From Picochlorum sp. SENEW3 (taxonomy: Eukaryota), in NCBI GenBank assembly GCA_034226945.1, contig CP120462.1:620001-684000 (forward strand): 64,000 nucleotides of DNA, given 5' to 3'. Under the pieces are notes generated by a model. The model was not told the origin of the DNA and ran no database searches. It saw only the letters and a program-made list of their open reading frames with translations. The position numbers and the translations under genes were made by a program. Positions 1-64,000 of the stretch are shown here, piece after piece (the stretch's first letter is position 1; each line of letters starts with the position of its first letter).

Positions 1-2
1 TT

Positions 3-1343
3 CCGAGGGTATGGAAGTCACTGCGTGTCGATACGGTTCATGAGTATAGTCTTTTGATGGAATGGAAGGGGGCTGATCCCTCGCTTGATCCTATTGTTTT
101 CATCTCTCACTTGGATGTGGTGCCAGCTACGGAACGAGTGGATGCGTGGACATATCCACCATTTTCTGGCACTGTTGCGCAGGGTTATGTTTGGGGTCGG
201 GGATCTCTGGACACCAAATTTACTGCTGTTGCAATTCTGGAAGCTGTGAATCAATTACTGATCAAGGGTTTTGAGCCAAAGAGGTCGATTCTTATTGCCT
301 TTGGGCATGATGAGGAAATTGGTGGACACAAGGGTGCCCAGGCTTTGGCCGACAAACTGGAGGGTGTGACTCCTGCATTGGTTGTTGATGAAGGCGGTTT
401 CATCGTAGAGGACAATTTATCCCTCGGGAAGACCGTTTTGGCTCGAGGTCCTTTTGCTGTTCTGTCTACTGGGGAGAAGACTGCTCAGAATTGGAAGGTG
501 ACTGTACGAGGGGAAGGTGGACATGCGTCCTTGCCGGATACGGGCTCGGGAAAGACAGTAGCAGCCAAATTAGCCAAGGTTATCGCTGCCCTTGAGGCCA
601 ATCCCTTGCCGACAAAATTGGAGGCACCAACCACAGACCTACTGAAATCCATGGGTGAGGTGATGTCCTTCTGGCCATTAAGGTGGATTCTTCAGCATGC
701 GGATCATCCACTCCTTAATCCTATAATGGGCCAGATGATGGGGTCTATGGGTGGGAAGACGTTGGGCGCACTTGTGAGATCCACTGTAGGGATTGTGAGT
801 GTGCTCGCAGGTGGGAATGCAGACAATGTACTTCCTCAGGCAGGGTCGTTGAATATTAATGTGAGGACGTTACCATCAGACTCGAGAGAGTCGGTTCACC
901 AGTATTTTGAAATGCTAACGAAAAGTATTGATGAGACTATCGAGATTGAGGACATCTCTGCAGTGGTGTATCCAGAGCAGACTGTGACACCATCAGACTC
1001 GAGCCAATTCAACATGGTCAAGGGAGTGGTTCAAGAAATTTTTAGCTATCGGACTGCTGAGAAAGGTGCTGAAAGAAAACATGGATCCATGCATCATGCA
1101 ATTCCCGTGTTTCCAATGCTGCTCACTGGAATGACTGATTCAAGGTGGTACCATCGGATTGCACCTGAAAAAATTATCAGGTTCTCGCCATTCAGTTTCA
1201 ATATTTCCCGGGGAGATCTTTCCATGTTACATGGAGTGAATGAAAAAGTTCCTGTCGAGGAATACTACGACGCGGTGCGATTCTTCTCCCGACTCATGTA
1301 CAAGTCAGCTGTGGACAAGGACCAGAGTTGGTCAACAACATGA
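3..1343 (+). CDS. M20 family metallopeptidase (carboxypeptidase S / PM20D1-like), 5'-truncated by window edge
   Basis: Motifs SHLDVVPA, WGRGSLDTK, GHDEEIGG, VDEG, GGHAS, GMTDSR, HGVNE. The frame is open back to the window start (PRVWKSLRVDTVHEYSLLMEWKG). Confidence 0.9.
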   Translation, partial: PRVWKSLRVDTVHEYSLLMEWKGADPSLDPIVFISHLDVVPATERVDAWTYPPFSGTVAQGYVWGRGSLDTKFTAVAILEAVNQLLIKGFEPKRSILIAFGHDEEIGGHKGAQALADKLEGVTPALVVDEGGFIVEDNLSLGKTVLARGPFAVLSTGEKTAQNWKVTVRGEGGHASLPDTGSGKTVAAKLAKVIAALEANPLPTKLEAPTTDLLKSMGEVMSFWPLRWILQHADHPLLNPIMGQMMGSMGGKTLGALVRSTVGIVSVLAGGNADNVLPQAGSLNINVRTLPSDSRESVHQYFEMLTKSIDETIEIEDISAVVYPEQTVTPSDSSQFNMVKGVVQEIFSYRTAEKGAERKHGSMHHAIPVFPMLLTGMTDSRWYHRIAPEKIIRFSPFSFNISRGDLSMLHGVNEKVPVEEYYDAVRFFSRLMYKSAVDKDQSWSTT

Positions 1344-1352
1344 TTATCATTT

Positions 1353-2949
1353 TTATTTCTTGCTTTTCTTCGCCGTGGAACCATCAGACTCCATACTTCG
1401 CTTTTTGTTTTTTTCGTACGCCGCCTTCATCTTTGCAATGTTTTCCTTGTGCACCACTGCATGGTCAACAATTGGCTTTGGATAGTCAGTCCCAATGATG
1501 CATTGTGCAGTCTGCTGAACAGATAGGGGGGCAGTCCATGGCTCATAGATGTATTTTGACGGCATATCTTTCAATGCTGGAATATATTTTCGAATATAGT
1601 CTCCATTCTTATCATACTGCTTCCCAAATGATATGGGAGAGTACACCCTAAAGTATTGTGAGAAGAAGGCAGATGCTGACAGCCACATCCAGTTTCCATT
1701 GTTGAGTGCCCAATCTGCATCAAGCAGGTACTTTTCAAATACATCTCTACCCTCTTCCCAGCTACAGTACAGGTCACCACGGGTGAGAAAGCATGCCACG
1801 GAGTGTCGAGCAAGATGATGCATCCACCCCTCTTGGCGAAGCTGTGCCATGATGGCATCAATCCATGGAAAGCCCGTTCGACTGTGTTCCCACGCATCAA
1901 GGAATTCTTTATTATGCTTCCAGTCGATCTGCTTACATATGACATTGCCTTCCATTCTATCAAAGTTTGTAACATGTGTGCTGACACAGTAGAAGAACTC
2001 TCTCCAGTACAACTGGCCCAGCAAGGATGTTGGAGGCTTGGTATGATTTCCTTTTCTCGCCCTATAAATCTCTTGTATCTTGCTGTAGAACAGCCTGGCC
2101 GAGAGATTCCCGAATTTAAGGTACGGAGACAATAGGGTAGTGGCAGGGTATGGAGTGAATGCCGCAGGGTTACCCTTTGGCTTTTCAAAGGTAGCCACCC
2201 AGTCAACATCTGCCAGGTATTTTGCCATTCTCGCAAGCGCCGCCGTTTCCCCTCCATCCACATTCTTCTGCACATATTTGGTGTATTCTCCATACCCGAT
2301 ATCTTGAAGCGAAGGCACATCAAGTTCTGAATCCCCAAGCACATGCGCTCCTGGTGGAGGAAGAGCAGATGGTGGGTCAGAGACTGGCATAGGTGGCTCT
2401 CCTACAGACCGCACAAGCCCTTCGAATGCCTTCATCGTCAAAGGTGCTTTACCTCCATATTTGTCAATCAGCGTGCGAGGATCATACAGGGTATGTGACA
2501 CATGTGTGGACACACGTACTCCAGCCTCTTCTGCCATTGCAATAATGCTGGCATCTCTCTTCTGTGCGTACGGTTCTGTATCCGATTCAAAGCACATTGT
2601 ACTCACTTGCCACTCTTGTATCTTCTTTGGAAGAATCTCCTCGGGTTTCCCCCGTAGAACCAACAAACGAGAGCCTCTGGCTCGTAAGGACTCGTGGAGG
2701 TCTTTCAGCGACTGGAGCAGAAACTGTATCCGATTGACCCCAATTTTTTCTGGGTCCATAAAATGTGGGTCAAGTACAAAGACTGGGTACAAATGGTCCA
2801 CATCTTGGGCTGCTTCTAGCAGAGCAGGGTTGTCATGCAACCGTAACCCCTAAAACACACAATCAACGACAATGTATCAGCTCTAGGCCCTCAAAATTAC
2901 CTACAAATATACATACCTTTCTAAACCAGACAATGGATGACGTTTTCAT
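1353..2949 (-). CDS. UVR3: (6-4) DNA photolyase / cryptochrome family; 2 exons (2949-2917, 2849-1353)
   Basis: Spliced N-terminus MKTSSIVWFRK|GLRLHDNPAL. FAD-domain motifs LSPYLKFG, GQLYWREFFY, TGFPWIDAIM, GWMHHLARHSVACFLTRGDL, NGNWMWLS including the (6-4) His residues. Intron GTATGT..TTTAG, 67 nt. Confidence 0.93.
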
Positions 2950-3100
2950 TGAACTGGTGTGCAATGCTCTGGGTCGACAGGCAGCAACAGCACTCAAGTA
3001 TGTTGTCTTCACGGAAACCCCAATTACACGGTGCATACACTACAGGGTATATATGTCATAATACACGTATATAAAACAATCGATATTGCTGTACATTACA

Positions 3101-5289
3101 TCACGAATTCTGTTCTATGGAGGATGACATTCGTCTCAAATATTCCTTGGCTCTAAACACTTGATCTCTAGCTTTTGATATCGTATCTGCATCCGAGGAT
3201 GAGAGAGCATCATCATCTGATGACGAGTCGAAATTATCCTTCTGATGTTCTTCCTCTGCTTCGATATCAATGCCAATGCGCTCACCTCCTTGTCCCACAT
3301 CTGGGCGGTGGGCTTGAAGGTAGGGCCCCTCACTCCCATCAGATTGTGTCACATACAATGCCGATGTCTTCTCTCGCCTAGGGGTGGAATCTAACAAGGA
3401 TAGTTTCAGTGCAGCAAGCTGCTGCCTCAACTCTGAATGTGGTGTTGGGGCAGGCGCGTGTTCCACCACATCCTGTGGCTTCCCAAATGAGATACTCTGT
3501 GCTTCTTCACTGGCAGATCCATCCTCACGGCCAAACGTCAACTCATGCGCTATATCTTTCACAGAAGACTCTTCATGCATGTCCTCTTGGACAGAAACAT
3601 TATTTGCAGGCTTGGTCTCCTTTCTCACCGTGGCGCACTGCGTCAGAACTTGAACTTGGCCATGGAGCATTTCCAACTCTCTCTTCAAAGAATCCTTTTC
3701 GGCTACCCATGCACTTTCTTTTGTCTTATGTTCTGCTTCCAGAGCCTCCATCTCAGAAGACAACGCCTTCTTCTCGGCAGCTGCAGCACCTCGCAGGTGC
3801 TCAAGCTCATGCTCCAGCCGTGACACAGTCGTCTTTAAACCTTCCACCCGTGCTCGTTCATCCCGCACATTAGACTCTGAAGCACTCAAAAGCTCTCTCA
3901 AACCCTCAATCTCTGCCTTCAATGCGTCATGTTCCTTCTTGTATCCATCAAGCATGTGCTCTGTGGTCTTTGACATCTGAGATGCACCATCAATCGCTCC
4001 AGTCAGCCGCTCAACATCCCCTCTCGCTTTCGCTGCCTCATCCTGTAGGGATAAATTCTCTGACTTGAGCGCATCGCACAACTCCTCCAGCTGCTCCACC
4101 TTGCTCTGCATTGCCTTTTCTCTTCGAAGACTCTCTGCTGCAGACATCTCAGCCCGTCTATACTTTTGCTCCGCCATCTTCAGCGCCTCCACCCGCTCCT
4201 CCACCTCCTCTTCCAACGCCACACGCTCTCGCCGACCATCCTGCATCTCTTGCGCCCGAGACACACGCAGCTCCTCCACCTCCTCCTCCAAATCCAAAAT
4301 ACGCCGACTCTTCACCGCCTCCGTCTCCTTTGCATCCTTCTCTAACACATCATATTGATATTCAAGCTGCTCTAAACTCTTCATCGCCGCATCAAACTTG
4401 TTCACCGCCCTCTGCCTCTCCCTCTCCACATCCCTCATCACAGACTCTTTCTTCTTCATCTCAGACAGCAACACCTCATTCTCCTGCCGCACCTTTCCAT
4501 TCAACGACTTGAGCGCATCCATCTTTCCTTCCAACGACACCATCGCATCCCGATGCTCCCTCTCCACACGCCTCTCCCGTGCCTCCACCTCATTCTTATA
4601 CAAGGCAAACTCCTCTTCCATCCGAGACACCTCCTCATCCCTGGACAACCTCGCCTCCGCTATATACTTTTCAGACAACCCCAACGCCTCCTCATGCCGC
4701 ACTTTGACCCCCTGCAATTCCACCCGCAAACTCCGAAGAGCATCCTCCCGTGCCTCCATCTCCTTGACCAAACTCTTCAAACGCACATCCTTACTCTCCA
4801 CCTCCCGCTTCAACGCCTCCACAACCTCCTCCATATCCTCATCTTCTTGTTGTTGTTCTTCTTGTAGTACAGAGACATGCTGCTCCAGGGGCGTATCACT
4901 GATCCGACGATCACTGCTCCCACTCGTGCGAGCAACACGGCCTTGCCGTGACAACCGTGCCGTTACACCACTCGTCGGCGTCTGATGCATCCCACTCTGT
5001 AAAGAAGACTTTCTTTTCGTTTTACTCGTCGATTGAGATGATAATTCCTGCGAGTAAAAACAACCGTATCAAGGGTGTGAATTTCAAACACCGCCCCGTC
5101 TGTCACCAGAGAAAACCACCCATCCATACCCCATACCTCTAATAATATACCCCCAAAATGCCTTAAACGCCCCCCAGGGGTCAGCTGATGATCTGAACCA
5201 TGCGACTGTGTTGGATCTTCTTGGGACATGACGCCATGTCCGAGAAATGAAGACGACCGTTCAACACCGTCTGTTTGTCCTTCATCCAT
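3101..5289 (-). CDS. Long coiled-coil protein of unknown function; 2 exons (5289-5137, 5047-3101)
   Basis: 629-aa E/K/R-rich heptad ORF, joined in frame to an upstream ATG exon by intron 5136-5048 (GTATGG..CGCAG). Confidence 0.75.
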
Positions 5290-5310
5290 ACTGTAACTTT
5301 ACTATATTTA

Positions 5311-6478
5311 TTACAATGGAGTAAATGAATCGATAATAGCACGCATGGTGTCATCATTTGTGGATGCCTGCATGGTCAACAGGGTGACTGTTGTTGTTCT
5401 TCTTCTTCTGTTGGATGACTGATCAGATCATGATCTTCAGATGGATCAGGGAGGAAGAGCGTCCTGGCAAGGATGCGCTTGGTTTGAATGGGAACATCCT
5501 GGCCATACGTACCCTGCATTATGTATATGTATGTGACTCAGAGGTGTCATGGTCTACGGAGGGACAGACACGCAGCATCATCATGGAATTAAAAACACAT
5601 ACCGTGCATCGAAGGACACCGCCAGCGCCTTCCACAATCTCCTGTCCCCTGCAGACAGATTGTTCATACTCATATTCATACATGATGATGTTGTCTTCTG
5701 TTGTGAAGAGCGAGTCCTGAATGAGTCTGAATCCTGTGGTGGAGGCATCATCAATGAGGGGTTGGATGCACAGTTTGTAGGCATCTTCTGGTGTCTGAGG
5801 GAGCCCCACATCACGCACGCGCTGTCTAAATACTGTTGCTGTGTGGATTGTGTTGGTGAAATTTCCTATCGAGATGATGGCTCCGTCGCGAGACGTATCC
5901 TGTGTTCTATCATAGGCAATCACAAATGAGGCAGGGTATGAAAAAGAAAATCCTTGCTGGGCAGCAGTACTTGCAAATGTCCGTCTGCCTTGTTCTGGTT
6001 TCTGCGACATGTTCTTCTTCATCATCTTCTTGGATTGATATTCTTTTTCTTCTTCTTCCTTGTGAGTGATGGCGGATGGTGCACCCTGGGCAGCAGGCTG
6101 CCACATGCCAAAAGCCAACCAAGACAGGATGAGAGACCGTCGACACCTGATCAAGTCATCAAGTTCGCGTGGATGGGTATGATCACGCCTACTACTACTA
6201 CTACTGCTATCGTCTACTACTCTGTTGATGTCACGTTCCTTTGCTTCCAACGCGATCAATAGTCTCCTCCTCCTTCTTCTTCCTCTTGTGCAGCAGGAAG
6301 AAGAGGGAGGAAGAGGAGAAGCAACAAGAGGCACCGAGACCCACATGTTGCGAGGCATGGCGATGCCATACACATCATTCTGCGATGGAATTGGTTTCAT
6401 AGTTGGATGTATAATCCATGCATGATTTTGATACCTTCTCAGAGCAGCAGTTCGATAAAGACGAGAGAGACGTGCCAT
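5311..6478 (-). CDS. PsbP-domain (PPD-like) thylakoid lumen protein; intron from 5602; 3' end ambiguous
   Basis: Transit peptide, twin-Arg plus hydrophobic signal (RCRRSLILSWLAFGMWQPAAQG), then GFSFSYPASF and YEYEYE. A PsbP-like tail (LLTMQAS...RAIIDSF) lies in a second frame ending at 5311. Start codon uncertain. Confidence 0.65.
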
Positions 6479-6613
6479 TTGTATTTAATGTATCTATTTA
6501 CGATGGGTCAATGCACGTGGACCGGGATGCGGTTCAATCTAAAAACCATGTGTGTGTCTCTTGTATCGCCAGTTGAATATTACATCTTTTTATGTGCTGA
6601 TAGGACTATCAGT

Positions 6614-8349
6614 ATGGGATTGTATCAGCAGAATATGAGTTCGAAAGAGGGAGAGAACGTTCCAACGATGAATGTCAATCAGGAATCTGCGACTGTGAGG
6701 AAAGACACGGGAGGGATGGATTTGTATGCCATTTTGGATTTACCCAAGAATGCTGGGAGTAAAGAGGTATGTGGTTGGTGTTTTGAATGGTGGCACGGCG
6801 CTCTTTGGTTGTGTTTATTTTTCAAATGAGTTCATCTTGTACTTTTCTGAAAATTCCCTACTACTAATACGAGACTTGGCATAGTATTATTATGTTATAT
6901 CCATCTGTGTTGTAGATCAGACGGGCGTACAGGAATCTGGCGACCAAGGAACATCCCGATAAAGGTGGTAGTTTGGAGAGGTTTCGACTGTTGCAGCAGG
7001 CGTATGAGACTCTGTCTGATCCGGACAAGAAGCGCGTGTATGATGAGACTGGTCAGGTGATGCGGACGGCGGAGGAGGAGTTTATTGATGGTTTTGGAGG
7101 AGGTAATTTCAGGGATCGTGGGAAAATGGCTCCGCAGACGAGAGCAAATTTGTCAGAGCAGTTGGCCGTGAGGCAGGTGGATCAGAGTCATACGGCAGGG
7201 TTTGAAGCATGGATGCGGTCACGGGGACAGGATGGGGTTCAGACATTTACATCGGAGGATATTATTGATCAGTTTGGGGTGGTGAAGGGGTCGTACGAGC
7301 CTGTCATGTTGCCAAAGATCAAGGCGTATACAGTGACGTGTCAGCGCGCTGGCCTTCCAAAGGAAGTGTTGACGGTGGATATGGAGGATATTCCGCCAGA
7401 GCTGGAATGGGGTGAGGTTTTGGTGAGCATGAGGATGATGCCAATAAGTCCTGCGGATTTATATACTATTCATACCGGAGGGCTGTATGGGAATGATCCT
7501 CCTGTCAAGGCACCGTTTGTGCCAGGGCATGATGGGATTGGAGTTGTGGTGAAGAACGGGCCGGGTGTGAAGGATATCCGCGAAGGGGATTGGGTGATTC
7601 CATTAAAGTCAAACATGGGTACTTGGAGGTCTTTGGCAGCGTTTAAAGCGAAAGATGTGTTGGTGATTCCAGCTGATGTGATGCCCATGGATCAGGCAGC
7701 ATTGATTCGTGAAATGATTACTGCCTATAGGCTTCTGGAGGATGCCAACCTCAAGCCGGGAGACTGTGTGATTTTGAATGGTGCTAATGGTACTGTTGGT
7801 CAGTGTATTATACAATTGTGCCATGTGTTACGCCTGCGAGCCGTTGCTGTTGTGTCTCCAGAGAGTGACTTTGAAAAGACATCTGCATGGTTGAAAAAGC
7901 TCGGTGCGGTCCATGTGATTCGTGATCAGGGATCGATCAAAGGAGAGATGAACAAGCTTAAATTCTTTGCCAAACCTAAACTTGGACTTGATTGTATTGG
8001 TGGAGACTCGGGTGTGCGTGTATCAGAAGCCATGTCTGCTGATGGGGCACAAATGGTGATTTATGGCTGCATGAGTGGAAGGAGTCCAAACTGGAACTGG
8101 AAGTCATGGGTCTTTGGTGGTATGAAAATTAAAGGATTTAATACTCGTAAATGGATTTCAGACAATCAGAGCAAAGTGCCAAAGCTGGTTGAGACACTTG
8201 GCAAGTTGGTGAGAAACAACACCCTGTCTGCTCAGGTGACAGAGTATGAAATGGCGACTGATTTCGACGAAGCATTAGACCATGCTATGGATCGAGGAAA
8301 GAATACAAAAGTGTTGCTCAAGGTATCTGATGTTGGAGAACATGCTTGA
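6614..8349 (+). CDS. DnaJ domain fused to an MDR-family trans-2-enoyl-CoA reductase (MECR-like); 2 exons (6614-6766, 6916-8349)
   Basis: J-domain DLYAILDL..KE|IRRAYRNLATKEHPDKGG..AYETLSDPDKKRVYD. MDR motifs PISPADL, VPGHDGIGVV, GDWVIP, GTWRS, NGANGTVG, YGCMSG. Start may be at 6635. Confidence 0.85.
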
Positions 8350-8353
8350 TTGA

Positions 8354-9184
8354 TTATGGACGGCTCCTCTGGAGCTGTAACTGATCATGAAGAACAACAG
8401 ATGCCTCATGCAGTGAGGAGACGATGAAATCCGGCACAGCGTTGATTTCCACCAACTTGGGATCATTCCTTTCTTTATATACGTTCTTTTCATCTAGTAA
8501 TATCGTCACTGCACCCGCTGCATTCCCACATACGACATCATCCTTTGCAGAATCACCAATCATGACTAATTCACTGGGTGACACATTCCACTGCTCTGCA
8601 ATGTGATGCAACGACGCAGGGTCGGGTTTGTACGGCCTCCACTCTCTCGATAACGATGGGTGAAATGGAGGCAATGGGAACGCCGTGTCGTGGAAGAACT
8701 GTACAGACGACGACACATTCCTGGTGACAAGTGCTCGGGGAATGTTGCGTTCATCCAACAACGAGCACAACTCCACTGCCCCAGGCATGATTTTCATATT
8801 TTCTAATGCTTCCTCTTCAATAGCTGCAATCTTTGCAAACGCTCCGTCCTGCTTCTCTTGCGGCCAACTGTGAATCACATGCAGAATATCTCCACTCTCA
8901 ATCCCCACACTCTGCCGCATCTTTGCAAAATCAATGCATGGGACTGTCAGCGTCCCATCCATGTCGAACACCACCCCTCGAATCACCCGACCTACTGCAT
9001 CGCTCTGCACAGAATGGTTTTCCTTCGCCATGGCAGTCGAGTAGGCTATTCTACCACTACTATGGGTTGAGGGACCTCTGCTTTTGCTGCTGCTGCTTCT
9101 ACCACACAAGCAGACGTGTATTGATGAGGGCAATACGCGGCAGATTGTCGTAGAAATATTAAGAACACGTGTCAGAGATGCCAT
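8354..9184 (-). CDS. HAD-superfamily hydrolase with N-terminal organellar transit peptide
   Basis: VVFDMDGTL (motif I), LVTRN, YKPDP, MIGDSAKDD. Confidence 0.9.
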   Translation of the reverse strand: MASLTRVLNISTTICRVLPSSIHVCLCGRSSSSKSRGPSTHSSGRIAYSTAMAKENHSVQSDAVGRVIRGVVFDMDGTLTVPCIDFAKMRQSVGIESGDILHVIHSWPQEKQDGAFAKIAAIEEEALENMKIMPGAVELCSLLDERNIPRALVTRNVSSSVQFFHDTAFPLPPFHPSLSREWRPYKPDPASLHHIAEQWNVSPSELVMIGDSAKDDVVCGNAAGAVTILLDEKNVYKERNDPKLVEINAVPDFIVSSLHEASVVLHDQLQLQRSRP

Positions 9185-9612
9185 GAATTCGATTTACAAT
9201 GCCTTTGAATGGCACGAATCCGAGCCTTTGCGATGCACTGAAAACCGTAAATAAAACATTTAGATCATCGCGATACCCTATACATGTGGACCATCGTCGT
9301 CAGTTGACACAGCAGAAGATTCTTTAATAGTGCTATACTCCTGGTCAGGTATGTCGATAAGAAAAAGGTGTAATCTGTCTCAGCCATTCTGCTGATTGTT
9401 GATCCCTCTGATCAATGCCATGGTGTCGATCAGCCTGGCCACGATTGAATTCACTCGCATTTCTGTTTTATTGCCCTTCTTTTCGATGTACACGCATTTT
9501 ATCGCCATATGGTTTAATTATGATACTTTTCGAATCATTTCGATGGCGCAGGATTGAATTTGACAGGATTGTGTCAGTTCCCTTGAGTCCACGAACAACA
9601 CGGTGAGGCAGT

Positions 9613-12353
9613 ATGTTTGGGCGGCAAGGATCGGGGGCAACCCCGGTGGAGAAGTTGACGGAGGAGTTATCCAAAAAGACGATACAGATGGATATGATGG
9701 AGACGACGTTGAATAAAACCAAACATGAACTGGAGGAGACGAAGAAGTTGGTTGCAGAGCTACGCAAGGTGGGTTTTCAGTTGTGGGTATAGTATTACAT
9801 GCTGCATTGCTAGGGCGATTTGCATGATGACACATTTTTTTTATGTAGGAAAAAGCGGCTAAAGCATCGTTATGTACAAAGCTGGAAGAGACTACTGAAA
9901 AATTGAAGAAGGATGTGAAGCAGAAGGAGTATGCTGTGACATCGTTGCAGGAGCAGATTCAGTCGCTCAAATCAAAGCCTGTCGCGCGTTCGGCATCTAG
10001 GTCAGAGTCTCCTGGATTTTTGAGATCTTCTTTCTCAGAGAGGTCTCCATCGTCATCCACTGTGTCGATCGGCGAGGAAGGATCTTCCCAAGCTGCTTCC
10101 GAGTTGATGAGGCAAGTGGAGGATTTGAAGAAAGAGGTGGAGACATTGCGTGCGGCTGGAACGACAAAGATGAGATCCCCGCTGGCTTCCAGTACTGGGT
10201 TTGGTGCATCTCCTCAAGTTCTTGATGCGAATCGCGTCAGGGCACTGAATGATGAAGTGTCTACCTGGAAGGACAGGTCTGAGAGTTTGATGTCAGAGCT
10301 GCAGTCGACAAAGAGGAGGTTGGCAGCCATGGAGACTGAATACTCCATGTCACAAGAACTTGTGGCTCAGGCTCAAGATGCAAAAGAAAAGGCTGAAAGT
10401 CGGTATAAATCTGCCCAAGAGGAGGTGATGCAATTGAGGGAGTTGGCTGCACAAGATTCCTCTGCATTGAAGTCTCAGTTGAGGCAGTCTCAGGGTCTTG
10501 CGGCTCGTCATGCATCGGATGCCGATGAAGTGGCAAGCCATGCGGATGCACTCCAAAAGAAGATTGATGCTCTTGTGACGGAGAGAGAGGCCATGGAGAG
10601 GGCCAAGGACGAAGCTCTGGCGCTTGCCAACAAGGCAAAAGATTCTGCTCGAGCAGCGTTGGCCGACAAGGATATGCTTTCAAAAGAATTGGATGAAAAG
10701 GTCGTATCGTTTGCGTCTCTGAAGGCGAAATACGATAGTTTGGAAGCATCTAAAAGGGCATCAGACGCACAGTTCGAGGCATTATGTGCCAAGTTGAATG
10801 CTGCCCATTCTGTTGCACAAATGAACGAGGCAAATGCGCAAGCCATGGCTGGAACTGCTTCTAAGGCAGAAATGGACGCCTCTCAGCTTTTGAAACGACT
10901 TGAGGCGACTCAAGAGCGCTGCGATGCAGCCGAGTTGTCAATGGAGGGATTGAGAGCTCAGTTGGAATCTACACAAGAAGAACTCAAGGCAAAATGCGAA
11001 GAGCACAATCAGCTCTCGAATGCATTTGAGGAGGCGACAACAAAGATGGCCGCTTTAAGCGTTGATGGAGGTGAAAAGAATGCGCAGAAAAATGCTGCAT
11101 TGTCAGCGAATGCCTTGTTGGAGGAGAAGATATTTGTTTTGGAAAAGGACATTGCCAGCCGGGATGCAACAATTAAAGATCTGACCCAGGAGATGGACTC
11201 GTTGAACACGCTTTTGATTCAAAGAACAAAAGATTTGGAGCACACGGAACTGCTCTTGAGTAATGCCAAGAGTGCAGTGGAGTCTGTGACAGAGAAGTCT
11301 GCATTGAATGCATCAGACTTTGAGTCTCATACAAGCACGATTGTAGATGACTTGGAAAAAATGAAAGAAAGAGCAGAGAAGGCTGAACGCGATGCCCGCG
11401 AAGCTCAGGAACTTCAATTACATGCAGTTGCTGCAGCAAAACAAGCAACTCAATCCCTGGATGCTGTGAAACAGGAACTGGAAGACCACAAGGAGTTGTT
11501 GAGGGCAGAGTCAGACCGAGCAGATGCTCTTTCTGACCTTCTGGAACACCGGGAGGAAGAGCTGAAGGCATTACGACAGGAAATTGCCGAATTGAAATCT
11601 AAATCGAACCAGGCAGAAGATTTGCTCCTTGATGCAGAGCAGTCTGGTAAAAAGATGGACAGTCTGCACGCTCAATTGACAGCGGCCAATGAAGATGTTG
11701 TGACATTAAAGGATGAGCTTGAGTCAAAGCAGACAGAGATCACTCAACTGATTGCTGTTCAAAAAGACAAGGAGAGAAAGATTGAATCTCTTGAAGGTGC
11801 CCACGCCGACCTATGTGCCCAAATGGAGGACTTGAGAAGCTCCCTCACAGAGACTGAGGACAAGCTGGGGCAGTTTGAGCAGAGAGCCCTTCAAGCAGAG
11901 ATGAAAGCCAGTGATGCACAAAGCTTGGCAAGAGACTTTGAAATCGCCAAAGAAGACGCAGAGAAGTCAACAGAATCTCTGCAACAAGAGCTTGAAAAGG
12001 CAAAGGAGGAGATCCTCGCATTGCAACGAGATGGAGTAACAGGTGCTGAAGATTCACGTGATGCAGCACACGCCTCTGATGCAGAGGAGCATGTGAAGGA
12101 ACTGAGATCAAGAGTTGACCAGCTCGAGAAGCTCCTGGAAGACGAGAAGAATAAATCTCAAAACCTAGAAGCAGATCTTAAGACGGAAAAGCGTCGAGCG
12201 AATGCTGCGGCAATGAAGGCAGCTGGACTGGATGCGTCAGCAAGTAGTGCTGATCAAGACCCGCCTGCTGATACTGGCAATGCACGTGATGATGGTCACG
12301 CACACGTTGTGAACAAGGTTGTTTCATCAATTTTTGACAAGTATAGAAAGTAA
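9613..12353 (+). CDS. Long coiled-coil protein; 2 coding exons (9613-9768, 9849-12353)
   Basis: 816-aa A/E/K/L-rich ORF extended in frame by an upstream ATG exon across GTGGGT..ATGTAG. No catalytic motifs seen. Confidence 0.75.
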
Positions 12354-12369
12354 TAGCACTGATGTATCA

Positions 12370-13686
12370 TCAAGCGTCCCATTTCGAGCACGCTCCCATG
12401 CCAAGATCACCACAAAACTCTTCCTGGGTTACAGCCATTGCGCGAAACATCTGGCTGGATGCAGCAAGAACAGCACCTCCCCTGTACGCAACAGTCTCTG
12501 GATCTTCTGGAATACAAATATTCAATTCATAATCATCAGGAACAAGCGGACGAAGTTCCGTGCATAAACGCTCTCGTACACCCGGACACTTGGCAACACC
12601 CCCAATAACTAGAACATTTGAATACAACAGTCCATGAATGTTTGGATGCGTTGCCTGCACAGCTTGCATACACGCCTCTGCCAACCCAGCTTCCTCCATA
12701 CCGATATCAGAAGGATGAAACAACGCCTCTGGTACCATAAATCGCTCATTATTGACCACTAAAATCGGATCCTTTGGCCCTTTTGGTTGAGATTGATCCC
12801 GAATATACCCCCACTTTGATGTCACGCCATCTGGCAGAAACCATTCGATTCTATACGGCGACTTTTTACTCTTCGACTCTTTCAATTCTCTCTCTACATC
12901 CTGAGAAAAAAAGCACACCTCCTCTCTAATATGCTCCATCAGATATGTCTCCTTCATCATATTCATAGATCTATACGACACTAATTCCTTCATGTAATTT
13001 GTCAACGCCTTCCCACCCAAATCAATCCTTCTAATAGCACTCCTGATAGGATGCCAATCAAAAATAGGCACAATATGAGTATACGAAAATCCAATATCGA
13101 TGACCACACCAATCCCAGCTTCCATGGCACCCCCACGTCGCTCCTCTTTCGGTATAGATGATGCCATATAAAACATCGCTAACGTTGCCGGGTACATGAG
13201 CAGCACCGACGCAAACTTCATATCTTCTAAAACTAACTTCATGACAGCTTCTCGCATCGATGGCAAATTCAAATACGGCTCCGTAAGAAGAATCCCAGCC
13301 ACCCCTCCTCCCTTTGCTTTCTGCTCCTCCAACAGACTCTTAAAACCGTACCCCCAAATCTCCTTTTGAATCTCCCAATTAATGACATAGCCACGATCCA
13401 CTGGTCTTCTAAGGCTTAAAGACGATACATCCTTGATCTGCAGTATCTCTTCCCCCAAAATCTTTTTTGAAGACCCAGAGACTTTGCCAATCGCATTCGG
13501 AAACAACCTGAAATGAAAACACACATGCTCATTGATGGCACATCAACGATTCGATATATAGATTTAAAAATATATGACATACCTCATGGCACCAGAACCA
13601 GAGCCATCCTGTCCCACAAGGCCCAGTTTACACGTGCTTCCTCCAGAGTCTAAAACGACGACAACCTGCGTATTCTGTCCTCCCAT
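12370..13686 (-). CDS. ARP6: Actin-related protein 6 (SWR1 complex); 2 exons (13686-13583, 13507-12370)
   Basis: VVVLDSGGSTCKLG, RRPVDRGYVINWEIQKEIW, RRIDLGGKALTNYMKELVSYR, NERFMVPEALFHPSDIG, ELRPLVPDDY. Confidence 0.9.
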
Positions 13687-13854
13687 CACTATTTTACTAC
13701 AGTACTATACCATTACAAACTAGTGTTGCGATTATTATTGGTATTAGAACAGCTCAGAAAATTTCTCTCTTTCTTCTCATAACTCTTGTTTTAGAAGAAG
13801 GACACATCTTCTTCTTGTTTCAAGAAGGAAAGAAAACAAAACAAGGAACTGCTG

Positions 13855-15437
13855 CTACTGCCCATGCAATACAGACATTGATGCTCGAGCTTTGGGTAAT
13901 ATAGATATACTCTCCACCTCTCCACGGCAGAATGGACAGATGATGTCATCCTTTGGTTTCATACACAAGCTTGCAGCACAGGCAAAACACAGTTCATGTC
14001 CACAGGTTTCAAAAGACACCTCCATAGAGTCATCCATACAAATAGGGCAGTCTTCATGTACATCTGTATCGCGCGTGGCAAAGGTGCATGTTGATGTCTG
14101 CGGTGCACCTGCATCATCTTGGGGCATCTTGGCCGCTTCTCTGGAGATGGCATCAAGAGATGATAGTTGAGAGTCTTCTCGAAGGGTGCATTCAAACCCA
14201 TGCAAGACATCCCGTAGTGAGGACTCTTCATCCTCAAGCAGAGAGCGCATTTTTATTATTTTCGGGTAGGACAAGTTGGATATTCCATACAAATCCAGTA
14301 TCTGCGAGTCTGATTCCTTGGCAACACCTTCTGCTCTCCAATGCATAGCAATGTCTCGAAGCAGCACAAGAAGCCGCGCTTTCTGTAACACACCAAGCAT
14401 ATGTTGCCGCAATGATGATGGGAAATGACTCGATGAGGATCCATGTGCTGCTGGTGATGTCAACAACCTCTCTCTCCGAGGTGTGTCTACGAGTATCCGC
14501 ACAACATGATGATACCCTCCTAATAATGCACAGTTCAATGGAGTAAGCCCTACAATATTTCTAATACGACGCAATTCCAGTCCCGGAAATCTCCATTGAG
14601 CTTCTAATAATATCAGACATGTCTGTGCATCGCCCTGCGATGCTGCAATATGCAACGGTGTGGAACCACCACATAAATATGGAAGCCTGTCCAATCCCCT
14701 ACCAACTCCACAGTCCAACTGCGCCCCTCGAGTCACCAATACAATAGTCGTCATTTGACTCGAATTCAACACGGCAAGGTGTAACGCCGTCAGGCCAGTC
14801 GAATTCATAGCATCAATATACCGTGTTTCACCAACTCTATCAAGGACAATAGCCTGAGATGCCACGACTTCCCTCCCATCCGCAGGCGTCACTCGAGAAT
14901 CCAACAGTATCTCTGCGCACGCAGCATTCGCATACGCACATGCAAAATGCAACGGCGTATTCCCACGTCTATTCGCAGACAGGGGATTGGCTCCTTCTTC
15001 CAACAAGACCCTCAAAAGCGTCGTATTCCCATACTTTGCCGCCATATGCAGCGCTCCATTCCCAAATAAATCAACATCATTGATAAATCTATTGTAATCG
15101 TCACCTAAATGGTGCTCAGCAGCCCACAGCAGAGTACTGACGGTAATAACGTTGCCACCCTTGACTGCTGTCGACAGCAACGGTCGCCGTTTGAAAAAGC
15201 TCTTGCTAAAAATCGCTTTCGGAGTATCAGAAACAATCTGTGAAATCATGTATTGGGTATAAGGACGCATGAATTGAAGGGTTGCGTGGGGTAGGGTGAG
15301 TTTTTTTGAACCAAGCACCCACAACCTAGAGTTTCACAGAAACATCGACTGGCACGCACCTGTCGGATAGAATCCGTACTATTCCTATCTATAGCACGAC
15401 GGAGAGCCCTGTCCTGCCGAGACAGACCCTGGCCCAT
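13855..15437 (-). CDS. Ankyrin-repeat RING E3 ligase (XB3/XBAT-like); 2 exons (15437-15360, 15237-13855)
   Basis: N-terminal MGQGLS (myristoylation-like). Ankyrin repeats GNGALHMAA, GNTPLHFAC, GLTALHLAV, GSTPLHIAA. C3HC4 RING CPICMD..CGHELCFAC..CPFCR. Confidence 0.88.
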
Positions 15438-15890
15438 TCAAAGCGACTCTGAAAGAAAGACTCAAGAATTGTCAACAAATGTCTCTCTGAATTTATGAAA
15501 AAGTATCGGGTCTTGTACACCCCTGTCAACATGAGATACTACAGTATGTCTTTCTTTTGCTTATACGTGTTTACGAACTAGAAAGAGTTTATTTACGGAG
15601 AATCATTCTCCCTTGGATCAAAGGGCGACGTATCACAATCTCCTGGAGGGAAATCGATTGATCCCATGCGGCAGCATTCTCGTCTCCGTTGTCGATTTTA
15701 CATTCAAAATATACTCTAGTACTCACTTAATGGTACTCCTGTGTGAATCATGATGACAGAAGAACGAAAGAATGATTAAACGAAAGTCTTGGTTCATGCA
15801 TCCCAATCTGCTCCTCAATGGTAGCGATATGAGCCATCTGCAATCAGAATAGTGTTATAAAAAAATAATGGATGAATAAATACATACTTG

Positions 15891-16681
15891 ATGCACAGTA
15901 CATTGAGCCGATCGAATGGACCAGGAGGGTGGGTCTTGTGGGGTACCCATACACCACAGAGACAAAGGGGGTTGCGTGGTCATGTTTCTCGGAATACCGT
16001 CATGTGTCATGCTGTACATGAAGGAGAGATGCCGGAATATCTTAGGAGAGTCAAGGTACAGATGCCAGTGCATAAAACAGAGGGACACACGGATGGGAAG
16101 GCCAAGTTTAAGTTTCTGCCAGCCAAGGATGTGCGGCGGGCACTGGGGGTGGATTATGGGAGGAAGCATATTGGGGTGGCGGTGAGTACGATGGGATGGG
16201 CGCCCAGGCCGTTGCAGTTCATTCGGGGAGGGGGGATAGTGGAGCTTATGAGGATGGCGCAGGATGTGGTGGATGTGGCCATGGAAAAACGTGCGTGTCT
16301 CTCAAGTTGTTTTTTTTTTCTTCTCATTGCGCCATCATACAATATATATACCTGGTATGTATTGCAGAATGTGATGCTATTATCGTTGGGCTGCCAGTGA
16401 CACATCAGGGGAGTCTGTACAAGAGGGCAACTGATTCCCAGCAAGGGCGACGATGTCGTAATTTTGCACATACAGTATTAGCATTGAGTGATAAGCACTC
16501 TATAGGAGTATTTCTTGTAGATGAGAGGGGTACATCACAGCAAGCCGGGGCATTATTAGATATCGTTGGGTCGGGGCAGCGGCGCAAAGGGAGAAAGGAT
16601 TCTGTTGCAGCGGCACTCATCCTTTCTACATTCTTTGCAGACCCAGGAGCTGCACTACGCGTCCGTCTACGCAATCGATAG
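15891..16681 (+). CDS. YqgF/RuvX RNase H-fold nuclease (putative pre-16S rRNA nuclease), probably organellar; intron 16291-16367
   Basis: ALGVDYGRKHIGVAVS, IIVGLP, VDERGTSQQA, KDSVAAALIL. Splicing joins the two ORFs in frame. Confidence 0.88.
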
Positions 16682-16724
16682 AATTTAAATATTGTATAAA
16701 TAATAGAAATGTACAGTAAGAATA

Positions 16725-17603
16725 TCATGAATCAAATATGGAGGCACTCGACAGGGAATGTTTCCGGTTGCCAGATTGTTTGCTGTTGGCAGTCTGGTCA
16801 CGAGTGGATGAAGGGCTCCGTAACTGCCCGGCTGTCGGCAACACTTTTTTTGGCTGACAATGACGTCGTATCATTGATCGTTTCTGTGCCCTCTGTAGAA
16901 ACTGTTCGTGTGCCGTCTGTGAGGCTGGAGGAGGCTGGATACCAAGCTTTTGAGACAATCGATGCATTGTCCCCTGTCGGTTGCTCTTCAAGACATCTTG
17001 ATTCATACACGTACGTGTAGACGCAGACGATGACATACTTGCTTGCTTCCTCTTCTTCCCTCTAGAAAGAGATGCTGTATGTTTTGCGATGCGCGATGAT
17101 GCATGATCAAGCACATGGACACACCTGGACAATTTCTCTTCTTTCAAGTCACAAAATTTGGCCCGCAATGCCTCCCCCTTCTTCACAAGCCTCTCCTTCT
17201 TCCTCTTCTCAATATCTTTATACAACCGTTTATAGTCCAACGGAGGCACCGACGCCGACACAAGGTGGCGCAGAGGCGTCAATTCGTTCACCTTTCTGCC
17301 CTTTCTTGCATCCCCTCCAACTGTCACATACGTGCGTCGATCAATCCCTTTCAGTATCTCATTCTTCTTCAGAGTCGCCTTCATACTCTCTTTCACAAAT
17401 CTATACCATAGAGGCCACGTATCTTCGGATAGATCCCGACCAGAGTGACCTCGTGCAGTCGATGTTTCGATCCTGTCCAGCCCCTCCGCGTCGCAAGCAA
17501 CCAAAACTGGCTCCAAGAGACCCAACGGCGCATCTCCGATATCCCCAAGGGATCCTTTACACTCTTTAAGTTTCTTTAATGCCAGATCCGCCAATGCCTC
17601 CAT
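16725..17603 (-). CDS. Elongin A (SIII subunit A)-like domain protein
   Basis: MEALADLALKKL (BC-box-like) followed by SLGDIGDAPLGLLEPVL..LDRIE..TWPLW, with a basic C-terminal tail. Confidence 0.65.
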   Translation of the reverse strand: MEALADLALKKLKECKGSLGDIGDAPLGLLEPVLVACDAEGLDRIETSTARGHSGRDLSEDTWPLWYRFVKESMKATLKKNEILKGIDRRTYVTVGGDARKGRKVNELTPLRHLVSASVPPLDYKRLYKDIEKRKKERLVKKGEALRAKFCDLKEEKLSRCVHVLDHASSRIAKHTASLSRGKKRKQASMSSSASTRTCMNQDVLKSNRQGTMHRLSQKLGIQPPPASQTAHEQFLQRAQKRSMIRRHCQPKKVLPTAGQLRSPSSTRDQTANSKQSGNRKHSLSSASIFDS

Positions 17604-17937
17604 GTCTACCGCAGCAATTATGGCCAACTCGTTAGAAATTCAATCTTTTTTCCTCTCTCTCTCTCTTTATGAACAATTTGGACACGGCTACTCTACCTCA
17701 CGCCATGATCAGAGTATCGCAATAGAAGAAAAACAGAATTGAACGCCAAAGAGGAGGAGTTCCATGGCACGCAATCACAAGACGATCGAGATCGTCTTCT
17801 TTGTTCTTTTTACAGAGTTTCGAAACTGAGATGAATCATTCTCAGCACCTGATCACTGCACTCCTCCTACTACTACGATTCAAGTTTTGCTCTTATTATA
17901 TTACACGACTAATCCTATAATCCTAGGAGTACTACAT

Positions 17938-18731
17938 TTATATCACTCCAATCTTGTTTGCAACATCAAGGGCATCATAATCTGGCTGAAGACGAACAAA
18001 TGCCTTTTTCAGACCATCTGGTCGGATCAGAGTATTCACCTTTTTCGTCTGAATGTCATACAGGCGGGACACAGCGTCCTTGATCTGCTTTTTGTTGGCA
18101 CGGGTGTCAACAATAAATACAAGTGTGTTGTGGTCCTCAATCTTCTTCATAGCAGACTCTGTGGTGAGAGGGTACTTGATAATAGCAAAGGCATCCAACT
18201 TTTGGAGCTTTGGTGCACTGCAGCGTGTGTAGAAGCCAGAATGAGATACATGGCATCATTCGAGTTCAAAAATCAACAAAAAGAATACCATACCTGACGC
18301 GAGGAACCTTTGGGCTGCGAGTACGCTTGAGTGTCTTTGGTCTGTGGAACACCACGCTATACCTAGGCTTCAAAGCCTTCTTCCACTGGCTCTTCTTGAC
18401 AGACTTGGCCGCCTTGCGGGCCTTTTCGTTATTTCCTGCAATATTACAAACAAGTAGATGAGCGATTGTGGACCCGAGTGGCGGCAAGAAACAGCAATCG
18501 TCGCGAGTCGGCTGGGGCGGCTAGACAGGCAATGGGACATGACTGCGTCTCTGTCTCTGATTTCCCGCCCTATATATTCTTATGAATATACTGTATCTAT
18601 TAGGCAGCGTGGTCTGTGCTATTGTGCTGATGAGAAAGAAGCGCTGTTTTCTTTCACATTCCCATGCGATGTCTGCTCGCCGTTCGTCGTCTCTGGCCAT
18701 GAAATGCATCGAGAGTGTACATACCTGCCAT
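17938..18731 (-). CDS. RPL23A: 60S ribosomal protein L23a (uL23); 3 exons (18731-18725, 18435-18294, 18217-17938)
   Basis: [69 protein letters not shown]. Canonical splice sites. Confidence 0.96.
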
Positions 18732-18926
18732 TCTATTGCTGACTTATAAAATTACAATACAAAGTGATGGAATCGGTGGCGGTGGAATGGTTGAGACAGC
18801 GTCGTTGAATGCCGGCAGAGGCGGGATTCTGTGGTCTCCCATCGCATCATGATTTGATAGGACCATTGTAGATGGCAGGTCTGGTGCTCCTGCTGAGCGT
18901 CATGAATGTACTCTTTACATGGCAAT

Positions 18927-21647
18927 TTATATTCTCTTGGTTGTGGATGGTGCACTCTTCTTGTTCTTCCATGCTGGAGTGACTCCTGATTTGATGGATG
19001 CGCAGTATGTTGCCCAGATCTCCTTGTACTTTGGTAGAGGCTTGGAGTCATCATCATACCCATCTGTTTGGCAATTCCAGCCACATCGAATGCATAGTGC
19101 ATCCCAATCATCTGATGTCCACCATGGATTACCGCATTTGAGGCATGGCATTTTGGGGAAATAGTGAACGAGATTGCCGTTTGGTGTCAGTTTTGTGGTG
19201 CCTGATCGATTCTGCTTTCCCTGTGGGGGATCATATATGCTTGGCGATGGGTGACTCGTCGTTTTCTTGGAGGGGAATGCTGGTGTAGTTTCTGCTGGTA
19301 GAGTGCGAAATTCCTGTGCAAGTGCATCACGAACCTTGTCTGGGCCATCATATTTCTTGTCTACTTTCATGTTGCTAAATACCAAGAGGCTGGGTCCCTT
19401 TTTCACACCGAGGGCTTTGGCCAAGGCTTCATTTCCAGGTGATGCACCGACGGCGGCTATGAAGAGATTATTTGTATCTGGGCGGATAATGGTGATGGAC
19501 TCGAGGGCTTTGAGGATCTTGAGAGGAATGCCACCTTCTTCCCAGAGGATGTAGAGGCTTTTCTTTTCCTTTGCAAAGTTTTTCAAGAGCTCTCGCAGCT
19601 CGACAGCGCCATTCTGTAGGTATGGGAATGCAGAGGAAACGTCGCTCCACACACTCGTCGTCGTCTCAGAGGATTCAGGCTCGCTGGAATGGTCCTGGTG
19701 TTCTCTTCTCTTGCTGATTCTCTGCTGCTCTGTATATTCTGGAAGCCCAGATATGAGTTTTCGCAGCGTGTTCATTGCACGTCCTCCTGATATTGTCTCA
19801 ATTGGTTGTAAACTTGGTGCAGTATGTACAGTGAAGCATGGCCAACATGAATGGCCTTGTTTCAGAACAGGTTTGGCTCCTGGGCGGTTGGCCTCGGGCT
19901 TTTCCATCACCTTTTCCATGGCAAATGACCAATTTGGCGGATGATCTCCTATTTTGACATGTATCACAAGTGTGGATACCTTGTCTATCATGGAGCGTAG
20001 CTCTGTAAGAATAGCATCTCCCTGTGCATGCCATTCAGCATGCCAGTATATGATGGCTGTGGTTCCTGGCTCAATGGAATCTAATATATGCTGCGCCTCT
20101 GAAGCACCATCAGTAATTTGTACAACCTTTCCGAGAGGCATATACTCTTCATCATTATTCTGGTCATCATCCTCAGAATCAAGGGATGGCCATGCAGCAA
20201 ATGGATCATGCATCGATTCCTTACTTTCACCATCATCATCATCTGATATAAGACACCGGTTCAGTTCAGCTTCTAGTGCTTTTGCGTTCATCTCCATACC
20301 AATGAATGCAATTTCTTGCCTCCTCTGTCTTTGTGAGCCTCCCTGTCCGTGAGGAGGTGATGCACTCCATGGACCAGAACAGCAACACTGCAATGCAGCT
20401 CCTGACTGAGACCATTCCCCGCACAGATTTGGCCTCGTTGCGATCCAAAATACCCCCTTGGATCGTACAATTGTACCATAGGCGTCCTTGAACGCCTCAA
20501 AATCTCCAGAAACGGATGATGCTGTGGACTGACTCATGTCAACAAGAGCATCCTGTAGAGATTTCATCGATTCATTCAGCGAACGTATAGTCTTTGAGTT
20601 CTTATGAGCACCTCTTGAGACTAAATCAATGGCTCGTTTGATACTCTTTTCAGCCTCCTGCAGTGACAGTGTCACCTCTGCAGGAACAATACCATGCGCT
20701 TGTTCATATTCCACGTCCTCTTCTTGTCGCAAGACAAAATACTTGGTCATAAACTCGAACAGCCTTTTGGGATGAAATGGCTTGTCAGCTGAATACATAA
20801 ACGCACAACTACCATGTCCAGACGCAGTACTGTCTGTTGCTTCTCCAATTGGGAAAAGACCAACCTTACCTCTCCTGTTCATACACTGCGCCCACCCTGC
20901 AACATTCTCTGTCTTTTCATAATCAAACATGCCCGTCGCAACCACATCTTCAACACAAACAGCAGACTGCACCGTCTGAACAATCTTGGCTGATGGATTC
21001 AATGACCTCAACAGTGTTTCCAACTGAGATCCAGCATCCTCACTGTCCACCTTGTCAATCTTGTTCAACACAATCACATTGGCAAACTCAATCTGCTGAA
21101 GAAACCATTCAGACGCAATCTCCTTTTCTCCTTCTTCTTCTTCTTCATCCTCATCGACAGAAATCAACGTAGCATCCTCTCTGCAGGCAGCAACACAAAT
21201 ATACACATCATGTCATCCTGTTCAATCACTACATGATACAAACACACTGAAAAAAACAAAGGAAAGCAACGCAATGCAAAGAACAACATACATGTTTTGC
21301 ATCATCGTCGTCGCATCCACCACAGTCACACACGTATCCAGCGCCACACGATCATTCAAGCCAGTCATACGCAGCATATCTGCAACCCGCATAGGCTGAT
21401 GCAATCCACCACATTCAACCACCAAACTCTTGCACAATCCAGACGACACCACTCGTTCAATATCCCGTCGCAACTCATCCAACATGTCATCTCCCTCCTG
21501 CATGCGAATCATCTCCATCGACCCCACACCTACTCGTTGACCCTTGTCCTCCTCTTGAGCTTTGGCTAGTTGTGTCAACAAGGTCGTCTTCCCAGACCCA
21601 TGCCATCCACTCACCAGAGTCACTGGTATTCTATTTTTATAATCCAT
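18927..21647 (-). CDS. CobW/COG0523 G3E GTPase with CobW_C and an extended C-terminus (thioredoxin-like folds, Cys cluster); intron 21291-21181
   Basis: IPVTLVSGWHGSGKTTLL, VVECGG, LDTCVTVVDA, QIEFANVIVLNKID, KPFHPKRL, RSKGVFWIATR, RRQEIAFIG. Confidence 0.85.
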
Positions 21648-21784
21648 GGTAATACGTTGCCAACAGAAAACCCCTGAAAAAATCTACGAGAGACGCTGCA
21701 TGTCTCTTGTTTGCATGTCTAAAAACAGTATCAAGGAAGAATCCACGGTACGTTCGTCACATATAACTATCAACAAAATATTTA

Positions 21785-22573
21785 TCAATTATTTTCAGGC
21801 GTAGACAGCATACGTTCTCTCTCCATCACCCGTGGACTAAATTTGATCAACAGGGTCACCTTGTTCCTGCTGGGACCCTGTTGAACAGAGGTATTCTCCA
21901 ACGACGCCGGAATATCAGAAGACGCATCGGCAGCCTTGGCAGTGTCCTTTAGAGGAACAAAATGCGCCGTCACCCTGCATATCGACACGCATCACGATGA
22001 AACACCATTCCACATGTGTTGTTCCTCTACAGGACAAAGACACCGTGAAACAAGCACGCACCTCACAGTGTCAAATCCAGCCTCATCCAGCACACCCCGC
22101 ACCACCCCAGCCAGAAACGCATGACAATTAAACGTTCCCATATCCTTTGGAACACTCACATATCGACCCATCCACAGGTACACTTCATCATCGCTAATCA
22201 TATACTCATCATCAGCATCATTACTCTGCTGCAAATCCTGAGCCTGTTTCCCAAACAAATACTTCCACACCGTTGTATATATATACCGCAACACATCCAA
22301 TAATCTCGTATGCCTTGTCAGGTATGGAGATGCTAATTTGGTCACCTGTTTCGCATCGTAGGTGGATGACGCACTGCTGCTACTAGATGATTGAACCAGC
22401 TCCACCAGAGAACCACCCACACATCGACCCACTTCTTCCAATCGTCGCTCTAAATCACCCGTATTACTCACTTTTGACTGAGAATACTGAACAAGCTCGC
22501 TAAAAAGGTATGCAAAACTGCTCATGGAGACCATGCCATGTTTTGGAAATACCATGGAGGAAGAACTACTCAT
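21785..22573 (-). CDS. TRAPPC5: TRAPP complex subunit 5 (Trs31); intron 22061-21975
   Basis: VSMSSFAYLFSELVQYSQ, VWKYLFGK, DEYMISD, YVSVPKDMGTFNCHAFLAGVVRGVLD, R|VTAH, TLLIKFSPRVMERE. Confidence 0.92.
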
Positions 22574-22899
22574 ATTTCTTCTAGGCGGTTTTTGACGGCA
22601 TGATCCGTATGAATGAGGTTGCTGTTTTTCGTTTTAATAGTACTAGTACGGTACTAGTATTAAAAAATTAAAACGAGGAGTCGAGTCGAACAAGAAAAAA
22701 CATCATGCAACTGTTTTTTATATATCAGAATACGGAGTATTCTGTATTTCAAAGAATAAAAAACGCTTCAGCGGTCGTCAACGCGCAATCATCCGTTTGG
22801 ATGAAGCTGAACGAATGATCCAACCAATAATGGCCCATGCAACGACGCCTCCTAGCCATTTGGTTATACAATATACCACATCGTGTATCATAGTCCATC

Positions 22900-24582
22900 A
22901 TGATGCACCAGCAGATTGCTGATTGGTATCCAATGCTGGAAAAGGTCGTGTCAACGCCAACTGCATGGTTGCTGAGCACGGCCGATCGTATTGCTGTTAC
23001 AGTGGGTGTTCCCGAGGGATCACTGCCATTTGAGAAATACAAGGTGTTTATAGAGGCCATTCTGTTGTCTTTTCTGCTCTATGTGGTCCTTGGAGTCTGT
23101 CTCAAATTGGTGAGTGGAATTCTTCGATGGGGTCACGTGGCCTTGAATACCCGTCACGTGCCCAGTGTGTCATCTCTTGAGCACAGAGGCAAGGAAGGGA
23201 ATACTCTGAGGGCATTGATTGATCGGTACATTGTGGTTCCTTTGTTTGGACAGGCGCTGGTGTTGGCCAAGGGATGTCCATGGGAACACATGTATAGGTG
23301 GGTGACGGATCGATCGTTGGTCAAGTTTCGAGTGTTGCATCGAACTGGGATTATTGTGGGTGATCCAAAGGGGATGAAGAGGATTTTCCAGACGGGGTAT
23401 AAGTTGTATGATAAGGATTTGGACTTTAGTTATGGGCCCTTTCTGCCTATTCTTGGGACTGGGTTGGTGACTGCGAATGGCAAGCATTGGCAGAAGCAGA
23501 GATTGTTGATGGCTCCTGCGCTTCGTATTGATATGCTGGATGCTATTTTGCCTATTGCGAAGCGAGCGTCTGAGAGGTTGAGTGAGAAGTTGGAAACGCT
23601 GCGGGGGAAGAGGGTTGCAGTGGATATTGAGGAGGAGTTTCGGTTGCTGACGCTTCAGGTGATTGGAGAGGCGATTCTGAGTCTTGGGCCTAAAGAGTGT
23701 AATGACGTGTTTCCGAGTCTGTATCTGCCGGTGATGGAAGAGTCGAACAGGAGGGTGTTGGCTCCATGGAGGTATTTGTATCCGGTTCAAGCATATCAAT
23801 ATTCCAGTAGGGTGAAGAAGCTTGACACATTTATTAAAGGAATTATTAGACAGAGGAGAGCAGAGAGAAAGAGACAAGGAGATGCATACGTGCAGAAGGA
23901 TGTGCTGGACAAGATTTTGGACTCTGTGGATAAGGGTGGAACTGTGTGGAATGCAGCTGCCGAGACGCAGTTGTGTTATGAGATTAAAACATTCCTGCTT
24001 GCTGGTCACGAGACCAGTGCATCCATGTTGACGTGGACAATTTATGAATTGGCCCGTGGAGATGGCAAGGCGGCTTCCAAGGTGCGAGAGGAAGCCACAG
24101 CATTCCTGAAAAAGCCTGCCACGCTGCAGAGGGAGAATGTAGAAAAGATGCAGTGGACACTGTCGTGTCTGAAAGAAAGTCTTAGAAAGTACTCGGTGGT
24201 CCCAGTTGTCACGAGAGATTTGAATAAAGATGATGAACTGTGTGGTACCCCGTTGCCAAAGGGATCATGGATCATTTGTCATTTGCAGCGGGTGCATCAC
24301 CTGTACAAGGATCCATTGGCATGGAAACCAGACAGATTCATGCCTGGAGGAGAATACGATTCCTTTGATGATGAGATTCGACCGTACATGTTTCTTCCAT
24401 TCATTCAAGGGCCTCGTAATTGTCTTGGGCAGTATTTTGCGCTGATTGAGGCTCGTGTGGTCCTTGGGTCTCTGTGTGAGAAATTCTCCTGGTCCTTGGT
24501 CGACCCAAAGACGCAAGGAGTCACACATCCAACGGTCATTCCGATTGGACCAGTGGGAGGATTAGAAGTGTATGTGGAGTAA
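22900..24582 (+). CDS. Cytochrome P450 monooxygenase (intronless)
   Basis: N-terminal TM helix, WQKQR, I-helix FLLAGHETS, ExxR (KESLR), PDRF, heme motif PFIQGPRNCLG. Confidence 0.95.
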   Translation: MMHQQIADWYPMLEKVVSTPTAWLLSTADRIAVTVGVPEGSLPFEKYKVFIEAILLSFLLYVVLGVCLKLVSGILRWGHVALNTRHVPSVSSLEHRGKEGNTLRALIDRYIVVPLFGQALVLAKGCPWEHMYRWVTDRSLVKFRVLHRTGIIVGDPKGMKRIFQTGYKLYDKDLDFSYGPFLPILGTGLVTANGKHWQKQRLLMAPALRIDMLDAILPIAKRASERLSEKLETLRGKRVAVDIEEEFRLLTLQVIGEAILSLGPKECNDVFPSLYLPVMEESNRRVLAPWRYLYPVQAYQYSSRVKKLDTFIKGIIRQRRAERKRQGDAYVQKDVLDKILDSVDKGGTVWNAAAETQLCYEIKTFLLAGHETSASMLTWTIYELARGDGKAASKVREEATAFLKKPATLQRENVEKMQWTLSCLKESLRKYSVVPVVTRDLNKDDELCGTPLPKGSWIICHLQRVHHLYKDPLAWKPDRFMPGGEYDSFDDEIRPYMFLPFIQGPRNCLGQYFALIEARVVLGSLCEKFSWSLVDPKTQGVTHPTVIPIGPVGGLEVYVE

Positions 24583-24892
24583 ATGCATCAAGGCCACTTG
24601 TGTGGCGACCAGGCGGAAGGTGTGGCTCTCGTGTCCAAAGCGCTTTGCTTAAGCAACAAAATAAGGCGCCCTGAAGATTCAAATCAACAATGGTCTGGCG
24701 TTGTTGATCAAAATCGGCACATGCCACTCAGACTGCACATATATAAAATACGATTGTATTTATATTGATACCTTGACAATTTAAATCATTTTGTTGACTC
24801 AGAAGACTGACTGCTGTCGTTGTTGTTTCTTGAATCGATTGAAAACAACACGCGATACGAATTTTCTTTAAGAGATCGAGGCAAGCAAGACG

Positions 24893-25807
24893 ATGACACG
24901 GCGAGTGGCAAAATTATCAACTGTTTCACTTTCACAGGGGAATGGAGTGAGTCGACGGGGTTCTGCGAGGCATCGTCATCGCCATGCGATTCAAAAGACT
25001 GGGGCAATTGGCAAGCCTGCGATTCGCCGATTGGCGAGGCGAGCTGGTGTGAAGAGGATTAGCCAAGGTATCTATGAAGAGGCTCCTGAAGCATTGAAGA
25101 GGTGGCTGAGGACAATGGTGCACGATGCGACAGTGTATGCTGACCATGCAAAGAGGTTTACAATAACAACGAATGATATTCTGTTGGCGTTGAAGAAGAA
25201 TGGGGTGACCTTGTATGGATATGCCTTTACGGAGAAGAGAGAACGTTTGACGAAGAAGATGACGGCGTCGAGTTTGCAAGCTGCTGCTGCCAAGGTGAAG
25301 GCTCGCAGAGCATCAACAACGCCTGCCAAGGGTGCAGCTGAGAGGAGGGTAGAATCGGTTGCCACACCTGCTCAGGAGCAGCAGCAAGAAGAAGAAGAGA
25401 ATGCTAGTACTCAATTGACGCCAGCGAATATTGTTGAAAATAGGCGTGTTTCTGTAGGGAAGAAGAAGGCAACACCTCAGAGTGGAAGGAGGAATGCACT
25501 GGCACCAAAAACACCACAGGATGTGGCACAGAATGATGGCGGGGTTACAAGTGTGTCACCGGAAAGGGCACAGGACATTCAAACGAGTCTTAGTTCGTTC
25601 AGAGATACTGTTATTGCAAGACAGGCGTCTAGTGATGCTCCAGTGCCAAAGGTTGTGGACTGGGTGTCTGCGCATTTGCTTGGCCGAGGAAAAGAGGCGT
25701 GTTCAATGGCAGAAATGGATATTGTGCTGGAAGCATTGAGCGATAGAGACGCATTGATGGTTACCCATGATGATGAGCATTCCTTCAAGACTGTTTGGTT
25801 TATATAG
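24893..25807 (+). CDS. Divergent histone H4-like protein with ~190-aa C-terminal extension
   Basis: KPAIRRLARRAGVKRISQGIYEE..DATVYADHAKRFTITTNDILLALKKNGVTLYGY aligns to the H4 core. The ORF continues without a stop to 304 aa. Confidence 0.85.
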   Translation: MTRRVAKLSTVSLSQGNGVSRRGSARHRHRHAIQKTGAIGKPAIRRLARRAGVKRISQGIYEEAPEALKRWLRTMVHDATVYADHAKRFTITTNDILLALKKNGVTLYGYAFTEKRERLTKKMTASSLQAAAAKVKARRASTTPAKGAAERRVESVATPAQEQQQEEEENASTQLTPANIVENRRVSVGKKKATPQSGRRNALAPKTPQDVAQNDGGVTSVSPERAQDIQTSLSSFRDTVIARQASSDAPVPKVVDWVSAHLLGRGKEACSMAEMDIVLEALSDRDALMVTHDDEHSFKTVWFI

Positions 25808-25871
25808 TGTTCTGGTTTTCTTCTTTGTAATTGTGCATTAAACATGTGGAAAAATACAATATCATGTGTGA

Positions 25872-28800
25872 TCAGAAATAGTCTTGCAGAGGAACTTGCT
25901 CGAGTCCCCCATCCTTCATACCTCTGAGAGCTTGTACTGTAGCGCGGGCACCTGCGACTGTTGTGATGAGTGGGACCTTGGCTCCCAGGGCAAGGCGGCG
26001 GAGGTCTTTTCCATCTCTGACATCAGCCTCATCTCCAGCAGTGGTGATGAACATCATTTGGATATCCCCATTCTTGAGCAGATCTCCAGCATTTGGACGG
26101 CCTTCTTGAATCTTGAGGATGGTCTCCACGTTTGGTACACCAGCTGCTGTCAATGCTGCACCAGTGTTTTGTGTGGCAAGAATGCCATAACCCATCTCTG
26201 CCAATTCCTTGGCAATTGGCACTGCTGCTTCCTTGTACTGATCCATCATGGAAATGAAGATATTTCCTGATTCTGGGAGTTTCTGTCCGGCCGCAATGGC
26301 CGCCTTGGCATATGCTTTCGCAAAGCTGGTATCCAATCCCATGACTTCACCAGTAGATCGCATCTCAGGTCCGAGGAGCGTGTCAGCTCCTGGGAATTTA
26401 TCGAATGGCAAGACGGCCTCTTTCACAGCGACATGATCTAACTTCAACTCCTCTGTGAAATTGAGATCTTTGAGTGTCTTTCCGGACATGATCAGTGATG
26501 CATACTTGGCAAGTGGGTGGCCAATGGCTTTTGCCACGAATGGGACTGTTCTGGATGCTCTGGGATTGGCCTCGATAATGTAAACCTGATTATCCTGAAC
26601 TGCGTATTGGATATTGATCAAACCAATGACTCCAAGTTCTCTGGCAATTTTTGGAGTCCAATCTCGGATAACGTCCAAACACTCCTCGCTGATGGTCTGT
26701 GGTGGAATGGAGCATGCTGAATCTCCAGAGTGGACACCAGCCTGCTCAATATGCTGCATGATACCACAAATCACAACATTGCCTTCCGCATCTGCCAAAG
26801 CATCTACATCCAACTCGTCAGCCCTGTCGAGATATTTATCCACCAACACGGGCCTCTCTGGATCAACTTCTACAGCAGTGTTGATGTATCGTGACACATC
26901 CTTCTCAGAGTACACAATTTCCATGGCTCTTCCACCCAACACAAATGATGGGCGAACCATGACAGGGAAACCGAGATTCTTTGCAATACTCACGGCCTCT
27001 TCCTCATTTGTCGCAACTCCTCCGGGTGGCTGCCTAATATCAAGCTTATTCAAAAGAGCCATCCACCTATCTCTATCCTCAGCATCATCAATGGAGTCTG
27101 GGTGTGTACCCCAGATTTTGACATTTCCTTGTCCCGAAGCAGCTGGAATTGGATTCTCTTCCAACCACCTGGCCAACGGTGTGGCCAATTTCAGGGGTGT
27201 CTGTCCACCGAATTGGACAATGATGCCATCTGGGCGCTCCTTCTCAATCACATTGAGCACATCCTCAACAGTCAATGGCTCAAAGTACAAGCGGGAGGAT
27301 GTATCATAATCTGTCGAAACAGTCTCAGGGTTGGAGTTCATCATAATTGTTTCATATCCAGCATCTCTGAGAGAAAATGATGCATGGCAGCAACAGTAAT
27401 CAAACTCAATTCCCTGACCAATTCTGTTTGGCCCTCCACCAAGAATCAAAACTTTTTTATTCGTGGACGAATTGCATTCACATTCACCATCATATGAAGA
27501 ATACATATATGGTGTATCGGCCTGGAACTCTGCGGCGCAGGTATCCACACGCTTCATGGATGGCACGACGCCCAAGGCTGTCCTGGCTGCACGAACAGCA
27601 GCTTGGTCCACGTTCATTGCCATTGCAATCTGTGCATCACTGAATCCTCTCTGCTTAATCTCCCTGAAATCATTCTCACTCAAATCGCTCAATGCCTTTG
27701 TCTTCATCCACTCCTCTGTAACATGCAAGTCATGCATCTGCCTCAAGAACCATGGGTCGATAGAAGTGTACTCGTGGATATCATCCACTGTCATCCCATC
27801 CTCAAATGCTTGCTTAATCACAATCATTCTATCAGGATTTGGTACACGCATGTTGTACACAACCTTGTCGGCTGGAAGTCTCTTCCAATTCTTTGGAAGC
27901 GACCATCCATCAAGTCCAGTCTCCAACGATCTCAAGGCCTTCTGGAATGACTCCTGGAACGTTCTTCCAATAGCCATAGACTCTCCTACAGACTTCATCT
28001 GCGTTGTCAACACGGCTTCAGAACCAGGGAACTTTTCAAAAGCAAATCTGGGAATCTTGGTCACCACGTAATCAATCGATGGCTCGAACGATGCAGGTGT
28101 CTTGAGTGTGATATCATTTGGAATCTGATCAAGCGTGTTTCCGCACGCCAAACGAGCAGCCATCTTTGCAATAGGGAATCCAGTAGCCTTGGAAGCCAAT
28201 GCTGACGAACGCGACACACGTGGATTCATCTCAATAATCACCATATCTCCATTGGCAGGATTGATAGCCATCTGCACATTCGACCCTCCACACTCAACTC
28301 CCATCTCTCTGATAATGGCAACAGACGCATCTCTCAAACGCTGATACTCCTTATCCGTAATTGTCTGAGAAGGAGCAACGGTAATCGAATCTCCTGTATG
28401 AACACCCATAGGATCCACATTCTCAATCGAACAAATAATGACGACATTATCTGCAAGATCCCTCATCACTTCCAACTCATACTCCTTCCATCCCAACAGC
28501 GACTGCTCAATCTGTACCTGAGATGTCATGGACGCATCCAACCCACTCTTGCAAATGGTCATAAACTCGTCCATATTATACGCAATACCTCCTCCTGTTC
28601 CTCCTAGAGTAAACGCTGGTCGAATAATCAAAGGAAACTGCCCAATCTCATCATGCGCCTTGAGCGCCTCTTCCATCGTCGTAGCAATGCAAGACTTTGC
28701 CATTTTCAACCCGAGACGATCCATGGCATCAGCAAACAGCTCCCTATCCTCTGCCTTGTTGATCGACTCCAACTTGGCCCCAATCAACTCCACATTATGC

Positions 28801-29617
28801 TTGTCCAAAATCCCAGCTTCAGACAACCCCTTGGCCAAATTCAACGCCGTCTGACCTCCCATTGTCGGCAAAATGGCATCAGGCTTTTCCTTGATGATGA
28901 TCTTCTCCACCAACTCTGGAGTCATGGGCCCAACATAGGTACGATCAGCAGTCTCTGGATCCGTCATAATAGTTGCTGGATTCGAGTTCACCAAAACCAC
29001 TCGATACCCCTCTGCCTTCAACGCTTTACACGCTTGCGTTCCAGAGTAGTCAAACTCGCATGCCTGCAATCAACCACCCACAACACACATCAACACCCTT
29101 CCTGTACAAGCCCTACACTCGACCCTCGAGGGTTTTGAAAACAACCCACCCATCATCCACCGGCACCCCATCTACCCACTTTTTATATCCGATATAGCAC
29201 ATGCATGCAATATATCACCCAATATACCCATAAAAAGCACCTATACGACACCCAAACGCATGACCAGCCCGATGCAGACCAGACGCATACCTGCCCAATA
29301 ACAATCGGTCCAGCCCCAAGGAGCATAATTGTCTTGATATCAGTCCGTTTCGCCACTCTCTGAACCGCAGTATCCCACGCAGTGAAAGGAACTTGGTCAC
29401 TGGAATCACCAACAGGGGCTGCAACAGCACGACACGTCAAACCTGTCCTTTTCTGTGATCTGACACCCGATGGTACATGTTTCTGTCGGATCAACTGTAT
29501 CCCAGTACTCCATGTCACCCCAGAGGATGGTGTCAGCGACGTCGACCTTGCAAGGACCCCAGCAGCATGCCCTCGTCGTTGAGATGGAGCGTTGACGCAG
29601 CTCGTCGCCGTCTTCAT
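25872..29617 (-). CDS. carB: Carbamoyl-phosphate synthase large chain, plastid-targeted; 2 exons (29617-29291, 29063-25872)
   Basis: Transit peptide, then [79 protein letters not shown] domain. Confidence 0.97.
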
Positions 29618-29849
29618 CCTACGTATATATGCCAGTCGTAATTGTTATAAAATTTGTTGAATAGGGAGGGCAGGTTTGGGGGTGTTGAATTCATACCATT
29701 CTGATGAAGATCTCTAATAGCTTAAGCTAGCTTAGAGATCTAAGCTTAGAGATCTCCAACCAAAGTTTCAGCAGGCTGATCAGAGATCCTGTTCGAATCT
29801 GGTTCACATGCGCCATACGTATTGATGATATCAATATTTTTAAAAAAAG

Positions 29850-31080
29850 ATGGTTTTGTACATCATAGGATTGGGATTGGCGGATGAGAAGGACATTACT
29901 GTCAAGTACGTTGACATGCATGTTTGTCCTTGCTCTAAGAGCAAGGACACTCTTCTTCTGAATGTGTGGTAGAGAAGAAATACAAAGCGGACAGATGGCT
30001 TGCGTTCTATACGCATCAGCATTGGTATTAATTTAAAACATGTGTGAATGAATACAGGGGGTTGGAGGCTGTGAAGAAATGTGAACAAGTGTACCTAGAG
30101 TCATATACTTCCTTGTTATTGGTTCCTCGGGAGCGATTGGTGCGTTGTGGCAACCTTTTTTTTTTCCTGATGGTTTCGATCGTGATGATGAAGAAGAAGA
30201 AGAAGAAGACTGGGTTTTCTTCTTTTCTCTTTCTGCATCATCATCATGTCTTTATGCTACTACTACTACTACCCTTGTCGCAAACATGCCCTGATGAAAA
30301 GTATGAAAAGTATGATGATGATGATGCAGGAAGAGTTTTATGGGAAATCTATTATTGATGCCGATAGAGAGTTGGTAGAAATGGTATGACGCCTATGCAC
30401 TTCGAGAGAAAACATGATGATGATGTACATACAATTGACAACACCATGCATGCCATATGTAGGGAGCTGATACGATTCTGGAGGGGGCTGCTGATACGGA
30501 TGTTGCATTTCTCGTGGTCGGGGATCCATTTGGAGCGACGACGCATACTGATTTGGAACTTCGAGCGAGGGAATTAGACATTCCTGTGAAGAAGATTCAC
30601 AATGCATCCATCATGAATGCTATTGGTGCTGCTGGGTTGCAGCTCTACAGGTATGGGGAGACTGTGTCCATTGTATTTTTCACAGAGACGTGGCGACCGG
30701 ATAGCTTTTACGATAAGATATTGAGTAATAGAAAGAATGGGTTGCATACATTATGTTTGTTGGATATCAAGACAAAGGAACCGTCTCTGGAAAGTCTTGC
30801 CAGAGGAAAGGTGGTGTATGAGCCACCCCGCTTCATGTCTATTCATACAGCTGTGGAGCAGTTGCTCGAGATTGAAGACAAGAGGAAAGAAGGAGCGTAT
30901 TCAAAGGATACCATGTGTATTGGTGTCGCTCGGATAGGGTCGGATGAGCAGCAAATTGTTGCTGGGACCATGGAATCGCTGCTCGAGGTTGATTTTGGTC
31001 CTCCACTGCATTCCCTGATACTTGCCGGTGACTTGCATACCATAGAAGAGGAAATTCTAGAGTTTTTTAAGCAAAAATAA
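29850..31080 (+). CDS. DPH5: Diphthine methyl ester synthase; 4 exons (29850-29905, 30058-30139, 30330-30383, 30462-31080)
   Basis: [78 protein letters not shown]. Confidence 0.95.
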
Positions 31081-31096
31081 TACTAGTTTTGTAATA

Positions 31097-32909
31097 ATGA
31101 AACGACAGAAAGAGTTGGAAGAGGCCCGAAAGGCTGGTTTAGCGGAGCCAGAGGTACGCAAACAATAATTTTTTTCTCTGGATTGACACATGCAGCAGCG
31201 GCAACACCAATATGGCCAACAGCATTATTGCTGTTGAGAGCATCATGTGCATGTATATATGAGGACATGAATACGACTGACGGTGTCTGTTTGCTTGAAC
31301 ATGCAGTTGGACGAGGATGGAAAACCAATTAATCCCCACATTCCTCAGTTTATGGCCAGTGCTCCGTGGTATTTGAACGAAGATAAGCCTACATTGAAGC
31401 ATCAGAAGAATTGGAAGGGTGAAGAGAAGAAGGAGACGACATGGTATGACCGTGGTGCCAAGGTGTTTCAGGCAACCAAGTATCGAAAGGGTGCTTGTAC
31501 AAAGTACGTGGGTGTTGGTATATATGTATGGGTATGTCGGGTATGTGAATGATGTCGAGCTCTTTTTTTAATGTAGTTGTGGGTCCATGTCTCATAAGAC
31601 CAAGGATTGTATGGAGAGACCAAGGGTGAAGGGGGCCAAGTATACAAATAAGAATATAGCTGCGGATGACAAGATTCAGGACATTGATATTCATGGGTTT
31701 GAGGCAAAGAGAGATCGGTGGAATGGATATGATGAACGTGAATGGGTCAAGCATGCGCAAAAGTTTGAAGAGGTGCAGAATTTGAGGCAAGAGTTGCGTA
31801 AGAAGGAATTGTTGGAGAAGAAGTTTGAGGGGGAGTTGGAGGATGTAGATGGGGCATTGCGGACAGAGGAAGATAAGTTTGTGGAAGAGGAGGATGCGGC
31901 GTTTGGAAAGGTGAAAGTTCGAGCGAAAAGTGCGGGTGGGGGTGAATCAGGGACGGTGAGGAATCTTCGGATTCGAGAGGATACAGCAAAGTATCTGTTG
32001 AATTTGGATGTAGACTCTGCGTATTACGACCCCAAGTCTCGATCGATGCGAGAGGATCCTAATCCGGAGAAAGATCCTTCAGAGAAGACATTTGCGGGTG
32101 ATAATTTCGTCAAGCAGTCTGGACAGGCCCAAGGGTTCCAGCAGCTCAACTTGTTTAGTGTCATGGGGGGTGAACGGGGACAGGAAGTGCATTTACAGGC
32201 GACGCCATCCCAGGCAGAGGTGTCGTTCAGAGCAGTGCAGGAGCGCAAAAAATTATTACAGACGAATACGTCCAAGGATGTTTTAGAAAAGTATGGCAAT
32301 GTAGCTGAAAAGCCATCTGAGGAAGTCAAAGCTCTGCGAGGCACAGAGGCGTATGTAGAATACGATGCCAGTGGTAGGGTGATACGAGGACAAGAAATCA
32401 AAGCACTTAGTCGGTATGAGGAAGATGTGCATCCTGGTAACCATACATCTGTATGGGGAAGCTGGTATTCTGATGGAGTGTGGGGCTATGCATGTTGTCA
32501 TCAGACAACACGGAATGCATACTGTACTGGAGAGGATGGGAAGAAGGCTCGTCTCGTGACAAATACTGGCAATGCTGTGCGCGACGAAGAGCCGCCATCT
32601 CCGACTCGTCGAAATATTCCTGTACCTCCACATGGGGCGGAGATCTGGGGTACAGACTCTGCCAAAGATGTTGATGAAGAAAAGTTGCAAAAAGCGATAG
32701 AGCATCAGGAAAGAATGGAACACGCGAATGAATCCAATGATACAAAGAAGCGACAGCATTACTCAGGGGATGAAGGACTTGATGTCTCGGCCGAGGATAT
32801 GGAGGCGTACCGATTGAAACGCTCTCGAGGTGATGATCCTCTCATGGCCATAGAAAAGCAAAAGGCCCTGCTCAAGGGTGGGTCAAAGCAGGGATACGAT
32901 TTTGTTTGA
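31097..32909 (+). CDS. SLU7: Pre-mRNA splicing factor SLU7; 3 exons (31097-31153, 31307-31503, 31577-32909)
   Basis: ELEEARKAG..E|LDEDGKPINPHIPQF..PWYL, zinc knuckle CTNCGSMSHKTKDC, KRDRWNGYD, RNLRIREDTAKYLLNL..YYDPKSRSMR, NHTSVWGS..WGYACC. Confidence 0.95.
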
Positions 32910-32937
32910 TACACGATGTAAGAAAGTAATGGACATA

Positions 32938-34527
32938 TTAAGGAGCCAGGGATTCGAGGAAACCGCATGAAAACGACTCTTTGCTGCATGCATGAAGCAC
33001 CTTTGCATTGTTGGACCACTGTAAATTCAGTCCTCGGAACTTTTCATCAGCCACATGCACACACGTGGCCGCTTGAGGCCCCCATATGTACACACTGCGG
33101 CTTCCGCAAACGAGATACAACGTATCTGATTCGTCTGGTCTCCATCGAAAATCGCGAATCGGAGCCATATGAATCAGGACAGTATCCAGAACAAGTTCGC
33201 ACGCATCCCATACCCAGGCCACATGCGGTCGATCTTCACATGTTGACGCAATAAATCTCCCCGTCGGACTCCAAAACAATTTCTGTACCCCCATGGGTGG
33301 GTTCACCTCATCAGAACCTACTCGAGGTGCAGGCAACTTTACAGGGAGTGACAGCTCTGTGTACTGTGTTGTGATTGTGGGAGCAATAGCACCATCAACT
33401 GACATGTTCAGGGGATGCCTTTGGTTGCTTGAGCGCAATGATGACCTCGCCCCACTCTTCTTGGGAGATGGATAACACGATTCTTCTTTTGGAGCGCTAC
33501 TCTTTCTCAAGTAGGCATCCAGGACATCTTCTTCCTCTGCCGAGTCCGTGGCTTCTGCCTCCTGCTCCACTTCCACAAAGGCAGCCACCATTGGGTGACT
33601 GGTCTCATCAACAACCACCCCGTGCTTCATCACATGCATTTCCCGCCATGTCACTGTATTCAACAGCTTCACATCGGTATCATACGTTCCTATAGCCAGC
33701 GCATGCCCCGACGGAGACCACTGCACTGTACGGATACCCAATCCAGACTGGGATGCCCACGAGGCTGTGTGCACCACCTCATGCTGGGATACAACCACCA
33801 AGCGTGGCCCAGCATACACAGCATCCCACACGGCAATGTACCTCGAGTCAGGACTCCACACCATGCCTGCTGCATTCATCGTATCGATGGACACATCCGC
33901 CAGCAGACTCCACTCACCAACACCATACAAGAGCACAGAATCCTTGCAGTCTTTCCTCACCAACACAGCCACCATACGCCCATCTGGGCTGATGCCAATG
34001 CCATAGCTATTCGCAAATTTGGGACACCGTATAACCCCATAGTCACACGACGAGTCTTTCAACGACCACAATGCCAACTTTGCCTGGAATTCAGACACAA
34101 CAAAGACATGATCACCAGTCGGACTCCATGTCGCATAGGCCACACCAGCAAGAGGCTCCGTCCGACTGCACATCCACGACGACGAAGACTCCTCCTCGCT
34201 CATAGATACAACACAGAATACAGACACAGCCGCCCTCTTTGGCATGCAAGCCAATATGTATGCTCCATTCGGTGACCATTCCAAGTAGCTTGGAGGAGAC
34301 AAGCACGTCACATAAGACACCACAGACAGAGTATCGACATTTCTGACTACAATATTGGTTTTATCAACAACACTAGCAACTAAATCCCCTGATGGAGAAA
34401 ACACAGGCAACGTAGACGTGGAACAAGACATTGTCTCGCTCCATTCCAACGGAATCCCAACGCCCTCGACAGCATCATCCGTGTCATCCCTTAAAGCCTC
34501 ATCCTGATATATACGTATCTCTGTCAT
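32938..34527 (-). CDS. WRAP73: WD40-repeat protein WRAP73/WDR8-like
   Basis: FSPSG, WSPNG, SEFQAKLALWSL, RKDCKDSV, WSPDS, GLGIRTVQWSPSG..IGTYD..LNTVTW. Confidence 0.8.
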   Translation of the reverse strand: MTEIRIYQDEALRDDTDDAVEGVGIPLEWSETMSCSTSTLPVFSPSGDLVASVVDKTNIVVRNVDTLSVVSYVTCLSPPSYLEWSPNGAYILACMPKRAAVSVFCVVSMSEEESSSSWMCSRTEPLAGVAYATWSPTGDHVFVVSEFQAKLALWSLKDSSCDYGVIRCPKFANSYGIGISPDGRMVAVLVRKDCKDSVLLYGVGEWSLLADVSIDTMNAAGMVWSPDSRYIAVWDAVYAGPRLVVVSQHEVVHTASWASQSGLGIRTVQWSPSGHALAIGTYDTDVKLLNTVTWREMHVMKHGVVVDETSHPMVAAFVEVEQEAEATDSAEEEDVLDAYLRKSSAPKEESCYPSPKKSGARSSLRSSNQRHPLNMSVDGAIAPTITTQYTELSLPVKLPAPRVGSDEVNPPMGVQKLFWSPTGRFIASTCEDRPHVAWVWDACELVLDTVLIHMAPIRDFRWRPDESDTLYLVCGSRSVYIWGPQAATCVHVADEKFRGLNLQWSNNAKVLHACSKESFSCGFLESLAP

Positions 34528-34836
34528 ACTATATATAGCAATAGATATTGTAATCTACGCACTGGCCTCGCGAGGTTGTCAAGTATCAACAGGCAGATGA
34601 CCGTTGGATATTCTTAATTCCATATGCCCCCATTTAAGTTCATTATAATGTTCTAATTAGAACTCGCCTCCCACACACACAAATTCATTATTGTGTCCAT
34701 GAATTGATTCATAGATTTTAAAAAATAGTACGCATGTGAAGCAGCATGGCCCTTTACGGTAATGGACCCCACAAGGTTGTTCGTTGATACCTTGTGTCAG
34801 TAGTTACGGACGACCCCACCAGCTGCAGTACTGTAC

Positions 34837-35964
34837 ATGGACTCATTCGATATCGAAACGACGTCACGACGTCATGCTGATACAAAGGATGAGGAGGAAA
34901 AGGCGAGATTACTGCGGAATGACACCGAGGAGGAGGAGGAGCATAGTCACCATGAAGAAGAAGAACGAGGGTTGCACATGAGCAAAGCCATTGTGCTGTG
35001 CTGCATTCTGACCATTGCATCATGCTCTTCTTCCATCCTTGCACAGCTTTCCAAGCATGGTGAATCAGGTCAATATGGGTACCATACATCAACGGTGCCC
35101 GTGCTCTCAGAGTTTACCAAGCTGGTCATATCAGTTGGCATTGTTGGGTATGACTACACACAGACTGGGTCAATCCATGCACCGCTGTGGACTGTGAAAG
35201 AATTTTGCACCAAATACCTCGTGATTGGTTTTCTATACGCAATTCAAAACAATTTGGTGTTTATTGCCCTCATGTATCTGGATCCAGGTACCATGGAAGT
35301 GTTGGGCAATCTGAAAATGCCCCTGACTGCTATTCTCATGTCTCTTGTGTTGCACAAAGTCTTTTCCTCCATTCAGATTCTGGGTCTCGCATTGCTCACC
35401 ATTGGTGCCATGCTGTCGAAAGTGAATCTTGTGTCATGTGGAGAGGGACCTGACAAGGATTGCTCGAAAAGCAGAATAGGCATCCTCATCATGATTATCA
35501 TGTGCTGCATCTCAAGCAGCGCATCTGTTGCAAACGAATACCTCCTGAAACACAAGGATAACGGTCCTCTGTTTTGGCAGAATGCTCAGTTGTATCTATC
35601 AACGTGCTTCTTTTCTGTGCTTCACGCAGCATTCATTGATCAAGTACCCATGAATGGTGATTTCTTTGAAGGATATAGTTGGATGACGCTGGCCGTGATT
35701 TTGAATCTAGCCTTGGTGGGTATTATTGTGAGCATCACCCTCAAACACGCCGATAATATAGTGCATGCAATTGCATCCATTCTTGCCATGATTCTAGCAA
35801 CCGTTTTTAGTGTCCTTGCCATGGATGCAGAACTGCACATCCTGTCTGTGTTTGGATTTGCATGCATTGCTGTAGGGGTTTTGCTGTATTTCTTCTCCAA
35901 TGCATGCAACATGCATTGCCTTGCTTCTTTCTATCCTGCTTCTTCCGTTCGTTCTCTTGTATAA
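34837..35964 (+). CDS. Nucleotide-sugar transporter (SLC35A / CMP-sialic acid-UDP-Gal family)
   Basis: About 10 hydrophobic segments. SEFTKL, LYAIQNNL, LGNLKMPLTA, NEYLLK, QNAQLY, LKHADNI. Confidence 0.88.
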   Translation: MDSFDIETTSRRHADTKDEEEKARLLRNDTEEEEEHSHHEEEERGLHMSKAIVLCCILTIASCSSSILAQLSKHGESGQYGYHTSTVPVLSEFTKLVISVGIVGYDYTQTGSIHAPLWTVKEFCTKYLVIGFLYAIQNNLVFIALMYLDPGTMEVLGNLKMPLTAILMSLVLHKVFSSIQILGLALLTIGAMLSKVNLVSCGEGPDKDCSKSRIGILIMIIMCCISSSASVANEYLLKHKDNGPLFWQNAQLYLSTCFFSVLHAAFIDQVPMNGDFFEGYSWMTLAVILNLALVGIIVSITLKHADNIVHAIASILAMILATVFSVLAMDAELHILSVFGFACIAVGVLLYFFSNACNMHCLASFYPASSVRSLV

Positions 35965-36328
35965 GTGACATTGTAATAGTGATATACGAGACTCTGATGC
36001 CCATATATATAGCAGACATCATCACCATGTATGGTATGGTGATGTCGTGGCAGGATCTAAAGCCAAGCAGATCATGCCATATGGAATCATCCACTTTTAG
36101 AGAAAAGAATCGTGTGCCTAGCTCACATCCATGATTAATTTTTTCTATATATATATATATGAATATATATGCGCACAGACAATACGCCTTGAGTGGAGAT
36201 TGTGATTAAAAGAACACTCGCATTAGTATTGTCAGACGGGTTTCGGAGTCTTTACAAATATAGAACAGTATCGTTGATAGACGCCATTGTGACACATTGC
36301 ATCTATACTGGTATATCAATTGATCAAG

Positions 36329-37672
36329 ATGTACCGGCTACAATGGGGCACCCTGGGGATTGAGAATCACTCGTCTCGCCAGCTCTTTGTTAGAAAGCAG
36401 AAGAACAACAAGATACGGGGGATTGCTGCGTCAATGAATACGCCACGTATCGTTGCTATGGCTCGGCCTGAGACTTCTCATACTGCTTCTCCATCAAAAA
36501 CAGCAAAATATGGTGCTGCATCGATTGCGGCAAGCGCTCTCCTCATGTTGACACCACCCACTATTGGTGGCTATCCAGACACACAGGCTGCCTATGCGGC
36601 AAGCAGCAGTGGGTCTGATGTCGGTGTCTGTGTCTTGAAAAAATGCCAAAAAGCTCTCGCTGGATGTTTAGCAGACCCACAGTGTTTGGAAAATCTTGTA
36701 TGTTTACAACAGTGCAATGGAAAGGATGATGAGACACCATGCCAAATCAAATGTGGGGATAAGTATCAGGATGCCGCCATCGATACATTCAACAAATGTG
36801 CTGTGAGTGAGAAGAAATGTGTACCGCAGAGAGTCGATGAAGGCGTGTATCCCATCCCTCCGGACTGTGCCTTGGACTCGGCATTTGATCTATCCATGTT
36901 TCAAGGACGGTGGTACATCACTGCTGGTCTCAATCCCCTCTTTGATACCTTTCCCTGCCAAGAGCACTATTTTGCATCTCCAAAGGATTCATCAGACGTC
37001 GTCTTTGCTGAAATCAACTGGAGAATACCTGCATCTGATGGCAAGGATTTCATACAGCGCTCCACCATGCAGCGATTTGTGCAGACACCAGACAACCCAG
37101 CCATCCTCTTGAACCATGACAATGAGTTCTTGCACTATGAAGATGATTGGTATATAGTTGCATCAAAGCCAGATGCGTACGTGTTTATTTATTATCGAGG
37201 GCAGAATGATGCATGGAAGGGATACGGAGGAGCCACTGTGTACACCAGAGATGCCCACCTCCCAGAGGAATATATTCCAGAATTGAGACAGGCAGCCGAG
37301 AATGCTGGTCTCTCTTGGGACGATTTTACAATCACAGACAACGCATGCCCACCAAAACCAGTATCAAAGGGACCATTTGAAGAATTAAAGGAAGATTTCA
37401 GCCTGGCAGAGGACTTTGCAAGCAAGGAGATGACCACGCTGATAGAACCAGAACTCAAATCATTTGGCAAAGGATTCACTATTTTAGAGAAAGAAGTCGA
37501 GTCTGTGACTCGAGAAATCACACGAGAGGTTCAAGAAGAAGAAAAGATTATAGAAAAGCAGGCTCAAGAGGCAGCTCGACGAATTCGGCGATTCCAGATG
37601 GAAGCCAGCATGGGAAGATGGGTCCAGTCGATTCCGTTACCTATTCGAGAAATCATCATGCCCGTTCGATAA
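36329..37672 (+). CDS. VDE: Violaxanthin de-epoxidase (plant-type, lumenal)
   Basis: Bipartite transit peptide. Cys-rich domain (CVLKKC..CLADPQCLENLVCLQQC..CQIKCGD), lipocalin core GRWYITAGLNPLFDTFPCQEH, HYEDDWY, YYRGQNDAWKGYGGA, Glu-rich tail. Confidence 0.96.
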   Translation: MYRLQWGTLGIENHSSRQLFVRKQKNNKIRGIAASMNTPRIVAMARPETSHTASPSKTAKYGAASIAASALLMLTPPTIGGYPDTQAAYAASSSGSDVGVCVLKKCQKALAGCLADPQCLENLVCLQQCNGKDDETPCQIKCGDKYQDAAIDTFNKCAVSEKKCVPQRVDEGVYPIPPDCALDSAFDLSMFQGRWYITAGLNPLFDTFPCQEHYFASPKDSSDVVFAEINWRIPASDGKDFIQRSTMQRFVQTPDNPAILLNHDNEFLHYEDDWYIVASKPDAYVFIYYRGQNDAWKGYGGATVYTRDAHLPEEYIPELRQAAENAGLSWDDFTITDNACPPKPVSKGPFEELKEDFSLAEDFASKEMTTLIEPELKSFGKGFTILEKEVESVTREITREVQEEEKIIEKQAQEAARRIRRFQMEASMGRWVQSIPLPIREIIMPVR

Positions 37673-37882
37673 AAAGTACTACTACTACTTAAAATTGTTG
37701 TTTTTGTAATACAATGCGAATCGATGATTTCTTTTGTACTGAGGATGATGGTGACGTGAGAAACTTTTAAAAAAAGATTATTGACGACGCATGGCACCTG
37801 CGATAGACAGAGAGTGGATGCTTCTTTCCTTTTTGTTTTTTACAGCACCACATGCGTTATGACATAGAGCACATGTAGCACA

Positions 37883-38944
37883 ATGTATACAACGGTGCAT
37901 AAACGAGCGTCGCAGTCCCGGTCAACCGGGCGCTCTGACAACAACACAGGAGCAGGAACAACCAATGGATCCAATGGTGTTCGCATCTCTCCCAAGGGTC
38001 GGGGGAGGAGGAATCGATACAACATTGATACCCATCCTCCACGGTGGGTGAGTGTATTGATGTTGGTCTTCTTCTTCTTGGTGGGCATGGGAGTGTATAG
38101 ACTGTTCCATCCACCCTCACAGACGGCAGATTTCATGATTACATTCAACACAACCGAGCCAGAAGAAGATCCGATTCCTGATTTCCCCGATGGAGATCCT
38201 CTTGAATTTGAGTTTGATTATGAAAAGATGGAGCGAGAATTAGCGGAAGAGGAGGCGCTTGATAAGGAACCCATCGTGATTGAACAGGATGAGAATGGAG
38301 AATTCATCCTGCCAGAGGGCATCACCAAGGACGACATATTTCACACAAAGGTCATGGAAGTGGCAGAAATGGGAAATTTTGAGGAACAGAATTTATACCT
38401 GACACTCCTCATCATGACGGATGTGCTCATTCAACACATGCCCATTTGCATCTTTACAGAGCGAGTGTTGCTGATTTCCAACGTTGCATCGCACAGCGAG
38501 TATACAGATTCCAACTATAAAGCATTCGGCGTTTTATTAGATGAATACCAAGATCGGGGACTGGACATCCTTGCATTCCCATGCAATGAATTTGAGAATG
38601 CAGAGCCAGGAACAGATGATGATATTCTGAAAATGGTGAATGAAAAGTATAGCCCGCGGCTCTTCGTCATGGCAAAGATGCTGCGCAGTATTGCAGATAA
38701 TGACTTGTTCCGATGGCTGAGAGCCCGAACCCCAGAGGATGATTTCTATGGCCGGGGCCCAATCCTGGAGAATTTTAGGTATGCTCTTTTTTCAATGTTC
38801 AATGAAAACTACTACTAATAATGACAATGCATACGTGGTTGATGCAGTAAGTTTCTTGTGAATCGAGAGGGTCATGTTGTCAAGAGGTATGGCGCACAGG
38901 TCAATATCGATGAATTGAGAAGAGATATCGAGGCCTTGTTGTGA
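37883..38944 (+). CDS. Membrane-anchored glutathione peroxidase-like protein with degenerate active site; intron 38779-38847
   Basis: N-terminal TM helix and acidic stalk. NVASHSEYTDSNY, ILAFPCNEF..EPG, ILENFS|KFLVNREGHVVKRY. Confidence 0.8.
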
Positions 38945-39301
38945 CCAAGGTAAAATAAAGGGTTTCTCTGTTTTGCCTCAAAGACAATGGCTCGCGATCA
39001 CGTACCATTGCCAAAGAAAAAGTAGAACTTCACCTTTAAGTTTTGAGATGTTGCAGACTTACTTTATTCTGGTATAAAGCGAACTTGATATTACATGAAT
39101 CATGAAAATGGCAAGCTTCTTGAGGAGGAGGACACTGGGCCACTCCTGGAAAACCGTAATATATTATATCATATATGTACCAGTATCAATCAAGGCAAGA
39201 GTATTTGCGTTACTAGTATCATGTTGATTGATATAGGGTATGGTGCACCCGTTGGTATAGATGTGGCAGGCAGGACTTTAATGGGGTACACGTCTTTCTG
39301 C

Positions 39302-40305
39302 TCATCTCCCCACAGTTGAAGTAGGGATGCAATCATCCTTGGTGTCCTCATCGCACATTCTCCAAGCCCATCCGGTGGCTGAACACTCACTGAATGTTGT
39401 TTTGACATAAACTTTTGGAGCATCTGATGGATATTCAAAACTGACGTATCCTGGTGCAACGGCACAGTTTCCATTTTCACACCCGTCCTCCGTCTCGCAA
39501 CAGTCACAGTTGCTGATCGCTGAGCTGTACGTGTTCAACTGAAAATCTTTGGCAGCCTCAGGCGTGTAATCATCTGACGTCAACCTTCGACATCCTAGAA
39601 AGACCTCGAATTTATCTGGAAGGTTCCCGGTACTATAGTACAAGTAGTATCTTTCATTCGGTTCAAAGTTACCATTGACCCACCTAACATCAACAGAGCC
39701 AGGGTCATTCACAGAATCTTCGCCATCACCAAGCTCGCAAGTCTGATCTCCATTGCCTTTCAAAAAGGAATCAAAGTCGCAATTATGTTTCCTGTCTGCC
39801 TGGATCGTTCCCATGGTCGCTGAGAAAACATCGAAAACAGAAGCATCGTTGATCAAAAAGTTGCATATGCATCCTTTGCCATCAGGATTTGGAGCGTAGC
39901 CAGCGGCTGTATCGCAGATGCATCCTTTGCCATCAGGATTTGGAGCGTAGCCAGCGGCTGTATCGCACTCGCATTTTCCTGAAACACCTTGACCATTGTT
40001 GCACTTTAGACAAACGCCAGATTCCCCTGCAATGAGTCATTTTTCCGGGTAAGATATCTCTCTAAAATCTGGATCAGCAATTGTAGCTGTTGCTACACGA
40101 TACAAGGCGCACCTTCACCATTGCAATCGCTTTTCGGGTTGTTACCATTCTTAGTTTCCAGGAGACATGTAGTCCCTCCAGGGCCACAGGCCGGCACGGT
40201 GACATACGGTCCGTCATTTGTGGTTAAATCTCGACGCGATAAAATACATGGAAAAATGGCGAGTCCAAGGACCATGAAACAGACCAACACGTTTCTCAAC
40301 AACAT
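39302..40305 (-). CDS. Secreted cysteine-rich protein with duplicated EGF-like motif; 2 exons (40305-40113, 40026-39302)
   Basis: Signal peptide MLLRNVLVCFMVLGLAIFPCILS. Intron GTGCGC..TTGCAG joins the two ORFs in frame. Contains CDTAAGYAPNPDGKGCI x2. Confidence 0.7.
39867..39967. repeat. Perfect tandem duplication, period 51 nt (2 copies)
   Basis: atgcatcctttgccatcaggatttggagcgtagccagcggctgtatcgca at 39867-39916 and 39918-39967. Confidence 0.95.
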
Positions 40306-40639
40306 GGTGAGAGTGGGCAAGGCGTGGCTGTCAAGGATTGTTTTTCTCAAGATGTTCTCTCACAAATCTGGTGATGCTGGGTATCGATGGTATAGTTAGG
40401 CTTCTCAAACAAAACTTTATTTTACTGTTTTCAAATATGCCTGAGAAAAGTATCATCAGTCACTCTATATGCCAAATCCAAGGATGAATATCTGAGTCAG
40501 CACATGCTGCGCGCGAGAAGTCAACGCCATGGCGTGGGTCGTTATTGTATACGGGTGCCCCCATCATCAATCAGGTACCTATGGAGCGAAGTCAGCGATG
40601 CTGTCTCAGATCTATGCTATGATTATTCCGCCTCGGACT

Positions 40640-40693
40640 ATTGTGCGCAGAGTGAACATTGTGCGCAGCGTGAATATTGTGCGCAGCGCGAAC
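40640..40693. repeat. 18-bp tandem repeat, 3 copies
   Basis: attgtgcgcagagtgaac / attgtgcgcagcgtgaat / attgtgcgcagcgcgaac. Confidence 0.9.
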
Positions 40694-40905
40694 GTTACGC
40701 TGTGATACTCCAACGCACTCCAGCCTTACGGTTCCTCTGATAAGGTCGTGGTTTATTTGCGAAGAATGAAGCCAGAACATACAAACTTCTTACAGATATT
40801 TCAATTTTATTTCAGCAAGGGAATCATGCTATGGATCTCTTAAACACTCCTGTGGAAGAACGAGTGAGGCACCCGCAAGTTCAACTGTTAACACAAGGAT
40901 TAGGA

Positions 40906-40933
40906 CTCCTACTCCGGAGTAGGAGGATCCTCC
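40906..40933. repeat. 20-bp perfect palindrome overlapping a 12-bp palindrome
   Basis: ctcctactccggagtaggag (40906-40925) and ggaggatcctcc (40922-40933). Confidence 0.95.
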
Positions 40934-42962
40934 CAAATGGGGTCTCAGCTGCCACATTTTTGGTATGAGGTACCAAGATTTGTTTGGAGAATAGCAACTA
41001 TGCATTTAAGGAAATAAGATCGAAATAATTTATGCTGCGATTATTATTATTACTGCAGGGCGTCACATATCTAGTAGCAGAGCGGGTACATGTTGAACAG
41101 CAGCAGAATGGGCTCTGCCCTCATATAACGTACTCTGCATGGTAGCGACGGAAAAGCAATACGCGGATTGCCGGGGGAACAAACTCAATAACAGGTATTG
41201 CGTTCCTGATAAAACTTCAGTGTGCCAGAAATCGACCCGCCTGGGCCGACTCAGCACTAGGTCACTGCCAATGGCTGCAGCCAGCTGCATATATCTACAT
41301 TTCACAACCGATTCCCCATCGCCATGCTGCACAAACCTCGTGGATGTCGGCCCATGAGGATGATCAGCCTCTCCAGCGTGAATGGTCTTGTGATCTGCAC
41401 CTGGTCACCAGTAACCACAGCACTGTGAATCACATCATGATCTCAAGTCTATGCAGCTGCAGCTGCGGGCGTGCACGGTTTGGTAAATTACCAATGGTAC
41501 TAGGTGAAATGGAATATCCGACAGAGCCTTATGATCGCAATGCCCCATGATGTATTCGATACAGTCAATATTAATGTAAATTAATTCGAGGGCCGGTAAT
41601 AGGCTTCCAAACTTTTTCACGATGTCGCTCCCACGGCTCCCCTGGCGCATATTAAATTCCCTCGCCCCCATAAATCAATGTAATATTGTATTAAAGTGTC
41701 ATTAGAGTCGCTGGATCGTAAAAATGGTCAGAATCGAGCGAAAACGTCGCGAAAAACACGAAATTCGCGGGGGAGTAGTGTAACCTCAGCCCTGCTCGAC
41801 CACAAATTCGGAAAGAAAATGAAAAATTAAAACTTTCAGTAGCGTGGAATATCCCTGAAAGTGTTCCGTTTCGCTGCACGAGTGCGATGAAGACAATGGA
41901 GGAGCAATAACTTTGACGATATGGCCAACAGAGACCCTTGAAAGATTCAATAAATGAAATGATTCGGACATCTGGGACACGGGGTCGTATAAAGAAGCGA
42001 AATGTGAGATAATGGGGAAATGCGATGATTTGGATTCGAATTCCCCAAGGGAAGAGTTGGAACTTCAGGCTTTTCTAGTGGACGCAATGAGAAGAAGATT
42101 AAAAAGCAAAACTTTGGTGCTATTAGATGGGCGCAAAGGCTCAAAGACGAGGAAGATATTGCGGCTAATGTTCGCGATAGTCGACCTTGACCTCAAGGGT
42201 TGACTGGACACCACCTGGTGACATGAAAAGTCAACGTTTCAGCGTTTCATTTGCAATGTATCCAGAAAGACTGGCCTACTATGTAGGAAAAGAAAGTTTC
42301 AAAGTTTGAATATAGATGTGAACTTAGCATGAACATTTCTTTTGAAGGTCATGTCACACGATCTCTCAGACCAACCTCAACCCTTGCACAAGCATGTTCA
42401 ACGTTTTCGTTCTCTGTATCCTCAGCACAGCAAAGTATGACAACGACAAAGAAAAGTATCTGGTTGATATTGTCTCCACACGCAATAGAGCAACCGACCT
42501 ACGCCCTGCTTGGTCAGAAAGCGCTCTCTTGGCTCAGGCCTTCAATAAACTTGCAAGGAAAAGAGCCATGCATGATACTACTACCCACTTCTTCCATTGG
42601 TTTTTCTCTGCACTTGATATCTAGAGTCACATCAGATTATTGAGTAAATACCTGCACTTCATCTCTATGCCCCATGATGAGTATCCACACTTGCAATTGC
42701 AGATCTCTCATAATCCAAACAAGCTCTCCCAATCTACAAATCAGTTCACCCAAATGTCTATTTACGATCGCTAATCAACTCACAAATCGCCACTTTCGGC
42801 CCTCCACTACTTGTTTATTTACCATTGTATGAACCACCGCAGTACCGCCTGTAGCAGTCCAAGGGAACAACCAAACCAACGCACGCAGAGAAACACACAG
42901 AGACGGAGAGTTTTTGTGTAGGATAGTATATCCTTCGCCTGAGTCAGGCAATCTGGGTAACT

Positions 42963-44887
42963 ATGAGGAGATATCCGTTGCATAAGAATGATATCAAAGT
43001 GAGGGTGGAGCCAAAGCCAACAACGTCTGTTATTCCGTTTGCAAAGGAGGCAGTCGTTGGTAGGACGATTCACATGTGCTTTCAGGAGGCCGACTCGATG
43101 CATTTATACAAAGGAAACGTTACGTATTACGACGAAGGTGCTGGGACGTTTCATATTGACTTTTTTGATGAGGACACAGCTGACATTGATTTTGTGAGCG
43201 GGGGTGATACGATTCTGTGGGAGACGATGGATGTGACGCGGGATGCGCAATGGCCAGAGGAGAGTAGTGATTTGGATATTGTGCCTGAGGAGGAGGAAGG
43301 GACGAGGATGGAAGTGCTGCCTCCGGTGGTTGGTGGGGAAGGAAAGGTTCCAGAACACGTACAAGAGACCAAGGTTGATGATGCGAAGAAGGAGGTGGCG
43401 GTCCAACCACCAGAACAAGAACAGCAGAAGGCAGACGTTGAAAAGGAAGACGTTGGAAAGGAAGACGTTGGAAAGGAAGACGTTGAAAAGGTCGACTTGG
43501 GAATGGATGGTCTGGAGGAGGCAAAATTAGAGCATGAAAAGAAGGAAGATGTACTGGTGCAGCCTGTTGAGGAACGACACAAAGAAGAAGAGATTGAGGT
43601 CAAGCAAAAAGAGGAAGAAGAACATGTCCTGTCACCTGCTCCCAGCATTATGGATGGTGTGGTGTTGGGGAAGAAGAGTCCAGCAAAGCCAATGGTGACT
43701 GAGAAGCTAGCACCGATGCAAGAAAAGTCTCAAAAAGATGGGGTGGATCAAGGCGTTGTCAAGACTTTTGTGGGTGTCAAGCGCAAGGAAGGTGCTATCA
43801 TGAAGGAGGATGCGGTGAAGCATGCCAAAGTGGAGAAGGAAGATGGTGTTGCCAAGGTTCCAACCATTTCAGTTCAGGATGGTCTTGCACAGCGCCAGGA
43901 AAAGGATGCCCCTGCAACAGGTACGGTGTTTGTATTTTTGCCTGGTATCTGTACTTGTTATACAGTATTCATGTCTATGTTTTCCTGTACGCAGAATTGA
44001 AGAAATTCATCAACAACTATGGGATGTCGTTTCTGAATAGTTTGGGTGAACTCAAGCAATCTATTGAGAATCTGAACACATTGTCAAATATGATCAAATC
44101 ATATGCTGAGAAGGAAGACGCTACATCGATAAAAAAGACGGATGTTCCGAAGACAGCACGAGGATTTCTCAATATTGCGTTCTATGGAGGGAAAAAGTAC
44201 TCTGTTGGGATTGAGCATGTGTGGCCATTGAATGACAAGCTGATGAAGGCAGTCTCTGAGCTTTACGATGTGACAACGTCATTGTGCCAAACAGCCAACT
44301 TTCCGTCACCAAAGGAGCCTGACTGTATGAAAGAGTGGAAAAAGAATCAGAGTCGGGCTGGTCTTGGTGCAACAAAAGTGCAGACAGTTGATGCAGAACA
44401 TGCATCAAAACAAGCAAAGAAGGAGCTGACCAAGGCTCCGGCCAAGAGCAGTGCAAGTATGAAATCTGACCATGATGTTGAAGCAGTGACGTACTCGAAG
44501 AAGAATGAACACTCATTGTTCCAGAGCACTGGAAACTTGTTCAGGGACAATGCAATCAGGATATTCTCTCAGTCGTTGATGTCATCAGCCACGCCATTTG
44601 ATATTGCCGCTGACATGGAACAGGCCATCTTTTCAAAATGCAATATTCAAGAAAAGGACCAACGTCTTCCTGATGACTACTATACGGTTGTGAGATCACT
44701 CTGGGAGGTGTTAAACCCAGCAAGTGCCAACTGCAACCCTCTTCTTCGGATCATGCTGTTACATGGATACATGACACATAACGAGCTTCTTTCTTTGAGA
44801 GAGGGTGATTTGGCCCATGTGGAAAGGAAATTTATGGAGGAAATCGCTGATAATTCTTGGCTGAGGGACTCGTTTACAAGGCAATGA
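42963..44887 (+). CDS. Tudor-like N-terminal domain plus TFIIS central (TFIIS_M)-like C-terminal domain; intron 43921-43994
   Basis: VGRTIHMCF..YKGNVTYYD..FHIDFFDEDTADI (Tudor-like), acidic linker, RDNAIRIFSQSL..MEQAIF..YYTVVRSL..NPLLR..G.MT..EL (TFIIS_M-like). Confidence 0.65.
43434..43491 (+). repeat. 15-nt coding minisatellite (DVE/GKE x4)
   Basis: gacgttg(a/g)aaaggaa repeated about 4 times. Confidence 0.9.
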
Positions 44888-45004
44888 CTCATGACTAGCG
44901 TACAAGACATCTTTGTGACTTGACATTTTATTTTTTTTTCCCTGAATTGACGCTCGTTTTTTCTCCATCATTTGACGTATACTAGTGATTTTACATGGAT
45001 ATTT

Positions 45005-46360
45005 TTATTTGAATGGCAATGTGCCGCGTGATGCCTTCCTCTTCATCTCACTTTTTGATTTTGAACTCTTTCCAAAATGTCCATGTCGGTGGGATGTATC
45101 ACCAACCTGCCTGATTTTCAGGCTTGCATGGGTATTCTGCTTGATCACCGACACGCTTCCCTTATGAGACGAATGCAATTCCTTATTCCTATGCTGAAAC
45201 AATTTATTCGCTCGAATCATTGCCGCAGTGGTTGCAGACTTTGATCCCAAAATCTTTGTCCCAATACTACAAGCCCTGGTAAAACTAACTTGTGCCTCCT
45301 TCATCTGGCCCAAATGCTCATGCTCTATTCCAATATTATGGTATGCCATGGCTAAAATATTCGCATCATTCAATAACTGATTTCGGCGCGCATCATGCGC
45401 CACAAGCGCCTGCACTTGAAGCGACAATGCAGGCAAACCGTCTTGAAAACTCAGACCAGGCCACAGCTGCCCCTGCAGCAAGACGGCCGCCTTTTCACCA
45501 TGATGTAAAGCTTCTTTATGGTGATGTAACACGGAATGAGACGCACTCAAATTTAAATGCGTTGAAGCACGTTCATGCACAGTACCAGATATCTCTTCAA
45601 TGGCCAATGCTTTCTCCAAGTATACCAACGCCTCCCGTGGCAACGACATCCGCCGGTACAAACAACCCATATTATTATATGTAATTGTTTGCAAATGCGA
45701 CTGCGTCACAACACCATCGCCACCCTGATCAAGCCCATCCTCCATTGATTTCTCCAACAGCAATTTCTCTGCTTTCTGCAACATGACCAACGACTGATCA
45801 AACTGTTTCCCTTCCATCAACCTCACAGCAAGATCATTATACAATTTGACCAAATTCCTCGTCAACTCGCCTCCATCTTGCGTCGAAGTATCACTCTCCA
45901 CATTCTCCTCTGTCGTCCCTTGCACTGAATTCTCACGCCTCTGCATTTCTTCCAACTCCATTGCAGCAAGCACCTTGCTCAACTCTGTAAACCCACTCTT
46001 CACATCGACATCAGAGAGAGCAGATTCGGAAATCATAGACCGCGTATCCAAGGATGCCCCATCATCCTCTTCTTCAACAACTACAAACTCACCATCATGG
46101 TTGATTTCTTCTTCTTCCAACTCTTCTTCTTCATCATCATTGCGTGCATCGTTATACTCGTGTACGTGTGTTTCTTCATTAGTATCATTGATATAGTCGT
46201 CCCGCTGTTCATCGTCATCTACATCCAGATGGGGACCACCAAGAGTCTCCACACCTGGTCCTTCCTGTCCGGCACCAACACCATCCACACCATTGCCTCG
46301 CAATTCATCCTTCACTACCTTTGACTTCTTCAACGAACGTATTTTACCCAACAGTCCCAT
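45005..46360 (-). CDS. TPR-repeat protein with acidic N-terminus
   Basis: ITYNNMGCLYRR..EALVYLEKALAI, ASTHLNLSAS..EALHHGEKA, AMAYHNIGIEHEHLGQMKEA. Confidence 0.8.
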   Translation of the reverse strand: MGLLGKIRSLKKSKVVKDELRGNGVDGVGAGQEGPGVETLGGPHLDVDDDEQRDDYINDTNEETHVHEYNDARNDDEEEELEEEEINHDGEFVVVEEEDDGASLDTRSMISESALSDVDVKSGFTELSKVLAAMELEEMQRRENSVQGTTEENVESDTSTQDGGELTRNLVKLYNDLAVRLMEGKQFDQSLVMLQKAEKLLLEKSMEDGLDQGGDGVVTQSHLQTITYNNMGCLYRRMSLPREALVYLEKALAIEEISGTVHERASTHLNLSASHSVLHHHKEALHHGEKAAVLLQGQLWPGLSFQDGLPALSLQVQALVAHDARRNQLLNDANILAMAYHNIGIEHEHLGQMKEAQVSFTRACSIGTKILGSKSATTAAMIRANKLFQHRNKELHSSHKGSVSVIKQNTHASLKIRQVGDTSHRHGHFGKSSKSKSEMKRKASRGTLPFK

Positions 46361-46725
46361 CGATACGGAATCTAGTCCTCACGCATCCCAAAAACAAACA
46401 ACAAATCCCACTACGCTACGCTGTCATCCTATGGCGCCATGCATGTACATTTATACTTGAAAACTACATTTTGTTTTCCACTACTACTGATCAGCTCCTA
46501 ATGGCAATGCATCATCATGGGTTTTGGGCGGGCCCGCCCGCCCGGATGCTCTTCGTTAAAAAATCACAAAAAATGCCCACTGCGATTCATCATCGTCTTG
46601 CCATCTCTCTCTTCAGACAAAAGAGAATCAAATCTCTCTCTTTCTCTCTCTATTAAAATAGATAGGAGCACGTGGAAGGGACTGCTGTGCTGAAACAGGA
46701 TTTCAAGGGAAAAAACAACAACAAC

Positions 46726-47376
46726 ATGGGTATTCTTCCCCTGTCGCACACTGCGTTGACAACAACAGCACGAAGAACACGGGCCTTGTTTGCTGCAACC
46801 ACACTCGAGAGCATTCACGACGCCCTTCTTCCTCTTTCTTCATCATCTCACGCAAGCAGTAATGCAGCACAATCCCGCACCACGCCATACTCAACAGCAG
46901 GACACGACATGAATGATGATGGTGATACTACAAAGCAGCAGCAGAAGAAGAAGAATGGAGCAGAAAAAATCGTCGTCGATCTGTCTCGGCACACGACTCA
47001 GAATAGAACAGAAAATGAACCAATGATGATGATTCTGTATACATGCGGGAAATGCGAGACGAGATCTGCCAAGGCATTTTCAAAACGTGCCTATGAAAAG
47101 GGCATTGTCATTGTCACCTGCCCAGGATGTGAGGCCAAGCATTTGATTGCCGACAATCTAGGATGGTTTTCTTCATCATCATCATCATTTAGAGGTATAT
47201 CAGAAGAAGGACAGCAAGAAGAACAAGAAGAAGGGAGTGGTAGAAATATAGAAGATATAGCGAGGGAAAGGGGCATTTCATTTGTAAGACGGCATGTGGC
47301 TTTTGGCGAGGAAGATTCGGACAATCATGCAACGTTGGAATTCAGTAGGCAAGATGATGATGGCCACACATCCTAA
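46726..47376 (+). CDS. DNL-type zinc finger Hsp70 escort protein (Zim17/Hep1-like)
   Basis: [44 protein letters not shown], preceded by a presequence-like N-terminus. Confidence 0.9.
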
Positions 47377-47525
47377 TGATTTCCATATTTATTACCATAT
47401 TTAAATAATAATAAAGGTAGGAGTGTCGAATACATACACGACCAAGTGTGTTCTTGTTGTTTGAAATTAATGTACACTCTCGTCTTGTTCGTCTTCGTAT
47501 CAGCGACGACGACGTATTCCACGCA

Positions 47526-47545
47526 TTATTATTATTATTATTATT
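47526..47545. repeat. (TTA)n microsatellite upstream of the UCH gene
   Basis: ttattattattattattatt. Confidence 0.85.
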
Positions 47546-47605
47546 GCTATTTTACTATTTTACAGATACCCATCAGGTTTTGGTTTCAGTCTGTAAAGAA
47601 AGAAG

Positions 47606-48470
47606 ATGGCATCGGTGGCAGAATCTGTGCCCAAGGAAGAGCAGGCAGGGCGTCGAGGGAAGCGTTGGGTGCCTTTGGAAGCGAATCCTGATGTATTGAA
47701 TTCATTTGCTCAAAAGCTTGGTGCTGTGAATATCGGGGGTACAGAGAGTCATCATAGTGGTGGTGGGTATTCGTTTCAGGATGTCTATGGTTTGGATGAA
47801 GAGCTGTTGGCCATGGTGCCTCAGCCAGTGTTGGCGGTTATTCTGCTCTACCCGTTGACAGAGGCGAGTGAGACGGCGCGGCTTGAAGGTAGGTATATGT
47901 AAAAAATTAAAAAAGTATCAGGATGGATGGACGTATGATGTATATTGTCAATGAAAAATTGATGCAGAGTTGGCAAGGGCAAAGCAGGATGCAGCTGCTG
48001 CTCGCGGTTCTGTGTTTTATATGAAGCAGACGATTGGGAATGCGTGTGGGACAATAGCATTGCTTCATTGTATTGGGAATAATACAGATTCTGTGTCTTT
48101 CAAGGATGGGTCCTTTCTGGATGAATTTGTGAAGAGTACGGATGATTTCTCTCCAGAGGCACGTGGGGAGTATTTGGAGAATCCTCCTGAAGGAGGACCA
48201 TCGATTGATGCTATCCATGCGGATGCTGCGCATCAGGGACAGACGGAGGCGCCTTCTGTGGATGATGCGATTAATCTTCATTTTGTTGCGTTTGTGGAGC
48301 ATGAGGGTGGGTTGTGGGAGTTGGATGGGAGGCGCGCTGGGCCAGTGTATCATGGAGAGACGACTCCACAGTCGTTGCTTCATCATGTAGCCGCGGTGGT
48401 GAAGGCAGAGTATATCAGCAAGTCGGACTCGAACGATTTCAGTCTTATGGCATTGGCAGCTACTGCATGA
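47606..48470 (+). CDS. Ubiquitin C-terminal hydrolase, family C12 (UCH-L3-like); intron 47889-47967
   Basis: WVPLEANPDV, DVYGLD..VPQPVLAVILLYP, MKQTIGNACGTIALLH, LHFVAFV..LWELDGR. Confidence 0.94.
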
Positions 48471-48586
48471 AGAGATGTGTGTACATGAAAAAGACCAAAT
48501 AAAAAAAAAACCGACGGAAGGAACATGTATACGGATTCTTCTACTTCTAGATACGTGTATTGGAAAATTCAGAAGCTAGCATGCAA

Positions 48587-49762
48587 TTAATTATAAAAGC
48601 AATTCATTGTGAGTTCCATGTTTAAGGATCGTCGCCTACTCTTCATCCTGTTTTCCCAATCCTCTGTCTCGTACTTGAAGACGGATAGGTTTCTCGTGCC
48701 TTGTCTTAGGGTATTTGAAGATATATTCTTGCATTTGGATACCACAACACGTTGGAGTGTGGGAGTTCTCAGTAATGCCTTGATGCCTTCTGTTGTGATC
48801 TGGTCACAGGCTCGTATTGCCACACGCTCGATTGATGGAGATGTTGCGATGCAGTGAAGGCCGAGATCTGTGGTTGTTGGCGGTACTGCTATTCGTTTTA
48901 GTTGACGTAGGGATTGGGCAGCCACGGCAACAGATGCATCGTTCAAGTTCCAGCAGCCCACCAATGAAATGCTCTTCAAGTTGTTCATGTGTGCAATGTG
49001 CTCAATGAAATGCCCATTGTGGATTGATGAGCACCCGGATAAATCTAAAAGCTCCAACGCAGGCAAATTTTGAAATGCCTGCAGAAATGTTCCATTCAGA
49101 AAAACACAGTTTGTCAGATAGATGGAGTGTAAACTGTGCAGTTTGGCAATATTCTCTACTGATGCGTCATCGACACCTGACACAAGGCTGATTTCCCTAC
49201 CGGACGGGCAAGATACTTTTAAATCAGCATTTGATGCGTCCAATGTCAAGACGTTTGGAAAATGCTCGAGGTATGCCGTATGTTTCAGTGTCTCTGGCTG
49301 GATATACCTCAAAGATGCGCCAACAGACCTGTTCCATCCCTGGCAGACCACTCTCATGATTCTGATAGTATTTGAAGGTACAAATTTCATAATATGTGCC
49401 ATGATATCACTTGGCAGCGTAGCCCATGTTGTCGTGTGAAAGACATGGCCCACCTCACTTTCTCCATCTGAAAGAGTCTGAATAGAGGTAGGACTTGTCC
49501 AGTTTGTGCGGTTCTGTGGATCTGAAATGGTTCGAGGGCATGCCTCGTACATTTGATTAAATTGAGAATCTTCTGGAGATCCAGCTGCCCAACGCACAGT
49601 CACAGCATCCCCTCTGACCTCAATAGAAGCATTGCCTTGCTCTGTAGGGATTGCTGGCTCCACCTCCATACTTGTCTGGAATGGGCTCGGAATATCATCA
49701 TCTGCCATCCTCATGCCAATATGATCCTTCTCTTCCATATGGATATCATTTCCATCCACCAT
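48587..49762 (-). CDS. F-box / LRR protein
   Basis: WATLPSDIMAHIMKFV..RVVCQGWN (F-box), followed by cysteine-containing LRRs (LDLSGCSSI, ISLVGCWNLND, IRACDQIT). Confidence 0.85.
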   Translation of the reverse strand: MVDGNDIHMEEKDHIGMRMADDDIPSPFQTSMEVEPAIPTEQGNASIEVRGDAVTVRWAAGSPEDSQFNQMYEACPRTISDPQNRTNWTSPTSIQTLSDGESEVGHVFHTTTWATLPSDIMAHIMKFVPSNTIRIMRVVCQGWNRSVGASLRYIQPETLKHTAYLEHFPNVLTLDASNADLKVSCPSGREISLVSGVDDASVENIAKLHSLHSIYLTNCVFLNGTFLQAFQNLPALELLDLSGCSSIHNGHFIEHIAHMNNLKSISLVGCWNLNDASVAVAAQSLRQLKRIAVPPTTTDLGLHCIATSPSIERVAIRACDQITTEGIKALLRTPTLQRVVVSKCKNISSNTLRQGTRNLSVFKYETEDWENRMKSRRRSLNMELTMNCFYN

Positions 49763-50318
49763 GGGTGTGCTGCTTCTGACGGAGAAGCAGTTTGTTTTTC
49801 AAAGTACCAACCCTAGGGCGTTGGAGCTCCACCTGCAACTGCGCCTCCTACAATGCAGGATTTTCAGTGTTGCTGAATAAAAAAAACAGTATCTGAATAG
49901 TAAATAAGATGTTTATATGGACTTGTAGACGCCGAAACCCTCGGCACAATACTGGCTTCCTACGGAAGAGCAGGTGTTGACAGGTCTCTATCACGTTTCC
50001 TGCTGGAACACACAGACCATTGTCACAAACATGTGGTATCTGTGTATATGAACTATGCTAGAAGAGCTTTTACATACTATCTTTTTCACGTTCACAATGG
50101 AAGCACAATGAGCATTCCACGTCGGCATATGTGGTTGCATCGTATAATACCCTACATATTTGTAACCCTCGCCCTAGGGCAGTAGCGTTGACCTAGCACC
50201 ATGGGGCCAGTCGACAGTACCCAACGTACTGTATTCGTCACCGACTCGATGATCCCTAGCATGCATCGATGGTATCAAATAACATCACGACATCGATCGC
50301 GGAGGGGGTGAGATTCGC

Positions 50319-51370
50319 TCACGTGAGATCTTCCTCATCATCATCATGGAGAGTCAGTGTACCTAGGTCAACTGCTCCCCCTCCCAAGCCTTCTGCCGTC
50401 TTTGCCACGTCAGTTTTCGTCAGATTTTTCACAAGCCTAGCGATACAATTATCCAAAAACTTGAAGCTCGCATGCCTTGATATGGCCGACTCGATCGACT
50501 CTTTACTTTTGCTTCGATATGCAGCAATCACATCTTCTGCAGCAAATGCCTGATCACTTGATGCAAATTCCGGCACGCCCAACGCATCTTGATAGGTTTC
50601 CCATGCCCTCTTTCCATCTTCTGAGTACAAGTATATGACGACTGCACTAAGATACGATTTCGCCATGGTCGACATGGCATTGCCAGAATAGGAGGACACT
50701 GCAAATTTGAGCTCCATCTTGACTGCATCAACCCATTTCTTCGATTTCACTGCATGCATGATAGCCTGTCTGTATATATCAGGAAATGTAGACTCTTTAT
50801 CACTCTCCTCAAGCCACTCGATCGCCTTGAAATGCAGAGAACTGGCAACGTCTGGATTGGCATCCGACAGTGCCACCGCACCCCGAGAGATTGCCTCTGC
50901 AGCAGCCTGCGGCCTCCCTTCTTCTACATACAACTCTGCACAGTTGGAGTACAATGTTTCAATCTCTGAAAAGTGACCCGCCTCTCTCGCCAAATCCGCC
51001 GCCCGCTCCAATGCTTTTGCAGCATGCCAAGGGGACCTTTGAGCTTTATGACCCTGTGCAGCCTTTTCCCAACACTCTTTCGCACTCTCCACGTCTCCAG
51101 TTTGCTGCAGTATAGTATATTGATCAATGCACGGTGGTACAATACTAGAAGGTCAATGTATGCAACGATTGGGTACTGTGTGTGTTGGAAATTATGACAC
51201 CCAGACTGCTTCTTGCAACGTACTCGAAACAACAAGGCTGCCCTTTCGTACAATGGAGTGGCTCCAAGCCAATCACCTTTCATTCTCATCCCTAAAAATG
51301 ATGGGTTTGCCAATTTATTGGCCTCTTTGACCAGAGACTGGGCTTCTCCACGCCGAGAACTAAAATCCAT
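50319..51370 (-). CDS. NAPG: Gamma-soluble NSF attachment protein; intron 51223-51105
   Basis: GDWLGATPLYERAALLFR|, SPWHAAKALE, LYVEEGRPQAAAEA, acidic C-terminus DDDEEDLT. Confidence 0.85.
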
Positions 51371-51449
51371 GGCGAAGAGTGTACAATCGTGTCTCCAACA
51401 GCCTTTTTACAGGTAATAATGCTACTCTACAGAAATTAGATAAAATGAA

Positions 51450-54400
51450 TTATGGAGAATCGGTGAGATCAATGTCGACCGAATTATTTGTCGTCTCCAG
51501 CAATGGAGCGATTCTGGGTTGAGCAACCTTTTTGATTCTCATGGCCTCGAAAATGCTCCTTTGTCTGACGCCTGGTTGCTTCACGGGAGAGTTTGCAGAG
51601 TCCCCTGCAGTTGGGGTAGGACCTGTAAACTTGCCAGTATTTTCCTTGAATACATCGATGGCTGGCTGGGATGCACCAGAACCTGGTGTTGTGAGAACAT
51701 CCCTTTTGGCATCAGGCACCACAGTCTCATCAAATGGTCTAGGATGCACTGTTTTGAATGGGAATGTGCGCATTGCCGGTGTCACATCAGAGGGACCTGC
51801 GATCTTTTCGCTGGCGATAGCAAGCATTGCCAAGATATCCTTGATCCTGTTGACCAAGAGCTGGGCAAGTTTATCATAGCCAGCGTTACTCGACTCTTTC
51901 CATGCCTCGACGGTGATCAACTGCTCCGATAATGGTGGAGCAGCACTTGTGCCCAAGATATGAATTCGGAGCGAAAAGAATGCCTCATCTTCTTTGAGGA
52001 TTGACACGACTTCCGAGGTTATCTTGGAGCCTCTGTTTCGAAGATCCCATCCAGCCTTGCAAATGGCCCTCAGGAGACTTGTATCCAACTTGACTCTATC
52101 CCGGATCCAAAGAGGGGGCACTTTCTTATTGGAGAAGTAAGGGAGGGGGACATTCGGATAGTTTGCCAACCGGGATCTGAGCTCCGTCATGCCCCGTACA
52201 TGCTGGTCGACTTTTTCTGCATTCTTCACAATCCACTCTGGGAGTTTCTTGTCATGGAGTGCTTGAATTGAGGCAATGTCCTCCCATTCGCTGCAAGATT
52301 TGATTTTCGATGGAATATCGGCCAATATTGTATCGACAGCCTTTTCAAAGTCAGCATGAGAATCTTCATATGCCATTTTCTGTTCGTCGCTAATGAAGGG
52401 AGCTGTTCTCCGTTTGGGCTTCTTTGGGGCTTGGTTCACCAGGTCCTCACACAAGGTGCGTAATACCTTTGCCACGCGTTCCACTTGATCTTTTGGATAC
52501 TTTTTATTCACGAAAGTGTCCATGTGGGAAGAGTTCAAAAAGCTCTCCATATCCATACCAAATCTGAGCACACAGTCAAACAACGTGTTGACATCTGAAA
52601 TAGTCCATCGTTTGGTATCCGACTTTTTCGGTTTTTCAGATGGTTTTTTCTGCGGTTTCTTCGTTGGCTGAGCATTCATCTCATCTTCTGAGAAATCAAA
52701 CTCATAATCATCTTGTGACGATGGACGACCTCGTTTCAGCCTCATCTCATTGTAACAAATAGCTCTCTTCTTCCTTGGCGGAAGAATCTGTGGCATGGAT
52801 TCTTGCCTTTTCATGTCCTCGAACGAATTATAGGCGTCTGGTAAAAGCGTTTTCCAAAACTCTTGATCATCTCCTTTTTTCGTAGCTTTTTCACCTTCAA
52901 AAGAAGCAACTGAAAAGGTATTGCCTGCACGTCCTCCAATCTGTCTCTTTTCTGTTCTACTGGAAAGAATCTCATCAATATTTTCAGATTGGAATGCATT
53001 CGTCTCCTCTTCAGCTTTTTCATCCATCTTGAGACAATGTGCCCCGTGCCTGAGAAGTTCAGAAATTCGTTTACCATCGTATTCTGGGTTGTCTTGCCCA
53101 GCTGATTGCAGAGCCATGCCGCCCAAGATTGCCTCATCCAAACCATACTTTCTTGAGGATGCATGGAACAGATTTTCTTCATACGTGTTTTTGCTCACCA
53201 AGCGATATATGGTGACGTCCTTTGTTTGGCCAATCCTGTGGCACCTGGCCATGGCTTGCAAATCATTCTGTGGGTTCCAATCAGAGTCATACAAGATGCA
53301 TGTGTCTGCTGCAGTGAGGGTGATACCTTGACCTCCAGCTTTCGTCGAAAGCAGGAAAATAAAACCATCTTTATCGCTCGAACTATAGCGATCAATAGCA
53401 GCCTGTCTGTCGCGGGAGGATGTGTTTCCATCGATACGTTCAACCGGGAAACCCATCAAACTTGCATAGTCCTCCAGGACATTGAGCATGATCTTAAACT
53501 GGGAGAAGATGAGTACTTTTCTCTTTTCCTGTCGTAACTTTGGTAGAAGTTTATGCAAAAGCTGCATTTTACCACAAGACGAGACCAATAGATCAACCTC
53601 TGCCATGTCCTCTCCAGTCTTTTTTCTATGGCGCTCTGCAAGGTCATCTTCCACACCATCACACAGGAACGGATGGCAGCAGACCTTCCTGAGCTCCATC
53701 GCCACATTCCGCAAAGCTGGTACATTCTTTGCAGATGCTCCACTGAGAAGGACACCAATCTGGTTTTCAAAAATTGCCTTGTAGTATGCACGTTGCTCCT
53801 GTGTCAACTGCACCCAAATGATACATTCCTCCTTCTCTGGAAGTGTCTCGACATCTTCTTTCATTCTTCGCAACAAGATTGGTTTGAGAGCATTTTGAAG
53901 TTCGACAACCTGTTCTGGGGACATTTTATCGGTTGAGCGACCAAACCGATCAAGGAAGTCATCCTCATCATCATACTTTTCTGGATCCAGCAAATTCAGA
54001 ATTCCAAACAACTCTCTGACATTATTTTGAACAGGAGTCCCTGTCAGAAGCAAAATCCATTGGCACGGAATCGCAGCAATAGTATTTCTTGTGGAACCTT
54101 TTGTGCCCTTCATTCTGTGCGCCTCATCGATAATCATAGTCTCCCATTCAATATTTTGAAAAAAGGTTCCATCCCTCATGATATGTTCATACGACGAAAG
54201 AATCACATCTGGCTTGACCACATTAGTTTTGCGATCATTATTGCTCCATATTTCCCATTTATGGATAACTTTCTTATCCTCAGCTGTCCCGCAGTACAAT
54301 ACACAGTTCATTTTAGTCCAAGTTTCAATCTCCCGCTTCCAATGGCCCAGCGTCGTCAGAGGAGCAATCACCAAGAAGGGACCATTCACATGTCCGAATT

Positions 54401-55466
54401 GCCTCTGGAACTCCAAGGTAGCAATCGACTGAGCGGTTTTACCCAGTCCCATCTCATCTCCCAAAATGCAATTCCTTCCAGTGTACCAGTTCTTACTCAT
54501 CCATTTCAGTGACTCAACCTGGTAATCCCTCAATTTCCTGCCATTTTCAAACTGTGGAACAGCAGAGAGATTAATTGCATCAGAGTTCTGATTATTCTTG
54601 GAATACATTCGCAACTTTTCCGCTTCAGCCTTTTTATTTTCCTCGTATCTGGCAAGCACAGCTTGATCTTCTGGTGACGCAAGATCTTCTGCAGTCTCCC
54701 ATGTACATTCTGAATAGTTCAAGCCACACCACTTTACCAGATATTCCTGCGTCTTGGTATTTTCCGTCACAATCTTTTCCGCAACCAACCAATCAGGATG
54801 GATTCCATCCTCGAGGTCACCATACGGATCCACCTTGCCTTGTTCCAATCTCTTCTCATACCCTCGAATCAAAGACCCCTTATCCATGGCAAACAGGTCG
54901 TCTCTATCCACCCACTCGGTTTTCCTGTAACTCTTTCCCTTATACTTGACCCTCATTTCCCTCTTACCAGCACCAGCCTTTCGCGAATGCAGGATGCTTT
55001 CAACAGAGGCAAGACCACCAGGAGCCACAGTATCTGTCGATTCCTCCTCCATCAGCTCATCGTCCTCGCTGTCACTCATCAACACCTGATATCCTCTTTT
55101 ACCACCAGACCTTTTACTATGTGCAAACATGGCGTCCTCATCCTCATCATCACTCCACACGGTGTCAATGGCATAGTTCACCTTTGAGCGTGCAGCTCTC
55201 CTTGGACGCTCAGACTCTTTGGCAACCGTCACATCATTCTTGCCCTCCTCCCCATCCGATGCATCGTTCAATTCCAAGTCGTGCTCCCCATTGTCATCAG
55301 ACGACACGTCATCCTCCTCCAGGATCTCTTCCTCCTCATCCACATGAGAGTCAGCACTCTCACTCTCTGATCGTACTCTACAAGACTCTTCAGCAGCACC
55401 ATCCGCCGGACCTACATCCCCGCATACAAATTGCGAAAGAGGCACCGCTTCCTTGCTGTCAACCAT
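51450..55466 (-). CDS. CHD-family chromatin remodeler (double chromodomain plus SNF2 ATPase)
   Basis: Chromodomains (VKYKGKSY..EWV; YLVKWCGLNYSECTWE), LRDYQ, DEMGLGKT, DEAH, LTGTPVQNN, DSDWNPQNDLQAMARCHRIGQ. ATG taken at 55466. Confidence 0.93.
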   Translation of the reverse strand: MVDSKEAVPLSQFVCGDVGPADGAAEESCRVRSESESADSHVDEEEEILEEDDVSSDDNGEHDLELNDASDGEEGKNDVTVAKESERPRRAARSKVNYAIDTVWSDDEDEDAMFAHSKRSGGKRGYQVLMSDSEDDELMEEESTDTVAPGGLASVESILHSRKAGAGKREMRVKYKGKSYRKTEWVDRDDLFAMDKGSLIRGYEKRLEQGKVDPYGDLEDGIHPDWLVAEKIVTENTKTQEYLVKWCGLNYSECTWETAEDLASPEDQAVLARYEENKKAEAEKLRMYSKNNQNSDAINLSAVPQFENGRKLRDYQVESLKWMSKNWYTGRNCILGDEMGLGKTAQSIATLEFQRQFGHVNGPFLVIAPLTTLGHWKREIETWTKMNCVLYCGTAEDKKVIHKWEIWSNNDRKTNVVKPDVILSSYEHIMRDGTFFQNIEWETMIIDEAHRMKGTKGSTRNTIAAIPCQWILLLTGTPVQNNVRELFGILNLLDPEKYDDEDDFLDRFGRSTDKMSPEQVVELQNALKPILLRRMKEDVETLPEKEECIIWVQLTQEQRAYYKAIFENQIGVLLSGASAKNVPALRNVAMELRKVCCHPFLCDGVEDDLAERHRKKTGEDMAEVDLLVSSCGKMQLLHKLLPKLRQEKRKVLIFSQFKIMLNVLEDYASLMGFPVERIDGNTSSRDRQAAIDRYSSSDKDGFIFLLSTKAGGQGITLTAADTCILYDSDWNPQNDLQAMARCHRIGQTKDVTIYRLVSKNTYEENLFHASSRKYGLDEAILGGMALQSAGQDNPEYDGKRISELLRHGAHCLKMDEKAEEETNAFQSENIDEILSSRTEKRQIGGRAGNTFSVASFEGEKATKKGDDQEFWKTLLPDAYNSFEDMKRQESMPQILPPRKKRAICYNEMRLKRGRPSSQDDYEFDFSEDEMNAQPTKKPQKKPSEKPKKSDTKRWTISDVNTLFDCVLRFGMDMESFLNSSHMDTFVNKKYPKDQVERVAKVLRTLCEDLVNQAPKKPKRRTAPFISDEQKMAYEDSHADFEKAVDTILADIPSKIKSCSEWEDIASIQALHDKKLPEWIVKNAEKVDQHVRGMTELRSRLANYPNVPLPYFSNKKVPPLWIRDRVKLDTSLLRAICKAGWDLRNRGSKITSEVVSILKEDEAFFSLRIHILGTSAAPPLSEQLITVEAWKESSNAGYDKLAQLLVNRIKDILAMLAIASEKIAGPSDVTPAMRTFPFKTVHPRPFDETVVPDAKRDVLTTPGSGASQPAIDVFKENTGKFTGPTPTAGDSANSPVKQPGVRQRSIFEAMRIKKVAQPRIAPLLETTNNSVDIDLTDSP

Positions 55467-56085
55467 ATCTCCTACAACACCATGAACAGATATAATCGTC
55501 AGGTCTCTTGCTGTCAAAAATATTTGAACCAACTCCACCTACCAGTACAAGATCAGCTCGACAGGGATAGATTTTAAAATATATGAGATGAATATTGGTA
55601 TAAACAACAACTAGACCAACTATGGGATGCAAATCGCCGAGTTTGTTTGATCTACTGTTGACAACGAAATGTCAACAACGACGCTTCACTCGGGTTTGAC
55701 GTAAGAATAGCAGATCACACTGCTGCGCATATATGGTCGTATTAAATAAATTCAATATTTATGAGATATAGAGCATGGATGGTACGGAAGACTTTCATCC
55801 GGTCGGTTCTTCCTTGTCTCGCGAATTTTGAATTTGTTTTTTCATTCAAGGAATTCCTTAATTAGTTAGAATTCAACAGGAGCGCTCCTGCACAACTGCA
55901 TCCTAGGATGGCTACCTGCTATTCCTGGCTACAAGTACCTTTGTAGATTCGGCTTCAGGCTGCTTTTCGAGTCGAGTCAAACATGTGTGCCTATTTGGTT
56001 GGAAGTGATTCAAATTCATCTACATGACGGGTGGCCGGTTTGAATTTCAATGCAAACAAATCTATATGTTTGGTATGGCATGGTA

Positions 56086-57129
56086 TTATTCCTTGATTTT
56101 CTTTCGGGCCAGATACCGCTCTTTGGCAGCTTTAATTTTCTCCTCTCGTTCTCTCTTGAGCCTCTCAGCTCGGTCCTCTTCTTTTTCTTCTTCTTCTTCT
56201 TTTTCTTTTTCTTTTTCTTCTTCTTCTTTTTCTATTACTGCTGCAGGACTAGGTGTTTCTTCGGCAACTGCGGGCTCTCTAGGAGACGATGTATCTCCTC
56301 CTCGTCTTTCATCTCGTTCACGAGACTCTATGGTTGCAGCAGGAACGGATACAGTATCAGGTGCACGTTCCTCTTTCACGTGGTGAGCATCCATCGTGTC
56401 AACAGCACCTGAAGTATCCATACCTTGCTCTTTGCTCTTTGTTTCCTCTTCATATCTACTTGATCCAATAAAATCAACATTCGACTTGAATAAGTTACGG
56501 TAGAAATCACCCATGTGGCCCTTCTTCTCCACAGCCTCTTGTTCCTCTTCCCGCTGTTTCTTCTCCTGCTCCAACTTCCACTTTTGCTCCTCTTCGAGTT
56601 TCTTTCTATACGCAGATGTCACAAAATTTTCTGTAGTACCATATATATGTTCCTCAGCTTTCCGTTCCTTTTCTAAACGCTTCTCATACAACACATCCTG
56701 CTCTCTCTTCCTATGCTCTGCAGTCTCCAACAGGTTGGCAATATACTTTGGTTGCCTGCTTACTTTCTCATCAATTTTCGGCGCAGACCTAGCTTGCTGA
56801 ATTGAATCAAAATGAGAATCATAGTCAAATATATTAGCATCCTGCTGAAGCGCTTCAGCCTGCATTTCGAGCACCTTTTTGTTCGTCTTTGCTGCAGCTG
56901 CCTGCTGAGCAATCATTCTCCCTACATGAGACATTGGTCGCTTTTCTTCCCCCTCTTGGATATCATCTTCGTCATCATCATCTCCAAATATGTTTTTGGT
57001 CTTCTTTGCAGGCTTGGTAGGTGGCTGTCGACCTCTTCCAGGGACAGGTTTTCGAATCTGAAGACCATACGACACGCCCTTTTCACCAATAATCACCCGA
57101 TCCTCCTCCTTCTTCCCTGATGGACTCAT
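56086..57129 (-). CDS. NSRP1: Nuclear speckle splicing regulatory protein 1 (CCDC55)-like
   Basis: YGL, ALQQDANIFDYD, PKYIANLL, FVTSAYRKKLEE, C-terminal AAKERYLARK. Confidence 0.85.
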   Translation of the reverse strand: MSPSGKKEEDRVIIGEKGVSYGLQIRKPVPGRGRQPPTKPAKKTKNIFGDDDDEDDIQEGEEKRPMSHVGRMIAQQAAAAKTNKKVLEMQAEALQQDANIFDYDSHFDSIQQARSAPKIDEKVSRQPKYIANLLETAEHRKREQDVLYEKRLEKERKAEEHIYGTTENFVTSAYRKKLEEEQKWKLEQEKKQREEEQEAVEKKGHMGDFYRNLFKSNVDFIGSSRYEEETKSKEQGMDTSGAVDTMDAHHVKEERAPDTVSVPAATIESRERDERRGGDTSSPREPAVAEETPSPAAVIEKEEEEKEKEKEEEEEKEEDRAERLKREREEKIKAAKERYLARKKIKE

Positions 57130-57348
57130 AGTAACATGTGTGAAAAAATGCGGTGGCGTGCTGGGCGACTACACAACCTTTGAGTGTCCATCTGCCCTGA
57201 GCAGGAGGAGACAGCATTTCGGGAGAGCCCTTGAGTGGACAAACTTTCGGGAGAGTCGTCTGGCCGACGGTGGAGAATTCGACGTCTGGCGATTATATGG
57301 ACAATGTGCTATCGACTGTGAATACAATCAACTATAGATTTATATAAA

Positions 57349-58001
57349 ATGGCATCTAGATCATTTACAACTCCACAGACTACAGTGACAGCCAGTCGTG
57401 TGGCAGCGCAGGGCTGCCGCTTGGCTATGGCCCCACGCCAGCAGCCATATGTTGCCCAGCATCGTTCATCTACTGTATTTGTGGAGAAAATGATTTCCTC
57501 AAGAGCATCTTTCATCGGTTGCAAGGTATGGTTGTGTTCTGAAGGGCGCATTGCGTGGTTGTAGAAACTGCTGGCTGCCATGTCTGCATGTTTCTGCGAT
57601 AGCACAATGAATGGGACCGATTGGGATTGATTTGATTTCGTCTCCTGACATGGAATAATTGTATTGTGCAGGCTGCTGTGGATGCTGTAGATAATGCTTC
57701 GGATCAGGTGTCGTACGAAACTATGGTGGTGCTTCGCCCAGATATGACTGACGAACAGAGGGATTCAGAATTAGCAAAGTTCGAGGCATTCTTGAGGAAG
57801 AGTGGCGCAACTGAGATTGATGTTACCATCAGAGGTCGTCAGAGACTGGCGTATCCAATCAAGTCGTTTGTGGATGGAATTTATGTGCTGTACACCTTCA
57901 ATGCCAACCCACAGGTGGTGGCACCAGTTCAGAAGTTGCTCTCTACTCCAACAGCGGGAGCAGAGTTGAATGTGTTGCGTCATATGACTTACCGCATTTA
58001 G
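57349..58001 (+). CDS. rps6: Plastid ribosomal protein S6 (bS6) with transit peptide; intron 57526-57671
   Basis: YETMVVLRPDM, GRQRLAYPIK..GIYVL, VLRH. Confidence 0.9.
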
Positions 58002-58065
58002 ACTTTTCTTTTTCATGTTGTTATAATAGATGTTGTAAGCAGTATCTACTGCATGTGACCTGTGT

Positions 58066-61000
58066 TTAGGATAAGTCAAATCCTGCATCCGATCGAATGG
58101 CGTAGAGTAATTTTTCTCGCATTATTTTCTCCCTCATATATGGAGGTAATCGAAGGGTGTTTGAGCATGTCGATGCTGATGGGAGACGCTCCTTCGATCC
58201 ACCAAAGAGCCCCATGGCAGGGTGGACCAGATCTGAGACAGCTTGTTGGATTGTGAATGGAGGATTCATGTACTTGAAGCCTCCAAGGGGTGCTGCAGTT
58301 GTCGCTGTGGCAAATTTCAATAGCTGTCTAATAGTTTCCTGGTCCATAGAGGCGACAACTTTCCAGAATAATTTGATGGGCCTTGATGTGTCGGTGTAAC
58401 CCCCGGTGAATCTGCAATACTTTTTCAAGTCCTGAATATCAATGTGGCCATCTTTTCCTCCCCCGAAAAGCATGTTTATTTCTTTTGGACTGAATATACA
58501 AAGCCATGATGGGGGAAAGATGGCCGAGAGGCCTTTCATGAAGGCTTTGGAAGCCGTGTCTAAGCGTTTTCTGAGGTGCCAGTCAGCCAAGAGGGATATG
58601 TAGCGTACCCTGTTCTCATAAGTCACCATTTCTTGACTTCCATTCGGTATCAGCTCTTCTTCAACATGAGAACCTAGAATATCCATCTCGGCCGTAAAAT
58701 AAAGCCCCAAATTATCCACAACCTCTCGAGGGTATTGTTTCAACTGCAACAGATTTCTATACAATTGTGGATCCAGCGATTCTAAATCGTCAACGCTCGG
58801 CATGTTTCCCAACAAGCGCCCAATGAAAAATGTGGCGAAAGGGACTTGTATCAAAAAGTTTTCGTAGAGAGCTTTTCCGAGCAAAGCGCCTGCCAATTGA
58901 AGCAGCTCGAGTGCACCGTCCTCACCAAGAGCTGATGATGCCAGTGGGGATGGGTATAATGATCCATCCCGAGAAGTGGCGCACAGTATTCCTCGATTTG
59001 GATCGCAGATTTCCTTCATTGCAAGAGTGAGCAATTCTTTAGTCAGCCCACCCATATCTATACCGGCCTCCTGGAGTCCATCTTTGGAAATAAATGTCAC
59101 GCTGAGAGGACGCTTCAACAAACCCAAGTTACTTCCCCCCACTTGCGACAACATATCTTCTAGCAATCTACTTCTATGTACAGATATTCTCACTGGTGGT
59201 GTTCCACCTTGTGCTGGGGAAAGGTGGTATCCTCTTGCAGTTCTATCTGCGGACACAAGGCCTGTTCTAAAAATGTCCACCCTGGCTGAAAATGCAACGC
59301 TTGATGGCGCGACAAACAGCAGCGAGAGAATGCCGGGAAGATCTCCACGGTGGTCATTCACTTCCATATTTTCAAACGCATTCAAAATACTTTTGGAGTC
59401 CAGGCCGTTGCCATGCCTTTTGCGTATGGCCTCCTTGTATGGAAGAACCCACATGTCTGAATCACAGAAAGCACATCTCTCATTCTTCTCAAACAAAGTT
59501 CTAATAAGCGCGCTGATTGCACTTTTCATATCTGGTATGAACCGAACATCATGCGTATCAAGTTCCTCCCTATAGTGGCCAATATCCTGATCAGAAGGGA
59601 CGAATGTGTAAAACAGCATCCCATTCATGGCTGCAGCAATAGCTCTATGATGTCCTAGAGTAAGCACAGGAGATCCACGAAACTCTGTATCATCAATATA
59701 GCGTATATAATCACTATATGCTGATGTAAAGATATAAAATAATGCCCTCATTTCGCGAGCAATCGAGCGCAAGCTTCTCTCAACCAGAGGCATGTTGGTG
59801 ACCGTCTGACTCTGGACAAGTTCAGGGACACCCAACTGAGGTGATATCTCTCTCCATAATGATAGAAGAATACCTGGATCACAAGATATATACCCTAAAA
59901 TACTATTCCCTGGAGCAAGAGCGCATGTAATATTGTAATACAAGCCGACAAAGTCATGAATGGCTGGAAATCCTGTATAAAACATCTTCACTGTGGAGCC
60001 CAAGCGCAACTGATCAAAATCATGCTCTGTCAAGGCCATATCACCTTGCCTTATGCGTCGGGATACAGTAGAAAAGAATGATACAAATATTGGATCATGT
60101 AAATTGGTCATGACGCATTCTCTCAGAGCAGCCTTCACTGCTAGTGTGAAATTCATCAGCACGTGAGCACAGCCTGTGGTGGACTCACAATCAACCATGC
60201 CATTGCATACCACGGATGCAATACTCCTTAACAAAGGAAGATGCACCATAGAAGACATTATTTTGGCACTGTATTGTAGAATTCTGGGTATCACCAAAAT
60301 ATGTTCAACAAATGCCGCTGTGCAAGCATTCTCCATGTTCCCCTCCTGAGAAGTACAAACATGTATCTGACTCTGACAAGCATTTGCAACTGCCGTCTTC
60401 ACTAATGTATCATTTTCCAATCTTTTTGAAGACTGTATAATCTTCCAAAAACGTGCCGTGGCAGTAGCAACACAGGGTTTCGAGACCCACCATTCCATGA
60501 GTGTAGCAAAAATGACAGATCCCTCCACTCGCCGCCCAGACCGAGTTTCAAGGCTGCACGCCTGCGCCCAAAACTTCGCATCCGATAAAACAAATAGTAT
60601 ACGTGCAGCTGCACAGCGAGCCACCATTGATGATGAATCCCCATCTACACCCTCCAAACTCCCTAGAATGCCAGAGCACAGCAACACCATTTTCTTGGTG
60701 CAGTGCAACAAATCATCCACATAGTTTTGCAAATCCTCTTCGGTGGCAATATCATGCAATGAATACAAGGATACATCATCTCCTGTATATGCTATCTGTT
60801 TATGGAATAATCCAAGGAATATACACAAATTCTGTTCCGCAGATTCAGCCAAGTACATCTCAGCACTACACCGATCAGGGTCCCGATAATCAAAGGGTAG
60901 ATACAGAGCAAAAACCAGAGGACAAATCGAGTACAGCATCTCGTCAAGCTGCATCGCTCGATCAGCAACAGAGCTCAGCGCGTCGTCAAGGCGAGCATGA

Positions 61001-61236
61001 AGTTGAGACTTTAATTCCTGCCTCACTCTCCAAGCTCGAAAAGCCTTTTGAACTTGTATCGCTGCTCTCGGCAACATTCTCTCGTATTTACGCTTCTCCC
61101 TGTCCTCTTTGACCTGTTGGAGAACCTCATTTCTACTATCTTCAGCCCTTGAAGCACCTCGTAAGCCTCGCAGACCACTACTGGTGGAAGCAGAGCTACC
61201 CCTGTGCAGGGAGAGAGAAAAGTCGACGCCATCCAT
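58066..61236 (-). CDS. HECT E3 ubiquitin ligase with IQ motif (UBE3B/C, UPL6/7-like)
   Basis: AAIQVQKAFRAWR (IQ), EAGIDMGGLTKE, LGKALYE, RLPSASTCSNTLRLPPY, GFDLS. Confidence 0.93.
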   Translation of the reverse strand: MDGVDFSLSLHRGSSASTSSGLRGLRGASRAEDSRNEVLQQVKEDREKRKYERMLPRAAIQVQKAFRAWRVRQELKSQLHARLDDALSSVADRAMQLDEMLYSICPLVFALYLPFDYRDPDRCSAEMYLAESAEQNLCIFLGLFHKQIAYTGDDVSLYSLHDIATEEDLQNYVDDLLHCTKKMVLLCSGILGSLEGVDGDSSSMVARCAAARILFVLSDAKFWAQACSLETRSGRRVEGSVIFATLMEWWVSKPCVATATARFWKIIQSSKRLENDTLVKTAVANACQSQIHVCTSQEGNMENACTAAFVEHILVIPRILQYSAKIMSSMVHLPLLRSIASVVCNGMVDCESTTGCAHVLMNFTLAVKAALRECVMTNLHDPIFVSFFSTVSRRIRQGDMALTEHDFDQLRLGSTVKMFYTGFPAIHDFVGLYYNITCALAPGNSILGYISCDPGILLSLWREISPQLGVPELVQSQTVTNMPLVERSLRSIAREMRALFYIFTSAYSDYIRYIDDTEFRGSPVLTLGHHRAIAAAMNGMLFYTFVPSDQDIGHYREELDTHDVRFIPDMKSAISALIRTLFEKNERCAFCDSDMWVLPYKEAIRKRHGNGLDSKSILNAFENMEVNDHRGDLPGILSLLFVAPSSVAFSARVDIFRTGLVSADRTARGYHLSPAQGGTPPVRISVHRSRLLEDMLSQVGGSNLGLLKRPLSVTFISKDGLQEAGIDMGGLTKELLTLAMKEICDPNRGILCATSRDGSLYPSPLASSALGEDGALELLQLAGALLGKALYENFLIQVPFATFFIGRLLGNMPSVDDLESLDPQLYRNLLQLKQYPREVVDNLGLYFTAEMDILGSHVEEELIPNGSQEMVTYENRVRYISLLADWHLRKRLDTASKAFMKGLSAIFPPSWLCIFSPKEINMLFGGGKDGHIDIQDLKKYCRFTGGYTDTSRPIKLFWKVVASMDQETIRQLLKFATATTAAPLGGFKYMNPPFTIQQAVSDLVHPAMGLFGGSKERLPSASTCSNTLRLPPYMREKIMREKLLYAIRSDAGFDLS

Positions 61237-61490
61237 TGCTCGTCAGAGCTTCTTCTTTGCAGACACCCAATAATTACACAGGGTTCATCAGACATTTGTT
61301 CATATTTGTACTGCCACACCCAGGGGATTCATCCAGGGTTCTTCATTTTCTCTTTTTAAGATGCGTGATTCGAATTCGAACGGGTCAAGCGGTGGTCCGC
61401 CACATGTGGCATATGTACATATGGGTCAAGTAAAGTGAATTCCCATTACATGTTTCAGAAACGAATCGTAGTTGTCAGTGTTGTATTTAA

Positions 61491-63107
61491 ATGCTCCAAT
61501 CGAGGCTCTTGGCTCGTTCGACTGCTGCGAGATTGTCATTGTCACATTCAAGGCGTTTGAGGATCCAAAGAACCATGGCGACAGCATCTGTGGATGTAAC
61601 GAAAGAATATGAAGCCCTGGTGTCCAAACTAAAGGATTGCTCGGCTCTGGCTGGGATCTCGGGACTTCTTGGTTGGGATGAGATGGTTCAGCTCCCAAAG
61701 AATGCTGCTCAGGCACGAGCTGCCCAGAAGGCTGCCCTGGCTGGGGTGATTCACGAGAGATCTGTGGATCCAGAGATTGGGAGATTGCTGGATACCTTGG
61801 AAACGTCCGACTTGTCTTCTCTTGACGAATTTGCCTTGGCAAACATTCGCGAAACTCGACGAGACTACAAGAAGAGCACAGCTGTGACGGAAGACCTTGT
61901 TCGCCGTGAAGCAGCATTGGAATCCAAAGGGTATTTGCAATGGGTGACTGCGAGGGAGCAAAATGATTTTCAGCAGTTTGCTCCTGTATTGAATGAATGG
62001 ATTGAAATCCGAAAGGAGAGGGCCGCCATGGTGGATGCTTCAAAGCCTGCATATGATGTTTTGGCAGACGACTACTCTGCTGGGCTCACGGCTGCCAGAA
62101 TTACCGAAATTTTTGACGAGGTGAAGAAAGGCTTGATTCCTTTCTTGGCAGAAATTAGAGAAAAAGGTACAGAACCAGATAACTCATGGCTCCAAGGTGA
62201 ATTTGATATTGATGCACAGGCTGAACTATGCAAAGAGATTGCTGTGGCTATTGGGTTTGATTTGGACAAGGGAAGACTTGATGTATCAGTACACCCTTTC
62301 ACTGGTGGAGCGCATCCTACAGATGTTCGTATGACGACACGTTTTAAGAAGGATGATGTCACAGAAGGTTTGACAGGGGCGATCCACGAAACAGGTCATG
62401 CATTGTATGAACAGGGAAGGAATCTCAAGTATGACGGTCTTCCGGTGAACTCAGCAGCCGGAATGGCCATCCATGAGAGCCAGAGTCTACTGTGGGAGAG
62501 AATGGTGGCATTATCCCAACCTTTTGCTGCTTATTTGTTGCCCAAATTACATACATCATTCCCCGGTGCCTTTCCAGAGTCCAAAACACCAGAAGACTTG
62601 TATAGAGCCTTGAACGTGGTGAAAAAGGAAAGCTTTATTCGAGTTGAATCAGACGAAGTCACCTACCCAATGCACATCATCCTCAGATTTGAAATTGAAA
62701 AAGCTCTGGTGGAAGGCGAGTTGCAAGTGGAGGATATTCCAAGTGTATGGAATTCAAAAATGCAGCAGTACCTTGGCGTCACCCCCGCCTCGGACGCCCA
62801 GGGATGCCTCCAAGACGTCCATTGGTCAGCTGGGCTCTTTGGGTACTTCCCAACGTACACGTTAGGTGCCATGTCTGCTGTCCAGATTTTTGAAACTGCC
62901 AAGCAGCAGATACCTGATCTTGATTCGCAGATTAAGAATGGAAACTTCAAACCTTTGCGAGAATGGTTGAATGAGAATATCCATTCCTTGGGTAGTTTGT
63001 ATCCTACTGCAGACGATCTTCTGACAAAGGTGACAGGGAAGCCATTGGATCCACAAATCTTCCTCAATTACTTGAAGGAGAAATACACTGCCATTTATAA
63101 ACTGTAA
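61491..63107 (+). CDS. M32 carboxypeptidase (carboxypeptidase Taq family) with organellar presequence
   Basis: HPF, DVRMTTR, HETGHALYEQG, HESQS, IRVESDE, GCLQDVHWS..GYFPTYTLG. Confidence 0.95.
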   Translation: MLQSRLLARSTAARLSLSHSRRLRIQRTMATASVDVTKEYEALVSKLKDCSALAGISGLLGWDEMVQLPKNAAQARAAQKAALAGVIHERSVDPEIGRLLDTLETSDLSSLDEFALANIRETRRDYKKSTAVTEDLVRREAALESKGYLQWVTAREQNDFQQFAPVLNEWIEIRKERAAMVDASKPAYDVLADDYSAGLTAARITEIFDEVKKGLIPFLAEIREKGTEPDNSWLQGEFDIDAQAELCKEIAVAIGFDLDKGRLDVSVHPFTGGAHPTDVRMTTRFKKDDVTEGLTGAIHETGHALYEQGRNLKYDGLPVNSAAGMAIHESQSLLWERMVALSQPFAAYLLPKLHTSFPGAFPESKTPEDLYRALNVVKKESFIRVESDEVTYPMHIILRFEIEKALVEGELQVEDIPSVWNSKMQQYLGVTPASDAQGCLQDVHWSAGLFGYFPTYTLGAMSAVQIFETAKQQIPDLDSQIKNGNFKPLREWLNENIHSLGSLYPTADDLLTKVTGKPLDPQIFLNYLKEKYTAIYKL

Positions 63108-63216
63108 GGGCTTGTCAAGTCAATTGTGGGATTTGTATTTAATGCCGAATACATTGTAACAATCCAATGCAGGGATATTTCCTTCAATCCAAAACCAATC
63201 AAATCTTGCATATGTT

Positions 63217-63999
63217 CTACGTACGTTTTTGTAACATCGCTGCGACATCATACCCCGTTCCTGTGCCCTTATCCAGCTGCGTCACCCTCCCAGGCCCCAC
63301 TTTCTTCAACAGTACCAAGGCTGCGCGTGGAGCAAGTTGCATCAAGTATCCCATGAACAAAACAGGATGCCTTGTGATCCAACAATCATTCACCTTATGA
63401 TACACTGCCCGTAACACGAGTTCAGTAACTGTATCAATTGAGACTCTCTTACTACTTGCACTCGTATTCTTCTGTTCCATCAACCCATCTTTTCCAAACA
63501 CCATTCTAGGCTGAGCATTCTCCCCCACATCAATAGGCCCAGGATTCACAACAGTCACTTCAATCCCCCTTGATGACAGCTCCGTCGCCATGGATAAAAA
63601 GTAAGCTTTCACAGCACTTTTTGCAGCAGCATACACCGCCTGACCTGGTGATGGAACCGCAGATGCCATGCTTGCAATCACCACATGGTGCCCACCCCGC
63701 CTCTCCAGCATATACGGCAAACTCGCTCTCGCCACAGCCATCTGACCAATCACATTCATACGAAGTAGAATCTCAGCAACCTCATGGCTTGTTTCTTCAA
63801 CCGGCCCATGCTGACTCGCCCCTGCATTATATACGATATAGTCCACGTGTCCAAATGCTGCAAACGCTTCTTCGGCAACCTTTTTAATCCTAGCATATGA
63901 ATCCGTGATATCAAACGGCAGCACCGCGACATCATCCTCTCCTACATACCTACAGCACTCAAGCTTCACACTCATCAGACTCGTCTCGCGCCGAGATGA
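63217..63999 (-). CDS. Short-chain dehydrogenase/reductase (DHRS7-like), 5'-truncated by window edge
   Basis: SSRRETSL.., VDYIVYNAG, catalytic YAAAK, VTVVNPGPI. Confidence 0.88.
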   Translation of the reverse strand, partial: SSRRETSLMSVKLECCRYVGEDDVAVLPFDITDSYARIKKVAEEAFAAFGHVDYIVYNAGASQHGPVEETSHEVAEILLRMNVIGQMAVARASLPYMLERRGGHHVVIASMASAVPSPGQAVYAAAKSAVKAYFLSMATELSSRGIEVTVVNPGPIDVGENAQPRMVFGKDGLMEQKNTSASSKRVSIDTVTELVLRAVYHKVNDCWITRHPVLFMGYLMQLAPRAALVLLKKVGPGRVTQLDKGTGTGYDVAAMLQKRT

Positions 64000-64000
64000 C

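Follow-up and report, generated by a model that had tools for sequence, protein, structure and literature searches.

Histone H4 is the least variable of the core histones, and few variants of it are known. An open reading frame of the green alga Picochlorum, located in the 64-kb stretch of DNA that was analysed as a whole (the window), begins as a recognizable H4 and runs on into a second folded part. It raises the question of whether such a protein is a genuine, expressed histone variant and what its additional part might do on chromatin. A preliminary description had proposed a divergent H4 joined by a linker with CDK sites to a probable winged helix, and had suggested ties to replication, repair or centromeres. 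The features of the gene and of its product are collected in Table 1.

Table 1. Features of the fusion gene and its product, with positions in the window and residues in the encoded protein.
Feature	Residues	Positions	Strand	Description
Whole open reading frame	304 aa + stop	24893..25807	+	intronless; H4 paralog fused to winged helix
N-terminal tail	1-40	24893..25012	+	Arg/His-rich, pI 12, disordered (AlphaFold2 pLDDT <50)
Histone fold	41-110	25013..25222	+	alpha1 41-50, alpha2 60-85, alpha3 93-102, then TLYGY (AlphaFold2)
Conserved basic extension	111-141	25223..25315	+	predicted helices 111-120 and 125-141; pI 11.6
Disordered linker	142-217	25316..25543	+	S/T-P at T143, T158, T176, T194, T207
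TPAK	143-146	25319..25330	+	full CDK consensus; orthologs retain [ST]Px[KR]
Acidic winged-helix domain	218-304	25544..25804	+	H-S-H-H-S-S; MCM3-like type suggested by Pfam
SPER	222-225	25556..25567	+	full CDK consensus; caps helix 1 of the winged helix
TGTAA		25826..25830	+	19 nt 3' of the stop codon

Gene structure and expression

The gene is an uninterrupted frame of 304 codons from ATG to TAG. Its product ends with EMDIVLEALSDRDALMVTHDDEHSFKTVWFI (last residues KTVWFI) and is 99% identical to M9435_006067 of Picochlorum sp. BPE23, a protein annotated as hypothetical. The intronless frame and the downstream TGTAA of the preliminary description are both present in the sequence, and the latter we take to be a probable green-algal polyadenylation signal. 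Also in line with that description, no histone 3' stem-loop was detected with Rfam at E≤10 in positions 24500-26100, where four sub-threshold chance matches were the only output, and tblastn with H3 and H4 over the 64-kb window returned neither an H3 nor a second H4. Within the window, the gene thus shows neither of two marks of replication-dependent histone genes, a 3' stem-loop and a place in a histone gene cluster.

RNA evidence came from several sequencing runs. In the oligo-dT metatranscriptome X14 we found contigs 100% identical to the locus at 24993-25151 and 25173-25330, the stretches of the frame without X14 cover being uninformative. The second of these contigs covers the sequence from alpha3 to TPAK, TLYGY and the extension included, and thereby spans the junction between the histone fold and the added part. 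Contigs free of joints tile the frame in two further runs, X2 (25110-25877) and X3 (24353-25205 and 25176-25835). These runs were taken as RNA by a guess, because their depth varies several-fold among adjacent genes, and contigs as such reveal neither transcript ends nor one single mRNA. One X3 contig stops at 25835, and reads of that run are missing over 25841-25974, which is a weak hint of a transcript end. Run X1 is probably DNA and was left out of the expression evidence. Transcripts that stop or are spliced after the histone fold were not what we found: contigs cross the junction, and no splice joint was seen. The oligo-dT contigs, the TGTAA and the absent stem-loop support a polyadenylated, non-clustered gene, the type that had been suggested at the outset.

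The immediate neighbours of the frame encode a cytochrome P450 and the large chain of carbamoyl-phosphate synthase. The window has a G+C content of about 46-48% and is dense with intron-poor eukaryotic housekeeping genes.

A histone H4 fold with a rewritten tail

As the preliminary description had claimed, an H4 core occupies the first ~110 residues, and three kinds of search agreed on this. A phmmer search against PDB sequences aligned residues 16-110 with histone H4 (E 8.7e-23), and all 60 matches listed were H4. BLASTP to canonical H4, for which the H4 part of protein P0141 served, gave 47 identical residues out of 92 (51%). Foldseek with the full-length model listed 50 matches, every one of them a nucleosomal H4 chain, with a best identity among these of 58% over 72 columns at an rmsd of ~2 Å. 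The canonical H4 end, expected soon after TLYGFGG at ~102 aa, is absent; LYGY falls at residues 107-110 and the protein continues for 194 residues after TLYGY, close to the ~190 estimated before.

In the tail, residues 1-40 contain the string RGSARHRH, the basic patch of H4 has become RHRHRH, and the only lysines are K7 and K35, so that equivalents of K5, K8, K12, K16 and K20 are lacking, as was already noted from the sequence. With them, this species has lost the classical sites of acetylation and methylation. Parachlorella is among the relatives that retain KRHRK in the tail.

Within the fold, a set of residues is invariant across the family of fusion proteins: R46 to R50, G52 to R55, L72, R88, T90, D95, L100, K101, G104, L107 and G109. 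By the BLASTP alignment to canonical H4 these are H4 R36-R40, G42-R45, L62, R78, T80, D85, L90, K91, G94, L97 and G99. The family shares with canonical H4 the RRLARR-GVKR and HAKR stretches, T80, D85, LK(91), G94 and TLYG, whereas G41 is replaced by A throughout, and the fusion gene is single, of the polyadenylated type and not placed beside an H3 gene. By the same alignment, several H4 positions facing H2B or DNA are altered in the protein (K79F, Y88L, R95V and M84N).

Because histone folds also occur in other proteins of the TAF6, TAF9, CENP-S and CENP-T kind, the window protein might be a member of such a non-histone family and no H4 paralog. Weak Pfam matches could be quoted in favour, namely TAF at 23.6 bits (cutoff 21), CENP-S at 26.8 and TFIID-31kDa at 23.1. 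Yet canonical H4, used as a control, matches the same families, so these matches, like that to CENP-T_C, merely restate likeness to H4. Moreover, the PDB matches listed are all H4, at E 1e-22, and Pfam reported neither the C-terminal domain of TAF6 nor any domain specific to another of these families, which makes membership in a non-histone family scarcely credible. Two members were considered by name and rejected. For TAF6, Pfam gave no match to its C-terminal HEAT-domain family at E≤10, the C-terminus being a winged helix instead; for CENP-T, the fold is N-terminal, and the CENP-T_C score is 28.2 bits vs. 69.7 for canonical H4. The earlier statement that the folds of TAF6 and CENP-T are much less H4-like needs one correction: Pfam matches to CENP-T_C and TAF do exist, although they are generic to H4.

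Predicted pairing with histone H3

When residues 20-145 were modelled together with a canonical H3, the complex scored 0.83, and the highest of 3 controls scored 0.01. In the calibration of the tool, 51 of 78 solved complexes attained this mark, as did 2 of 108 mismatched pairs. At least 85% of the contacts agreed between runs, the partner pLDDT was at least 66, and the interface comprised residues 37-105. The helices of the extension made no confident contact with H3. Since the H3-H4 complex has been solved many times, the high score may stem from memorized structures. The model points to an H3 interface that is still H4-like rather than to binding as such, and we consider it probable that the fold pairs with H3.

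Basic extension and linker with CDK sites

Directly after the fold, the extension carries the family motif EKRxRLTxxL...AAA and is predicted with an AlphaFold2 pLDDT of ~90 at residues 121-140. The linker that follows is ~75 aa long in the window protein and 65-139 aa long across most relatives. Six S/T-P sites are present in the protein, two of which (TPAK and SPER) have the full CDK consensus; the disordered S/T-P linker and both full sites had been pointed out before, and orthologs were found to keep both sites. Most sequences of the Picochlorum-like and P0014 types carry a [ST]Px[KR] motif ~30 residues past the fold. Among the 38 sequences whose domain start could be located, 31 have [ST]PxR immediately ahead of the winged helix, many of the sequences behind these conservation counts being close relatives. 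R225 is invariant across alignment A1.

The C-terminal winged helix and its family

In the full-length AlphaFold2 model, disorder from residue 142 to ~218 gives way to a compact winged helix at 223-303. Structure prediction of the domain alone, with 24 aligned sequences, bore out the domain type that had been surmised: a confident winged helix was obtained (pLDDT 93.8, pTM 0.84), with the elements H8-24, E33-35, H36-49, H57-69, E73-78 and E83-88. The domain has a pI of 4.76 in the window protein and of 4.2-5.7 in 23 of 24 members, and because it is acidic, protein binding is favoured over DNA binding.

Sequence comparison pointed to one family. The Pfam family PF23191 (MCM3-like winged helix) scored 20.6 bits on the whole window protein and 23.9 bits on the domain alone, below the gathering cutoff of 27, and 30.2 bits, above that cutoff, on ortholog P0027. 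It was matched by 14 of the 24 members at E≤0.01 (best E 1.2e-7) and was the sole Pfam family so matched.

Comparison of structures was less specific. With Foldseek, the winged helix of ORC1 (7ctf_A) was the single match at E≤0.001, and the best domain matches were ORC1, TFIIIC tau138, Cdt1 and Cdc6. VIA-align gave Z scores of 9.9 to 7.6 over many unrelated winged helices, led in a near tie by the cullin WHB domain, Cdc6 and ESCRT-II (Z 9.9-9.6). MCM3 was absent from the 50 matches listed by Foldseek and from the 50 listed by VIA-align. As the structure searches return only generic winged helices, MCM3 cannot be told apart from other families by the fold.

Profile searches against PDB sequences returned no MCM3 or winged-helix chain for the domain profile A4 (best E 0.39, an enoyl-ACP reductase) and no winged-helix chain for the domain of P0027 (best E 0.16, a triosephosphate isomerase). 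Profile A2 found H4 only; its alignment included the histone fold, and the result is silent on the winged helix. Language-model neighbours were the winged-helix clusters of MCM7, RPA_C, MCM3 and MCM6 at 0.84-0.79, values under the 0.9 level that serve as leads only. RPA_C gave no Pfam match to the C-terminal domain and is no more than a weak lead from the language model.

The preliminary description had likened the terminus to the winged helices of MCM3 and RPA32. The winged helix itself and the likeness to MCM3, through PF23191, were borne out; for RPA32 no corresponding Pfam match was obtained. In our reading of these sequence matches, the domain is probably an MCM-type C-terminal winged helix that is closest to MCM3, with the copy of the window under the Pfam cutoff. 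Besides the PF23191 match, its acidity and its C-terminal place behind a long flexible linker recall the winged helix described for MCM3 in PMC12933075. MCM3 carries the domain on an AAA+ helicase core, the fusion protein on a histone fold.

A disordered region rich in CDK sites beside a histone fold also brings to mind an adaptor of the centromere or kinetochore, in which the fold would pair with a CenH3- or CENP-type partner while linker and winged helix recruit outer components. In CENP-T, too, a long disordered region with CDK sites is joined to a histone fold, and the Pfam score for CENP-T_C lies marginally above its cutoff of 28.1 bits. The order of the parts is reversed in CENP-T, however, and the fold of the fusion protein is that of H4. 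Canonical H4 yields the same Pfam list with a much higher CENP-T_C score, identity to H4 is 51-58%, no kinetochore domain was found, and the winged helix matches an MCM-type family. We regard such an adaptor as very improbable.

Conservation and origin of the fusion

A homolog search among proteins of 167-532 aa gave 117 matches, 29 of which cover at least 65% of the query. In an exhaustive search of representatives, at least 13 clusters among the 150 listed matched the C-terminal part. When longer proteins were searched with the domain, all 23 matches belonged to the same H4-fused family, a weak test as the candidates came through a word filter. The fusion frame recurs across numerous species, whose copies are 36-99% identical to it and conserve its two ends.

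A profile of the core domain only was built from 17 core domains and tried on held-out sequences with an imposed database size of 1e6. It detected P0130 (E 2.5e-19), Parachlorella (P0032, E 9.4e-15), P0131 (E 7e-7) and Myrmecia (P0143, E 1e-4), and was marginal for P0188 (E 0.086) and for Tetraselmis (P0113, E 0.67). The C-terminus of P0038 was undetected by this profile, and three canonical-H4 fusion controls gave no match to it.

Named sources of the fusion are Picochlorum (three genomes), Parachlorella kessleri, Auxenochlorella protothecoides, [Myrmecia] bisecta and Tetraselmis striata. The carriers thus belong to the Trebouxiophyceae and, less securely, to the Chlorodendrophyceae (Tetraselmis). 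The search for orthologs in which both parts are kept, which the preliminary description had put forward as a check, was accordingly positive in Picochlorum, Parachlorella, Auxenochlorella and Myrmecia and weaker in Tetraselmis. The fusion is hidden in annotation because databases label these proteins 'histone H4' or 'hypothetical protein'; the copy of A. protothecoides, of 290 aa, is annotated 'Histone H4'. We are nearly certain that the conserved fusion is real.

An artefact, either an H4 pseudogene read through into an unrelated frame or two merged genes, has nothing in its favour beyond the unusual architecture. The same single frame occurs in many species with both ends kept, RNA contigs span the junction, and strain differences within the frame are mostly synonymous (7 synonymous vs. 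4 non-synonymous); the probability of an artefact is practically negligible.

A tree of the histone fold (61 rows, 76 columns) was computed without near-identical family rows and without 38 of the 83 distinct non-family rows, the first 45 being used. Of the 16 family rows, 13 formed one group, though weakly supported (38/80); P0143 and the pair P0113 and P0188 had no firm place among canonical H4. A tree based on the fold alone is too short to settle a single origin of the fusion family.

A proposed role on chromatin

We propose that the gene encodes an expressed H4 variant that is anchored through H3 and whose winged helix docks onto a protein client under the control of CDK, the identity of the client being left open. 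To this reading as a whole we assign a probability of roughly 45%. The single-copy nuclear gene encodes a lineage-specific H4 paralog with an added module, and the H4-like fold of this protein would form a handshake dimer with an H3-type histone and would enter DNA-wrapped, nucleosome-like particles. The acidic winged helix, held on a leash from chromatin, would be a protein-docking site and not a DNA binder. CDK, acting at the [ST]-P-x-R helix cap and at the post-fold [ST]-P-x-[KR], would switch the docking on or off.

Nucleosome-like assembly appears probable because the family keeps the equivalents of H4 R36-R45, R78, T80, H75, K91 and T96-G99, positions that in the nucleosome face DNA, H2B and the docking strand of H2A. 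Octamer assembly is not assured, because K79, Y88, R95 and M84 are changed and the extension emerges where H2A docks. We judge the chances that the fusion protein is nucleosomal to be about even.

The same features could suit a soluble histone mimic or escort that binds H3 off chromatin, with the winged helix as the link between this dimer and either a chaperone or the replisome. Its partner may also be another histone-fold protein, and it would never be a stable subunit of the nucleosome. Such a role would agree with the loss of the tail lysines used for deposition and signalling, with the altered equivalents of K79, Y88 and R95, with a conserved basic extension after TLYGY at the place of H2A docking, and with a gene outside any histone cluster. 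However, the family-wide invariance of the R36-R45, R78 and T80 equivalents and of the TLYG strand is, going by the structure of the nucleosome, hard to explain without DNA wrapping, and we consider a role off chromatin unlikely.

CDK regulation of the fusion protein, to which the two conserved motifs point, we put forward with some reserve, at a little under even odds. As regards the client, the Mcm3 winged helix binds ORC-Cdc6 according to the available text of PMC7395460, and in that of PMC12933075 the MCM3 winged helix is described as latching onto MCM2. Because of these two interactions, proteins of replication licensing or of the replisome would be the likeliest clients. A replication-linked role, suggested by this analogy, is nevertheless on the doubtful side. 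In its most specific form, the proposal would be that ORC-Cdc6, MCM2 or both meet an Mcm3-type winged helix on nucleosomes with this H4 variant, which would so mark, promote or block licensing at particular sites, with a CDK switch once per cycle at the conserved [ST]-P-x-R cap; this specific form we hold to be improbable.

Comparison with known histone variants

Rare, lineage-specific H4 paralogs with altered tails are known also elsewhere, in the form of H4E of ascomycetes, H4.V of trypanosomes, H4G of hominids and H4.V of Oryza, as far as the available texts on them describe. H4E, a nuclear protein that interacts with H3, is likewise extended at both termini (PMC10878826). As presented in the accessible portions of the sources, these known variants depart from H4 in their tails or in single residues. 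No folded non-histone domain was found for them in those portions, whereas the fusion protein bears a winged helix of 87 aa.

The closest parallel in design is macroH2A, which consists of an H2A fold, a basic linker and a macro domain. In both, a core-histone fold with a linker would display from chromatin a globular domain that binds a protein or ligand. The difference is that H2A is combined with a macro domain there and H4 with a winged helix here, in a known range of core chlorophytes. An H4 paralog with a replication-type winged helix on a leash of CDK sites would thus be the H4 counterpart of macroH2A. In the available text of a survey of chromatin evolution (10.1101/2021.11.30.470311), macroH2A is named as a major variant and an H4-winged-helix fusion is not described. 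Our search of the literature likewise found no description of the fusion or of its locus tags.

If nucleosomal, the protein would connect the biology of histone variants directly with the recruitment of proteins, and possibly with the licensing of origins. Should the licensing proposal be true, it would represent a route to origin specification by way of a histone variant, and the protein would be the first variant of H4 to carry a folded effector domain. Two hosts of the fusion, Picochlorum and Auxenochlorella, are small and transformable, which makes tagging and knockout of the gene practical.

Gene structure and tail evolution in relatives

Between ...LKRNG and TLYGY, the gene calls of several relatives of the H4-paralog protein (P0017, P0132, P0133, P0020–P0022, P0026, P0027, P0036 and P0037) are either broken or contain an in-frame insert. 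At the break, upstream fragments finish in ...KRNGVYV and downstream ones begin with ...CRTLYGY. This pattern suggests a conserved intron in these relatives, five residues before the H4 homology ends; the gene in the window has no intron at this site.

The homologous protein P0147 (103 aa) terminates at ...LKRNG and seems to represent exon 1 of a member of the H4-fold/winged-helix family. Its tail is more H4-like (GLGKGIGKK...GLKRHRK), from which it seems that the N-terminal tail of the family has been rewritten gradually and that the lysine loss in Picochlorum is derived.

Some Auxenochlorella protothecoides models (544 and 1013 aa) join the H4-like gene to the adjoining ribosomal protein L23A gene, and entries named RPL23A are also found within the Auxenochlorella cluster of P0029. 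This looks like an annotation merge and not a further fusion.

PIP-box-like motif in the winged helix

Within the family, conservation is highest in the motif RAQDIQxSLSxFRD (window 25570–25603, residues 227–237). It includes Q230-x-x-L233-x-x-F236, which matches seven of the eight positions of the PCNA-interacting PIP box, the eighth being R and not F/Y. Since the motif sits within the first helix of the folded C-terminal domain, this likeness may be coincidental.

Genomic neighborhood and strain differences

Coordinates of features in the window
Feature	Position	Strand	Details
Site equivalent to the break or insert in relatives	about 25204–25209		
Carbamoyl-phosphate synthase large-chain gene	25872–28967	minus	
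CHD-type chromatin remodeller	51453–55466	minus	1338 aa; chromo domain, SNF2 domain, helicase C

The CHD-type remodeller lies 26 kb from the H4-paralog gene, with no evident link between the two. The carbamoyl-phosphate synthase gene is convergent with the H4-paralog gene, with 64 bases between the stop codons (window 25807–25872). Contigs of run X2, presumed to be RNA from another strain, span this gap (25110–25877 and 25849–25974); the two transcripts may therefore overlap at their 3′ ends.

In other strains (sequencing runs X1–X3) a CAA insertion was observed after window 25384, which adds one glutamine to the Gln/Glu-rich part of the linker and agrees with the 305-aa length of the homologs P0002 and P0003. 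The same runs carry an 8-base deletion at window 24643, in the intergenic region upstream of the gene.
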